Shown: piece after piece, positions 1 through 64,000 of the stretch | How positions within the stretch are numbered: the first letter of the stretch is position 1 | Layout: the number at the start of each line of letters is the position of its first letter | Assembly (NCBI GenBank): GCA_951406725.2 | Contig: OX597814.1 | Span: 85,622,001-85,686,000 of the forward strand | Length of the DNA: 64,000 nt | Direction of reading: 5' to 3' | DNA from: Octopus vulgaris | Taxonomy: Eukaryota | Notes under the pieces: model-generated | The model's input: only the letters and a program-made list of their open reading frames with translations | What the model was told of the DNA's origin: nothing | Databases searched by the model: none | Position numbers and translations under genes: made by a program

Positions 1-289
1 CTACCTACCAGCCTACCTACCTATCTACCAACCAACCTATTTATTTATCCTCCTACCCCTACCACTACTAACAAGAGAGCTTGCAATGCTAGCCACCTAC
101 CATCTCTCTTCATAAATACTAGCACTACAACAATACCAAATACCCACCTACCCTCCACCAGCATCACCACCACCACAACCACTTCCGACTGCACTAACCA
201 CACAAATAATCTCTTGTCTCCTTCCTTATACACTTATTTGTTTCTCCACGTGCAGCCCTTGCCCATCAATCCATCAGTCTTAGGTAAAG

Positions 290-850
290 CTAATATGGTT
301 TCAAGGATATCTGAGTCCCTGCCAGCTCTGCTTGAAATAATTCTGTAATTTTTGGTGTCCATAGCTAATTACCAGTTTCATTCCACAATACTAGCACCAT
401 TAAATTCTCTAGTGACCATTCTTATATTTCGTTTGGTCAATGATCAACAATGTTAGTATATTGTGGCCAAATTCTAATGTAGGCTGAAGAATGAAGACCA
501 ATGTATGACGGAAAAGACTTTTACGCACCAACAGCACTCTACAGACAATACATTCACTAAACCTGTTTCATTCTTTTGAGACAGTAAGGTTTTTAGTATG
601 CTCAATATGAAGCAAATATACATGAAAGACTTCTTTATTGCTTAGTTGCTGGACTTTCTACTGTAAGCCTGTCAAAGGAGTTTAGTAAATTATTATCTAA
701 GGGAATGGATCCTTTTCTTTCAGAATACCTGATTTCTTCATTAGCAATTTAGTAGAGCTATTTTATTATTTCTTATGAACTGTCGTCTCTCATAGCTACT
801 TTCTTTGGTAATTAATACAAATTTACTAGCATTAATCTAGACTAACATTC
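290..850 (-). pseudogene. Highly degraded Penelope-like element relic (GIY-YIG region)
   Basis: Minus-strand translation near 480-560 gives CIVCRV..PSYIGL..IRI, resembling a GIY-YIG motif; many stops. Confidence 0.3.
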
Positions 851-1006
851 CATATTTTTTACGCGTGACTGTACAGTGGAAAAATTATGGAGCTACACAT
901 TTACAAGGATTTTTTTTCTTTAGCAAAACAGCTTTTCATATATCCATCTTGTTCAAATTTCCATACCGAGTTCATTTTGAGAGGCAGTATTCCTGCTCTA
1001 ATCCTC

Positions 1007-1170
1007 ATACATACATACATACATACATACATACATACATACATACATACATACATACATACATTCATACATATATACATACATACATACATACATACAT
1101 ACATACATACATACATACATACATACATACACACACACACATACATATAGATAGATAGATATAGATAGAT
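1007..1170. repeat. (CATA)n/(GATA)n microsatellite
   Basis: Direct tandem repeat. Confidence 0.95.
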
Positions 1171-2081
1171 ATATTGCTTATAATTAGTTAGTAATTAGTG
1201 AAAATGCTTTGGATATACTTTAATAGTACTGGGATGTTTTTTTTTAGTTTTGGTGTTTCTGTAATTACCGCAAAGTTTATTACGACTGAACCTATCAAAC
1301 ACAAGCAACAGTTCGACGAATGAACAGAATACGTTCTGGAATTTCATCAGACTAAAAGAGGAAGTTTGAAGTGTTCAAAGTGGAATGGTAAAGAATAAAT
1401 ATAATTTCACAATTACTATCTCCATTTTCTCTTAATCTTTATAATTTTAGTTGTATGCGAATGGTATTCCGTGTAAGATTGTTAGCATAGAAGAGTGTTT
1501 GACATAAGCGGAACATTTGTAGGGAGAATGTCTTCATTGGATTTTTCTTTGGCCGATTCATTTTGATAGGGTCTGTTTACTTGACTTTTCATTGCCAGAG
1601 GTATTCTGTTCTGGGTGATCAACGTACTAATGTATAATCAACGTTGTGTGACTAATTTCCATTATTTTTCATTAACAAATAAAACACGCAATAGAAGGGT
1701 CCTACTCAAGAGAAATTCAGTTTTATAAGACAGCACTACTTAACATGGTTAACATCACGACACTCTGCTATCCCGAGGGTATAATAGGCTGAACATAGAA
1801 GCTATTGTTTTATTGCAGCTAAAAGTTGCACGCAGTCATATGCTATATTAAAAAAAATATTAGCCACACATTTGACATAACACCATTTATTTTAGTTAAC
1901 TACTTTTTCCTTTTACTCTTTATCCTCTCATGTATTCTCTCCCAAAACTTCTTTCGCACTTTCTTAATTATCACCTACCTATTTGTATTTTTTCTGGTAT
2001 TTCTTCAAATGATAGAAACTTGTGAATGCCATGGCTACTATCTCTTTTTTTGGAAAAAGAACACTTGATTTTAAAACATTT

Positions 2082-2427
2082 GTTGTTGAGACCCCCTTCG
2101 GCCATGACTGACCGTTGGCATTGCACCTAGAAAGTTACCCTCCCAGACACAAGTCCGGGCAAGGTTGTTAATGGAAGACTAGCAGTCGCCTATGCATTCC
2201 AGCCTCCCCTCTCCACGCCACCAGTTTTATCCAAGGGAAAGGCAAAGGGGCCGATGCAGCTTGACACCTGTGACGTCGCAACTAATTTCTACAGCTGAGT
2301 GAACTGGAGCAACGTGAAATAAAGTGTCTTGCTCAAAAACTCAACACGCAGCCCGGTCCGGGATTCGAACTCACAACCTCACGCTCGTAAGCTCGACGCT
2401 CTCACCACTGAGCCGTGCGCCCTCACA
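2082..2427 (-). mobile_element. Full-length tRNA-derived SINE (family C, CORE-like body)
   Basis: Minus strand head GGCGCACGGCTCAGTGG (A box) and GAGTTCGAATCCC (B box); body TTGAGCAAGACACTTTATTTCACGTTGCTCCAG; (CAA)n tail; 11-bp TSD TTAAAACATTT at 2071-2081 and 2428-2438. Confidence 0.9.
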
Positions 2428-3766
2428 TTAAAACATTTATTCAAGATATATAGTATAAGAACATCGGGTCTTTTGTTTCTGTCAGAGATTGTATCAGGAG
2501 CTAAAGTAAAATATAGCAATAATGGCTAACAAAGTCGAAAAACCATCGTGTCTGCTTCAATGACTTTTAAAGAATAGAGCAACTGAAAAGCGAAATGTGA
2601 CAGAGCGCTAACTGAATCGAATAATATTTACATACAGTCTCTACGTTTTCGACCAGCCGTTTCGATATCACACAGGTCTAACCCAGCTCCAGGAGAGATT
2701 AGCAGGGTTATTCTACTGTAGTAACAACAGCAACAATAATAATTGCAACAACGAGTTAATTAAACCTCTTTGTGGTCGTTAATCCTTCTAGAAATGACAA
2801 AGTTTCCCCCAGATCTTCGCCCAAGTATCTTAAACAAGCAAAGACATATTGAATAATTCTGGGATGGTTACGGTTGAAACATCTTTGATCATATGTATAC
2901 TGTATACTTGATCAGCTTTGACATGAGGCTAAACAACTACGACTATTACATCATAACCAACAATAATAACGATAGCATTTGAAACCAAGTATATCAAAAT
3001 TTCATCGTCAACACCTTGACAGTTCATCGACAACAAATAGAAGTATGGCCAAATGATAAAACTTTTGGATAACAAGTATGTTAGATAACAAAAAGTCCGA
3101 TCATATTTAATATTCTCACCACAAATTTCCTTCATGTAAAATGACTGGCAGCGAAATAATTAATACATGAACGTAATGTATAATTTATATTGTGTTGTAT
3201 TTAATTTGGTTCTACATCAATAAAACACATGGAAGATCAATAGCTCTTTACTCATATTTGAAATTCTTTTCAAATTTTCGTTCAATTTTGAAGGAAAATC
3301 TCAAACATTTTTGATCACTTTTTGTTTTCTTTGCTATGTTGATAACAAAGCATTCGTCACCATCATGACATCAAAATACAGAGCAAAAATGTAGAGAAGT
3401 ATGTAAGAGAAGCATTTTTCAAGTGACATAATACGATAGTTTTGTAGAAAGAAAAATGTTGTATTGTATAACATATTAGAGGGGGAAATTATTTCGTTGA
3501 AGTTTGTTGAATCAATGAAAACGAAGTTACGTGCTTGGAAAGTCAAAAATCTATATACATGCAGAGCGGATCATTGCTGAAAAATAATTGGCCAAAGATT
3601 AAGAATACAAATATGATGTAACAATAAAAAGATAGGAAAAATATTCTACTATGATATGAAGAGATTGAGAAAAGATAAAAGAAAGACATGGACGTAACGA
3701 AATCTCGATGTAGAATACGAAATCAGGGAGTAAGAAATAAACTCGATGAACTAAATGACATTTTGG

Positions 3767-3797
3767 TAATAATAATAATAATAACAACAACAACAAC

Positions 3798-3870
<73 letters not shown>

Positions 3871-3873
3871 GTG

Positions 3874-3918
<45 letters not shown>

Positions 3919-3970
3919 GCAGCAACAGCAGCAGCAGCAGTAGCAGCAGTAGTAATAGTAGTAGTAATAA

Positions 3971-4023
<53 letters not shown>
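3767..4023. repeat. Compound (AAT)n/(AAC)n/(CAG)n/(TAG)n microsatellite
   Basis: Direct tandem repeats. Confidence 0.95.
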
Positions 4024-4024
<1 letters not shown>

Positions 4025-4027
4025 AAA

Positions 4028-4468
4028 TCTTTTCTACTACAGGCACAAGGCTTGGGATTTTGTACGGAGGGGCTATTCGATTACATTGACCCCTGCGCTC
4101 GACTGGTTCTTACTTTATCGACTCCGAAAGGATGAAAGACCTCGGCGGAATTTGAACTCAGAATGTAAAGCCGGACGAAACGCCGCTAGCCTTTTGTCCG
4201 GTGTGCTAACGATTCTGTCATTTCACCATCTTAGCAATGACTACAAATTTGGATTGAGAAAATTTGTTGATTAAATTTAGATCGAGGAGATTAGTCGATT
4301 AGATCAACCCATAACTTATATAAAGTACCAGTGCTTGACTAGTACTTTACTTTATCAATCCTGGAAGGATAAAAATCTAAGTATACTGTGGCAAGATTTG
4401 AACTCAGAATATAGAATCATTACAAAATGAACTTATGCATTTTGTCTGATGCTCTAACTATTCTGCCT
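4028..4468 (-). mobile_element. Two adjacent copies of tRNA-derived SINE family A
   Basis: CTCGGCGGAATTTGAACTCAGAA and GCTAACGATTCTG motifs shared with copies at 23.1-24.0, 41.3-42.0 and 63.0-63.5 kb. Confidence 0.75.
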
Positions 4469-5555
4469 TACGTTTGACAACATAAAGAAGCTATTTTATG
4501 GTGCCAAAACTGAAGGAAAATTTGAAAAGAAATTCAAATATGGATGCCAGAAAAATATGTCCTGTGTATCACATGAGATATACAGGATAGGAAAAGGATT
4601 AATAAACATGCTGTATTTTCTTGAATGAAGAGTGAATCCCGAAACGTTAGAATTCTGTTATTTCTTGTTACACAAGTTTATTCTATTTTAAAGTGTTTAT
4701 TTTTTAGCAACCCCCCCTTCACCCCACCCCACCAAAAAAAAACTCAGAGTAAATTAAACGCAATGATGGCTGTGGAACTTTTATAGTTACATACATTTGA
4801 TATAAATATGAGTGTTTTGGAAGTCATTACTCTTTACTTCATCTTTATATTCAAATATCTCAAACAGGTTCTTATCAAACATATATTATATATTATGTTA
4901 ATAACAATAGGTACTATATTTAAACCTTAACATCACGAATAACGTGCCCACTGTCGTTAATTAAAATTACTGAGCCGACTTCATTCTGTTACTGTAAAAC
5001 GCATAGGCATACAACTTCAAATATGTTTCTTATCTTCCAACAAACATCTATTGAAAAAGTATATCTTTCTCCTCTATCGGGTTTCATCTGTTGCCATACA
5101 CTGCAGATGACATAAGGAACTATTTTCATTCTTCACTTTTATACTGAATGTAAAATGTGCATTTTCCAGAAGAACCGACATTTATTTGCTCGCCTTTCGT
5201 GTTTAATTAGCTGCAATTTATAGCAGCCCCTTTTGCTACCCTTAAGCTTTTTGCTTGCCGTGTGTGAGGTTTTCCTTCAATTTTCAGATATGTTCGTAGA
5301 TGTAGGCGAAACATAGCATGAGAGAAACAGCAGCAATATTATCTATCACTTTCAGTTCACACATCTACTAGATAAATACTGACAACGTACTTATAACGTA
5401 TGTTGCCCTAGGAAGCTGAGCTGTGGCGATTCAAACACCGTTTGCTATATAGATTCCAGCAGCTACAGAGAGACAGCGCGTTAGAATATATACTCAATCA
5501 TACACATAAATATACATTATTACACATGTTTACATATGCATATCCATATACGTAT

Positions 5556-5616
<61 letters not shown>

Positions 5617-5921
5617 GTGTGTTGTGTGTGTATGTGTGTGTAAATATATCAGCTTCGGTTGACGAAAGAGTATGCATGTGTAAATATATGCGAATACATA
5701 CATATTTAATCAAATATGTATGCATATATAATAATATATCTATTCATAAATAAATACAAGTCTTTCTACTTACCCGCCTACCCATCCACTTGCCTACCTA
5801 CCTACCTACCTACCTACCTACCTACCTACCTACAACCTATCTGAAAGCATATAAAACAAGCATATGGATGCATATACACGTGCGCTCACACACACATGCA
5901 CATACAAATGTAGGTATATGA

Positions 5922-5970
<49 letters not shown>

Positions 5971-6043
5971 TACACATATATATACATACATATATTTATA
6001 TATATACATATATACACACATATACTGGTCTCGTGTTTCTTAT

Positions 6044-6193
<150 letters not shown>

Positions 6194-6554
6194 TAAAAAG
6201 AACAACAACAAAAACGACTAAAACAACGACGACGACAACGGATCCGATGGCGAGAACGACAACAACAACAACTCAACAAAGACACCAGCAAAAGCCAATA
6301 AAAAAAGAAGAAAAAGAGTAAAGTAAAGAAAAGAAAGAAAAAAGGAGTTGCAATACGACGCTTTCATATATTGCCGCTGTAAACAGCAATAGAATTTCTT
6401 CAGCAGACGGAGACTGTCGAGTGTGCTATCTTTTGTAGTCTCAGTGACACGTTCAGCCACTAACTATTTCATTTCGACTGTCGGTCAACACATGATAAGC
6501 TTTTTGCCTTAATAGAAGCTCAGGCTGGCTGATGGAGATCTGTGATCTAATTGG

Positions 6555-6605
<51 letters not shown>

Positions 6606-6885
6606 TATATAGATATATATATGCATGCATATATATATCTATATATATGTACATGTATGAGTGAGTGTATGCATATTTATGTATGTACACACACACATAT
6701 ATATATATGTGTGTGTGTGTGTGTAATATAATATTTATGTGTGTGTGTGCGCGCGTGTGTATCAGTGTGTGTGTGGTGTGGGCATGTTAGTGTTTGTATG
6801 TGTGTATTTTGTACATTTACTTTGTGGAGGGAGAAAGAATCGTATGAATAGTTTAGGTAGGTAAGTGCATACTCTTTGCATGCAC

Positions 6886-7832
<947 letters not shown>

Positions 7833-7896
7833 ATGGCGAGGCGAAGAAAAAGAAGTATATATGTATGTTTATATATTTATAAGCACCTGTAAGATA

Positions 7897-8138
7897 TATC
7901 TGTAAAATAATATGTGACAATTATTCAATAGCCAAGATAAAACTCTGAGTTTCGGCTGCCGAGGTGGAAATCCACAACACCATCTCTTCGGTTATCTGGC
8001 CAGATAACCGAAGAGATGGTGTTGTGGTTATCTGGCCAGATAACCGAAGAGATGGTGTTGTGGATTTCCACATTGGCAGTCGAAACTCAGAGTTTTATCT
8101 TGGCTACTGAATAATTGTCACATATTATTTTACAGATA
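7897..8138. mobile_element. Fold-back (palindromic) element with a hammerhead-like motif in each arm
   Basis: Near-perfect inverted arms about axis TCTGG|CCAGA at 7999/8000; 36-bp tandem duplication 7990-8025/8026-8061. Confidence 0.85.
8035..8104 (+). ncRNA. Type I hammerhead ribozyme-like motif (CCGAAGA core variant)
   Basis: Stem I AGATAA(8038-43)/TTATCT(8095-8100); core CCGAAGA 8044-50; stem II hairpin 8051-81; GAAA 8082-85; stem III ACTC-A-GAGT; GUU triplet; mirror copy on minus strand at 7931-8001. Confidence 0.6.
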
Positions 8139-8199
8139 AATTCCTCTATTTACATAATATTGAGATTTCTTTCTTTCTTTTGATAGCTTACCGTTTTTA

Positions 8200-8243
<44 letters not shown>

Positions 8244-8295
8244 GATGTGTGGTGTGTGTGCAAATATAAACACACATTCATATGTAAATAAATAA

Positions 8296-8329
<34 letters not shown>

Positions 8330-8404
8330 TGATTGGTTGATCAGAGTAAGAAAATGGAATTTACAATATGCTTTATTCATGTGTACGACAATTTTTCGAT
8401 TTAG

Positions 8405-8460
8405 CCCGCACCCGTACCTTACAGGTGAGATGCTGTACAACCAATTGCCTTGCATCCCAG
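8405..8460 (+). CDS. Candidate host micro-exon with two in-frame 5' splice sites (PHPYLTG / EMLYNQLPCIPG)
   Basis: TTTTTCGATTTAG acceptor ending 8404; donors CAG|GTGAGA at 8424/8425 and CAG|GTGAGG at 8460/8461, 36 nt apart with no stop; non-repetitive, GC-richer patch. Confidence 0.4.
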
Positions 8461-8566
8461 GTGAGGTTTTGGTTTTTTTGTCTTCGCCATTTTACTTAGC
8501 TCTGTATCAACACATATCTAAGTAGCTTCTGCATTTTAGTAATTCTCATAGAAAACTGAGAGAAGA

Positions 8567-8637
<71 letters not shown>

Positions 8638-9148
8638 ATGTATGATGTCTGTATACATATAAACATATATGCAACGGATTGCTTCAAACTGACATGTATC
8701 TTCAATGCAAATATTGGTGTATTTATTATATCATATTATGCTGTGCATGTCAAGAAAAGTAATGTGTTTAATATAGAAAGTCAAGAAATTTGCTATATCA
8801 TTTTATTGACCGAAAGTTAGTGAGCTATGAATAAATTGAAAATAGTAAGGGAAGGTATTTGTTTCTTATTTTTTCGTCTTAAAAGCACGGGATCATTTGA
8901 TGTGGAATGCAAATATTGGGTTAGATTCCTTTTGAAGCACTTTCATTTAGACTCTTTCTCAGTATCAGCAACTTTGTGTATATGCCAAAGTTTATTTCCC
9001 ACAGGGAAGCTATGATGGGGCTGAAATATCGATATTATTCTTTGAACTCAGGGCGCAAAGAATCGGAACAAATACTGCAAGGTGTCTATGACTTTAACGT
9101 CTCTGCCAATGTATCCCTTATGATGGAACTAAACTCAGCAAAACTTTT

Positions 9149-10060
9149 ATGAACTTATTCAAATTATCTAGTCTTAAAATTACAATAAATACAAATGTAA
9201 AAAGTAGTAAATTACTCCATATAAGTAAATACCATCCACATCTTAAACTGAATGAAAATACAATTTACATAAATATCGGTTCCAATCACCCAGCTGCAAT
9301 CAGTAAAAATATCGTTAACAATATTAATAGCTGCATCTCCAATCTATCATCATTTAAGGACATTTTCTAATTCTACAAGGCTGAACCATAATATAATATA
9401 ATATAATATAATATAATATAATATAATATAATATAATATAATATAATAATACCTTGAGGAGATCTGGCTTCAGCGACAATTTAGATTACACACAACCTTC
9501 TTCAGCTAGATTCATCAAATGCTAGAACAGGGAAATAATATAATTCAACCCGCCATTCAGTTTAAATGTGGCTACAGACATAGTTAGATGTTTCTTAACC
9601 TTGATAAATGCACATTTTTCTGCATTCAATACGTAGGAATTTCGTTAAAGTAAGCTTGGCATACATTCGAAATATTGTATAATCTATAAGAAGTGCTTCG
9701 AGAGAGAGCCGGTGTACAGAGCAGAAGATACAGACGTGAACAGCACAAAGAGAATATATATATCGACCTTACCGAAAACACTTTCAAGGTCTAGTTTAGA
9801 CGGTACACGTATTCGTTACAACATAAGAATTCTACCTCATTATCAAAATATATCTTACAGGTGAAAGATCAAAAATTGAAAATCTTCCAATTTGGTGGAG
9901 AACAGCCGCAAAAGCAAATAAATACGATGGGTTGTAGCAACTAATGCAAATTCTATATTTCTGAAAGGCTTAACATATTGACTGTACCTACCAATATTCT
10001 TTCTAAACAGAAAGCAAGAGACCAAGAAATTCAAATTACAATCTTTTGAACATATTCCTA
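9149..10060 (+). pseudogene. Penelope-like retroelement fragment (RT thumb, linker, GIY-YIG endonuclease), decayed
   Basis: IYINIGSNHPAAISKNIVNNINSCISNLSSFKDIF; FNPPFSLNVATDIVRCFLTLINAHF; YIDLTENTFK; NSTSLSKYI match PLE ORF motifs. Confidence 0.85.
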
Positions 10061-10499
10061 TGTCGGTTATATTCAGGTTACAAGCTGGTTAAACACCTGA
10101 CTCAACTTGGGATAGCATCCAGAAATCTCAACATCTATATCCAAGCATTCACAGCTTATCTCCCATCTCCCTTGTGCCCCTTTTCACATCATTGCAATGT
10201 CTTCTCATCCTTACTTTCCTTTGATTTTCTTTCTTTTTTCCTTCCGTCTTCTTTCCTTTCCTTCAATTTATCCTCACTTTCATTTCTTTCTCTCCTCTTC
10301 CAATCCTGTTTCCTACTCCCGTATTCCTTCATTAATTCCACACTCTATTGAAAGTTAATTCTTTGTTTATGAGCGTATCTGCTATCTGAAAACTTATCCC
10401 GTCTTACTAAAAGCATCGTCATAAGCTTTTACATATACATTCAAGATTGGACATGAACGTCATATACTATAGCTCTTCGAGTGGACTAACAAGATGCAT

Positions 10500-10605
10500 A
10501 CGAAATTCTTATGTACTGAATGCAGAAATATGTGCATTTATCAAGGTTAAGAAACATCTAACTATATCTGTAGCCACATTTAAACTGAATGGCGGGTTGA
10601 ATTAT
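10500..10605 (-). repeat. Inverted duplicate of Penelope segment 9540-9645
   Basis: Reverse complement of ATAATTCAACCCGCCATTCAG...GAATTTCGT with few mismatches. Confidence 0.9.
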
Positions 10606-11179
10606 AGTAAGATGCAGGTTTAGTCTTTCCTCATGTGCAATTCACGAGGAGGAATAGTGGGGGAGCATCATAGTCAGGTGTTGAGAAGAATTCTTTGGGG
10701 TTTGATAATGTGCTTTTGGAACGTACATGAAAATGATAAATATTTCTTCATACTGACAGACACAAGCCACATTTAATAGCGACATTGAAAACACAACCTC
10801 AATCTAGGTTCAATCAGTAAAGATAGGTTTATAAACGATCACACACATACACGTACGCGCGCGTGTACGTACACACATGCACACACACACACACATACAT
10901 ATATTTCTTTCATTTGTAACATGTGTCTTCATCACTATAAGTTTTCTATCTTAGCATTCAACTCTAACTCGTGAGAATCTTATTAACTCCACCAACGAAA
11001 AACAATGTAGTTGAAAACAAACTCATAAAGACGACAGACTAACGACTCACTGAATCGCTAGTTTTCGGATTTGAATACCACTGGAGTCACACTCCGTTTC
11101 CTGTATAACTTTGTCAATAATATAAAGACATCCAACGTGTAAATGGGTACAAGGGAAAGTTACACCAACGCCCAGAAAC

Positions 11180-11527
11180 AATACAAGCGTTGCCGACACA
11201 GACCAATACTAGTCTCTTTGGTTTCTGCCTCGTCGTGTGTATATATATATATATATATATGTATATGTAACATCTGCCAGCACCTCACAGGTTTGGTATG
11301 CTATCTTAAAATCGTCCCTTTGTGACAAAAATAATGAACAGGCCAGTTGGATAGATTAAACTGTGCTGTCTCACTTTAATTTCACTCCTATCAATTTTTC
11401 CATGTAGAAAGACTTTTCCGAAACGTTGGCAAGTCCGCTGTGCTCTCTTTTCTTGTCAGTTTTATTAACTAATACAAGCGTTGCCGACACAGACCAATAC
11501 TAGTCTCTTTGGTTTCTGCCTCGTCGT
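11180..11527 (+). repeat. 57-bp identical direct repeat (11180-11236, 11471-11527), each followed by (TA)n
   Basis: AATACAAGCGTTGCCGACACAGACC...GCCTCGTCGT occurs twice. Confidence 0.9.
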
Positions 11528-11760
11528 ATGTATATATATATATATATATATGTATATGTATATGTATATGGGTGTGCGTGCGTGTGTGTATGTGTGTGTG
11601 TGTTTGTGTGTGTGAGTGTGTCTGTGTGAGTGTCTGTGTGTACTTGCGCGTGTAAGGTCGATTTACTCGATTATACATCAGAACTACTATTATTTCGTTT
11701 AAATTTCTCTTGGTTGTGTTATTTCTATACTTTCATATAAAAACAAGCATTGATATACAC

Positions 11761-11815
<55 letters not shown>

Positions 11816-12921
11816 TTAAGTTTAAATTATTTGAATTGAAATTTCTGACATTTTTGACGTCATGTGCGCACAAGTTTTGACAACTGTTAGTTGTCTTTCT
11901 TCACTTCTGTAACAGAAAAAAGCAAAAACAAAAATAAAAGAATGAGAAATTCTGGAAGCAGAATATAATCATAATTAATTAAATGCTTTTAAAATGAGCC
12001 CAAACCACAGACTAAGGTACATAGCAACAATATAATAAATACATATTTTCCACTCGGTAAAAATGAAATTTAATAAGGGAAAATAATTCAATTTACTTAT
12101 TTTACGACCGTCCACGCCAATAAAGATAGGTAAACACACTCGGAAATGCATCACATTATACATAACACATGCATATGAACACACACCCACACACACACAC
12201 ACACATACATACATACATACATACATGCATACATACATCAATACATACATACATACATACATACGAATGTGTATATGTAGATTCGTTTAAACACGGATAC
12301 ACATAACATGCATACATGCATACATGCATGCGTACATTCATACATGCGTACAATAAACATACATATATACGAATGTATGTAAGTACATATGTACGGACAG
12401 GCGGACAGATATACATAAACGAAACACCCCACCCATATATCTGAAACTGTCAACGTGAGAAAACTCCTCAGGGGAGATAATTGTGTAATGCGGTTTTGTC
12501 ATGAAATAAGAGCTAGCTTTATCTGAACATAATCACATATAACAAACTATTAGTATCTGACTAGATTCTTGCGTGTGAAATAAACCGTAAGCATATTCAA
12601 ATGTGTTCTATCAAATTTCTCTCTCTCTCTCTCTCGCTTTCAACTTCACTCATTCTTTTACTGCTTCTCCCCAACTTTCTCACCACTTCTTCCCGTCGTT
12701 CTTTTTCTTCCTCGTTCTTTGAACATGATTTTTCCTCTATCTTCGGCACGGTTTCGATCAAGCGAAGCTATCGAAGGAAACTTGTAGTTTTCAAATGCTT
12801 CACATGTAGTAAATATATTCAGCACCTTTTAACGAGGTCTGCGAGAAATTTGTGTGAAATTTCCTTGGCGTGGTGTCAAGACTGTAAGAAACGTTAAGGA
12901 AAGAACACACACACACACACA

Positions 12922-12995
<74 letters not shown>

Positions 12996-13158
12996 CACGC
13001 GTTAAATATATAAAGTGCTTTTTCGTTTTGCTAAGTAAATACACCTGACGTCCTTCTTAATCTAAATTCCAACTCATATATATATATCAATGTTTTTGTT
13101 AACTGACTTTATATGCGTATATTTATCTTTCTACATACATGTGTGTGTGGACGCGCGC

Positions 13159-13231
<73 letters not shown>

Positions 13232-13674
13232 CATATATATATTTATATTTATATATGTACCCACACACACACATATATATGAATGCATATACATATATAA
13301 ACACACATGTATATCACATATGATTATATACATATATACACACATACGCATACACATGCTTATATTTTTTTTAAATGCCTACATATATTAAAAGAAAACA
13401 TTGTGTCTATATGCATGTGCGTGCTTGTGTGTGTGTGTGCATGAGTGTGCGTGCGTGTGTTGTGTGCGTGTGTATGTGTGTGTGTGTGTGAAATAAAAAA
13501 ATAAAAATGCTTTGCGCCATGCACAAACTGAAGCGGTTACTTAAAGATACTACACGTTTTTCCTCCTGGTAGTGACTAAAGTTAACGCAATATTCTAAGG
13601 AGTCTTCTGTATGTTCAGTAAGCGTTTCGAGGTCACAACTGTTTCGCCCTTTTAGTCTGTGTGCTTTATGTCTC

Positions 13675-13910
13675 TTTTATCTTTAAATTATTTCAGTCGT
13701 TGGACTGTGGCTATGCTGGGGCAGAAATACATCCAGCTTGAAGGGTTTAGTCGAACAAATCGACCCCAGTACTTTTTATTTTTAAACCTATGTACTTATT
13801 CTATCGGTCTCTTTCGCTGAACCAGTAAGTTACGGGGACGGGAACACACCGATACCTGCTGCCAAGCGAGGGTAGAGCACAAAATGAAACACACACATAC
13901 ACACACACAC
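13675..13910 (-). mobile_element. SINE family B, 3' half
   Basis: TTTCAGTC..GACTGTGGCTATGCTGG, GTCGAACAAATCGACCCCAG, AAGTTACGGGGACG. Confidence 0.8.
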
Positions 13911-14067
13911 AATTCGTGTTACGCGATGAATTAAAGCACGAGGAACGTTTGTATAATGGATGCATTTCGTATAATATATTACGCTAACTAAAAACGTACG
14001 TGTTAAATGATTTCCAAATAACACTATTTGGTTTGACTTTATTATTGCAAGCGTTACATGCATACAC

Positions 14068-14122
<55 letters not shown>

Positions 14123-14628
14123 CATATATACTTACTTACATACATATATATATATACATATACGTACATATATATACATCTAATATAATAAATGTGAAAA
14201 CTAATTTCAGTGCGTCAGTGTGTCTCACTTCGACCCCACCTCTCTCACTGTTCATTGACACTCCTACTATTGTAGGAGTGTCAATGTTGGAGTGTCATGT
14301 TGGAGTGTCATGTTGGAGTGAGAGTGATAGTAGGCATAGAGATGGTAGTAGATTGACGGTTGTGATGGTAATGGGGTGATAGTAATAGTATGATCTGTAG
14401 TTGTGATAAAGGCGGAGGTGACGGTGATGATGATGGTGGTGGTGGTAGCTGAAGCAGTCAGCAACAATGGTGTTAGTAAGCAATGTGAAAGACAGTGGTG
14501 ATGGTGGAGGAGGGGAAGCGGTGAAGATATTGATACTGGTGGCATCAGAAGTCTGAATGGTGTGCGTATGGCAGTTGTGCTTGTGATGATGGTGGTATTG
14601 GTAATAGTGATAGTTGAAAACAATCAAC

Positions 14629-14701
<73 letters not shown>

Positions 14702-15412
14702 TAGACAGAAAAAAGTTGTACTGACACCTGAATGGGAAGACAAAAAATCATGTTTATCATGCAGCTTTGCAATAAGTTCCAAGTCAACAAATTATATCAG
14801 TGTTTTGATGAAAATTGGTTGAAAAATATTGGTCAAGTTTAATAAAATTTAATATGTACTCAATGCATAAAGTGTTACTGTTGGGCCCAAGGCTCAATGA
14901 AGAACCCTCCACAGGAGCTAATATATATATATATATATATATACATAGCGTGAGTGTAGAGGGATATATTATCCAGGTGGATACCGTGGTGCCTTTCAGT
15001 TATGTTCCAAGTTGCGGTTTAACCACATCGATTAGTGTTTGACGTCTATGATTATTATTACGTGTGTGTGTATGTGTATAAATCCCTTTACTGATTAGCA
15101 TACACTTACACACACGTAAAGAAGCACACATGCAAAGAAACACACACACACTCTCAATCTCTCTCTCTTTTGTCTCTAGCATCGCATTCACTTCCCCTTT
15201 GTTCTTAACCATATATATCTCACAGTTACTAATCTGACAAATCAGTGGAGACATTATGGTACTGTTGTTTGGTACTGCAGGACAATACGTATACTCAGAA
15301 ACTTTCGCCCATTTATGGTATACATTATTTAACAATCAGTATTCGTTAATTTAACATTTAAATTCGTTTAATAATATTCACAATCGATAGAAATTTCTTT
15401 GTTTTTTTTTTC

Positions 15413-16045
15413 AAACAGTTGTTCTCGCAAAGCAAATTAAATAAAATTTGGGATTTTGCGGAGGGTCAAAATTGGTAACACAAAGAGGTCAGTGAAAGCA
15501 AACAGGAAGGGCTGCTAAGCCTAAACGAGGTTGTGGTGGCGAACGAGTAAATCAAGCTTGGACAGGAGACAGATGAGAACGCTCTTCCTTGTTCCAGCTA
15601 CATGACCATCGGCCATCTTTCTTCCTTCTCCTAACTTGTGTTTCTTTCACTCTCTCCGGTGTAGCTGGAACAAGGAAGACGTGTTCTTGTCTGTCTCCTG
15701 TCCAAGCTTGATTTACGCGTTCGCCACCACAACCTAGTTTAGGCTTAGCAGCCTTTCCTGTTTGTTTTCACTGTCCTCTATGTGTTATCTATTTTGACCC
15801 GCCGCAAAATCCCAAATTTTTAATTTGCTTTGCGGCAGCAACTGTTTTATCGAAAGCGTATATTATTGTTAAATGCTCGAAATACGAGAGTAGAAAAACA
15901 GCCAACAACTGATGAAGGGTCGTTCTTTATGTTGTTTGTCTTGTTTTCCATTTGTATCTTTCATTGTTCAAAAATAGTTCATATTCCATGTACTCGTACT
16001 TCGTATTTTTTTGTTGTACACGTTTCATGACGCACTGTGCCCGCA
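15413..16045 (+). mobile_element. Fold-back element (arms 15413-15602 and 15660-15847) with Penelope-pLTR-like extension containing a decayed hammerhead
   Basis: ~190-bp inverted arms; CTGTTTT(15842-48)..AGCGT/ATGCT.C GAAA..GTA..AAAACAG(15901); related sequence on minus strand at 53170-53625. Confidence 0.7.
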
Positions 16046-16048
16046 TAT

Positions 16049-16123
<75 letters not shown>

Positions 16124-16235
16124 CAGATAGATGTCAGTATGTACATATGCGTATGTATATATTCATGTTTATATATATATATATTATTTATATTATTATA
16201 TGACTGAACGCCACGCATCCTCTTCCAAGTAAGTT

Positions 16236-16266
<31 letters not shown>

Positions 16267-16289
16267 ATGAGCGTGTGTGTGTGTGTGTG

Positions 16290-16530
16290 TGTGCGTGTAG
16301 GTGTCTGAGTGTCCCAACCCTCACCATTGTTTGACAATCGATGCTGGTGTGTTTATGTACCCGTAACTTTGTGGTTCGGCAAAAGAAAGCGATAGAATAT
16401 GTACGAGGCTCACAAAGAATAAGTTCCTGCGGTCGATTTCTTCGACTAAAATCCTTTAAGACGGTGCTCCAACATGGCCGCAGGCAAAAAAAACTGAAAC
16501 AGTTAAGAGAATAAAAGAAAGAATAGAAGA
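16290..16530 (+). mobile_element. SINE family B, 3' half
   Basis: GACAATCGATGCTGGTGTGTTTATGTACCCGTAAC..GGTGCTCCAACATGGCCGCAG..(AAAGAAT) tail. Confidence 0.8.
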
Positions 16531-16829
16531 ATGTGTGTGTGTGTGTGCGCGCGCGCGCCTGTATGTGTGTTCTGTTCTAAATGAGTGTCTGTCTAATGAT
16601 CACAGTATTGAGTCCTCCTGTTTTCTTCGAGTGCAACATTTATTGGAACCAAAAGCATACAAATGGTCATACTCAGGTGTACATATGCACAACACATTTG
16701 CGTATCTGCAGGTGTACGAATGAGTTTGGGAGAGTAAAGAAGCAGGCGTCACCATGTGTATCTCTGTATCTGTGACAAACTTGTACGTATGTATGTAATA
16801 TATATATATATATATATGTATTATGTATG

Positions 16830-16863
<34 letters not shown>

Positions 16864-16869
16864 TGTATG

Positions 16870-16934
<65 letters not shown>

Positions 16935-17057
16935 ATATGTGTGTGTGTATACACATGGATATGAGTACACGTTTTGCGTATATATAGCCATGCCTTTACG
17001 TATTTGTGTGTCTGCAAGTGTATATCTTTGGGTTGGATATGTTATACATACACACCC

Positions 17058-17108
<51 letters not shown>

Positions 17109-17812
17109 TAGATACATATACATACGCATATATATATGCGTATGTATATGTATCTACAGAAACGTATATATATATATTTAAATATATGTATATATCTGTA
17201 TATATATATATGTGTATATATATATGTGTATATATGTGTGCATATGTATGTATATATATATATATACGTGTGTGTGGATAGGTAGATATAGATGTTTATG
17301 TTCATAGAGATACATTGATACATAGGTAGATACGGATATGTACATAAATACACATTCTCATACACATACGCACGCACATACACACGTACACACACACACA
17401 CACACATATATATACATATATATATATGCACAGCCATAGATATGTAGGTACATACTGAAGTACAACAGCCCTCTCTCACTCGCGCACACAAAGCGACATT
17501 ATAAGTACACATAGTTATCACACACTAGCCTGGTCGAAATAGCTGCAATGATCTAGGAGTAATTACCAGAAATCATGATTTACTAGTGGACAAGTGGGAA
17601 AAGACATTTATGTAATAGTAAATGTCCAGCGGACTATTTGATCTACGGCTCCTGTCGTAGCTCTTATGTATATTATATATTATATAGCTGTAGATATATT
17701 ATAGCTATGTCTGTCTGTTGACCACTTTATCGCGTCGTTCGTTTTCAGTTTCGTGTCAGACTATACATTTACCTGAGGCATGTAGACGTACTTGCACACA
17801 TGCACGCACGCA

Positions 17813-17893
<81 letters not shown>

Positions 17894-18279
17894 GCATTGA
17901 CTGAATGGTGTTCGTACACAATCGTCGACAAAGGTACACTCACATATAACACACCTCCTTCTCATACTATACTTAGTTATAAATGTGTCTGTTCTTGCAG
18001 ATGAGTCTTACTACGTATTGATATTCTACGTGAATGCACGTACTTAATTCATAGCTGTATGTGTACCTTTCTTACTCTCACGTTACCCCACCCCACTAGC
18101 TGTATACACATGCACACACGCACAAACTCACACATATACCCATTTGAATGTACGCTTATGCTTCATTCTTGCTTCTTTCCAGTCAGTCAAGCAACCTAGC
18201 TATCCCTAAAGTCTCACATGTATATATATATATATATATATGAAGTAACAGAGTGACTGAAGGCCCGAGAGTTTCGTGC

Positions 18280-19088
18280 GTTGGCTCTTATCAAACTAGG
18301 CACAGGTCGATGGCTTGTGAGTTTATATAGTTGTGTGAAGTGATATAGTGTCCAAGAGAGGGTGCGCTTCATGTCAATTCTACTGTCTTCTTCAAGCTTC
18401 CGAGCAACATACCCATGCATGGTCTTTTTATCTATGCTGAGTGCTTTCCATCCAGAGCCCAACTGTTTGGGGGCTGTATAGGAGATCATCAGGAAGAGAG
18501 TTTTTCTTGAGGAATTCACTGCCCACTCGTACAATGTTGCTCACTTCACTTTTCAGCACTGCATTAATATATTTATTTTTGCTGCTGTTGTTTAGTAGGT
18601 TTAACTGCTTGAGTGATACCATACGGCATTCGAAGGCCGTTTACAATGATCTCAGCCTCTACCACCTTCATTTCATCTTAGGTAGAGCCTATCAACATCG
18701 CTGTTCCCAGCTGTTGTCAGGATTTTGCGGGTTTTGATATCTACAGAGTGGATTTCCTCTACAGACCAATCAAGTATCTCAAATGTTGGGATCAACACTG
18801 GTGCTGCAAATGCATTGGGGATATTGTTTTGTTGTAAGAGGAGAGTTCCGACTGCCATATTTTCCTAAGGCTGGTGTAATATTCTTGGGTCACTCTATCT
18901 TTATTTACAGTGCCTTCATATGATACATTTTCGTTTATGCCTAGGTACTTGTAACATTCTTTGTGTGGAATGGGAGAAATAGAGAGACCGTTGATGCACA
19001 GGTTTTGGGTTTGCGGGATTGACTTTCCTCGTTCTATAACCAAATATAAACATTTCTTTTGGCCAAATTCAATGCCTATGTCAACTGA
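18280..19088 (-). pseudogene. R4/Dong-like (RLE) non-LTR retrotransposon RT fragment
   Basis: YKYLGINENVSYEG..RKIWQSELSSYNK; NAFAAPVLIPTFEILDW..DIKTRKILT..DVDRLYL..GGRG. Confidence 0.85.
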
Positions 19089-19095
19089 ATGTATG

Positions 19096-19129
<34 letters not shown>

Positions 19130-19204
19130 TGTATGTATGTATGTATGTATGTATGTATGTATGTATGTATGTTTGTATGTAAGTATGTATGTATGTGTGT
19201 ATGT

Positions 19205-19800
19205 GTCAGGGTTACTTGGACGACAACCTCTATATGATAGTTTTGCCATGCTATATACATTTTCGTATTTTATTTCTTACTCTTTTCGTCACTGTGTCAC
19301 CTTTCACTTCATGAGTGTGCTATTCGTTCCTCTTATTTACTATTTGAAGTAAATCCAGAATTTTCTTATAAACAATGTTACCTGTTTTCCCACAAGGAGC
19401 ACAAATAAAAAGAGACACCAAATAGGGTTTGTTCCTGACATTATTAAAGACATAGCAGAAGCTGAGCTTTACTGGAAACTGTAGCCTTTTGAATACAAAA
19501 GGCATTTCTGTGTCAGATGGAGTCAAGGTTATTCTGGGTATAGATGCATCTTCTCCAATAAAACAACCAATCAAAATACGTAGTTGCCTGAATAATAGGA
19601 GGCATTATTGCATATGCACTGTAGGGTCTCTTCTCGAAAAATTCGGTAATTTGTACTGTTTTTGAGCAAGAGTGACACAGTTCTGAATATGCAGTTACCA
19701 TTACTTATGGTTGGATAAAAGAGACAAGTTGATATAATTAGTTCAATATTTTCCCAGAGATTTAATAAAGTACTTTACTTTTAGTCTGAACTTTTGACAG
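19205..19800 (-). pseudogene. Helitron PIF1-type helicase C-terminal fragment
   Basis: GEDASIPRITLTPSDTEMPFVFKRLQFPVKLSF..KTGNIVYKKIL is the typical Helitron helicase C-terminus, with an internal deletion. Confidence 0.85.
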
Positions 19801-19849
19801 CCTCTTCGCAAAGAGAAGAGTGACACCAAAGACTAATAAAAGTCTAAAC

Positions 19850-20016
19850 CAGCGGTTATCAGTCGCGGATCACAGGGCCACCTTCCCCCTCAAGACCCCC
19901 GACGGCCTTCCCTCCCTCTTTAATTGACTTCTTCTATCATTTTTGTTGCGATCACCTAAAAAAAAAGATACAGGTTTGGATCAGACCCGTATTTAAGAAA
20001 AGGTCGAGAACCACTG
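19850..20016. mobile_element. hAT (Charlie-like) MITE
   Basis: Imperfect TIRs CAGCGGTTATCAGTC / GGTCGAGAACCACTG; 8-bp TSD GTCTAAAC(19842-49)/GTCTAAAT(20017-24). Confidence 0.85.
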
Positions 20017-20284
20017 GTCTAAATGATATCAATTTCTTCTTTAGAAATGTCTTTCTTTGTGATTACTAGCTGAATCCAGTTTTATAAGTAGTAAAGAAGA
20101 TAATATTTTTTTATGAATTTAATAAGATACCTTAAATTTAATGTTAACTTAAGATGTCTTCGTGAAACAAGTGATACGACTCTAACCATTTAGCAACCGA
20201 TAACTTCACAACGTCTGCTAAAAAGGAATACTCCATTTGTATCCGAATAATGCCTAGGTGTGTGTGTGTGTGTGTGTGAGAAGC

Positions 20285-20322
<38 letters not shown>

Positions 20323-20479
20323 CGAGAGCGAGAGAGAGAAAGGAAGACAGAAAGAGCGGAGAGACCGAAGTGAAAGAGTGATATGAAAGTCAAAGAGGGA
20401 AAAAGATAGAGCGAATGACAATAAATGGTAAACAGGAAAATGGAAAAGAATATGATAGACATACATACATGCATACTAA

Positions 20480-20860
<381 letters not shown>

Positions 20861-21132
20861 GCAAAGAAAGAACAACAGAAATAATTTGTCTTAATCGTAA
20901 ATATGTGTATGCATGTCTGGTACTTTCATATGTGTATGTAATGTTATAAAATGTATATATGTACATGCAGTTGTATATATGTACATGCTCTACAAGCGTG
21001 GTCTATGGTCTGATATACTCATGCCAACATATCCTTGTCTTTTTTCTTATTCAATCCACTTTTAAAATATATTTCATACTTTTCAAGCCTTACACTATTC
21101 TACATACATACATACATACATACATACATACA

Positions 21133-21166
<34 letters not shown>

Positions 21167-21213
21167 CGTGCGTACATACATATATAAATACTATAAATGT
21201 ATACATACATACA

Positions 21214-21256
<43 letters not shown>

Positions 21257-21258
<2 letters not shown>

Positions 21259-21290
21259 TAGCAGAGATACTCGGCGTTGCTCGGGATTAA
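21257..21290 (-). mobile_element. Isolated Helitron-like 3' terminus
   Basis: Minus strand CCCGAGCAACGCCGAGTATCTCTGCTAGT: GC hairpin followed by CTAG|T. Confidence 0.5.
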
Positions 21291-21311
21291 AATGGTATAG
21301 TTTTTTTCATT

Positions 21312-21770
21312 GCTTTACTTGTTTCAGTCATGTGAATTCAGCCATGCTGGATCACCGCATTCAATCGAAGAAATCGACCAGGATTTATTCTTTGTAAGCC
21401 TAGTACATATTCTATCGGTGTGTTTTACCAAACAGCTAAGTTACAGGGACGTAACACACCAACGTCGGTTGTCAAGCGATGATGGGGCTACAAACACAGA
21501 CATAGACACACACACACACACACATATTTATACATACCTATATGTGTCTTTGTGTTAGTGTTTGTCACCCTCACCACCGCTTGACTACTGGTGTTGATGT
21601 GTTTATATCCCCGGTAACTTAGCGGTTCTGCAAAAGAACCAATAGAATAAATACTAGGCTTAAAGAATAAGTCCTGGGGTCGATTTGTTCGACTAAAACT
21701 CTTCGAGGCGGTGCTCCAGAATAGCCGCTGTCAAATGATTGAAACAACTCAAAGAATAAAATAAAAGAAA
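21312..21770. mobile_element. Two SINE family B 3' halves in inverted orientation (21312-21525 minus, 21543-21770 plus)
   Basis: Same family motifs on opposite strands flanking a CA/TG tract. Confidence 0.8.
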
Positions 21771-21959
21771 AACGTGCCAATGATTCGGCCAGTTCGCCGT
21801 TTTTGACCAAATTATAACAACGGATTATTTGAAATTAACTAAATCTACATGATTCATACAGCCTATATTACAAAACACTATTGGTAGCTCTGCACGTTTA
21901 CACGAACTACATATATATGTATGTATACATATATGCATTTGTGTGTCTCTCTCTGTATA

Positions 21960-22027
<68 letters not shown>

Positions 22028-22248
22028 CACACATACACACACACATATACTGAGACAGATAAAGAGAGATTTCATTCGGTAATTGTGAGGATGGGAAGGA
22101 GAAAATTATTTTTAAACATTGATTATTGCTTCTAATCAATTGGGAATGAGGTGTTTGTATTTCCTCTCGGTTTATTCTGATAATTACTTTCATACTTCTC
22201 GAATACCCTAGTAAACAACAACTAAAAACAAAAACAGCCTTAAGAAGA

Positions 22249-22486
<238 letters not shown>

Positions 22487-23087
22487 TGCCGCAGCAGTTG
22501 TACCGATAATAATAATAATAATCATTTTCATGATAATGATGATGATAATCCTTTCTTTATTAACCACAAGGACCTACACATAGGATACGAAACATTGTCA
22601 TAAAAGAAGGATAACAAAATGTGTGGGAATGCACAAACACGCGTAAACGCATGCACGTATGCAAGCACACACACACATGTGCACATACACGCATACAAGT
22701 ACACACGCACGCACATCTATACAAGCAAACGGACATATAAATGAGTTGGAAACAAAAACGTAATAGAATGTGTCAAAACATGTTGAAATTTTCGTACATA
22801 AAATACAATACAAATGAATACAATTAAGAGCCACATACCAAGACTAGGGTGAGAAGCTGCTAGAAAGGTAGAATCGGTACACCCCTATATTCTGACCCCT
22901 TTCTGCAAACTAGTTTATCTAAAGTTGTTCCTTGACAATTTTGGCCTTAGCCGCGCCGTCAATAGCTACATCTCGTCTGAAGTATAATACATCAGTTGTT
23001 GATCAGCCAGTGACTTGATCTTCATCAACGATCTCTGTCAAATACAGGTTTCTGGTACTCATCGCCAAAATCTTAATCCCTCCTGTC

Positions 23088-24005
23088 ACAGGTACAAGGC
23101 CCGAAATTTGGCGGGAGGGAGCTAGTCAGTTACGTTATTCCCAGTGCTCAACTGATACTTAATTCATCGACCCCGAAAGGATACAAGGCAAAGTCGACTT
23201 GGACGGAATTTGAACTCAGAACGTAAAAACGGATGAAATACCGTTAAGCATTTTACCTGGCATGCTTTCCGATTCTGCCAGCTTTTCTCTCTTATTACCC
23301 ACAAGGGGCCAAACACAGAGAGGACAAACTAGGACAGACAAGCGGATTAAGTCGACTACATCGACCCCAGTGCGTAACTGGTACTTAATTTATCGACCCC
23401 GAAAGGATGAAAAGCAAAGTCGATCTCGGCTGGATTTGAACTCAGAACGTAACGGCAGACGAAATACGGCTACGCATTTCGCTCGGCGTGCTAACGATTC
23501 TGCCAGCTTACCGCCTTAAACCTCCTCCTTTAAGCTCAGAGCGTAAAGATGGGCGAAATGCAGTAATGCATTTTACCCGGCGTGCTAAAGCTTCTGCTAA
23601 ATGTTTACCTTAAAACTCCTTAATCAATGTAGTATCAATATCAATATTCCTTTCTACTCTAGGCACAAGGCTCGAAATTTTAGTGGGGGGGGGGGGTGAC
23701 CAGCTGATTAGATCAACCCCAGTACGCAACTTGTACTTCATTTATCGACCCCAAAAGGATGAAAGGCAAAGTCGACTTCGGCGGAATTTGAACTCAAAAT
23801 GTAGCAGCAGACGAAATACATATTTCTTTACTACCCACAAGGGGCTAAACACAGAGTGGACAAACAAGGACAGACAAACGTATTAAGTCGATTATATCGA
23901 CCCCAGTGCGTAACTGCTACTTATTTAATCGACCCTGAAAGGATGAAAGGCAAAATCGACCTCGGCGGAATTTGAACTCAGAACGTAGCAGCGGACGAAA
24001 TACGG
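23088..24005 (-). mobile_element. Tandem/nested cluster of about five SINE family A copies
   Basis: Repeated TCGACCCCGAAAGGATGAAAGGCAAAGTCGAC..GGAATTTGAACTCAGAACGT; minus-strand core GCCTTTCATCCTTTCGGGGTCGATAAA resembles the MetaSINE central domain. Confidence 0.9.
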
Positions 24006-24083
24006 AAATACGAAAGACGGATGGGGGAAGTCTACCAGAATAAGATAGTTATCAAAGGGATCCATAGATAAAAAATGGTTGAG

Positions 24084-24175
24084 GGCACCTTGGGCAAGGG
24101 TCTTCTACTATAGCCTCGGGTCGACCAAAGCCTTGTGAGTGGATTTGGTTGACAGAAACTGAAAGAAGCCCGTCG

Positions 24176-24239
<64 letters not shown>

Positions 24240-24450
24240 TTGTGTGTCTGTGTTTGTCATCCTACCATCGCTAGACAACCGATGTTACTGTGCTTACGTC
24301 CCCGTTACTGAGCGGTTCGGCAAAAGGCCGAAAGAATAAGTACTAGGCTTACAAAGAATAAGTCCTGGGGTTGATTTGTTCGACTAAAGGCGGTGCTCCA
24401 GCATGGCCGCAGTCAAATGACTGAAACAAATGAAAGAATAAAAAAAAAGT
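24084..24450 (+). mobile_element. SINE family B, 5'-truncated, with internal (TA)n
   Basis: CACCTTGGGCAAG..GAAAGAAGCCCGTCG-(TA)n-TGTGTTTGTC..CAGTCAAATGACTGAAAC. Confidence 0.9.
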
Positions 24451-25819
24451 CCCTGATTCATATTATTTTGTTGAGTACCTTAAATAAGTTTAGCCTCTTG
24501 TTAAGGTGATTTAAAATACGTTTGTTAGGAATACTTGTCTGTTCAACGTAGAACGCTCTCTTTGTCATTTAAAATGTCCTCCGATGATTCATTGCAGTTA
24601 AGCATCCAAATGCATTTGGAACGTTTAATGTTGAGTCTCAGTTAAATACAATGATAAAACGTTCGTAGGAACTACATATTTATTCTGATGTTTATTTTAA
24701 TTTCCATTACTAAAATATAAAACATCATTCTATTAGTCGAGTATTTTAGATGTCCAAACAATCTCTGAAAGGCATTGGTTTTTGAAAGACACAAGCATCA
24801 ATCTATTCGTCAACAACTTTACAACTTATTCATTCGCTCCAGTTGTTTTAATCTTTCACTTGTTCCACTTTATTTTTTTTAATCTTTCACTTGTTCCACT
24901 CATTGGATTGCAGCCATCAGGCTGGCGTACCGTGTTGATGGTTTTGGTCGAACAAATCAACCTAGTACTTATTTTAAAGTATGCTATTTATTGTTGGTTT
25001 CTTTTTTTTAATTCCTAAGAAACCAGCACACACACACGCACGCACACACACATACACACACACACATATATATACACACACACACCAAAGGCTTCCTAGG
25101 TTTCCACACAATTTCTATCTACCAACTTCACTCACGTGTCAGTGATCGACTCAGAGCTACAATAGAAACTACTTGACCAAGATACCGCTTGGTTTTCCTC
25201 CTCCTCCCTCTCTCTCTCCTTCCCTTCCCCCTCTCCCCCTCTCTCCCTCCCTCTTTCTGTATATATGCAAATATATACAGAACATGCACATGTGTAAATA
25301 TGTGCATATCTATGCGCGCACGCGCCTGTATATTCGGTTCTAGCACCTAAATATAGTCACCAAAACAGGTTTAATGCCCAGTCAGCCGTGCCAGATCGTC
25401 TACATCCAAACACACAGCTATGGTAGATTGTCTCAGTCCAAAGGTGTTCGAGTCATCATCACAAGATAGCGGGTTCAATTCATCGACCAGGTAACGTATT
25501 GCATCTTGGTGTATGATACTTTATATCCCGTTTCTCTTGGCTTTTCGACAGAAAACGAGTACTAGGGGGACGTTGGTGCAATTCTCTCTCCTTCTAGCTG
25601 TAATATGTTGGATATACAGTTTTAGCGATAATAATGGGACCGTAAGGGTATTGGCACTGCTGTATTGTCATAATTCTGTAATGCTGGTTTTTAATTCTCC
25701 TGTCCATATCAATCTATAGTTTAGACCTTTGTTATGGTTTTGGGGTCCTTTAGAAAGTTCAGCCGTCGCCTTATTTCAATGAGTGAAAGATGTACCCTGT
25801 GGAACAGAAATGTATGATA

Positions 25820-25896
<77 letters not shown>

Positions 25897-26043
25897 CATG
25901 TCTATATGTATATGTATACATATGCGCGCGCGCACACACAAGCATATATGTATATACATACACAGATACATATATACTCGTACATTTATGTATGTATATA
26001 TGTATATCTAAATACATAATGTATATATATATATATGTATATG

Positions 26044-26102
<59 letters not shown>

Positions 26103-26398
26103 ATATATGTACATATGCATATGTACATACACACACATACATATTTACATATATGCGTAATTCCTCACTTACAATTATAGATAGATATGTCTATCAACTC
26201 AGTACGTACATACACTTACATACACACACACTGACATACACACACATGAACACATTTTCATACTATTTACAACACTTAGATAGTTAATGCATTCACTCAC
26301 ATATATATGTGAATGTGCATATGTGTAAGCCTATTATACATGCACATTTTTATGCATTTATGTATGCATGTATCCACGTATGTACGTGTGTGTGTGTA

Positions 26399-26435
<37 letters not shown>

Positions 26436-26460
26436 ATGTATATGTATATGTATATGTATG

Positions 26461-26514
<54 letters not shown>

Positions 26515-27151
26515 TATATGTATACACACTCATTGACAACATTGTTATCGAAGATAACACTAACCGATGAGAAATTAAAATAAAGATAAGAAGAAGAGTA
26601 TAAGAAGTGAGAACAAATGACACAATGAATGCAAGGACCGAATAAATAGTTCTATAAATAAATAAATAAATAAATATAATTAATCAACAAATTTTGGAAA
26701 TGCCAACGAAGAATCTTCCACGAGAATTAATGATGTAGGTAAAGAATCAAGAAAAACCAACGTAGAAACTAACAAAATAAATGGCTATAACATTCAGTTA
26801 ATTCTGTTGTTAGACATGAATATATTTAGACAAAAGTAGCTTATCTAACATTAAAGTTTTTACATACCCGCGAAACATCATTTAGATACATCATCAAAAT
26901 CGTCTGTTCGTTTGAATTGGTGGTTGTTTTGCTTTTCTTCTGTTTGTTTTTGTGTTGTTTTGTTTTTTGTTGTCAACTATATTTTTTGCTTCATGTTTGT
27001 GTTTTGTTGGGTTTTTTTTTGTTCTTTCTTTTCTTTATTCAAATAATGCTGAGAATCTCTTTAGAACTAAAGATTGCGTTTTGTATGTATGTATGTATGT
27101 ATGTATGTATGTATGTATGTATGCATGTATGTATGTATGTATGTATGTATG

Positions 27152-27240
<89 letters not shown>

Positions 27241-27628
27241 GCATATATGTATGTTTATACGTAAATATATGTGTATGTATATATATTTGTATTTATATTT
27301 ATATTTATATGTAGGTATTGGGTTTGAAAATATGTGGTATTCGGCGTCGCTCATTAAGAACAGTGACAGATAATCGAATGTTTATAGCAAAACTCATTAA
27401 ACCATGTATTTAATACGCGGATTAGAAGCATACGAATTGAGACAGACATACCCATTCATGTACACATTAGCTTACATAGACACACATGTAAACACGCACA
27501 CACGTACACACCTATATAGTCATATTTAAACACATGCACGCACATACTAAGCACCGACGCATCGGCACGCAAACAAACACACTCACATCTACTCACACAC
27601 ATGCAGAAAGCTTCTATTATTCAACCTT

Positions 27629-28115
27629 GTTTAAGGAAAGATAATTTTTACTGAAATCTATTTATTTAGCTTTATATTGTGTTTCTTTGATAAAAATATT
27701 TTAAAAAATCTCCGTTTTCAAGCGGCCGCAATCATTATGCGTTCAACCACGCCGCGACAGAAATCTCTGCTTCTCGTTATTTTCGGTAGGTCCTCAGTTT
27801 CGTTGTGTGTGTTTCTGCTAATAACACCAATGAATAATAGCTGAATGGTCATTGTCTTGTGTTAGGGTGTATAACTTTTGATATGGCCTGTTGTTCAACA
27901 GTTTATTTTTGTTTAAGGGAAGATAATTTTACTGAAAACTATTTGTTTAGCTTTATATTGTGTTACTTTGATGAAAAGTCTTCTTCTAGCGGCTGCAACT
28001 AAGATGCATTCTACCATGCGGCACCAGAAGGCTCTGCCTTTCATTAGCTTCGGTAAGTCTTCAATTTCGAAGTGTGTATTTCTGCCTATAACCATAATAA
28101 TAGCTGAATGGTCAT
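27629..28115 (+). repeat. Diverged ~282-bp-period tandem duplication
   Basis: GTTTAAGG.AAGATAATTTTTACTGAAA..AATAATAGCTGAATGGTCAT at 27629-27852 and 27911-28115. Confidence 0.85.
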
Positions 28116-28439
28116 GTTACTAGCGACCAGCAAAACCTACCCTGCATTGGGCATTAACAACAGAGTTTGGTGGAATGCGCCAATAAATCTCCTCGGAGGT
28201 TTTTTGCCGAGTGAGAGATAGATGAATGCGATGAGTTTTGTTATAGTTGGTACCAACGTTGTACTGTCAAACGACCGGGCAGAGCAGTATCTAGAGTCAA
28301 ACTACAACAGCTATTTGCCGTTCTTTAACTCCAGTTCAATTCAGATCGCTTATATTTATGATCAAAGGCCTTAACCATGATCATCCTGTATTTTGTATAT
28401 CTAGTGCTGTATTGTTCAATGTCTCCTTCTGCATCACCG

Positions 28440-28985
28440 GTCTAGAACCCCTATCTTGCCCAGGATATTAATCGTCTGGAAACCATTCAGCGACGTGCAA
28501 CCAAGAGAATACTCTCCATCAGGCATTTGCCATATTCTGAACGCTTTACTTCCCTGGGCATGGATACATTGAAACTCCGACGTCTGGCAGCTGACTTGGC
28601 AGACACCCATAAAATTATTAACTATCTTACTAACAATAGCTCTGAGCACCTTTTCAAACTCCACCCATCTAACACCCGTGGACATGTTTACAAAGTCAGA
28701 AAACAGCACAGCTGCCATGACTTTCGGAAACATTTTTTCACGCTAAGGGTTGCTGAAGCATGGAACAAACTGCCAGCATCAGTTCTTAGTTGTCGGAGCA
28801 CTGCATCCTTCAAAACTTCCTGAGATTCGTCAACACTACACCTTATTTTCTCCCCTCCATACACACGCAAGCATGTATCTGACTCATACACTGTTCACTT
28901 CCCAGACATTTGTACATTAATGCATATGCTTTATACGCACTTTTGACAAGTTGTGGTGCACCTGAGCGCTGTATACAATAATTTC

Positions 28986-28990
<5 letters not shown>
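28440..28990 (+). mobile_element. CR1-clade LINE 3' end
   Basis: PYLAQDINRLETIQRRATKRI..LPYSERF..LKLRRL..NTRGHVYK..FFTLRVAEAWNKLP; short 3' UTR, (ATT)n tail. Confidence 0.92.
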
Positions 28991-29754
<764 letters not shown>

Positions 29755-30310
29755 TTATTATTATATTATTATCTTAAGATGGTGATTGATTTAAGAGAAA
29801 TGTGGCAGTTATTTTTAGTAGGTTAAGCATGCGCGTTACGGTTACTGAATATATTTACGCAAAAAAAAACATCCCCATGAAAGATGAGCCAAAACTGGGT
29901 TACAAAATTTTTTAGATTGCCCAGAAAAATTCACATAAAAACCTATAAAGGTACGTTGAAATGGTTTATCTTCGACCAGATTCCAATACTGAGACAGTTT
30001 TTTCCAGATCTACACAATTTGGAAAATACAGAAAATATTTGTCTTGCAAATATCACGTCCATTTTTGTCACGCACCTCACACCAGGTAAATGAGAATTGA
30101 GACTATAGTCATTAGTTGTCCAGGAAACATATTAGCATTTCTTGAAATTTCAAGGGCAATGTACATAAACACCATATGGCTTTAATGCTGCTATGGAGAA
30201 ATTAAGAGGACTTAGAAGTTGATAATTTCAAGTGAGAAAAGGTATTTTGTTTGATGTCACATACGTCACACATTTGGGACCATCCTTTTAATAAAAATTC
30301 AACATACATA

Positions 30311-30343
30311 GGCGCAGAAGTGACTGTGTGGTAAGTAGCTTGC
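30311..30343 (+). mobile_element. 5' head of SINE family B, interrupted by the ORF1-only element; resumes at 32457-32610
   Basis: GGCGCAGAAGTGACTGTGTGGTAAGTAGCTTGC joins TTACTAACCACATGGTT at 32468, matching the uninterrupted copy at 54065-54123 (minus). Confidence 0.9.
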
Positions 30344-30346
30344 GAG

Positions 30347-30383
30347 TCAGTGTTGTGTTTGGCACTGAAGCGGTGAAGACGTG
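30347..30383 (+). promoter_or_regulatory. Putative internal Pol II promoter (Inr + DPE-like)
   Basis: TCAGT at 30347-51 at the element start; AGACGTG at 30377-83 (+29 from the Inr A). Confidence 0.5.
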
Positions 30384-30975
30384 CTTTTGAAGCCGTCTTG
30401 AATTGAAAAATTTTGAAGCCCCATTGTAAGGTAAGATTCTGTTTTCTGGGTCCGGTGGGAATTTTTGTTGAAAAATTGTTTTTTACGGGCAGGAAGTCCT
30501 ACTGGATTCAGAATTCTGATTCTGCCGACATGGGGCAAATATATTTTTCTCGATGAATTGTGAGAATTTTTGTGGGGCGTATTCATCTTCGATAATTGAG
30601 TGAATATTTTTCTCACCTAATCATGAAAACTGTATTGTGCTGTGAAGAACTTTTAGAATTGTGAGAACTGCTATATAGGGGAGTGTTTTGCCTCCGAAGT
30701 TTGAACAATTTTTACCAATTTTACACCAATTTTTGTGGGAGTTGTGTTCCAGTTGCGGCGTTCCGGGTTCAATTTAGGCCGGGAGTACCGAATGGCCAGA
30801 AGATTTTTTGCTGTTATTGACTTTCTTTTGAACTTTATTTGACTTTCTCCTTTTTATTTATTGTGACTTTCTGTTCATTTCTTCCCTTCTGTTGTGCTTT
30901 CTCCTTTTTTGTATCCTTCTTACCTTTTTTTAAAAACCTATCGTGAACTTTATTTGGACTTTGAACTTTTTTCAC

Positions 30976-32186
30976 ATGGAAAAGAAAAAGTGAAGCCACT
31001 GCTTTGGAGTGGGAGGTTGTCCCACCCAAGCAGTGGATTAAAGATCTTGAGAAGAGGACGGTGGTACTACGAACCTATTCTAGGTCGCGTGGGGCCATCG
31101 CCCTCTTCGACAAGAACATAATAGAAAAAGAGTTGGCAGACCACCTGCCAACTATAAAGTTTATTTCTCGAGGGACCAAATTTGCAACGGTGTGGTTGCT
31201 GTTTGGTACCCTCGAAGAAGCTAGTAGATTTGCTAGCGATCCCCTTGAGGGAGAGGACGTTTTGTTCCTCCCCTCGTATTGTGGAAGAAAAATAAAAAGA
31301 GCCTGGGTGTGCGGGCTGCCCCCCGGGCACGGAGGCAGGATGGATCGAGGAGACTATCCAGCGAGGCCTGGGAAATAGTGGGTCCAGGCTTTTGAGTGTA
31401 AAAATTACTCCCGCGGTCGGCTGGGAGGGGTCAAACGCAATTTTGACCCTGTGGACCCCGGTGGCCGTGGGGGAGATGATATTCCCAGACTTCCTGAGAA
31501 TGGCCGGGCACAGGTACCCGGTGATACTCGAGAGACGCCCCCCCCCCAAGTGTCACCTGTGCCTGGAGACCGGCCACATTAAGAAGAACTGCCCCAGGGA
31601 CCAAAGTAGGATCCTGGAGCAGTTAATGGTGTAATCTCTCCCTGCTCCCCCAATGGATGGAGAGAACCAGAAGAGTGACGAGGAGGTTGTTACATCCTCA
31701 AAACGTAAAAGAAAGGCGGGCAACAATGGTGACCCACCGAAAAACCCGGGAGCCGCGGAAGAAAAAGAGGACCCGTTGTGTACACAACAGGAACCTCACC
31801 CTCCCGCGGCCCAGGGAAAAAAAGGAAGAAAAAAGAGAAACGGGACGCCGCCGGCGGATTGTAACACGCGGACGGCGTCTCCCAAGCCTCCTCAGGCGAG
31901 TGTGCCGCCGGAGGATAAATATGTGGTCCTCTTCCACAAAGGAGGAACCATTGAAAATGAGATAAGAAAAATGAAAAGGAGAGCCCAATGGGAGGGACTT
32001 CGGTCCTGCACGGAGGACCCTGAGTGGCCTTCACAGGTGGCTGCGGAGGTCCTTTGGGATAGCGATCTGTGCAGGATTGTGAATTCCTTCCCGGAGGACT
32101 CCTATAGATTTGTACCTGTGTGGTCTTGCCTGGAACCGGCTGAGTGCTTCAATAAAGCAAGAGGGCTGGTCGGCCGGGTGACCTGA
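30976..32186 (+). pseudogene. ORF1/gag-like nucleic-acid-binding protein (~400 aa reconstructed) with CCHC zinc knuckle
   Basis: Track ORFs 31004-31378, 31392-31634, 31653-32186 join via frameshifts in an A-run (~30985) and a C-run (~31320) and one in-frame TAA (31632-34); WVCGLPP, FPDFLRMAGHRYPVILE, CHLCLETGHIKKNC, K/R-rich tracts. Confidence 0.85.
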
Positions 32187-32659
32187 ACTTTTTGTATACT
32201 TTGAAGGAACATTGTATTATATTGAAACCTGAACTTTCTGTATATTTTAAAAGAACATTGTAAGAGGTTTATTGCCTCATTATGATTTGTTGAAAAAAGA
32301 ACATTGTTTTAGAGAAGCGGAAGTCGGCGGGCACTTTCGTCTTCTCCCATCATCATCTTCGTTCCATCACCATCATTCATACCATTAATGTCTGTGTCCA
32401 GCCCGCAAAGCTACATCTGTGTAATGCCCCTGTGGCAAATTAGATAAAATAAAATAAAGTAGGTTGCTTACTAACCACATGGTTACGGGTTAGGGTTACG
32501 AATGTTTATAGCAAAAAATAAGTCCTGGGGTCGATTTGCTCGACTAAAGGCAGTGCTGCAACATGGCTACAGTCAAATGACTGAAACAATTAAAAGAATA
32601 AAAAAGAATACATCCAAGTAAAAAAAAAAAAAAAATGTTTAATTCTTGCTTAGAATTTA

Positions 32660-32840
32660 AGGCAGTGAACTGCTGGAATCATTAGCACATAGGACAAATT
32701 TTTTCCCAACTTCTTACGTTGTGAGTTCAAATTAGGCCTTTCATTCTTCGCTAATCGCTGAAATGACGACCAGTCAAGGACTAGGATTAGTGTAATCGAC
32801 TTCCTCTTAATTTGCTAGCCTTGTACCGAAATTAGAAATT
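32660..32840 (+). mobile_element. Diverged SINE family A copy
   Basis: GGCAGTGAACTG..GAATCATTAGCAC..TTACGTTGTGAGTTCAAAT..GCCTTTCATTCTT. Confidence 0.7.
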
Positions 32841-33196
32841 ATGTTAGTGGAATTTTAAAGGTGACGTTTAGGTTTGCCCATCATCAGTCAGGAAGTATTT
32901 AATTTTGTTTGTGATTAGTGTATGTTATTTGTACGTTTATTTTGGCATTGCAGTATACCATTGATATTGGTCCTATCATTTATATGTAACACGCACTAAC
33001 ACGACGAGTGAAACCGCAAAAGTTCCAAAAACATTGTTAATAGATTTTGAAGTTGTAATACTCTAAACAGATTGCAAGGAATTCATACTAAAACCTTAAA
33101 ACAAGTATAAGCCAAAATACAGTATCTAATACATTTAAAAGAATAGCTGTTCACCCTACCCATCTCTATCTATCAATCTCTCTATCTATCTATCTG

Positions 33197-33229
<33 letters not shown>

Positions 33230-33248
33230 TTCTTACTTTCTTTCTATC

Positions 33249-33330
<82 letters not shown>

Positions 33331-33418
33331 CATACATGTGTGTCCTTATAACAAGTCGTATATGAAAACAACTCTTTTTACTGGAGTACATGTTTCTTAA
33401 ACTTTTGCAAGAAGAAAA

Positions 33419-33459
33419 GTGACTGATTTCAAAGCTCAGCCTGCTAGCCTTCATCAGAC
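33419..33459 (-). ncRNA. Minimal type I hammerhead-like motif with canonical core
   Basis: Minus: GT-CTGATGA-AGGCT..AGCTT-T-GAAA-TCAG-TC-AC; stem I only 2 bp; lies 3' of a possible PLE ORF end (33713-33795). Confidence 0.45.
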
Positions 33460-33806
33460 AGAGCTACGCTTGGGTTTCTTTTGGCTTTATATAATCTTTG
33501 GCAAGTTGCTTTATTGAGGTATGTGGAGCTGTGCGGAATGATAATTATGCTTGGTGTATATAGGTACGGGAATTAGATGTGTAGGAGAGGAGACAGAAAA
33601 CGAAGATTGAGGTATATTTGTAGGCGGTTGGTTATTGTTGGACGATTTTGCTTAGTTTGATATAGTAATTGTGTTATTGTTTAAAGTTCAGTCAAGCGTG
33701 GAATAACCGTGTTCACAGATGTGTCCAATTTAGGTGTGTCACGAGATTCTTTATATAGAAAGTTGTGTTTTGTTGTTTGAAATGAGTCTCTAGTTCATGT
33801 TTCTTT

Positions 33807-33964
33807 TTCTTCTTCTTCTTCTTCTTCTTCTTCTTCTTCTTCTTCTTCTTCTTCTTCTTCTTCTTCTTCTTCTTCTTCTTCTTCTTCTTCTCCTTCTTCT
33901 TCTTCTTCTTCTTCTTCTTCAACCGCTGCTGCTATCACTCCTCCTCCTCCTCCTCCTCCTCCTC

Positions 33965-33995
<31 letters not shown>

Positions 33996-34086
33996 ATCAC
34001 TATCATCATCCTAATGATCCTAATCATCATCATCGTCATGATCATCATTGTCATCGTCATGATCATCGTTGTCATCGTCATCACCA
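33807..34086. repeat. (TTC)n/(CTC)n/(CTA)n/(CAT)n compound microsatellite
   Basis: Direct tandem repeats. Confidence 0.95.
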
Positions 34087-34283
34087 TCTCAAAGAAGGTT
34101 TTTGCTACGCCAGCATTTCTCTGTGAGTGGCAGTAATTAAATGCAGCGAGGGGCAGGGTGTACCGGGGTAGGGAGTCAGTATCTCATTTAATCATCCCCT
34201 TTCTTACCTTATCTTTTTCATTAGTCTGGTGCTTCGCATTGAAATCCTTTTGACACCCACACATATAGACATGCAAAAACGTG

Positions 34284-34375
<92 letters not shown>

Positions 34376-34612
34376 GCATGTACATGCAAATGTGAACATA
34401 TACATATAATTATGTGGAAACACAAACTCACATGTGCATGTTCGTGTATATATGTATACACACACACACACATATATATATACATATATACATACATGTA
34501 TACAAACGGGTATATAGACGTATGAGTAAACACCCGCGCGCACATGTTTACTTATATGCCTATATACATTTACATACCTTTATATGCATGTATATATGTA
34601 TATATATGTGTG

Positions 34613-34658
<46 letters not shown>

Positions 34659-34736
34659 GTGTGTTGAGTGTAGAGGTATATATATATATACATGCGGTAT
34701 ATATATATATATATAAATAGGTATATATATATGTAG

Positions 34737-34773
<37 letters not shown>

Positions 34774-35535
34774 GCTATATATATATCCACATATATGTGT
34801 AAGTATTAGCGTATGTGAGTGAGTGTATCTATGTGAGTATATATGAGTTTGTTCGTCTATGTCTATGTGTTTGTGCGCCTAAGTGAATGAACGAGAGGAT
34901 GCTTTACGAATTGACTGAAAGCAGACGATAATGGCGAGCGAATGACAAACGACAGGCTTAAAAACCTCCGACAACACCCACCATACATTTCATCGCGCCG
35001 TCTTGATAGCCTTAATGATTCTTCGTGTCACTTTAGCTTCAGCTATCTAGTAGCTATGGAGCTAGCTAGCTATCTTGTTTAACTGCCTTTCATAGTTGGT
35101 TGGTACCTCTTTTATGTTCGAAGAAAGAAAACCTGGAAAAGAAAACAATATATAACAAAATAGATTGAAGCAAAGGTGTGAGGTGAAAAACACAATTAGA
35201 TGAAGTGATATACGAAATAAATAACTGGAATTTGCGATAGAAGCGGCTGAAGAAAATCGAAAAACAAGATCACAAAAATGCAAAAAATAATTATACATGT
35301 ATGCTCATACAAGCGTGCGTGCGTGCGTGCATGCGCAGTAGGTACACATTTACACTAATGTACATACATTCACACGAGCAGAAACAAATACACATACATG
35401 TATGCACAAGCCAGCCTGCATCTTTTTCTCTGTAAATGTGTATGTGCATGTATACACATGTGAGTGCGTTTGTGTGTGTGTGTATATGTATATATATATA
35501 TATATACATACATTAATACATGAGTATGTGTATAT

Positions 35536-35598
<63 letters not shown>

Positions 35599-35605
35599 CA
35601 TACAT

Positions 35606-35636
<31 letters not shown>

Positions 35637-36039
35637 CATATACCGTTGAATTATCTTTTCACACCTTTAACGACTTTATATATAAACCGCATTCACCAAT
35701 GTAAGCATTCTCCATATCGCTAGATTACTGATGGAATACATACATAATATATCCATATAATACATATTCATATATATAAGAGTGAGTGTGCGCGCGCGCG
35801 TGTATGTTTGTGTGTGCGTATGTATGTGTGTGTTTATCTGTGAATGTATGTTTGTACATACGTATACGTGTATACATATAAATGCATAAAGATATATATG
35901 CATATACATACAAGATGATGATGGCGGTCCACTCGTAACCGAGAAGAACTCTTACTGACCTTTAGGAACACTGTGTGCTCAAGACTACCTTAAAAAAATA
36001 TAAATATATATTTTAAAAAAAAAGCAATGCACATGTAAA

Positions 36040-36490
36040 GGAAAAAAGTCAGCAATGTCTGTGCAAAATTGTTAGATGCAATATGGCTTGCACGACACCT
36101 CATAGACCCTCTCCACTCTATTGACATTATCCAGAGACAAGCCGTGTCAAGATGTCTGGTGCCAGTATGAGTTTGCAGGCTCAGGGATGTGGAACGCCAT
36201 GAACTCAAACATAAGCAAAAGATCCCCAAAATTGTCCAATGCCACTCCCTGCATTTCTAGTTTTATATCAGAGTAGCCTTCTCCAAGAGACATGCTTCAA
36301 CAAGACTCAAGGGGTGCCTCACTCCCAGGGGTCTTCCGGCACGCCAGACAACATCTCGGAATTTCTGCGTGCCCATAGTATTGCTAAATAGTCGTTGAAC
36401 CCGCACTAGGTTCGTCCGGCCTTTTAACAGGTTTTGCTGGAGTTCTAGCAGCCCTTCTCACCAGGCTAGCCAGGGGTGCCGGTTTAGTTT
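36040..36490 (-). mobile_element. GC-rich repeat fragment, possibly RTE-clade 5' region
   Basis: Minus-strand GGAGAAGGCTACTCTGATATAAAAC resembles a motif recalled from RTE 5' UTRs; abuts the SINE below. Confidence 0.35.
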
Positions 36491-36742
36491 AAATGAGCCC
36501 TTTTAAAGCCTAGCCAGGCTCATGGGCCCGGTTTCCCGGTTTCAATGGCGTATGTGTTCCCCAGCTGGACTGGACGCCAGTCCATCGCAGCGTTACTCAT
36601 TTTTGCCAGCTGAGTGGACTGGAGCAACGTGAAATGAAGTGTTTTGCTCAAGAACACAACGCGTCGCCCGGTCCAGGAATCGAAACCACAATCTTACGAT
36701 CATAATGCTGACACCCTAACCACTAAGCCACGCGCCTCCACA
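36491..36742 (-). mobile_element. tRNA-derived SINE (family C head and core, different 3' part)
   Basis: Minus GGCGCGTGGCTTAGTGG (A box), GGTTTCGATTCC (B box), TTGAGCAAAACACTTCATTTCACGTTGCTCCAG. Confidence 0.85.
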
Positions 36743-36863
36743 CATATTACATAGGTATAAAGAAAATCGAAAAACATGATCACAAAAATGCAAAAAATAA
36801 TTATGTATGTATGTATGTATGTATGTATGTATGTATGTATGTATGTATGTATGTATGTATGTA

Positions 36864-36898
<35 letters not shown>

Positions 36899-36912
36899 AT
36901 GTATGTGTATGA

Positions 36913-36940
<28 letters not shown>

Positions 36941-36943
<3 letters not shown>

Positions 36944-37041
36944 TATTCTTATGCGAGAATGTTGTTGACTGCAGTCCGACGATGGCTTAGCTGGTGAAAC
37001 TTTGAAGTCACTGTCAACAACATTCATGTATAAGAATAATA
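36941..37041 (+). ncRNA. Type I hammerhead ribozyme-like motif capping a long hairpin
   Basis: Stem I CAGT(36972-75)/ACTG(37010-13), extended by GAATGTTGTTGA/TCAACAACATTC and TATTATTCTTATGC/GTATAAGAATAATA; core CCGACGA 36976-82; GAAA 36996-99; stem III ACTT-TG-AAGT; GUC 37007-09. Confidence 0.7.
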
Positions 37042-37134
37042 AATTTGTAACCTACAAAAGTATAGAGTAACCCAGCAGATTAATGTAAATTTTTATTATA
37101 ACGGAACGTAAAAGCGAACATTAACATGTGTGTT

Positions 37135-37218
<84 letters not shown>

Positions 37219-37259
37219 CATGCTAATGCATAGGATGCTACATTTTTAAAAGCTTGGAC

Positions 37260-37750
37260 ACTTGGACACTCAGGTAAATATGTCAGAATGGTTCTGAAAT
37301 AAAGTATTAGTACGCGAGCAAAGAATTTTTTTTATGACCAAGACGTATTAAATGTCATATGTCTATATTCTTTAATTCCTTACTTCGGTAATTTGTTTTA
37401 ACCGTCACATAAATCCATGATAGAGCACCGCTCTCAGAACAGCCTGTTCTATGCCCTTCGTCTCGTTTTCAGCGCAAGTATCAACGGACAACTTTTCAGC
37501 AGTGAGCCGTTGTTATGGTCACCTTTTATCCTCAAGTCAACCTTCATTGATTTCACTTATGATCGACATGTCCCAGCCTTTTCAATCATTGTTTTCGTAT
37601 TTCAGTAGCGACGGATTTTGTCATAGCATGCGGTTGCCAATGAATATATGCTGCTGACAAAGCCCGAAGCGGCTAAGATGCACATCAAGCATTCTCACCG
37701 GTACTCCTTGACGATTTTAGTCTACTTCTGACATTCTTGTGCTTCTAAAT
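37260..37750 (-). pseudogene. Possible Merlin/IS1595-like transposase relic
   Basis: Weak peptides IISEINEG..KR and EYRHMTFN echo IVEIDES..KRK and YxHxTVNH motifs. Confidence 0.3.
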
Positions 37751-37871
37751 GTAGTAAGTCCATAAGAGATATTATCTCCGGACGAATACAGCTGTTAATT
37801 TGGTTTCCGTGATATATTTACATTATGTATCATACGCAGATGGCTACTTTAATATATAATACCGTTTCTGT

Positions 37872-37938
<67 letters not shown>

Positions 37939-38158
37939 TCGCACATACATATACAAATATAGTTTACTTCTCCGATAAGGTAAGATCAACGAAAAAGTTA
38001 TCCATCCAGTGAGAGATAAATATTGTTTAATGTACATAGTGTATAGCTATGAGTTACCGTTTCCTACATTGGAGGTGTTTTCTAGGTAGGTTTTTATACC
38101 AAGCTATCTCCGGGTTCTAAACACACACACGCGCACGCACACACACGCGCACACACGC

Positions 38159-38242
<84 letters not shown>

Positions 38243-38849
38243 GTCAAATCACTCTTGAGTGTTACTGGTAACATGTCGGCCGGTACAACCAATGCGATAA
38301 AAAAAAATTAGGCTCGTTAAACACAGCTAAACACAGCCATCCATTTGTGAGCAAATATTCTTGTAAATCCCTGCTGAGTTGTTGGCATCCTTTGGTGGAA
38401 AGAGTGTAGGAGAACGCGCTCTGAAATTAAAACTGGTGATATTCTCACTCAGCCAGTTTCAACAATAGCAAATAGGTACATCTTTCGATATGTTCCTATG
38501 TTCTTTTCTTTGACTCTTAATGAATATGGAAACATCACGAGCTACTCATGATCCCAACATTAACTGGTGGAGACACCTTTTGAGTTTACTTCTCCGTTTC
38601 TCCCCCATTCTCTTACTGGGATCTTGTCCACTCCTGTCGCCTTTCTAGCTGAAAATGACCTGGTGGCCATCAACACCTCTTCTAGACATGGAACTCATCC
38701 ATACTTAGCTCGACGCATCATTTACTTACTTACCCCCTCCAGCGCCCCTCCACACATACAGTAAAACAAAGACTTAGAAAACGTGCTGCAAGATCACATG
38801 GTTAACATACTCTACTTCATTTCGTGATAAATTTAATTCTAGCTTTCAT

Positions 38850-39370
38850 AGAGGAACACTTCCCAACCAGCCATAATTATTCAAGATTATTTCGTAGACA
38901 TAATCTTAAAGTTACAATTAAACCAATAACATGTATAAAATCACACACATTCTGGAAATAAAGTTATATATTCAGGCAGAAACACTAACGCATTGCTATA
39001 ATATATGTATTGCAGCGCAGATGACATCATTTATGAAATGAAGCTTAATACCATAAAAACCTAACATATATGTTTGCACTTCAGTGATACATTGACATTA
39101 CGGAAGGGAAGTCTAATTAAAAATTCTAAGACTATACTTTCTATTTTTGACATATCGATATGAAAATGCTGCAAAATTAGCCGACTACATCTGAAAATCA
39201 AAAGAAAAGTTTCAAAGTACACCATTTGATAAAAGACTATTAAAAGCCTTAAAAGAATGGTAATAAATGTAATTTTTCACTTCAAACAAACACCACTTCC
39301 TCAAAAGTCTACTATGATTAAGAAAAAGTAATTATGACTACTATTTGAATATTAAGTAGGAAATGTTTTG
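38850..39370 (+). pseudogene. Penelope-like relic (linker/GIY-YIG)
   Basis: HFPTSHNYSRLFRRHNLKVT matches PLE HFPxxHxxxKIFNRxxxKVSY. Confidence 0.55.
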
Positions 39371-39759
39371 AAAGCACAGGCACATCTATTTAACTCACAC
39401 ACTCACCCGCACGTATATACATGAGGACATGCATTTCTATCACCTCGTTCTTAATTCTCATTTTCTTTCTTTCCCTTTTCTCTCGTTTATTTTTTATGTA
39501 TTTTTTGTCAATTCTTTACTCGAATAATCACTCTTTTCTTCTCTTTTTTTAAATCTACTTTTGATGTGTCTTACCTTTCTCTTTAATTCTTGATATTCAT
39601 TGTACTGTTATATGGAAATAATTCAATTTTCACCATTTCAGATTTATGAGCACAACGTAAACGGAAATGGTTTATTTTACTAAATTATTTCTCAGAAAAA
39701 GTAACAAATAACGGATCTGGTATGTTGAATATCCCCTAGACAGTAAACTTTGGAAAATC

Positions 39760-40140
39760 TTGTTTTTGCATGACTTTCTATACACATACATTACTCAACA
39801 TATTTGTACTGAGTGCGATGACTTTTTGCTGCACTTTGAGGTTTTGTGTGTGAAGTTTCCGCATAAATTGCTCGTCGCTATTTCAAGTTTTTCTAACTTG
39901 AAAGTTATCTTAGTAGAGCTCTCGGCGTATATTTTCTTACCTCAATGAGGCAGGATTTTTCAGTAGTGTTTAAACACTCTCGCTTTATTCTCCCTGTTCG
40001 TCTCAATCGCTTTATCTTACCTCCCTCGTGACCGACTGCTTTTTTTTTATAGCAAGACTTCAACAAAAATGAGTAGTCACAAAACACTTGGTCGCATTGT
40101 TCAATGGTATAAGAGATTTTTTCCGACAACGACGTGTAAT
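39760..40140 (-). pseudogene. Possible Tc1/mariner transposase N-terminal relic
   Basis: SYTIEQ..IKRLRRTGRIK resembles Tc1-like HTH region. Confidence 0.3.
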
Positions 40141-41310
40141 ATCACCAACTAATAGCATTATGTTATCTAGTCATGTGAGAATTGGTTCTTGTTGTTCTTC
40201 TTTAACCATGGGTTAGCTTCTGATCATGCGGGTCCCTGACCAAAGTCATTCTATATTTGATCATCTGAGCTTCTTTTGAGATATTGTTCGATATAACTAA
40301 ATTATTAAATGCGTTCTTCCCTTAGGAGCTGGTTGCCTTGCTTAACCCCTAGTTGAGAAGACCGATGGGCGTTTTCAGCGACGACCATCCCTTCTTTGAA
40401 TATATCCAGAATTACATTTACCTATGCACATTTTATGATTTTAAAGACGGTAGTATAATTTGAAAGAGTTTTTGATGTTATTTCTGGCAGGAGGGATTAC
40501 TGCATAGATTCTTCATCGGGTGGCACGTAAGGAATTGGCTGAGAGACAAAGCAGAAAAGAAATTGTGGTTAAAGAAAGAAAGAAAGAAAGAAAGAAAGAA
40601 AAAAAGGAAAGAAAGAAGGAAGGAAGGAAGGGAAGAAAGAGTATAAATGATTGAAAAAATTAGATTAGATTACAGAATTTCCTTTCACAACTTGAGAATG
40701 AGAAACTATTATTTATGCTGATATCAGCAAATCTATGCTTATAGAGACAGCCAACAGGGAAATTCTCTCTTTCTCTTTATTTCTTCTATGTACATTACAA
40801 ACTTCCATGATTAACTGGTATCCATTTGTGTTGTCGTTATTGTTGTTGTTGGCGGTGGTGGTGATGGTCGTCGTCGTCGTCGTGGAGATGATATTGGTGG
40901 TAATATTGGTGTTGTTGTTGGTGGTGGTGGTGGTGCCCTTCTATTTATTACTGTTGTCGTCGCTACTACCGCTGGTTGTGTTGATCTGCCTTTCTCTCAC
41001 TTAAGAATGACATAGATGCTGCAATATTTCGTTTACTCCTGTTCATATAAATCTGGTATATAAATGCGATTCACTCATAATGTATTATAATGTGGTTTTG
41101 CCACAATATACTACACAATAGGTCTATAGATTTCAACCAACAGTTTAATCTTAATTAAATACACTGGACAGTCATAAGTAACTCGTATTAATACAGTTGG
41201 TGGACAAAAACATAAGATCTGCAAAGCCGAAGATTTCATCAGCAATTGAGTGACGCCTATAATCATAACTATCCACGCATTCCTAGAAACTATTATTACG
41301 GGTTTTATTA

Positions 41311-41980
<670 letters not shown>

Positions 41981-42719
41981 ATTATTTCTATTGTTTATAA
42001 GGTGGTGAACTGGCAGCATCGTCAGATCATATACTAGACAATGCTTTGTGGCTATAACATTGGATGTTGTGTGCTGGATGCAGTTTAAAGGGTTCGGGGG
42101 CAGATCTGCTTTTACCTGGCCAATTACTCTTTCAAGTACTGACTTTCGAAGAGTAGGGAGAGGGAAACAGTACCCTCAAAAGGGTTTTACGAAAATTGAG
42201 TCAAAGTGAAGAAATTGGCAAGACAAAAGTGGCTTTCACTAATTATACAATTGTCACCAGGAGGTCAGAAACTCGGAGAAGCCACTTTTGAGATCTTTGA
42301 TACGGTAGAGTAAACCGGGACTTTATGTAGGATTTTTACTCCGAATCATTCCAGATGGTTTCCTCCGTATTGAGGAACTTTTGTTTTCGTCGAGATTTGC
42401 CTTCTTTTAACTCGATCTAAACTACATACTGTGCTGTGTTTTTCTTCCTTCTTCTGTCCCCAACGTTTGTATTTTTTTATGGTCAATTTAAGAAAACATT
42501 ACTTTTAATATTATTCTTATAATCAAGGTGATGCGCTGGCTGAATTGTTACAACGCAGGACAAAGTGCTTCGTGACATGTATTTTAGCTTTACGTTCTGA
42601 GTTCAAATGTTGTCGAGGTCGAAAATATGTACCAATTGAACGCCGGGATTGATGTATTAATTAAGCTCCTCCCACAAAATTTCAGGCTTTATGCGTATTG
42701 TAGAAACAATTGTTGTTGT

Positions 42720-42959
42720 TGTTTTACTCCTCGGAGCGTTCGGTCTTGTTTGCTCTGGTAGATTCTGTGAGAGCAGACAGCAGCCTACTGTCAAATGTCT
42801 CACAGGGTCTCTTTCCGTACATTATAAGCATTGATAATTGGTTGTTAATTATCGTAGGAGACATTCAACATCCAAGTACCAATCTCAAAATCCTAGGTGT
42901 CCCCAGCAGAATAGTTTTTGGGGCTTGCTCTGCTTTCATGTCAATTCTGATTTTTCTGA

Positions 42960-42960
<1 letters not shown>
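42720..42960 (-). mobile_element. R4-like LINE extreme 3' end
   Basis: Minus KTILLGTPRILRLVLGC* plus 3' UTR, between (ATT)n and (GTT)n. Confidence 0.65.
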
Positions 42961-43028
<68 letters not shown>

Positions 43029-43572
43029 GAGTGAGAGAGCAGCGCATGTCATCAAAGTGACATTGGGATACAAATATACAAAGCCCAATATACACATCAT
43101 GACTACCCGGCTGATAAGGGTACACCAGGCACATGCATGACAACCTTATGTGCGCGACATAGTGATCTTATATCAAGATAAACAGTACATGACCTTGCAG
43201 GTGGGGCCCAGGTAAAATTTTCTTCAGGTTGAGTAGCCCGTCCCACTCATAAGGTCACTGAATAAGGTCTGTTTTAAGGATGATGAACAAAAAACTCATG
43301 TTTCCAGAGGTGAAATTTTCAAACCCCAAAGAATTGCTCTCAGCATATGGCCAAGATGCTCTCCCATTACTTCTGCTCGTGATCAGAGATACACATATCT
43401 ACGGGACATGCTCAACTGGTTAAGGTCAAGAAAATGACAAGCAAATCTGTATTATTGAGTAGAATATTTGTTGTGTCCCATCTTTTATACCAAGACAAAG
43501 CAATGTAAATGTAACACTTCCAATCATTTAAGATCAAAAGCCATGAGAGCCACTGCTTGGCACTGCGTTAGT
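43029..43572 (-). mobile_element. Unclassified interspersed retroposon 3' segment flanked by (AAT)n
   Basis: 3' end CCCAATGTCACTTTGATGACATGCGCTGCTCTCTCACTC-(AAT)n; partial copies at 57460-57548 (+) and 10640-10705 (+). Confidence 0.65.
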
Positions 43573-43772
<200 letters not shown>

Positions 43773-43791
43773 CATCATTATTATTATTATT

Positions 43792-44953
43792 CTATGTTTG
43801 ACTTTTGCTTTATATTTGTACAAGTTGGCTCCAAGTCTCACCCAGAGACCTCAAGAGACAACAGCCTGGAAGTTCATGTTGTTGTTATGCCTAGGGTGCC
43901 ACATATTTGTTTTTTTTGGGGGTGTTGTACTAGTGAATGTCTAAAAAGACAACGAAAATTATGTTTGTTTTAAAACTTGAGATTACATAGAAAGTATTTT
44001 GCGTAGGATATGAGCAGTTCCCATGAGCACTATCTTTTGAATTTCTGCCATTTTGGGGTTTCCTGGTATCTGAGTTAGGTAGCAATCAGCCCCTTTTGCT
44101 ATCATTCCCAGGGCACCTATGACAACAGGTATTGTTTTAGTCTTCAGCTTCCACATTTTGCTGATTTCTATTTCAAGATCTTTATATTTGCTCAGTTTTT
44201 GGTAGGTCTTGACAGATACGTTTATATCAATTGGGACAGTCATATCAATGAGGAGGCATGTTCATTGTCTGAAGTCTTTCAATATGATGTCTGGCCTATT
44301 TGCATCTATCTTTCTGTCAGTTTGAATGGTGAAGTTCCAGAGGAGTGAGATATGGTCATTTTCAAGCACTGGAGGTGGATTGTGTTCCCACCAGTTTTTT
44401 TCATGGGGCAAATCCAGGTTTTTGCAAATTACCCAGTGAATATATTGTGCAGCTCTATCATGCCTGTTGAGGTACTCTGTAGGCGCTAGAAGACTGCATT
44501 TGGAGACAACATGATTAATGGTTTCATTTTGTTGTTGACATACACGACATGTTGGGCTACTGCCGTTCTTTAATATGTTGGCCTGGTAGTTTCTTGTTGG
44601 TAGGCATTGATCTTGAGCTGCTATGGTAACCCCTTCTGTTTCAGATTTTAAGCCAGAGGCCATTAGCCATTGATGGGTAAGGGTTTTGTCAACATCTGCA
44701 TTATTCGCTCTCTTTAGGTATTTGCCACAGAGAGGTTTTTCTTGCCATTTATCAATCAGAATATCTAACGTCGCAGTTTTAGCACGGATTTTCATGCGCT
44801 TAGCTTTTTCTGTGCTTGTTTCTTGTATGTTTAATGCCGAAATTTGTTGTATTCGGAATTCACTTAGATATTCCTTTGCCTGTTTTGTTACTGAGTATGA
44901 TGCTTTCTTGTTTTCATGTTTTGAGACAAGTTTTAACATCAAATCCTGAGAGT
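43792..44953 (-). pseudogene. R4/Dong-like LINE 3' part (CCHC finger and RLE endonuclease)
   Basis: GLKSETEG..AAQDQCL..CRVCQQQNETINHVVSKC..RHD..ANRPDIIL; KLSKYKDLEIEISKMW; (AAT)n on both flanks. Confidence 0.92.
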
Positions 44954-44989
44954 TTATTATTATTGTTGTTGTTGTTGTTGTTGTTGTTA

Positions 44990-46162
<1,173 letters not shown>

Positions 46163-46176
46163 TTATTATTATTATG

Positions 46177-46286
<110 letters not shown>

Positions 46287-47089
46287 CGTTGTCGTTGTTG
46301 TTGTTGTTGTTGTCCAGGATCAATCGTGGACCTTAAGAGCTGTCAGATTCCCACAGCCCTGTGGCAGTCGAGCACTGCGGTTGGTGAATGTTCTACCATG
46401 GCGTTGTAGAGTGGATCAATGGTGGGAAAGGGAGACGACGTTCTCTGGGAATCCCTAGGTGTCAATGGAAATCAACTGGCTGATCTTTAACCGGAGGACT
46501 TTTGGCTGGGAGCCCATAAATAATTCCCTGATCTAGCGGTGCTAGAAACAGTACAACCAGATAGTCTTTGTAGGAAAAACAGAAGTGTAATAGCAGAGAA
46601 CAAAAAATACGACACAGTAACTACGTGAATGGCTCTAAGTGAAGAAAGGCTAAGAGCAAACATCTGGGTTTGCGAGTTGCTTTCATAAGGGTAACGTTGG
46701 ATTTTTCCAGTTGTTCAAATTCCAGTAGTTCAAATTCAAGCAATTTTAAGACGTACGCACAGAAATTACTGTTACAATCAAAGACGCTCATTTACTGATC
46801 TTTACTATAAAGGGAGCTCATACTACGATTTACTACATACTCCCCAAGCATAGGTGGAACCATTTAACAAAAACTCAAAAAAAGTATACTTCATAAATAC
46901 ATGGTTTGAAATATTGCAAAATACAGAAAAGAAAATCACATAAGATTTCAAATATAGTAAATGTCTGTTAGCTTTTTGAGCCAATGTACATGTCTATCGC
47001 TTCTGGTAGTCGTGGTATGTGAAAGCGGACGTGAAGGCAATGTTTAAAAATCTGTGTGTTGTCAGTAGTGGGGGTGGAAATAGTTTTAT

Positions 47090-47260
47090 CTGTGAAAGTT
47101 TTTTTCAGGCTGTTGACAGAAACATTGTCTTTACGACCGTTTAGGTACAACATGAAAAATTTATTTGTGCGTGAAAGGATACGGAAAGGTCCTGCATACG
47201 GTGCTGTTAATTTAGGATGAGTAAATTTATATATGAATCTGAATTCATATCGGTACCTAA
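47090..47260 (-). pseudogene. Ty3/Gypsy integrase C-terminal (GPY/F) fragment
   Basis: PKLTAPYAGPFRILSRTNKFFMLYLNGRKDNVSVNSLKK. Confidence 0.75.
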
Positions 47261-47400
47261 GAGTACATACAAAAAGAATCTGTCTCGTGAAACTTTTGGT
47301 ACCGACGTGAACTCCGACCGCACACGCACACACACACACACACATACACACACACACACACACGCACACACACACACACGTACACACACTCATACACACT

Positions 47401-47447
<47 letters not shown>

Positions 47448-48033
47448 TCTACGTATGCAGCCGTGCACTTTCATGTGATGTAACGGCTATACTTGACACG
47501 CATTAGCTTCGCACAGTTGTATTAAAAACTCGGCTTTATGTTGTTCCTCTTCTTGTCTGAGTCTCTTATTGAGATGATTTTATGATTCCTCTAGCCTTCC
47601 TGTTTTTTTCTTCTCTTTTCCTCTTTGCTTTTCAATTTTTACCTATTTTTTTTTCTGCACTCCCTCTCCGCGTTTTTTATATTTACTTTTTTTTCTTTTT
47701 GGAAGATTCCTTACAATGGATGTAAGCGACTATGGATTTATCAGGTAGAGATATCGAATAGAGATAGGTAGAATGCAATTATCAAGGACTTCTCAAAGTC
47801 ACCCTCCACCATACACAACTGCCTCACATTCTTACTCCCCACCACCGCTGCTGCCGTTGTCGTCACCACCACCACCATCACCACCACCACCATCACCACT
47901 ACCACCTCCACCACTGAATTCACCCACAGTTCTACTGCCACACTGCCTTGTTCTCTTACACGTAATTTCATCGAGATACAAACCTTTCACACACGCGCGC
48001 GCGCACATATGCACGCATATATGTATATATAAG

Positions 48034-48108
<75 letters not shown>

Positions 48109-48353
48109 TTATATATATATATATATATGCATATATCATATACACATATATATAATGTGCGATTGTAATAACAAAATAGTCGGAGTCGGGAACCTTCGAT
48201 TTTAGAGACCATCAGTCTCCTCAAAATACTTTACTCCACAAAATACCTATCACACTATACTAAAACACATGATACAACAACAACACAACCGCCGCCATTT
48301 TACATAATGCAACTCTACACTTTTACTCTTTTACTATTATAAATATACATACA

Positions 48354-48442
<89 letters not shown>

Positions 48443-48835
48443 CACAGAACAGTACAAGCACACCACATTGCAGCCGCACTTCCATCATACCATACCACAG
48501 AACAGCACCGTCACACCACACCACCAAACCGAAGTGGCAGAACGTGTGAAAATAGTTGCATTGTGGGTTACCGACGTAAAACAGTCCTAAGAACGGGTTG
48601 ATCAGAAAAAAGCTTGCACGTGTCTCACACCTTTAGAGTGATTTCCTTGCCATCGGGCCACATAGTGTGCAATAATTGTTAACAAAAATAGAAGAAAGAG
48701 AAGAAATAATAATAATAAAAAAGATGAGAAGAGAAGACGGAAAGAAAGAAAGACGAAGGTGCCAATTAAAAGATAATGCGTGGATGGATGTAGGCTGGCG
48801 ATAGTGGGCGGTCTTAGAGTATTTCAGTTACTTTT

Positions 48836-48896
<61 letters not shown>

Positions 48897-50764
48897 TTAA
48901 TAAGCTTGTATATACATGCATTTTTTGTATATGTATACGTATGTATATGCATGCATCTATACACACATATATGTATATATAATATATATACATACTTACA
49001 GGCATATATATATATGTACATATATTATATATACGTGCACACACATAGACACATCTATATATCTATATGTGTGTGTGTGCGTGTTTGTGTTTGTGCACGT
49101 GTATTTATATAATATATATATGCGTGTGTGTGTGTATATATATACATACGTATACGTATGCCTAAATGCATGTATATGAATAAAGATAAGCATGTATATA
49201 TATATATATATATGTATATACACACACACATACATATATATTTTGGGACGCATATGTATATGTGCATATATGAATGTGTGTCTGTATACGTCTGCGTACA
49301 TGTGTGTATGTGTATGTTTTTGTTCGGGTACATGTGTGTGTTTGTATGTGTTTGTGTGTGTATGTGTGTGTCCGTATGCGTGTGTGTATTTTCGTATATA
49401 TATTAGTGCATGTGCGTGTGTTATTGAATCTATGTGTATTTTTAATAATGTGCATGTGCACTTTATTATACACACTATAATGTGTACATGTAATTCGTTC
49501 TGCATGCGTGAATGTGTATGCATGTATTCTGGGTGCGTATGGTTCTGGTTGTATGTATATATCAGCGAATGTACATTCTTCATGATCCTCTCAGGCCCTC
49601 CGAGCTTGGTGACATCGGTGGTACGGTTGATGTGCATCTGTACGTTGACGTTTGCGGGTATAATACAAGCAGGAGGGAAAAATCGAGAAATTTGACACGC
49701 TTGGGAGTAAAGATCGGGTGAATTGATAAGTGTGAGGCCTGAAGTAGAGAGATACACAATAAGAGTAATGATAGGAGGAGAGACAGATGTGTTGTGTGAG
49801 ATTGAGTTGAGGTGATATGTCGCCTAACCAGTTCAGAGGAACAGAAGCCGTTGTTGTAGCGAGAGTATAGACAGGGAGAGGAGACAGCCAGTGTATGGGA
49901 CAGGAGGTGTTAGTGAATCTTCACTAATCAGGTCTTTATTTAGATGCAATCTAGGATCTTGGCTTGTACACAATAACAGTACCATCACAGATATGAGAGT
50001 CATATTAATACATAATGTGAGTCTTAACTCAGTTTTGTAGAGAATCAGTAGTCGATCGAAGCTGAACTGGAGTCTTTGGGTTATAGTCTTAGCTATGTTA
50101 TGTTTGAATTATTTCTAGGAGACTATATTAGGGGTTCTGAGGACTGCCATATGTGTCTTAATTTTATGTGTTATTGAAGAGAAAAAGTATTTCTTTGATA
50201 TGTACAGTAGTTGCTCTATTACACATTTGAAAGCTACAGAATTTTATTGTCTCCAAGATATTTTCATATTTTTTTGTTTATAGAGGGTAGTACAGCGTTG
50301 ATGTGAACGTCATCTGTCTGCAGAAGATTAAGGTGAAGTAATGAGTGATATCATTTGTATAGGAGAGTGTATTGTTAGTGGTGACAGTAAGTAAATAGAT
50401 TGTTAATGTACAAGAGGAGGAGTGTGAAAGCCTTAAACAAACTTTTGTTCACACCAGAACTGATTACCATTCAGAAAGAGTCCCATCAGAGCACACTGCA
50501 ACGACGCAATCTGACGATGAAAGATATTTGAAGCCAATTGAGGATATTCTCAAGCCAAACACGGTGGAAAGCTTGGTTGGCTTTAAATCCAATGACATTG
50601 CGTTTTTCTCAATTTTTCAATGGCGCGGAATAACTGACATATAACAGCAGCTCCCAAGTAACCTTTACAAATGCCGTACAGTTGATTGGTAATGACGAAG
50701 AGATACTTAAGGTATTGCAAGAAGTATTTTTACTCCATTTTCATTATCTCTGAAACACAGAGGG

Positions 50765-50848
<84 letters not shown>

Positions 50849-50850
<2 letters not shown>

Positions 50851-50960
50851 AAGCAATAGGTCGATAATTAGCAAGGTTACCATCTCTTTGAATAAGGCAC
50901 ACTGTTTCCAAAGATTGGAGTGGATAGATGCCGATAGTTAAAGAAAGATTGGAGAGTTTC
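50849..50960 (-). pseudogene. LINE RT N-terminal relic
   Basis: GIYP..RDGNLANYRPIA motif. Confidence 0.45.
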
Positions 50961-51845
50961 ACGAGGATATCAAATATTTCTTAGCGTACAGTTTGAAACT
51001 AATAGATGCAGGGTCGGTGAACTGCCTCTTCTTTTCTTTTGCTTTTGTCTCGGCAAGGGACCAATTTCTTGCCGAACAACCTGTACAGGTGAGTTTTTTT
51101 ATAGTACTCAAACAGACATTGCCCCTAAAAGTGCATGGCGTGCCAAATGTCAGACGTCGAAGGGATCGCAGAAATGAAGAGCTTTTGTTCACGAAACAAC
51201 GCACCACCTGGTCCGGGAATCGAAACTACGATTTTGCGTTCGTGGGTGCAACACCTTCACAAACATACATGTTCTTCTTTCCATAATCTCTCTAATACTT
51301 CATCACACCTTTCTCTCCATAACAAACACACAAATATACTTCTCTCTCACACAATCTAGTATGTCTTCTCGTCAGTACTAATCCACACAATGTATTTATT
51401 GTTTCGTTTTGTCTCAAATAATTACGTCTGCTTTGTCTTAACTCATTTTTGTACAAATGTATTGCAAATGCATAGAAGTCGATCACGTGATAACGTGGCT
51501 ACAGAAAGATTGAAAATATATCTTAGCAGACGATAAGGTAGCAAGCAATGAAATATTTCCTACGAACTATCAATTAACTATAGTAGTAGTTGAGGTGGGA
51601 AGGAAGCATTGATTTGAACAGTAAACATCGTAGGCATTTCTTTTATTCTGAATAACATAACTGTTCTTGTTTTTATTTTATTTTCAAACGTCATCGTCTC
51701 TTCCTTCTCTTCATCCTCCTTCTTCATCCACCTTCTTCCCCTTCTTCCTTTTCTTCTTCCACCTCCTCCACTCCCATCTCCCTTCTTCTATCTCCTCCCC
51801 CTCCTCTTCCAACTCCTCCACTTCCTCTTTCGTCTTTTTCTTCCT

Positions 51846-51891
<46 letters not shown>

Positions 51892-52168
51892 GAACGACGA
51901 CTGCGACGACAAACGATTTTTTACTATGAGCACAAGGTTGCGAGGAAGGGTGCAAGGGTATTTCGATTAAGTCGAACTGTACTCTACTGGTACTTTAATT
52001 TTTCCGCCTTCGAAAAAATTGAAAATATCATTCAACTGGGTGTCATTTAAACTCGCGATTTGACTCTATGGAGTCATGTGACTCAAGAGACAAATAAACG
52101 CTGGTTCATATCTAATATCATTTATACTTTTAGTACAGATGTCTATAATAAAGATACATTCACAAGAA

Positions 52169-52201
<33 letters not shown>

Positions 52202-52639
52202 TGTATATAAGTACATGTGTATATACACATAAATCGAAGTGTACTGTATTATATATGCTTTACGACCGATCTTGCCAATCGCTTTCGCACTGAAGGTTCA
52301 CCGAGATGTTAAGTAACAAATAGATTATGTGATCTTGTGTTCTTCAGAGTTGGCAGTTATGGAAGAAAATATGGTGACTGCTCTCTAATGTAGTTGCAGA
52401 CTTATCAAGTTTGTGAATGTTGTGGAAAAAGACGAACGAACTGAGCAGGGTTAGATTTTCTTTCACAACTAACAACTCTGAAAAGCGCAGGCTTACATAA
52501 TCGAGTTGTTATCTAATATCCCGTTGAATACCCAGTGCGAAACCGATTGCTAAACTCAGCCGTAATGGATTTACAACACTGTGCACTTCATATATATATA
52601 TATATGAAGTATGTATGTATATGTGTATACTATCTTTTA

Positions 52640-52985
52640 CCTTTTATGTTTTTGTTGGTTCAGTCATTAGACTGCGATCATGCTGAAGGGCACTGCCTTC
52701 TACAATTTTGGTCAAACGAATCAAATTATTTTATCGATCTCCTATCCGGAACTGCTACATGACGGGGACGTAAACATACCAAGCGGTGTTGAGCGGTGGC
52801 AGGAGCAACCATAGACACAAAGACACACACACAAACACACACGCACGCACACGCGCGCGCATATATGTATATATATATATATATATATACTCGCACATAC
52901 ACGCACTTTTTTCAATTGGTTGGCCCGATGCGATAGTAGATATCACTTGCCTAAGGTGCCTTTCAGTGAAGCCAGAACGATGTGG
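52640..52985 (-). mobile_element. Diverged SINE family B with internal CA/TA repeat
   Basis: TCAGTCATTAGACTGCG..GACGGGGACGTAAAC..CACTTGCCTAAGGTGCC. Confidence 0.7.
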
Positions 52986-53015
52986 TTGTGAAGCAAGTTT
53001 CTTACCACATAGCCA

Positions 53016-53115
<100 letters not shown>

Positions 53116-53169
53116 TGTGTGTGTGTGTGTGTGTGCGTGTGTGTGTGTGTGTATTCATATATAAAATAC

Positions 53170-53625
53170 ATCAAATACAGGACATCACCAACGAGTGAAA
53201 AATACGTAAACACATAATGAGAGACAAGTACGGAACAAAATACCAAAAGAAGTCTAACCCCTCCTCAGTTGTCGACTGTTAATTACTCCCTGTTTCGAAC
53301 TTTCAACGAGAATATAGGAAAACTCCATAAAACAGCAGCAACCAGAAATGTTTAAAATATAAAATTTCCGGAGAGTTAGAGCTTTGAATGAACAAACATT
53401 GACAGAGTGGACGTACAGAGTAAACAATCGACGAAGACAAACATTACGGGCAGTTAGGGTAAGACGCATTGTAATGGGTAACGTCTGGAAGAAAATTTTG
53501 AAAGGATATAGAATAAATACAAGAGAAAAAAGGATAGAAAAAAAAGAGAGAAAAAATCGGGAGGAGAGAAGAAATGACGTCCAGCTAAGTACGCGTCGCG
53601 TCCAGAAAGGACAGAGGTGAAAAAA
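53170..53625 (-). mobile_element. Penelope-pLTR-like non-coding element related to 15660-16045
   Basis: Minus CTGTTTTA..TTCGAAACAGGGAGTAATTAACAGTCGACAACTGAGGAGGGG aligns with CTCGAAATACGAGAGTAGAAAAACAGCCAACAACTGATGAAGGG; flanked by microsatellites. Confidence 0.6.
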
Positions 53626-53641
53626 TGTATGTATGTATGTT

Positions 53642-53682
<41 letters not shown>

Positions 53683-53684
<2 letters not shown>

Positions 53685-53922
53685 CTCTTTAACTCTTTAC
53701 CTTGTTTCAGTCATGTGACTGTGGGCATGCTGGAGCATCGCCTTTAGTCGAGCAAATCGACCACAGGACTTATTCTTTGTAAGCCTAGTACTTATTCTAT
53801 CGGTCTCTTTAGCCGAATCGCTAAGTTACGGGGACATAAACACACCCCCATCGGTTGTCAAGCGATGTTGGGGTGGGGGGGACAAACACAGACACACAAA
53901 CATATACACACACATACATAAT

Positions 53923-53969
<47 letters not shown>

Positions 53970-54122
53970 GACGGGCTTCTTTCAGTTTCCGTCTACCTAA
54001 TCCACTCACAACGTTTTGGTCGGTCCGAGGCTATAGAAGAAGACACTTGCCCAAGGTTCCACGCAGTAGGAATGAACCCGGAACCATGTGGTTGGTAAGC
54101 AAGCTACTCACCACACAGCCAC

Positions 54123-54123
<1 letters not shown>
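53683..54123 (-). mobile_element. Near-complete SINE family B with internal (TA)n, embedded in (TA)n
   Basis: Minus head AGTGGCTGTGTGGTGAGTAGCTTGCTTACCAACCACATGGTTCCGGGTTC; both halves present; (AAAGAGT) tail. Confidence 0.92.
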
Positions 54124-54160
<37 letters not shown>

Positions 54161-54926
54161 TATGCAAACATATTTCTGTATACCTTTAAAGTAAGTACTT
54201 TGGTTCTATGTATATAAATGAATGCATACGCCCTCATACACACAATCGCACGCATACATGGACAGTAAGAACATCAAACTGAAGAGTACATCTGAAGAAA
54301 TTTCAATCGTGCGTAATTCCATATAATGTTCAACAAAAATTCACAAACAAAATTATCAATAGTTTAGGATTCTGTCGTGCGATAAAACTTGAAGAGAAAA
54401 AAGATGAAAGGAAAAATTTTTTTAAAAAATCTAATCCACCCTATACTGCTGCATAACACATATATACATACATATATGTAATTATATTTCATGAATGTAT
54501 TGTTTTAGCAAAGAATTTTAGCTAATACAATAAATCTGTTAAATAAAATTATTCGGTGATCAGTTATCTATATAAGTGACGTTCAGTTCTCTTCAGAGTT
54601 CGCTCTCCCCGATTTTTGACTCAATACATACATATATGCATGCATACATACATACATACATACATACATACATACATACATACATACATACATACATACA
54701 TACATACATACATACGTACAGACAGAGAGACAGACAGACACAGACACACACGTATGTATGAATGTATGTATACACAAACACACACACACACACATATATA
54801 TACATATCCATACACACACGCACGCCTACACACACACACGCACACACACACACACACACATATATATACACGAGTGAGTTGACAACGAAAGAAGGGCGCT
54901 CAAGACATTTATTGGGAGTTACATGT

Positions 54927-55081
54927 ATAGATCGAATCAGTTTCATTCAGACTCCTTCGTACTCTGAGTTTCAAGCGTGTGGCTAGTCTTCAGCCACTAG
55001 GGTTTGAATGAGACCCTAATGGCCGAGGCTTGCTTGAAACTCAAAGTACCAATGAATCTGAATCAAACTTTTTTGATCTAT
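54927..55081. mobile_element. 155-bp palindromic element with hammerhead-like arms
   Basis: Arms GTACTCTGAGTTTCAAGC/GCTTGAAACTCAAAGTAC and CAGCCACTAGGGT/ACCCTAATGGCCG; minus strand TGG-CTGAAGA..GAAACTCAGAGTA. Confidence 0.75.
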
Positions 55082-55092
55082 CTCCCCACCTA

Positions 55093-55156
<64 letters not shown>

Positions 55157-55217
55157 CATATACATGTAAATATACATATACACACACACATATATATATA
55201 TACACATATGTATGTAT

Positions 55218-55296
<79 letters not shown>

Positions 55297-55521
55297 CTAT
55301 ATATATATATACACATATATGTATTATGTAAGTATGTATGTATGTATATATTTAGATATAGAATTTACTTTCATCAAGCTGTATTAATGTGCTTTTCTTA
55401 AAATGATTTTTTGACATAGTAAACAATTTTCAACTTTTTTCTGAATCATTAGATACTTACATATATATATATATATATGGGTGTGTGTGTGTAAATGTAT
55501 CTATAGGTATTTTATGTAAAT

Positions 55522-55557
<36 letters not shown>

Positions 55558-56611
55558 GTATGTATGTGTGTGTGTGTACGTGCATATTTATATATATATA
55601 TACAAATATATACGAATGAGTGTGTATATGTTTATATATGTATACGTAAGTACTTGTATGCGCGCATGCGTTTGATTGTAAATGCGTGTGCACCTGCGGG
55701 TACTTATGTGCGTGTGCATATATATATATATATACGTGTATGCGCACGCATATGCGTGTATGAATACATATATAGATGCGCGTGAACATGCATGTGTATA
55801 TATGCGTGTGTATGTATAGGCGTATGTATATGTCTGTATATATGCGTGTGTGTATAGGTATACATATTCGAAAATATATATGTGAGTGCATGCGTATGTA
55901 TGCCCATTATACCTTCTTTCCTCCTCTTCTATTCTTACCTATCACTAATCTATCACATACGTCTATTTATAGTTATTCCACATCCTTATATTCTTCGCTC
56001 CACCTTAAATTTTACTAGCAAAACTACTACTCACTCCTGTATCACATCACCCATACCTTTTCTCTACCTTTTCTCGACCCATCTCTTAATACAGCTCCGT
56101 CATATATCTCACATTGTTTTACTCCTTACCTTCTTATCTCTTCCTATCCCTCCACTGCACCTCTCCCATCGTCCCATCACATTATCTTGACCACCAACTA
56201 ACACTCCCTTTCTCACTTCTTTCACCCTTTCCTCACTCTTTTTTTCACTGCTTTTTTTCTCCATACCTTTTTCTTTTTTCACTCTTTTTCTGTTTTCTTT
56301 TTTCTCTTTCTTCTTCTCATTTTCTCTTCTTGTTTTAAATTTGACCTATCTCCTATTTCTAATCATACACATCTCTCATCCCTCCGTCTATCTACAAATA
56401 CTACGAATACATTCTCAAATTTCATTCACACCACAAAACCCTTTCGAACGAGCAACACTGATTCTACGGATCCATAATTTGAAATGACTAAACATGAACT
56501 GCTATTGGAACTTACATACCATGCACAGGAAACTTTTTTTACGACATCAATACACCATTTTCCTCGAATAATGGAACTGAAAATACAATATCTTTATATA
56601 TTTTATTCCTA

Positions 56612-57461
56612 TTAGGTTGTCAAGAAAGTTCTTGCGGAATTTTAAATTTTGGTTTTAAATGTTGTATTTTCAAATTTTTAAAATTAATTTTCGTTAAATT
56701 ACTTTGACTTTATATATCATTTTTAAAGCCCGTTTTTCGCTCTATCTAATTGTGTTACTCTTCTTCTATTTGAATAGTTAGGCCATTTTTTCCTGAACGT
56801 TGAAAACATGTACAAAAAGCAAATTCGCACAATTTTCTTATTACAGTTCAAGCTAGGCCGAAAAGCTGCTGAAACAGCTCGCGATATCAACGATGCGTTT
56901 GGCCCAGCAACCACTAATGAACGTACAGCACAATGGTGGTTTAAGAAATTTCGTAGAGGTGACGAGAGTCTTGAAGATGATAAGTGTAGTGGTCGGCCAT
57001 CGGATGTTGACAACGATCAACTAAGAGCCTTAGTGGAAGTCAATCCAAGCACAACTGTTCGAGAGCTTGCTTCTGAATTAGACGTAACGTATGCAATTTC
57101 CAACTACTTGAAAGAGATTGGAAAAACAAAAATACTTGAGAAATGGGTACCGCACATATTGAACGACAACCAACAAAAAAAACGCCGTTTTGAAGTGTCG
57201 TCCTCCCTTCTCTTACGTAACAAGAACGACCCATTTCTCGACCGGATTGTGACTTGCGAGGAAAAGTGGATTCTTTACGACAACCAGCGTCGCTCAGCTT
57301 AGTGTTTGGACGCCGACGAAGCTCCACGGCACTTCCCGAACCCAAAGTTGCACAAAAGGAGGTCATGGTGATTGGTGGTCTGCGGCCGGTCTCATCCATC
57401 ACAGCTTTTTGGATCCAGGTGAAACCATTACGGCGGAGAAGTACTGTCAGCAAATGGATGA
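56612..57461 (+). mobile_element. Mariner transposon (Hsmar1/cecropia-like), 3'-truncated
   Basis: TA|TTAGGTTGTCAAGAAAGTTCTTGCGG left TIR; transposase from 56808 KKQIRTIFLLQFKLGRKAAETAR..KWVPH..FLDRIVTCEEKWILYDN; stop at ~57300 and frameshifts. Confidence 0.95.
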
Positions 57462-57548
57462 TCACCATGTCGCGCACATATGGTTGTGATGCATGTGCCT
57501 CAATTTGTACCCCAGTGTCACTTTGATGGCATGCACTGCTTTCTCACT

Positions 57549-57659
57549 GAAGAAGAAGAAGAAGAAGAAGAAGAAGAAGAAGAAGAAGAAGAAGAAGAAG
57601 AAGAAGAAGAAGAAGAAGAAGAAGAAGAAGAAGAAGAAGAAGAAGAAGAAGAAGAAGAA
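57549..57659. repeat. (GAA)n microsatellite
   Basis: Direct tandem repeat. Confidence 0.97.
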
Positions 57660-57872
57660 TCCTTTCTCCTATAGATACAGGGCTTGAAATTTTGGAGGAG
57701 GACGCTAGTCGATTACATCGACCCCAGTGCTCAACTGTTACTTAATTCATCGACCCCGATAGGATAAAAGGCAAAGTCGACCTCGACGGAATTTGAACTC
57801 AGAACGTAAAGACGGACGAAATACCATTGAGCATTTCGCCTGGCGTGGTAACGATTCTGCCAGCTTGTGGCC
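57660..57872 (-). mobile_element. SINE family A copy
   Basis: ATCGACCCCGATAGGATAAAAGGCAAAGTCGACCTCGACGGAATTTGAACTCAGAACG. Confidence 0.9.
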
Positions 57873-57874
57873 TA

Positions 57875-57944
<70 letters not shown>

Positions 57945-57962
57945 GTAGTAGTAGTAGTAGTA

Positions 57963-58035
<73 letters not shown>

Positions 58036-58057
58036 CAACAACAACAATAATAATAAT

Positions 58058-58895
<838 letters not shown>

Positions 58896-58919
58896 GAGAT
58901 ATAAAGGAAATTCGTTTGC

Positions 58920-60352
58920 CTCTCTGGCACGGTCAGAATAATCTTTCAACAGCATACCTCATTCATGGATCTTGAAATCACTGGATATCTTCAAAATGTC
59001 TCCTGTGATTTCAAAGTTCCTGAAGCACAACATGTCAATGTGGAATACGACTCTAATGTACTACTGGATACAAAAATATTAATATCAACTGCGGCATTTT
59101 CCAAGGTGACTCACTTTCACCTTTAATTTTCTGCATAGCCCTAATATCCCCTACAAGTGAACTTAACAGAACAGGGTATGGATATAAAATTGGCGACGAG
59201 AAAATAAGTCATCATTTTATATGGAGTACTTAAAACTCTATGGCAAAGACGAAAATGAGCTTGAAGCACTACTACGTACTGTGAAAACATCCAGTGATGA
59301 CATCGGGATGGAATTGGTCTTGATAAATGTGCCAAGGCGGCAATTTTTCAGAAAGGGAAATTGAAGACCTCACATTCAGTGATGTTGGATGTTGACACAG
59401 TCATAAAAGAACTCGAGCAGGAACAAACTTACAAATACCTCGGAATAAATGAGGGCTCTGGCATTGAGCATGCAAATATAAAAGAGAAGATCAGGAAGGA
59501 GTGTTACAAGAGAGCTCGAGCAGTCAAAAAATCCGAGATAAATGTACGCAACAAGGTGTTAGCTATAAATTCCTTAGCATTTCCAGTTGTTATTTACAGT
59601 TTCAAAGTGTTAAACTGGAATATGAGCGAAATAAGGAAGATTGACAGGAAAATCTGTAAGCTGCTGACTTGCAATAAGATATACCACCCAAAGGCAGACG
59701 CAGATCGTCTTTATCTACCCAGAGCTCAAGGAGGTCGAGGCTTGATCCAATTTGAAATCTCCTACAAAACCATCACAATTGACCACATCATCTTTGACTG
59801 TCCAGGCCTTTCCAAATCTGAATATATATACAGGCACAACCGAATAAGCAGCTATATCCACTGGATAATATGCCAACAGTTCATTAAATCTGACAATAGG
59901 TGATATAATTATGTGCAAAACAAGGTACAAAACAACGACCAGGCCACAATCATCTGGAATATGCCGGTTCGAACCGACAAAGAAATAAAAGCTAATCGCC
60001 CAGATATTATAATAATCAAGGATTGGGGAAAAAGCACCTGCTTACTGATAGACACTGCAGTCCCTTTTGATCAAAATATTGACGAAAAAGAGATGGAGAA
60101 ATTGTCGAAATACAAAGACCTCGAAATTGAATCCAAATAACCAACGCATTGCACACTCAGCACAGAATACAAGCAATAATGCAACAAAAGACTGCACCAC
60201 ACCCCAAGAAAAAGAATATCTAACGCAATACAATATCGGGAAAAGCTTGCTTACTACCAACAACAGAAAAGAACACACAATGTTGCACGTACTCCAGCAA
60301 CATGGAGGTGTAGCAGGTGATGCAGTAGAAATTTGCCTCAAACTACCATAAA
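58920..60352 (+). pseudogene. R4/Dong-like LINE fragment (RT to RLE) with internal deletion near 59780
   Basis: GIFQGDSLSPLIFCIAL; YKYLGINEG; DRLYLPRAQGGRGL; ANRPDIII; KEMEKLSKYKDLEIE. Confidence 0.93.
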
Positions 60353-61330
60353 ATAATAATGGTGTCCGATTTAGGCACAAGGCGAAAATTTCGAGGGAAG
60401 TGAAGTTAGTCGATACCATCGACTCCAGTTCGTGAATGGTACGTTACTTTATCGACCCAGTCAAGAATAATAAGGATGTTGTACTATAAACCAAAGTTTA
60501 TGATTTCGTATGCGGCGTATATCTTGGCTTATTAAGGTTTTTGGCTGCAACAAAATAATGTTAGATATGGCGGTGTTACTGATGTAGTTTTAAGGATAAG
60601 CTGGAGGTAGGGTGGAGAGGGTATAATCGATGTGATGGAGATGGAAAGTAGAGAGGGAGGGAGGGAGGAAGAATGTGGTGTGATGATGAGTTAAGGCGCT
60701 CGGGTGGTGAAGGGGCTTCCAAAAGGAAGATTAATAGAATCTACGAAGATATTGGCAACCAAGAACCAAAATGAAATGAAGAAATCATGGATTGTGATTG
60801 ACTATCAAAGAGAGTAATTAGAATTTGGCGAAGAATATTCTTAAATAGTGGTGGAGTGTTGTAATGGCGTCGGAGAAAATGAGGGATAGTGTGAGGTAGT
60901 GGGATGAGAGAGAGAGAGAGAGAAAGAGAAAGAGAAAGAAAGTGAGAGTATAAGAGAGAGTAAGAGTGGAAAGTATATGATATATATGTTGCTGTGTGTG
61001 TGAGTGTGTATGTATGCGTGCGTGCGTGTGTGTATGCGTGTGGGAGTGCTCGCCCGTGTGTGTGTGTATAGTGGGTGTAATGTTTATATTATCAGTGCTT
61101 AAACAGCAGAGATGTTAGTGCATGCACGTAACAAGAAATATTTACATGCGTACAGTCCTACATACACGCATACACACGTTCGTGTTTGTGCGCATGTGTG
61201 TGTATGTCTGCATATGTATATGTACATTTACCTATGTATGTGTGTATACACATATATATATATACTTATACATATATATATATATATATCATACGTATAT
61301 GTATATATGTACAAATATATGTATGTGTAT

Positions 61331-61372
<42 letters not shown>

Positions 61373-61454
61373 TTGTACATATATACATATGCGTATAACT
61401 ATAAATATATTTGTATATTTAAGTAGATTATTATGAAGTATGTTGATTTGATAA

Positions 61455-61518
<64 letters not shown>

Positions 61519-61563
61519 GCGGACCTATACATATATAGATAGCTACATATATTATACACATAC

Positions 61564-61657
<94 letters not shown>

Positions 61658-61662
61658 TGTAT

Positions 61663-61742
<80 letters not shown>

Positions 61743-62386
61743 ATGGGAAACAGACAGCTAGAAACATAAAACGACAAACAGACCAACCGACTAATCGACC
61801 GGCCGACAGACTGACTGACAGACAGGCAGACAGACAAGCAGTGAGAAAAAGGCCACAGTAGAACTGATAGAATATTGGAAAGGTGGGAAAATCAGATTAG
61901 ATTTCAATAGGAAATGGATGACGAATAGATTGGAACCAAATGAGGACATAACATATATTGGATGTAATCTTCAACAGTGACATGTAGGTAGCGGCATCTC
62001 ATCAAAGGATGTAGACAATATATTTAGATGTGATTACACTTGTACTCATTCACACACACACACACACAAGCGCTCGCTCATATTCTGCACATTTTAACAA
62101 ATACATTATGTGCATTGAGGATGTCAAGACGAGGCGTATGTATGTGTATGCTCCTATGCGTAAACAATTATTCTTCAAATGCATACGTATATATATATAT
62201 ATGTGTGTGCAAAGGATTCGTGTATATAAGTCTGTCTGTCTGTATGAGTGTGTGTGTGTTTGTAATCAAGGATATATTACAATCAATATCGCTTTGTAAT
62301 TATAAACCTACCAATCTACATATTTACATGAACGATACACATAATCATATAAATAATATAATAGATATTATATTTAGTCAAGAACA

Positions 62387-62462
<76 letters not shown>

Positions 62463-62549
62463 TATATGTGTGTATATATGTATGTATATATATATATATA
62501 CACATACATATATATACTTACATATGTATTCATAAATGTATATAAACCT

Positions 62550-62642
<93 letters not shown>

Positions 62643-62774
62643 TGTACACATATGTTTATGCACACAAATAAATTCTTATGAACATAAATATATTTATATG
62701 CACACGACCACACACATGTACATACACTCACATATATATAGATGTGGCTACACATATCCATGTACATAATAATT

Positions 62775-62940
62775 TAGGTTCCTAGTAACCAATTTCTTGG
62801 ATGTGGAATGGCAAGGAAGTTTCCTGAAGAACAAATTAAATCTTTCGTAAAGCGTTTACTGACACCTATATGGAACGTTCTTAAAGAAATTCTGTTCGGA
62901 ATGGTTGAGGTTAATACGTACATTAAATATGTTACCTTTT
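62775..62940 (-). pseudogene. Possible Penelope RT-thumb relic
   Basis: Frameshifted YV..NHS..FKNVP.GVSKR resembles PLE YxxxxSNHPxxIxKNIPxxxxKR. Confidence 0.35.
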
Positions 62941-62977
62941 TTGATATTCTTTTTTCTTTCAATATCTTTGTTTAATA

Positions 62978-63488
62978 GGCGGTGAGCTGGCAGAAACGTT
63001 ACCACGCCGGGCGAAATGCGTAGCCGTATTTCGTCTGCCGTTACGTTCTGAGTTCAAATTCCGCCGAGGTCGACTTTGCCTTTCATCCTTTCGGGGTCGA
63101 TTAAATAAGTACCAGTTACGCACTGGGGTCGATATAATCGACTTAATCCGTGTATCTGTCCTTCTTTGTCCCCTCTGTGTGTAGCCCCTTGTGGGCAGTA
63201 AAGAAATAGGAATAATCGACTTAATCATTTTTTTGTTCTTGTTTGTCTCCTCTGTATTTAGCCCCTTGTGGGCAATAAAGAAATAAGAAACGTTATTACG
63301 CTGAGCGAAATGCTTAGCAGTATTTCGGCTGTCTTTATCTTCTGAGTTCAAATTCCCCCGAAGTCGACTTTGCCTTTCATCCTTCCGGGGTCGATAAATT
63401 AAGTACCAGTTGCGTACAGGAGTCGATCTAATCTATTGGCACCCCCTCCTCAAAAATTTCGGGCCTTGTGCCTAGAGTACAAAAGAAT
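62978..63488 (+). mobile_element. Nested SINE family A copies with duplicated 3' tail
   Basis: GGCGGTGAGCTGGCAGAAACGTT..GCCTTTCATCCTTTCGGGGTCGAT..GCCCCTTGTGGGCA.TAAAGAAATA twice, then remainder of a second copy. Confidence 0.92.
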
Positions 63489-63612
63489 ATTTTTGTTTAA
63501 TCAAAATATAGGATTTAGTCTGTAAGGTATTAATGTTTTTATAGTTTGAACACGCTAAGGTACTCTGTAGTAATTTATTTAAAAGATCTGGTATTATAAA
63601 CTGTCTTTTAGC

Positions 63613-63861
63613 CTTTATCTTTTACATGTTTCAGTCATTAGACTGCGGCCATGCTAGGGCACCGCCTTCATAAATTTTAATCGAACTTACCGACGCCATT
63701 ATTTAATATTATTATTATTAATGTTTTTTTGTAAAGCCTTGTACTTATTCTATCGTTCTCTTTTTTGCTGAGCCGCTAAGTTACGGGGACGTAAATACAT
63801 CAACGGCGGTTGTGAAGGGGTGATAGGGGACAAACACATACACAAAGACACACACATACAC

Positions 63862-63943
<82 letters not shown>

Positions 63944-64000
63944 GTACATGCGACAGGCTTCTTTCAGCTTCTGTCTACCAAATCCACTCGCAAGACTTTG
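63613..64000 (-). mobile_element. SINE family B with internal (CA)n, runs off window
   Basis: TTTCAGTCATTAGACTGCGGCCATGC..CTAAGTTACGGGGACGTAAA..CTACCAAATCCACTC. Confidence 0.9.

What the first reader, a model, noticed from the sequence alone, without database searches (positions are those of the whole stretch)
30344..32456. Complete ORF1-only retroposon encoding a zinc-knuckle protein but no reverse transcriptase
Seen: a GC-rich 2.1-kb unit bounded by an 11-bp TSD (one mismatch), with a long 5' UTR, a single ~400-aa ORF (three lesions, two in homopolymer runs) holding a possible RRM-like region, CX2CX4HX4C, basic tracts and an unrecognised ~90-aa C-terminal domain (DKYVVLFHKGG..FVPVWSCLEPAECF), then a 3' UTR with a ~36-bp duplication, a TGCC-CCTGT-GGCA stem-loop and a (TAAAA)n tail. 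Established: the knuckle context resembles ORF1 of Tx1/L1-type elements, and ORF1-only HAL1 elements are known from mammals. Inference: the TSD and tail show it moved as a unit, so this is a non-autonomous family that supplies its own RNA chaperone and borrows ORF2 in trans; I know of no description in cephalopods.
Basis: partly seen in the sequence, partly recalled or inferred. Interest (0 to 1): 0.75.

Follow-up and report, generated by a model that had tools for sequence, protein, structure and literature searches.

The report
ORF1-only retroposon that targets a SINE
This is a dead copy of a 2-kb mobile element that encodes only an RNA-binding protein and no reverse transcriptase, sits at one exact spot inside a very common short repeat, and likely spreads by borrowing the copying enzyme of a 5.4-kb LINE that inserts at the same spot.

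Summary
Window 30344-32456 is a 2.1-kb retroposon copy with one roughly 400-aa ORF, broken by two +1 frameshifts and one stop, and no EN/RT.

The flanking repeat is more than an ordinary TSD. It is the duplicated target inside the head of a SINE-like repeat that has at least 60,308 exact empty sites in this genome. The family always joins its 3' end to the same base of that repeat.

The family is large and diverse, with subfamilies sharing 34-85% amino-acid identity. It shows 5' truncations, 9-20-bp TSDs and head-to-tail arrays.

- None of 72 family-type ORF1 stretches in the DNA I read continues into an ORF2.
- The tandem-RRM + CCHC part has dN/dS 0.12-0.38 between subfamilies.
- The C-terminal domain is conserved, folds confidently, and has no clear structural match.

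I found the likely partner: a 5.4-kb L1/Tx1-like LINE with ORF1, APE, RT and zf-RVT. It inserts at the identical site, shares the last ~40 nt, and lies head-to-tail with the ORF1-only units. Its ORF1 is only 26% identical, so the 2-kb elements are not recent deletion products of it.

Verdict: this is a new variant of a known kind. It is HAL1/HeT-A/Ag-Sponge-like, here combined with Tx1-style target specificity. Trans-mobilisation is inferred, not shown.

The parts
30311..30343 (+). Left arm of the host SINE-like repeat (GGCGCAG...GGTAAGTAGCTTGC). Its last 11 nt (30333-30343) are the left copy of the target-site duplication.
   Evidence: The same left arm lies upstream of 16 of 29 family copies and of 8 of 12 LINE copies.
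30344..30975 (+). 5' UTR of the retroposon. It lacks the first 11-21 nt, including a GCGCATG motif, that full-length sister copies carry.
   Evidence: Query positions 1-1283 are 79% identical to subfamily B copies.
30976..32186 (+). The single ORF1-type reading frame, about 400 codons. It is broken by a +1 at about 30990, a +1 at about 31319 and a TAA at 31632-31634.
   Evidence: Intact relatives of 395-418 aa are listed.
31025..31547 (+). Region predicted to fold as two tandem RRM domains. The boundaries are approximate and mapped from the intact relative P0001, residues 18-184.
   Evidence: The AlphaFold model has mean pLDDT of about 75-95 per 10-residue block here. Foldseek matches hnRNP A1 UP1, HuR RRM1-2 and IMP3 RRM12, best E 8.3e-5 at probability 1.00, with 25 matches at E <= 0.001.
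31548..31595 (+). CCHC zinc knuckle (KCHLCLETGHIKKNCP).
   Evidence: Pfam zf-CCHC: 18.5 bits in the window copy and 23.9 bits in the partner LINE's ORF1. The cysteines are nearly invariant in alignment A1.
31596..31907 (+). Basic, low-complexity linker, predicted to be disordered.
   Evidence: pLDDT is below 50 in both models.
31908..32177 (+). Family-specific C-terminal domain of about 90 aa (VVLFHKGG...DPEWPSQVAAE...).
   Evidence: It is conserved across subfamilies A, B, C and D and in a member only 40% identical. pLDDT is 84-95. There is no clear structural match, and it does not align to the LINE's ORF1.
32187..32456 (+). 3' UTR. It holds the 36-nt duplication (32181-32216 and 32227-32262). 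Its last ~40 nt are shared with the LINE, including TGCC-N5-GGCA at 32425-32437 and the terminus ...ATAAAATAAA.
   Evidence: The stem is conserved in sequence but is not supported by folding energy.
32457..32589 (+). Right arm of the host SINE-like repeat, which has an internal deletion. Its first 11 nt (32457-32467) are the right copy of the target-site duplication.
   Evidence: SINE positions 33-66 and 362-439 align at 32458-32491 and 32512-32589.

Best explanation
The 2.1-kb unit is a decayed, near-full-length copy of a multi-copy retroposon family that has no reverse transcriptase. It carries one ORF1-type gene (two RRM folds predicted, a CCHC knuckle and a family-specific C-terminal domain) and sits at one fixed site in the head of an abundant SINE-like repeat. 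It is likely mobilised in trans by the endonuclease/reverse transcriptase of a 5.4-kb L1/Tx1-like LINE that uses the same site and shares its last ~40 bases.

Shown directly:
- The family exists in many copies.
- The 3' junction is constant.
- TSDs are 9-20 bp and variable; 5' ends are variably truncated.
- Elements form head-to-tail arrays.
- No ORF2 is present in any copy examined.
- The ORF is conserved between subfamilies.
- The co-targeted autonomous LINE exists.

Inferred mechanism:
1. An internal 5' UTR promoter would drive an mRNA.
2. Its ORF1 protein would coat that RNA in cis through the RRMs and the knuckle.
3. The LINE's ORF2 protein would recognise the shared 3' terminus (...TGCC-N5-GGCAAAT..AT[A/G]AAATAAA).
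4. The LINE's APE endonuclease would nick the bottom strand of the SINE head at GGTAA|GTAGC.
5. Target-primed reverse transcription would copy the RNA.
6. A second nick 9-20 bp downstream would give the TSD and regenerate the target on both sides. That permits tandem re-insertion.

The window copy itself is inactive: it carries three ORF lesions and lacks the first 11-21 nt of the 5' end.
For: Family and ends:
- One search scored 40 of 2934 first-look candidates and listed 53 matches.
- Searches show 5'-truncated copies sharing the 3' end. Eleven full-length B copies of 2194-2257 bp all start at the same base.

Site specificity:
- Of 29 copies, 19 have the SINE right arm at a fixed offset under a strict match. 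By eye, 3 more have a degenerate right arm, the window among them, and 3 are followed at once by another element's 5' end.
- The generic 3' junction pattern has 722 exact hits against 0 for the control.
- The full-length 5' junction pattern has 139 hits against 0.
- Empty target 29-mers number 30,313 and 29,995 for the two SINE variants.

No RT:
- None of 72 family-type ORF1 stretches is fused to an ORF2. By contrast, 15 of 15 LINE-type ORF1s are followed by one.
- No longer or fused homologue was found.

Selection:
- dN/dS of the RRM-CCHC part is 0.12-0.38 between subfamilies, with dS up to 1.8.
- Two D copies on different chromosomes have identical 1245-nt ORFs.

Partner LINE:
- It inserts at the same site and has the same kind of TSD.
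- 22 of the 27 listed matches span its full 5.4 kb.
- One copy has both ORFs open.
- Its ORF2 matches Exo_endo_phos, RVT_1 and zf-RVT.
- Its last ~40 nt are shared with every ORF1-only subfamily.
- Its ORF1 is homologous at 26% identity, E 7e-16, with hhalign probability 98.6%.
- The two kinds lie head-to-tail inside a single SINE copy.

Precedent:
- Shared target preference was used to infer that Tx1-Mar LINEs mobilise SINEU (PMC4494074, passages read).
Against: - Trans-mobilisation is untested.
- Similarity to the LINE is limited to about 40 nt. The TGCC/GGCA stem never varies, so it offers no covariation, and its folding energy is not better than shuffled sequence (z -0.12, 0.34 and 0.07; -1.77 for the LINE).
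- At least one further, diverged autonomous LINE family uses the same site (L083). Which LINE drives which subfamily is therefore open.
- Only the best-scoring candidates and a sample of junctions were read. An autonomous relative carrying this ORF1 type cannot be excluded.
- No copy of the window's own subfamily A has an intact ORF among those listed. Subfamily A may be extinct.
- dN/dS was computed by Nei-Gojobori on single genomic copies. dS is saturated in the deepest pairs, and the linker and C-terminal domain align poorly.
Confidence: 0.8

Rival explanations
1. Mutualist, two-component system in the manner of HeT-A/TART. On this reading the ORF1-only element is not merely a parasite. Its protein, through the family-specific C-terminal domain, would help the LINE's RNP as well as its own to reach or use the SINE target. 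The two element types would then persist as partners.
For: - The ORF1-only lineage is old and under purifying selection.
- Its C-terminal domain is conserved down to members only 40% identical and is absent from the LINE's own ORF1.
- The two kinds sit head-to-tail in the same arrays.
- Kojima 2018 (PMC5786205, passage read) states that proteins of ORF1-present non-autonomous LINEs likely multimerise with those of their autonomous counterparts.
Against: - The LINE keeps its own intact ORF1.
- Many LINE copies sit alone in a SINE: 8 of 12 have the SINE left arm directly upstream.
- There are no interaction or localisation data.
- The C-terminal domain has no recognisable fold to suggest a targeting role.
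Confidence: 0.12
2. Recent or recurrent deletion derivative. On this reading the 2-kb units are internally deleted copies of an autonomous LINE that carries the same ORF1, as HAL1 arose repeatedly from L1. The ORF would be a remnant rather than a maintained gene.
For: - HAL1 originated several times independently (PMC5753468, passage read).
- Only a sample of the genome's copies was read.
Against: - The LINE's ORF1 is only 26% identical and lacks the C-terminal domain. The 5' ends printed for the two kinds begin with unlike sequences; no full 5' UTR alignment was made.
- None of 72 family-type ORF1s has an ORF2.
- The second LINE family (L083) also carries the LINE-type ORF1.
- Subfamilies have diverged to dS above 1 while keeping dN/dS at 0.12-0.38.
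Confidence: 0.05
3. Spread at the DNA level. On this reading the copies were multiplied by segmental or tandem duplication or by unequal crossing-over, not by retroposition.
For: - Three B copies on contig C28 are spaced about 20 kb apart and have identical flanks.
- Some units of the seven-unit array differ by 0-2 substitutions.
Against: - Copies lie on many chromosomes, in SINE copies with different outer flanks and of two SINE variants.
- 5' truncation points differ while the 3' junction is constant.
- TSDs vary from 9 to 20 bp.
Confidence: 0.03

Closest known systems
HeT-A with TART (Drosophila telomeric retrotransposons, Jockey clade)
   Same: Both have an RT-less element that encodes only a Gag/ORF1-type protein. 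It shares a specific target with an RT-encoding LINE and forms head-to-tail arrays with it. The two ORF1 proteins are related but diverged. HeT-A is listed as an ORF1-present non-autonomous LINE in PMC5786205 (passage read); the array and telomere details are recalled.
   Different: The target here is an interstitial site in a SINE head with tens of thousands of copies, not chromosome ends. The partner is L1-group rather than Jockey. Insertion leaves TSDs made by an APE endonuclease. No host function is implied.
HAL1 (half-L1) of mammals
   Same: Both are non-autonomous derivatives of the L1 group that encode only ORF1p and have LINE-type ends (PMC5753468 and PMC5786205, passages read).
   Different: HAL1's ORF1 is the mammalian L1 type (recalled). 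Here the ORF1 is tandem RRM + CCHC plus a new C-terminal domain, with no Transposase_22 match. HAL1 has no sequence-specific target (recalled). Here the ORF1 is only 26% identical to the partner's.
Tx1-clade target-specific LINEs and their non-autonomous riders (Tx1L in Tx1D; Tx1-Mar with SINEU in Mariner-N4_AMi)
   Same: Both involve an APE-type LINE that inserts at a fixed place inside another transposon family, together with a non-autonomous element sharing that target preference (PMC4494074, passages read).
   Different: The rider here is a 2-kb protein-coding element rather than a SINE with an snRNA head, and the target is a SINE. That the octopod LINE belongs to the Tx1 clade was not tested.
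Ag-Sponge (CR1 clade, Anopheles)
   Same: It is listed with HAL1 and HeT-A as an ORF1-present non-autonomous LINE (PMC5786205, passage read).
   Different: It belongs to a different clade. I read nothing on its target or structure beyond that passage.

Membership tests
ORF1-present non-autonomous LINE derivatives (the class holding HAL1, HeT-A, Ag-Sponge) | A single ORF homologous to a LINE ORF1 | tested here: met
   BLASTP against the co-targeted LINE's ORF1 gives E 7e-16. hhalign gives 98.6% probability. Foldseek finds a tandem-RRM fold. A CCHC knuckle is present.
ORF1-present non-autonomous LINE derivatives (the class holding HAL1, HeT-A, Ag-Sponge) | No endonuclease or reverse transcriptase in the element | tested here: met
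   The window element has no other long ORF and no EN or RT Pfam match. None of 72 family-type ORF1 stretches is fused to an ORF2.
ORF1-present non-autonomous LINE derivatives (the class holding HAL1, HeT-A, Ag-Sponge) | LINE-type insertion marks and a 3' end shared with an autonomous LINE | tested here: met
   TSDs, 5' truncations and a constant 3' junction are seen. The last ~40 nt are shared with the 5.4-kb LINE.
ORF1-present non-autonomous LINE derivatives (the class holding HAL1, HeT-A, Ag-Sponge) | Mobilised in trans by the partner's ORF2 protein | not testable with these tools
   This needs a retrotransposition assay.
HAL1 proper | ORF1 of the mammalian L1 type (Pfam Transposase_22; the name is recalled) | tested here: not met
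   Pfam scans of the window pieces, two relatives and the LINE's ORF1 list only zf-CCHC and chance-level rows.
Tx1 clade (for the partner LINE) | ORF1 plus an ORF2 with an APE endonuclease and RT | tested here: met
   ORF2 matches Exo_endo_phos, RVT_1 and zf-RVT, and ORF1 and ORF2 are both open in L060.
Tx1 clade (for the partner LINE) | Target-sequence-specific insertion | tested here: met
   All 12 LINE copies read have the same 3' junction. The LINE-specific 36-nt junction has 100 exact hits against 0 for the control.
Tx1 clade (for the partner LINE) | The RT groups inside the Tx1 clade in a phylogeny with reference elements | not testable with these tools
   No reference Tx1 sequences were at hand. 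The best solved relative is human L1 ORF2p at E 1.2e-66. A 2026 annotation of Octopus vulgaris lists 'L1-Tx1' families (PMC13282606, Table 1 read), but I could not link them to this LINE.
tRNA-derived SINE (for the target repeat) | The head is recognisable as tRNA-like | tested here: inconclusive
   ARAGORN finds no tRNA in the window. Rfam at E <= 1 gives no tRNA match on an intact copy at 53700-54180. A B-box-like GGTTCNGGGTTCA is visible; the motif name is recalled.

The most novel reading that the evidence does not exclude
An old, diversified lineage of protein-coding retroposons without RT has evolved its own promoter region and its own C-terminal domain. It lives as an obligate partner of site-specific L1/Tx1-like LINEs, which themselves live inside a SINE. 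The ORF1-only protein actively takes part in targeting or RNP assembly for both elements. This would be a HeT-A/TART-style two-component retrotransposon system at an interstitial target, outside insects and outside telomeres.
Probability: 0.15. Interest if true: 0.75.

Novelty: new variant of a known kind. Interest (0 to 1): 0.58.

Why it matters
ORF1-only LINE derivatives bear on an open question: what ORF1 proteins contribute when the RT is supplied by another element. The review passage I read names few cases: HAL1, HeT-A and Ag-Sponge.

This family offers several features that make the question testable:
- A precisely defined DNA target.
- Tens of thousands of empty sites.
- An identifiable autonomous partner.
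- Young copies, including identical ORFs on two chromosomes.
- A protein domain under selection with no known fold.

Together these make cis-preference, 3'-end recognition and target choice open to experiment. The family also shows three-tier nesting of mobile elements (SINE, LINE, LINE-rider) in a genome where repeat-driven novelty is under debate.

Tried and rejected
- **RNA evidence.** The look-up of sequencing runs listed no holder on record as RNA; the kinds were only guessed. Contigs of four runs laid on a D copy cover the element, but they cannot show transcription, so I draw no conclusion on expression.
- **C-terminal domain.** There was no Pfam match and no usable hit in the protein atlas. 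Foldseek's best E against the PDB was 0.64. VIA-align's best Z was 4.2 over 64 residues at rmsd 3.5. These give only weak likeness to small alpha/beta sandwiches, so no fold is assigned.
- **Fused or longer homologues.** None was found, which is weak evidence.
- **Close protein relatives.** There was one near-length hit, an uncharacterised Octopus sinensis protein. There were 30 distant representatives. The eight named ones among the ten I looked up are all from Octopus species or Argonauta.
- **Earlier notes of this scan.** Nothing was on record.
- **Other copies in the window.** There is no second copy of the 3' junction. Only one intact SINE head passed at up to 3 mismatches.
- **Rfam on the element.** Only chance-level rows appeared.
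- **Naming the LINE's clade from database names.** The 120 listed ORF2 relatives carry no informative names.
- **Processed pseudogene of a host gene.** Rejected because of copy number, the fixed target and the shared LINE 3' end.
- **Print searches.** Searches for octopus + Tx1 + retrotransposon, for octopus + SINE + LINE + retrotransposon + ORF1 and for HAL1/half-L1 turned up no description of this family. The main text and the one held supplement of PMC13282606 contain no 'ORF1', 'non-autonomous' or, in the supplement, 'site-specific'. Its repeat library itself was not among the files held.
Full report
**1. The observation**

- It is flanked by AAGTAGCTTGC (30333-30343) and AAGTAGGTTGC (32457-32467).
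- It has a 632-nt 5' UTR and an ATG at 30976.
- Its reading frame lies in three pieces.
- A CX2CX4HX4C knuckle matches Pfam zf-CCHC at 18.5 bits, under the 20.8 cut-off.
- A 36-nt duplication lies in the 3' UTR.
- The motif TGCC-CCTGT-GGCA is at 32425-32437.

Aligning the window copy to three close copies locates two of the lesions: a +1 at about 30990 and a +1 in a C-run at about 31319. The third, an in-frame TAA at 31632-31634, shows, and relatives read through that position. There is also a 6-nt in-frame deletion. Only the ORF part is GC-rich, at 0.52-0.59.

**2. It is a family, and it is site-specific**

The own genome (G000) gave 53 listed matches from 40 scored of 2934 first-look candidates. 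The copies fall into subfamilies.

| Subfamily | What was seen |
|---|---|
| A | The window's type: four copies at 93-96% identity and about a dozen at 76-85% |
| B | 79% identical over query 1-1283, then a different stretch, then the shared last ~200 nt; 2194-2257 bp in full |
| C and D | Share the N-terminal part and the last 77-100 nt |

The decisive point is in the flanks. Upstream lies ...GGCTGTGTGGTAAGTAGCTTGC. Downstream lies GTAGCTTGCT[T/A]ACCAACCACATGGTTCCGGGTTCAGTCC.... These are the two halves of the head of one SINE-like repeat.

- A strict match finds the right half at a fixed offset in 19 of 29 copies.
- By eye, three more have a degenerate right half, the window's own among them.
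- By eye, three are followed at once by the 5' end of another element.

Genome-wide pattern counts:

| Pattern | Exact hits | Control |
|---|---|---|
| Generic 3' junction | 722 | 0 |
| Full-length 5' junction | 139 | 0 |
| Uninterrupted target 29-mer, first SINE variant | 30,313 | 0 |
| Uninterrupted target 29-mer, second SINE variant | 29,995 | 0 |

The 3' junction is constant. The 5' side varies, with TSDs of about 9 to 20 bp, different truncation points and occasional extra bases. This is the pattern expected from target-primed reverse transcription with a precise first nick and an imprecise second one.

The '(TAAAA)n tail' is the fixed terminus ...ATAAAATAAA with one extra unit in this copy.

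ARAGORN and Rfam did not call the repeat's head a tRNA.

**3. No reverse transcriptase anywhere in the lineage**

I read 85 loci in all. They comprised the top matches, DNA downstream of tandem cases, 20 full-length 5' junctions of seven junction types, a seven-unit array and 18 further 3'-junction variants.

A tblastn tally over all of them finds 72 stretches of this ORF1 type.

- Three have an ORF2 hit within 3 kb downstream.
- All three are complete 2-kb elements, each with its own 3' end and 13-bp target repeat, lying head-to-tail with a separate LINE. Two of the three are the same genomic place held twice.
- None is fused to an ORF2.
- All 15 LINE-type ORF1 stretches are followed by an ORF2.

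Some places are held in two loci, so 72 slightly over-counts. The members range from 85% down to 34% amino-acid identity to the intact relative P0001. The searches for longer or fused homologues found none.

**4. The protein**

An intact relative (P0001, 418 aa) was folded with a 22-row alignment.

- Residues 18-205 are confident.
- Residues 211-327 are disordered.
- Residues 333-416 are confident again.

Foldseek places the N-terminal part with tandem-RRM proteins: hnRNP A1 UP1 at E 8.3e-5 and probability 1.00, with 25 matches at E <= 0.001.

The window's own C-terminal 183 residues were folded with 11 rows. They give a confident domain of about 90 residues with no clear match. Foldseek's best E was 0.64, VIA-align's best Z was 4.2, and the atlas gave no hit.

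This domain is conserved in every subfamily (motifs VVLFHKGG and DPEWPPQVA).

Between subfamilies the RRM-knuckle part has dN/dS 0.12-0.38, with dS up to 1.8. The linker and the C-terminal domain give 0.24-1.02 but align poorly.

Two D copies on different chromosomes have identical 1245-nt ORFs. The whole elements differ at 6 of about 1985 positions, so part of the lineage is young.

No copy of the window's subfamily A was intact among those listed.

**5. The partner**

In locus L034 a 2-kb element ends in ...AAATAAA GTAGCTTGCTAAC. It is followed by a 5.48-kb element that ends the same way, and then by the SINE's right half.

- That element is a large family: 7436 first-look candidates, 25 scored, and 22 of the 27 listed matches full-length at 92-100%.
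- All 12 copies read have the same 3' junction. Eight have the SINE's left half directly upstream, and four have another element's 3' end there.
- One copy has both frames open, at 486 and 1140 codons from stop to stop.
- ORF2 matches Exo_endo_phos, RVT_1 and zf-RVT. It aligns over residues 13-877 with human L1 ORF2p at E 1.2e-66.
- Its ORF1 is homologous to the ORF1-only protein over the RRM-RRM-CCHC part only: 26% identity, E 7e-16, hhalign 98.6%.
- Its last ~40 nt match those of all ORF1-only subfamilies. Apart from the last ~40 nt, the 3' UTRs align poorly. The 5' ends as printed begin with unlike sequences, but I made no full 5' UTR alignment.
- Its specific 36-nt junction occurs 100 times against 722 for the looser generic pattern. 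The two patterns differ in stringency, so the ratio is only rough.
- A second, diverged autonomous family sits at the same site (L083: ORF2 55-76% identical across the aligned pieces).

The conserved TGCC/GGCA pair never varies, and folding energies are not better than shuffles. A stem-loop is therefore unproven.

**6. Arrays**

One SINE copy holds seven D units and then a LINE, each separated by the 13-bp target repeat. The units differ by 0-16 substitutions, and one of the seven has an intact ORF. Repeated insertion into the regenerated target and unequal crossing-over are both possible causes.

**7. Comparison with what is known**

Kojima 2018 (PMC5786205, passage read) lists HeT-A, HAL1 and Ag-Sponge as non-autonomous LINEs that keep ORF1. 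Kojima 2015 (PMC4494074, passages read) describes Tx1-clade LINEs that target other transposons, and a non-autonomous rider inferred from a shared target.

The present case joins the two themes. It is closest in behaviour to HeT-A/TART. It is not HAL1 in the strict sense, because the ORF1 is of a different type.

A 2026 repeat annotation of Octopus vulgaris lists L1-Tx1 families. It does not mention ORF1-only, non-autonomous or site-specific elements in the text or in the one supplement held.

The eight named protein relatives among the ten looked up are all from Octopus species and Argonauta.

**8. Verdict**

The window copy itself is a fossil. Trans-mobilisation, the role of the C-terminal domain and the LINE's clade remain to be tested.

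Noticed in passing
G000:C1:223694700-223712699 (loci L066, L067, L064): One SINE copy holds seven head-to-tail 1.98-kb ORF1-only units and then a 5.4-kb LINE. Each is separated by the 13-bp repeat GTAGCTTGCTAAC. The units differ by 0-16 substitutions, and one of the seven keeps an intact 415-codon ORF.
   Followed up: yes
L083 (G000:C1:14503120-14510200, minus strand): A second, diverged autonomous LINE family lies at the same SINE site. Its ORF1 is 33-52% and its ORF2 55-76% identical, piece by piece, to the first LINE's. It spans about 5.1 kb from the SINE's left half to the 3' junction.
   Followed up: partly
window 54062-54120 (minus strand) and genome-wide: The target repeat is extremely abundant: 30,313 and 29,995 exact uninterrupted 29-mers of two variants (...GCTTACC... 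and ...GCTAACC...). In the first variant the insertion site lies within a 6-bp inverted repeat, GGTAAG...CTTACC.
   Followed up: partly
5' ends of full-length ORF1-only elements, e.g. L018-L030 and L034-L053: All start with a GCGCATG[C/T]GC-like palindrome within the first 10-20 nt, and the window copy lacks it. It may be part of an internal promoter. Its likeness to an NRF1-type site is recalled, not tested.
   Followed up: no
L055 and L056, upstream of the LINE copies: Further elements share the same 3' terminus but have more distant ORF1-like proteins (CCHC, and a weak RRM_3 match), at least 412 and 214 codons long. This points to still more ORF1-only lineages at this target.
   Followed up: partly
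G000:C9:2664548-2675457: Three exact LINE 3' junctions spaced 5.42-5.45 kb apart suggest head-to-tail arrays of the LINE alone.
   Followed up: no
L024:2-655: A 218-codon open frame of tandem C2H2 zinc fingers lies about 700 bp upstream of an ORF1-only copy. It is unrelated to the finding.
   Followed up: no
L031:4431-10000: Long RT-like open frames of another LINE family lie about 2 kb downstream of a tandem pair of ORF1-only elements. They are not joined to those elements.
   Followed up: no

Follow-up and report, generated by a model that had tools for sequence, protein, structure and literature searches.

Positions 36941–37124 of the window, meaning the whole 64,000-nt stretch of Octopus vulgaris DNA that was analysed, are identified by sequence comparison as one copy of an old family of Penelope-like retroelements (PLEs), placed in the Hydra clade by protein motifs. 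Considered jointly, the observations are best, and quite probably correctly, explained by a dead fragment of a Hydra-clade PLE terminal repeat, ~185 bp long and ~10% diverged, in which two cDNAs are joined at their 5′ ends. The locus itself is probably no more than a commonplace dead piece of a transposon, ill suited as a test substrate; the statistics of its family bear on the role of PLE hammerheads and on the origin of inverted, one-tailed insertions.

The locus and its hammerhead motif

A sequence-only reading of the window had proposed a hammerhead ribozyme at 36941..37041, and the letters of the window confirm each of its landmarks at the position given: CAGT-CCGACGA-13 nt-GAAA-...-ACTG in register, the GUC triplet of a type I minimal motif, AATAAA downstream at 37038-43, and (TA)n upstream (tract 36802-36941). 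The core requirements C3...G12-A13-A14, A15.1-U16.1 and H17 are all present, with the sole exception of position 4, which is C here and in the family. The motif is not a chance occurrence, since a type I descriptor (core, stem III closing pair and 4-bp stem I) has three matches in the window (36976+, 8044+ and 7991-), whereas 200 dinucleotide shuffles yield 0.02 on average. Between arms 36941-69 and 37013-41, 26 of 29 positions are complementary, and the hairpin folds with z = -6.75, none of 200 shuffles being equally stable.

The Rfam hammerhead model gave no match for 36941-37060 even at E<=10; the same model (RF00163) does match other families in this genome. Over the whole window, the 150 of 302 Rfam matches listed held no hammerhead, only microsatellite-driven miRNA matches. 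Loose hammerhead-core matches without a proper stem I lie elsewhere in the window at 484(+), 33457(-) and 54993(-), the last of which has stem III letters common to Hydra hammerheads and may be a decayed copy.

Table 1. Features of the Penelope-like copy and its flanks, in window coordinates
Feature	Position	Strand	Basis
(TATG)n/(TA)n microsatellite, likely insertion target	36802..36940	.	repeat scan; family 3′ ends
Short arm, inverted: corresponds to +4..+32 downstream of the cut, reverse-complemented; supplies the 5′ strand of the long stem	36941..36969	-	27/29 identical to family majority
Arm junction (‘CTG bulge’ region); 3-nt microhomology fits both arms	36970..36972	.	junctions differ between copies
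Long arm, direct orientation: terminal repeat starting at -5 (relative to C3), with the hammerhead and the ~85-nt tail up to its end	36971..37124	+	89.9% identity, 158 nt, family majority
Type I minimal hammerhead motif, whole	36972..37013	+	letters, family comparison
Stem I	36972-75 (CAGT) / 37010-13 (ACTG)	+	letters
Core CCGACGA, C at position 4	36976-82	+	letters
Unpaired U, then damaged stem II region, 13 nt	36983-95	+	letters
GAAA	36996-99	+	letters
Stem III, palindromic, CpG-decayed	up to 37008	+	letters
C17, predicted cut after it	37009	+	letters
AATAAA within element tail; where short arms end (+28..+40)	37038..37043	+	copy comparison
Optional tail, long arms only; leads into ORF in tandem copies	37044..37124	+	copy comparison
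(TG)n microsatellite flank	37127..37215	.	repeat scan

The element family and its protein

The 101-nt query has at least 1,443 candidate copies, 40 of which were scored, in a microsatellite-rich genome searched over 2.8 Gb and 227 contigs; one family 17-mer has 370 exact matches (control, 0). A majority-sequence element of ~3.3 kb, built stepwise upstream, consists of tail, broken ORF, ~1 kb of untranslated sequence, hammerhead and tail. The hammerhead thus lies about 1 kb 3′ of its ORF and, in tandem copies (loci L069 and L124), directly before the next one, with hammerhead and tail at L124 running into the ORF as in a partial tandem. The broken frames of old-family copies contain RT-like motifs and IVY...YIG, i.e. 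an RT followed by a GIY-YIG endonuclease. A protein search recovered a young sister family whose 717-aa ORF is intact; the old-family majority is collinear with this ORF over residues 20-713 (30-36% identity, E 3e-64).

The Hydra clade is defined, in the accessible part of PMC8557442, by RWK, DKT, CxCx5C, a cysteine-free GIY-YIG, CxxC and CxH. The sister ORF contains RWK (residue 46), DKT, the CxCx5C linker, a cysteine-free GIY-YIG, CxxC and CxH, motif names partly following PMC8557442; decayed copies of the old family still preserve DKT (L095/L121, one locus), the linker (L093), a cysteine-free IVY..YIG (five matches), CxxC and CxH, and RWK was not recovered from their decayed 5′ region. It is on the shared DKT, CxCx5C, cysteine-free GIY-YIG, CxxC and CxH that the clade assignment rests, and by eye the sister ORF resembles Hydra-1_Obim. 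Assignment to Neptune (Neptune/Nematis) was rejected: no cysteines lie between GIY and YIG (the CCHH motif is absent), and the linker is CxCx5C, not CX2-5CxxC. The idea that RT motif C is inactive in the old family was likewise discarded, other copies retaining the aspartate codon. Pfam returned nothing meaningful for 16 ORF fragments or ORFs, and a search of longer proteins with a 94-aa fragment found no homolog.

AATAAA is part of the element tail, and copies appear by eye to end in simple repeats, not in poly(A); a simple repeat adjoins 56 of 76 family 3′ ends, and (TA)n targeting has been reported for Hydra PLEs (PMC8557442, in part). At locus L016:1626-2027 a GIY-YIG-like frame of a different Penelope-like element directly follows a family copy, and within the window the decayed pieces at 9131-9618 and 38839-38943, which match the young ORF by tblastn, are further Penelope-like remnants. 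Other frames in the window we take to be fragments of non-LTR retrotransposons (44262-45101, 45835-46332, 59301-59903 (-)) and of a mariner-like transposase (56778-57302 (+)); a further frame, at 31635-32186 (+), is GC-rich.

Loci L159-L164 of the young family (e.g. L161:2822-4972) hold the intact ORF in many near-identical copies, in tandem and inverted arrays, and a 17-mer of its terminal repeat has 6,033 exact matches; in its hammerhead, stem II and G12 are separated by an additional pyrimidine. The window itself contains, at 7856-8208, a head-to-head fold-back of this terminal repeat. Its arms differ in length, one being short and the other long, a 36-nt stretch is duplicated centrally, and its two C4 hammerhead motifs (C3 at 8044+ and 7991-) have their stems intact; the structure also causes a false mir-9 match. 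Judged by its sequence, this fold-back is a better ribozyme candidate than 36941-37041.

The long stem and predicted activity

The ‘30-bp stem I’ of the earlier reading is an inverted second copy of the element's own 3′ end, joined head-to-head, and not an extended stem I, since the 5′ arm is the reverse complement of tail +4..+32 and the native 5′ flank of full-length copies differs from it. In a set of 90 loci, chosen solely by a 17-mer downstream of the cut, fold-backs number 42 and six loci extend >45 nt upstream. The CTG bulge, which had been thought to contact loop II, is the seam of this inversion, as the junction differs between copies: across the 42 fold-back loci, the inverted arm has its inner end at positions between -148 and +131, so the bulge is not conserved. 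The long hairpin is likely a by-product of insertion and not part of the ribozyme.

The family hammerhead comprises a 5-bp stem I, a 4-bp stem II and a palindromic stem III. In this copy stem II has one C deleted and the next C mutated, and the closing pair is gone; the weak pairing remarked on earlier is damage of its own (-0.3 versus -4.0 kcal/mol for the family stem). Stem III had been correctly typed as palindromic and dimer-forming, but the palindrome itself is lost here with its CpG, the dimer duplex reaching -7.6 kcal/mol versus -12.5 in the family. The hammerhead fold of the core is placed at +3.0 to +3.4 kcal/mol versus -2.9 in the family; ensemble prediction for this copy gives the CAGT/ACTG helix a probability of 4-6% and stem II one of about 1%, with the inverted arm displacing the pairing register. 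The fold is also disfavoured in predicted monomeric family RNA, with stem pair probabilities of 0.03-0.17. By these models this copy is probably an inactive ribozyme, predicted not to cleave, and weak cleavage is predicted for the family ribozyme, as a dimer or with protein help.

An active hammerhead at this locus, with an extended bulged stem I docking on loop II, is accordingly rated as very improbable. Core letters, GUC triplet and 4-bp stem I are intact here, as in only 14/94 family cores, and a long hairpin would keep the ends together; however, that long stem is an inversion specific to this copy, the stem II closing pair and the favourable core energy of the family are missing, and the inverted arm is predicted to move the register, leaving stem I rarely paired.

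Arm ends and the origin of head-to-head copies

The 3′ ends of copies fall into two classes, at +28..40 and at about +110..119. One long and one short arm, hence the optional tail at one end only, are combined in 50 of 53 classifiable hairpin pairs (60 pairs, seven unclassifiable), in 34/36 pairs of a set unselected on the 3′ end (p 7e-9) and in 9/9 head-to-head pairs of the young family; the window copy obeys the same rule. At the other end, 5′ termini cluster at -5..-1, within stem I (28/94 arms; hazard 0.20 versus 0.019 per nt, p 2e-20), as they do in a replicate sample (11/70 arms, p 5e-8), with 13 arms extending further in each sample. The cleavage site forms no peak of ends: of the 70 arms anchored in the tail, a single one ends within +33..37, fewer than background would give, and copies run through the cut. 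Three inverted arms (inner ends 37-38) and the left arm of the window copy stop just 3′ of the cut, and such ends may leave room for some cleaved templates.

The majority sequence contains TATAAAG, its first T lying 31 nt before the A of CAGT, and we take the two to be a TATA/Inr pair. The occurrence of TATA plus Inr within a pLTR has been reported (PMC3846280, in part). Young-family 5′ ends are more spread (-9..-23), without a clear TATA at -31. A TATA conserved among relatives was tried and rejected as weak, TATA at -37..-42 occurring in 6/32 relatives, not clearly above neighbouring windows.

For another PLE studied in vitro, the accessible text of PMC11167929 reports cutting and extension of both strands and reverse transcription initiated at two internal sites, one on either side of the tail; most template RNA there is uncut, and the hammerhead depends on protein. 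A comparable course of events is our preferred account for the octopus families. Transcription would begin near the A of CAGT, 31 nt below TATAAAG, leaving ~3 bp of stem I on the 5′ hammerhead of the mRNA; cleavage would be slow owing to C4 and a stem III that requires a dimer, so that uncut RNA could serve as template. At (TA)n targets the element protein would introduce a nick into each strand, copying would proceed from the +35 and +119 sites to the 5′ end of the RNA, and the hairpin would consist of two cDNAs, one per DNA end and start site, joined by microhomology; two starts of reverse transcription would fit the one long and one short arm of 50/53 hairpins. A bolder reading, which we put forward tentatively, is that PLEs of this genome have repeatedly adopted a throttled C4 hammerhead at the transcription start, which would let uncut RNA persist for use as template, and that head-to-head copies are twin-primed by a protein dimer with one start site per DNA end. 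If this is true, it accounts for the inverted repeats as well as for the one-ended PLE tail, and CUGA-requiring searches have missed thousands of such ribozymes.

The same element could instead form hairpins by self-priming (fold-back) of one cDNA or of an antisense template, with the endonuclease trimming one arm at AT-rich +35. Self-priming and EN-mediated tail resolution have both been proposed (in the available portions of PMC3846280 and PMC8557442, respectively), and in several copies a clean palindrome is centred on the 5′ edge of stem I, although the inner ends of the two arms vary separately, either being the shorter inside, solo arms too end at +28..40, and direct mapping in vitro has revealed two RT starts in another PLE (PMC11167929, in part); we regard this route as rather unlikely. 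Improbable, in turn, is a 5′ wall set by a 3′ splice site, to which CAG at -4..-2 and a branch-like CTAAC further upstream would belong, in place of a transcription start: the commonest single 5′ end is -1 (9/94), and an intron of Drosophila virilis Penelope ends at the 5′ end of helix I (PMC4209133, in part), but a pyrimidine tract is absent, 11/94 arms reach past the AG to -4 or -5, and inspection by eye showed no common upstream exon in front of arms that end at -1.

C at core position 4

The sequence-only reading had listed C in place of U4 as a caveat; C is indeed there, but as a trait of the family and not as damage to this copy. Positions 4-5 of 94 whole old-family cores, picked irrespective of core letters, read CG 26, TG 27, CA 26 and other 15, and the symmetry of TG and CA is that which CpG decay of an ancestral CG gives; on this sequence argument C4 is ancestral in the old family. 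Loci L031-L037, which are near-identical with shared flanks (segmental duplication, contig C10), were excluded from the core counts; they have G at core position 4.

Preferential conservation of the core among copies, a test set beforehand, did not emerge: core bases are kept no better than their neighbours, with changes at 37/464 core A versus 20/373 and at 122/362 core CpG bases versus 130/370, and all core letters are retained in 14/94. A broader comparison found slightly fewer core changes (10.1% versus 12.6%, p 0.005), its controls including the indel-rich tail. A negative outcome is expected where copies decay neutrally, and the pattern of core change among copies is one of neutral decay, uninformative on the source element.

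In the young family, C4 is found in 20 of 21 readable cores (CCGAAGA 19, CCGATGA 1, CTGAAGA 1; 32 arms, 11 unreadable). Two further abundant hammerhead families, at loci L439-L460 and L462-L467, appear to have mixed U4/C4 source lineages: hand counts gave TG 61, CG 22, CA 7 and other 10 in the first 100 of 231 matches of one, and CG 46, TG 41, CA 8 and other 5 in the first 100 of 3,212 matches of the other, and TG far above CA suggests that U4 and C4 sources were both active. No ORFs were found within 1.5 kb beside these two (families 3 and 4). Single copies at L128:8920, L128 minus 750, L171 minus 1165 and L046 minus 726 represent three more C4 hammerhead-like families.

Among metagenome loci of related ORFs, 38/77 have a sense-strand hammerhead match when position 4 is left free, comprising CT 35 and CC 1 (U4 in 35/36), many of the loci being near-duplicates and shuffles giving 0.8; three T3-type matches look like chance, one of them at a locus also having CT. 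The sole C4 hammerhead among these relatives, at L327:1668, has a stem II resembling that of the old family and probably belongs to a neighbouring element. The Hydra rows of File S2, a list of canonical motifs, give a CTGA core in 26/26 (PMC8557442, in part). That C4 arose independently in the two families, old and young, was considered and not adopted: the tree needs two changes and does not separate them, and the old-family branch is very long.

Between the families compared here position 4 toggles, whereas C3, G5, A6, G8, A9 and GAAA are retained, as are the stems, including stem III with its palindrome, a conservation partly built in, as the scans required most of those letters. This bears on a hammerhead vestigial in these families, in which C4 would have spread since cleavage no longer matters. 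U4C, a natural viroid variant, has lower activity in vitro, though infection is still possible with it (PMC3088659, in part); insertion can proceed in vitro without cleavage (PMC11167929, in part); and ends at the cut site are absent as a peak. With the remaining core letters and stems retained around a single toggling position, and with viroid infectivity still supported by U4C, a vestigial ribozyme is possible but doubtful.

Significance and comparison with known systems

PLE terminal-repeat hammerheads, dimer-type stem III, inverted copies and the one-ended tail are already published. Lunse et al., writing in 2017 on PLE hammerhead variants, may already list C4 variants. A literature search, with most subscription papers outside its scope, found neither a family-wide C4 in PLEs, although the supplements of the partly accessible PMC4209133 may list C4 variants, nor a rule of long plus short arms read as twin priming. 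The latter rule, together with the absent cut-site ends, lends genome-scale support to a mechanism known so far in vitro from one element. Because of C4 cores, surveys that look for CUGA count too few hammerheads, and CpG decay has produced some of the apparent CUGA copies. The young family, with its intact ORF, ~6,000 terminal-repeat matches and a natural C4 core, makes both PLE questions testable.

As in the PLE pseudo-LTR hammerheads of type I (Cervera and De la Pena 2014, PMC4209133, in part), stem I is short, an unpaired base lies between A9 and G10.1, the G10.1-C11.1 pair is present, stem III is small and palindromic, and most copies are solo, with close opposite-strand pairs also occurring. 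The families here differ in their family-wide C4; the accessible part of that paper reports a U3-A8 core variant and no C4. The Hydra clade, including Hydra-1_Obim of Octopus bimaculoides (Craig et al. 2021, PMC8557442, in part), shares the C-terminal GIY-YIG without internal cysteines, DKT, CxCx5C, CxxC, CxH, (TA)n targets, a hammerhead 3′ of the ORF, and inverted 5′-truncated copies; unlike the elements described there, those here have a ~1 kb gap between ORF and hammerhead and a tail of ~85 nt instead of 30-40 nt. Poseidon of Anolis (Frangieh et al. 2024, PMC11167929, in part) likewise has two 3′-end classes bounding the tail, AT-rich targets and copies of uncut RNA, but it belongs to another clade and its ORF starts inside stem II, whereas here the ORF apparently starts after the tail.

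The window contains no head-to-tail hammerhead array of the retrozyme type, and sampled copies are solo or head-to-head, in contrast to the head-to-tail tandem units described in the available text on non-LTR retrozymes (bioRxiv 10.64898/2026.07.22.740005), whose type I hammerhead is also derived from PLE terminal repeats. The U4C viroid hammerhead (cited in Perreault et al. 2011, PMC3088659, in part) carries the same core change; there it is a rare viroid variant, whereas here, on the sequence evidence, it would be ancestral in genomic families with thousands of copies.
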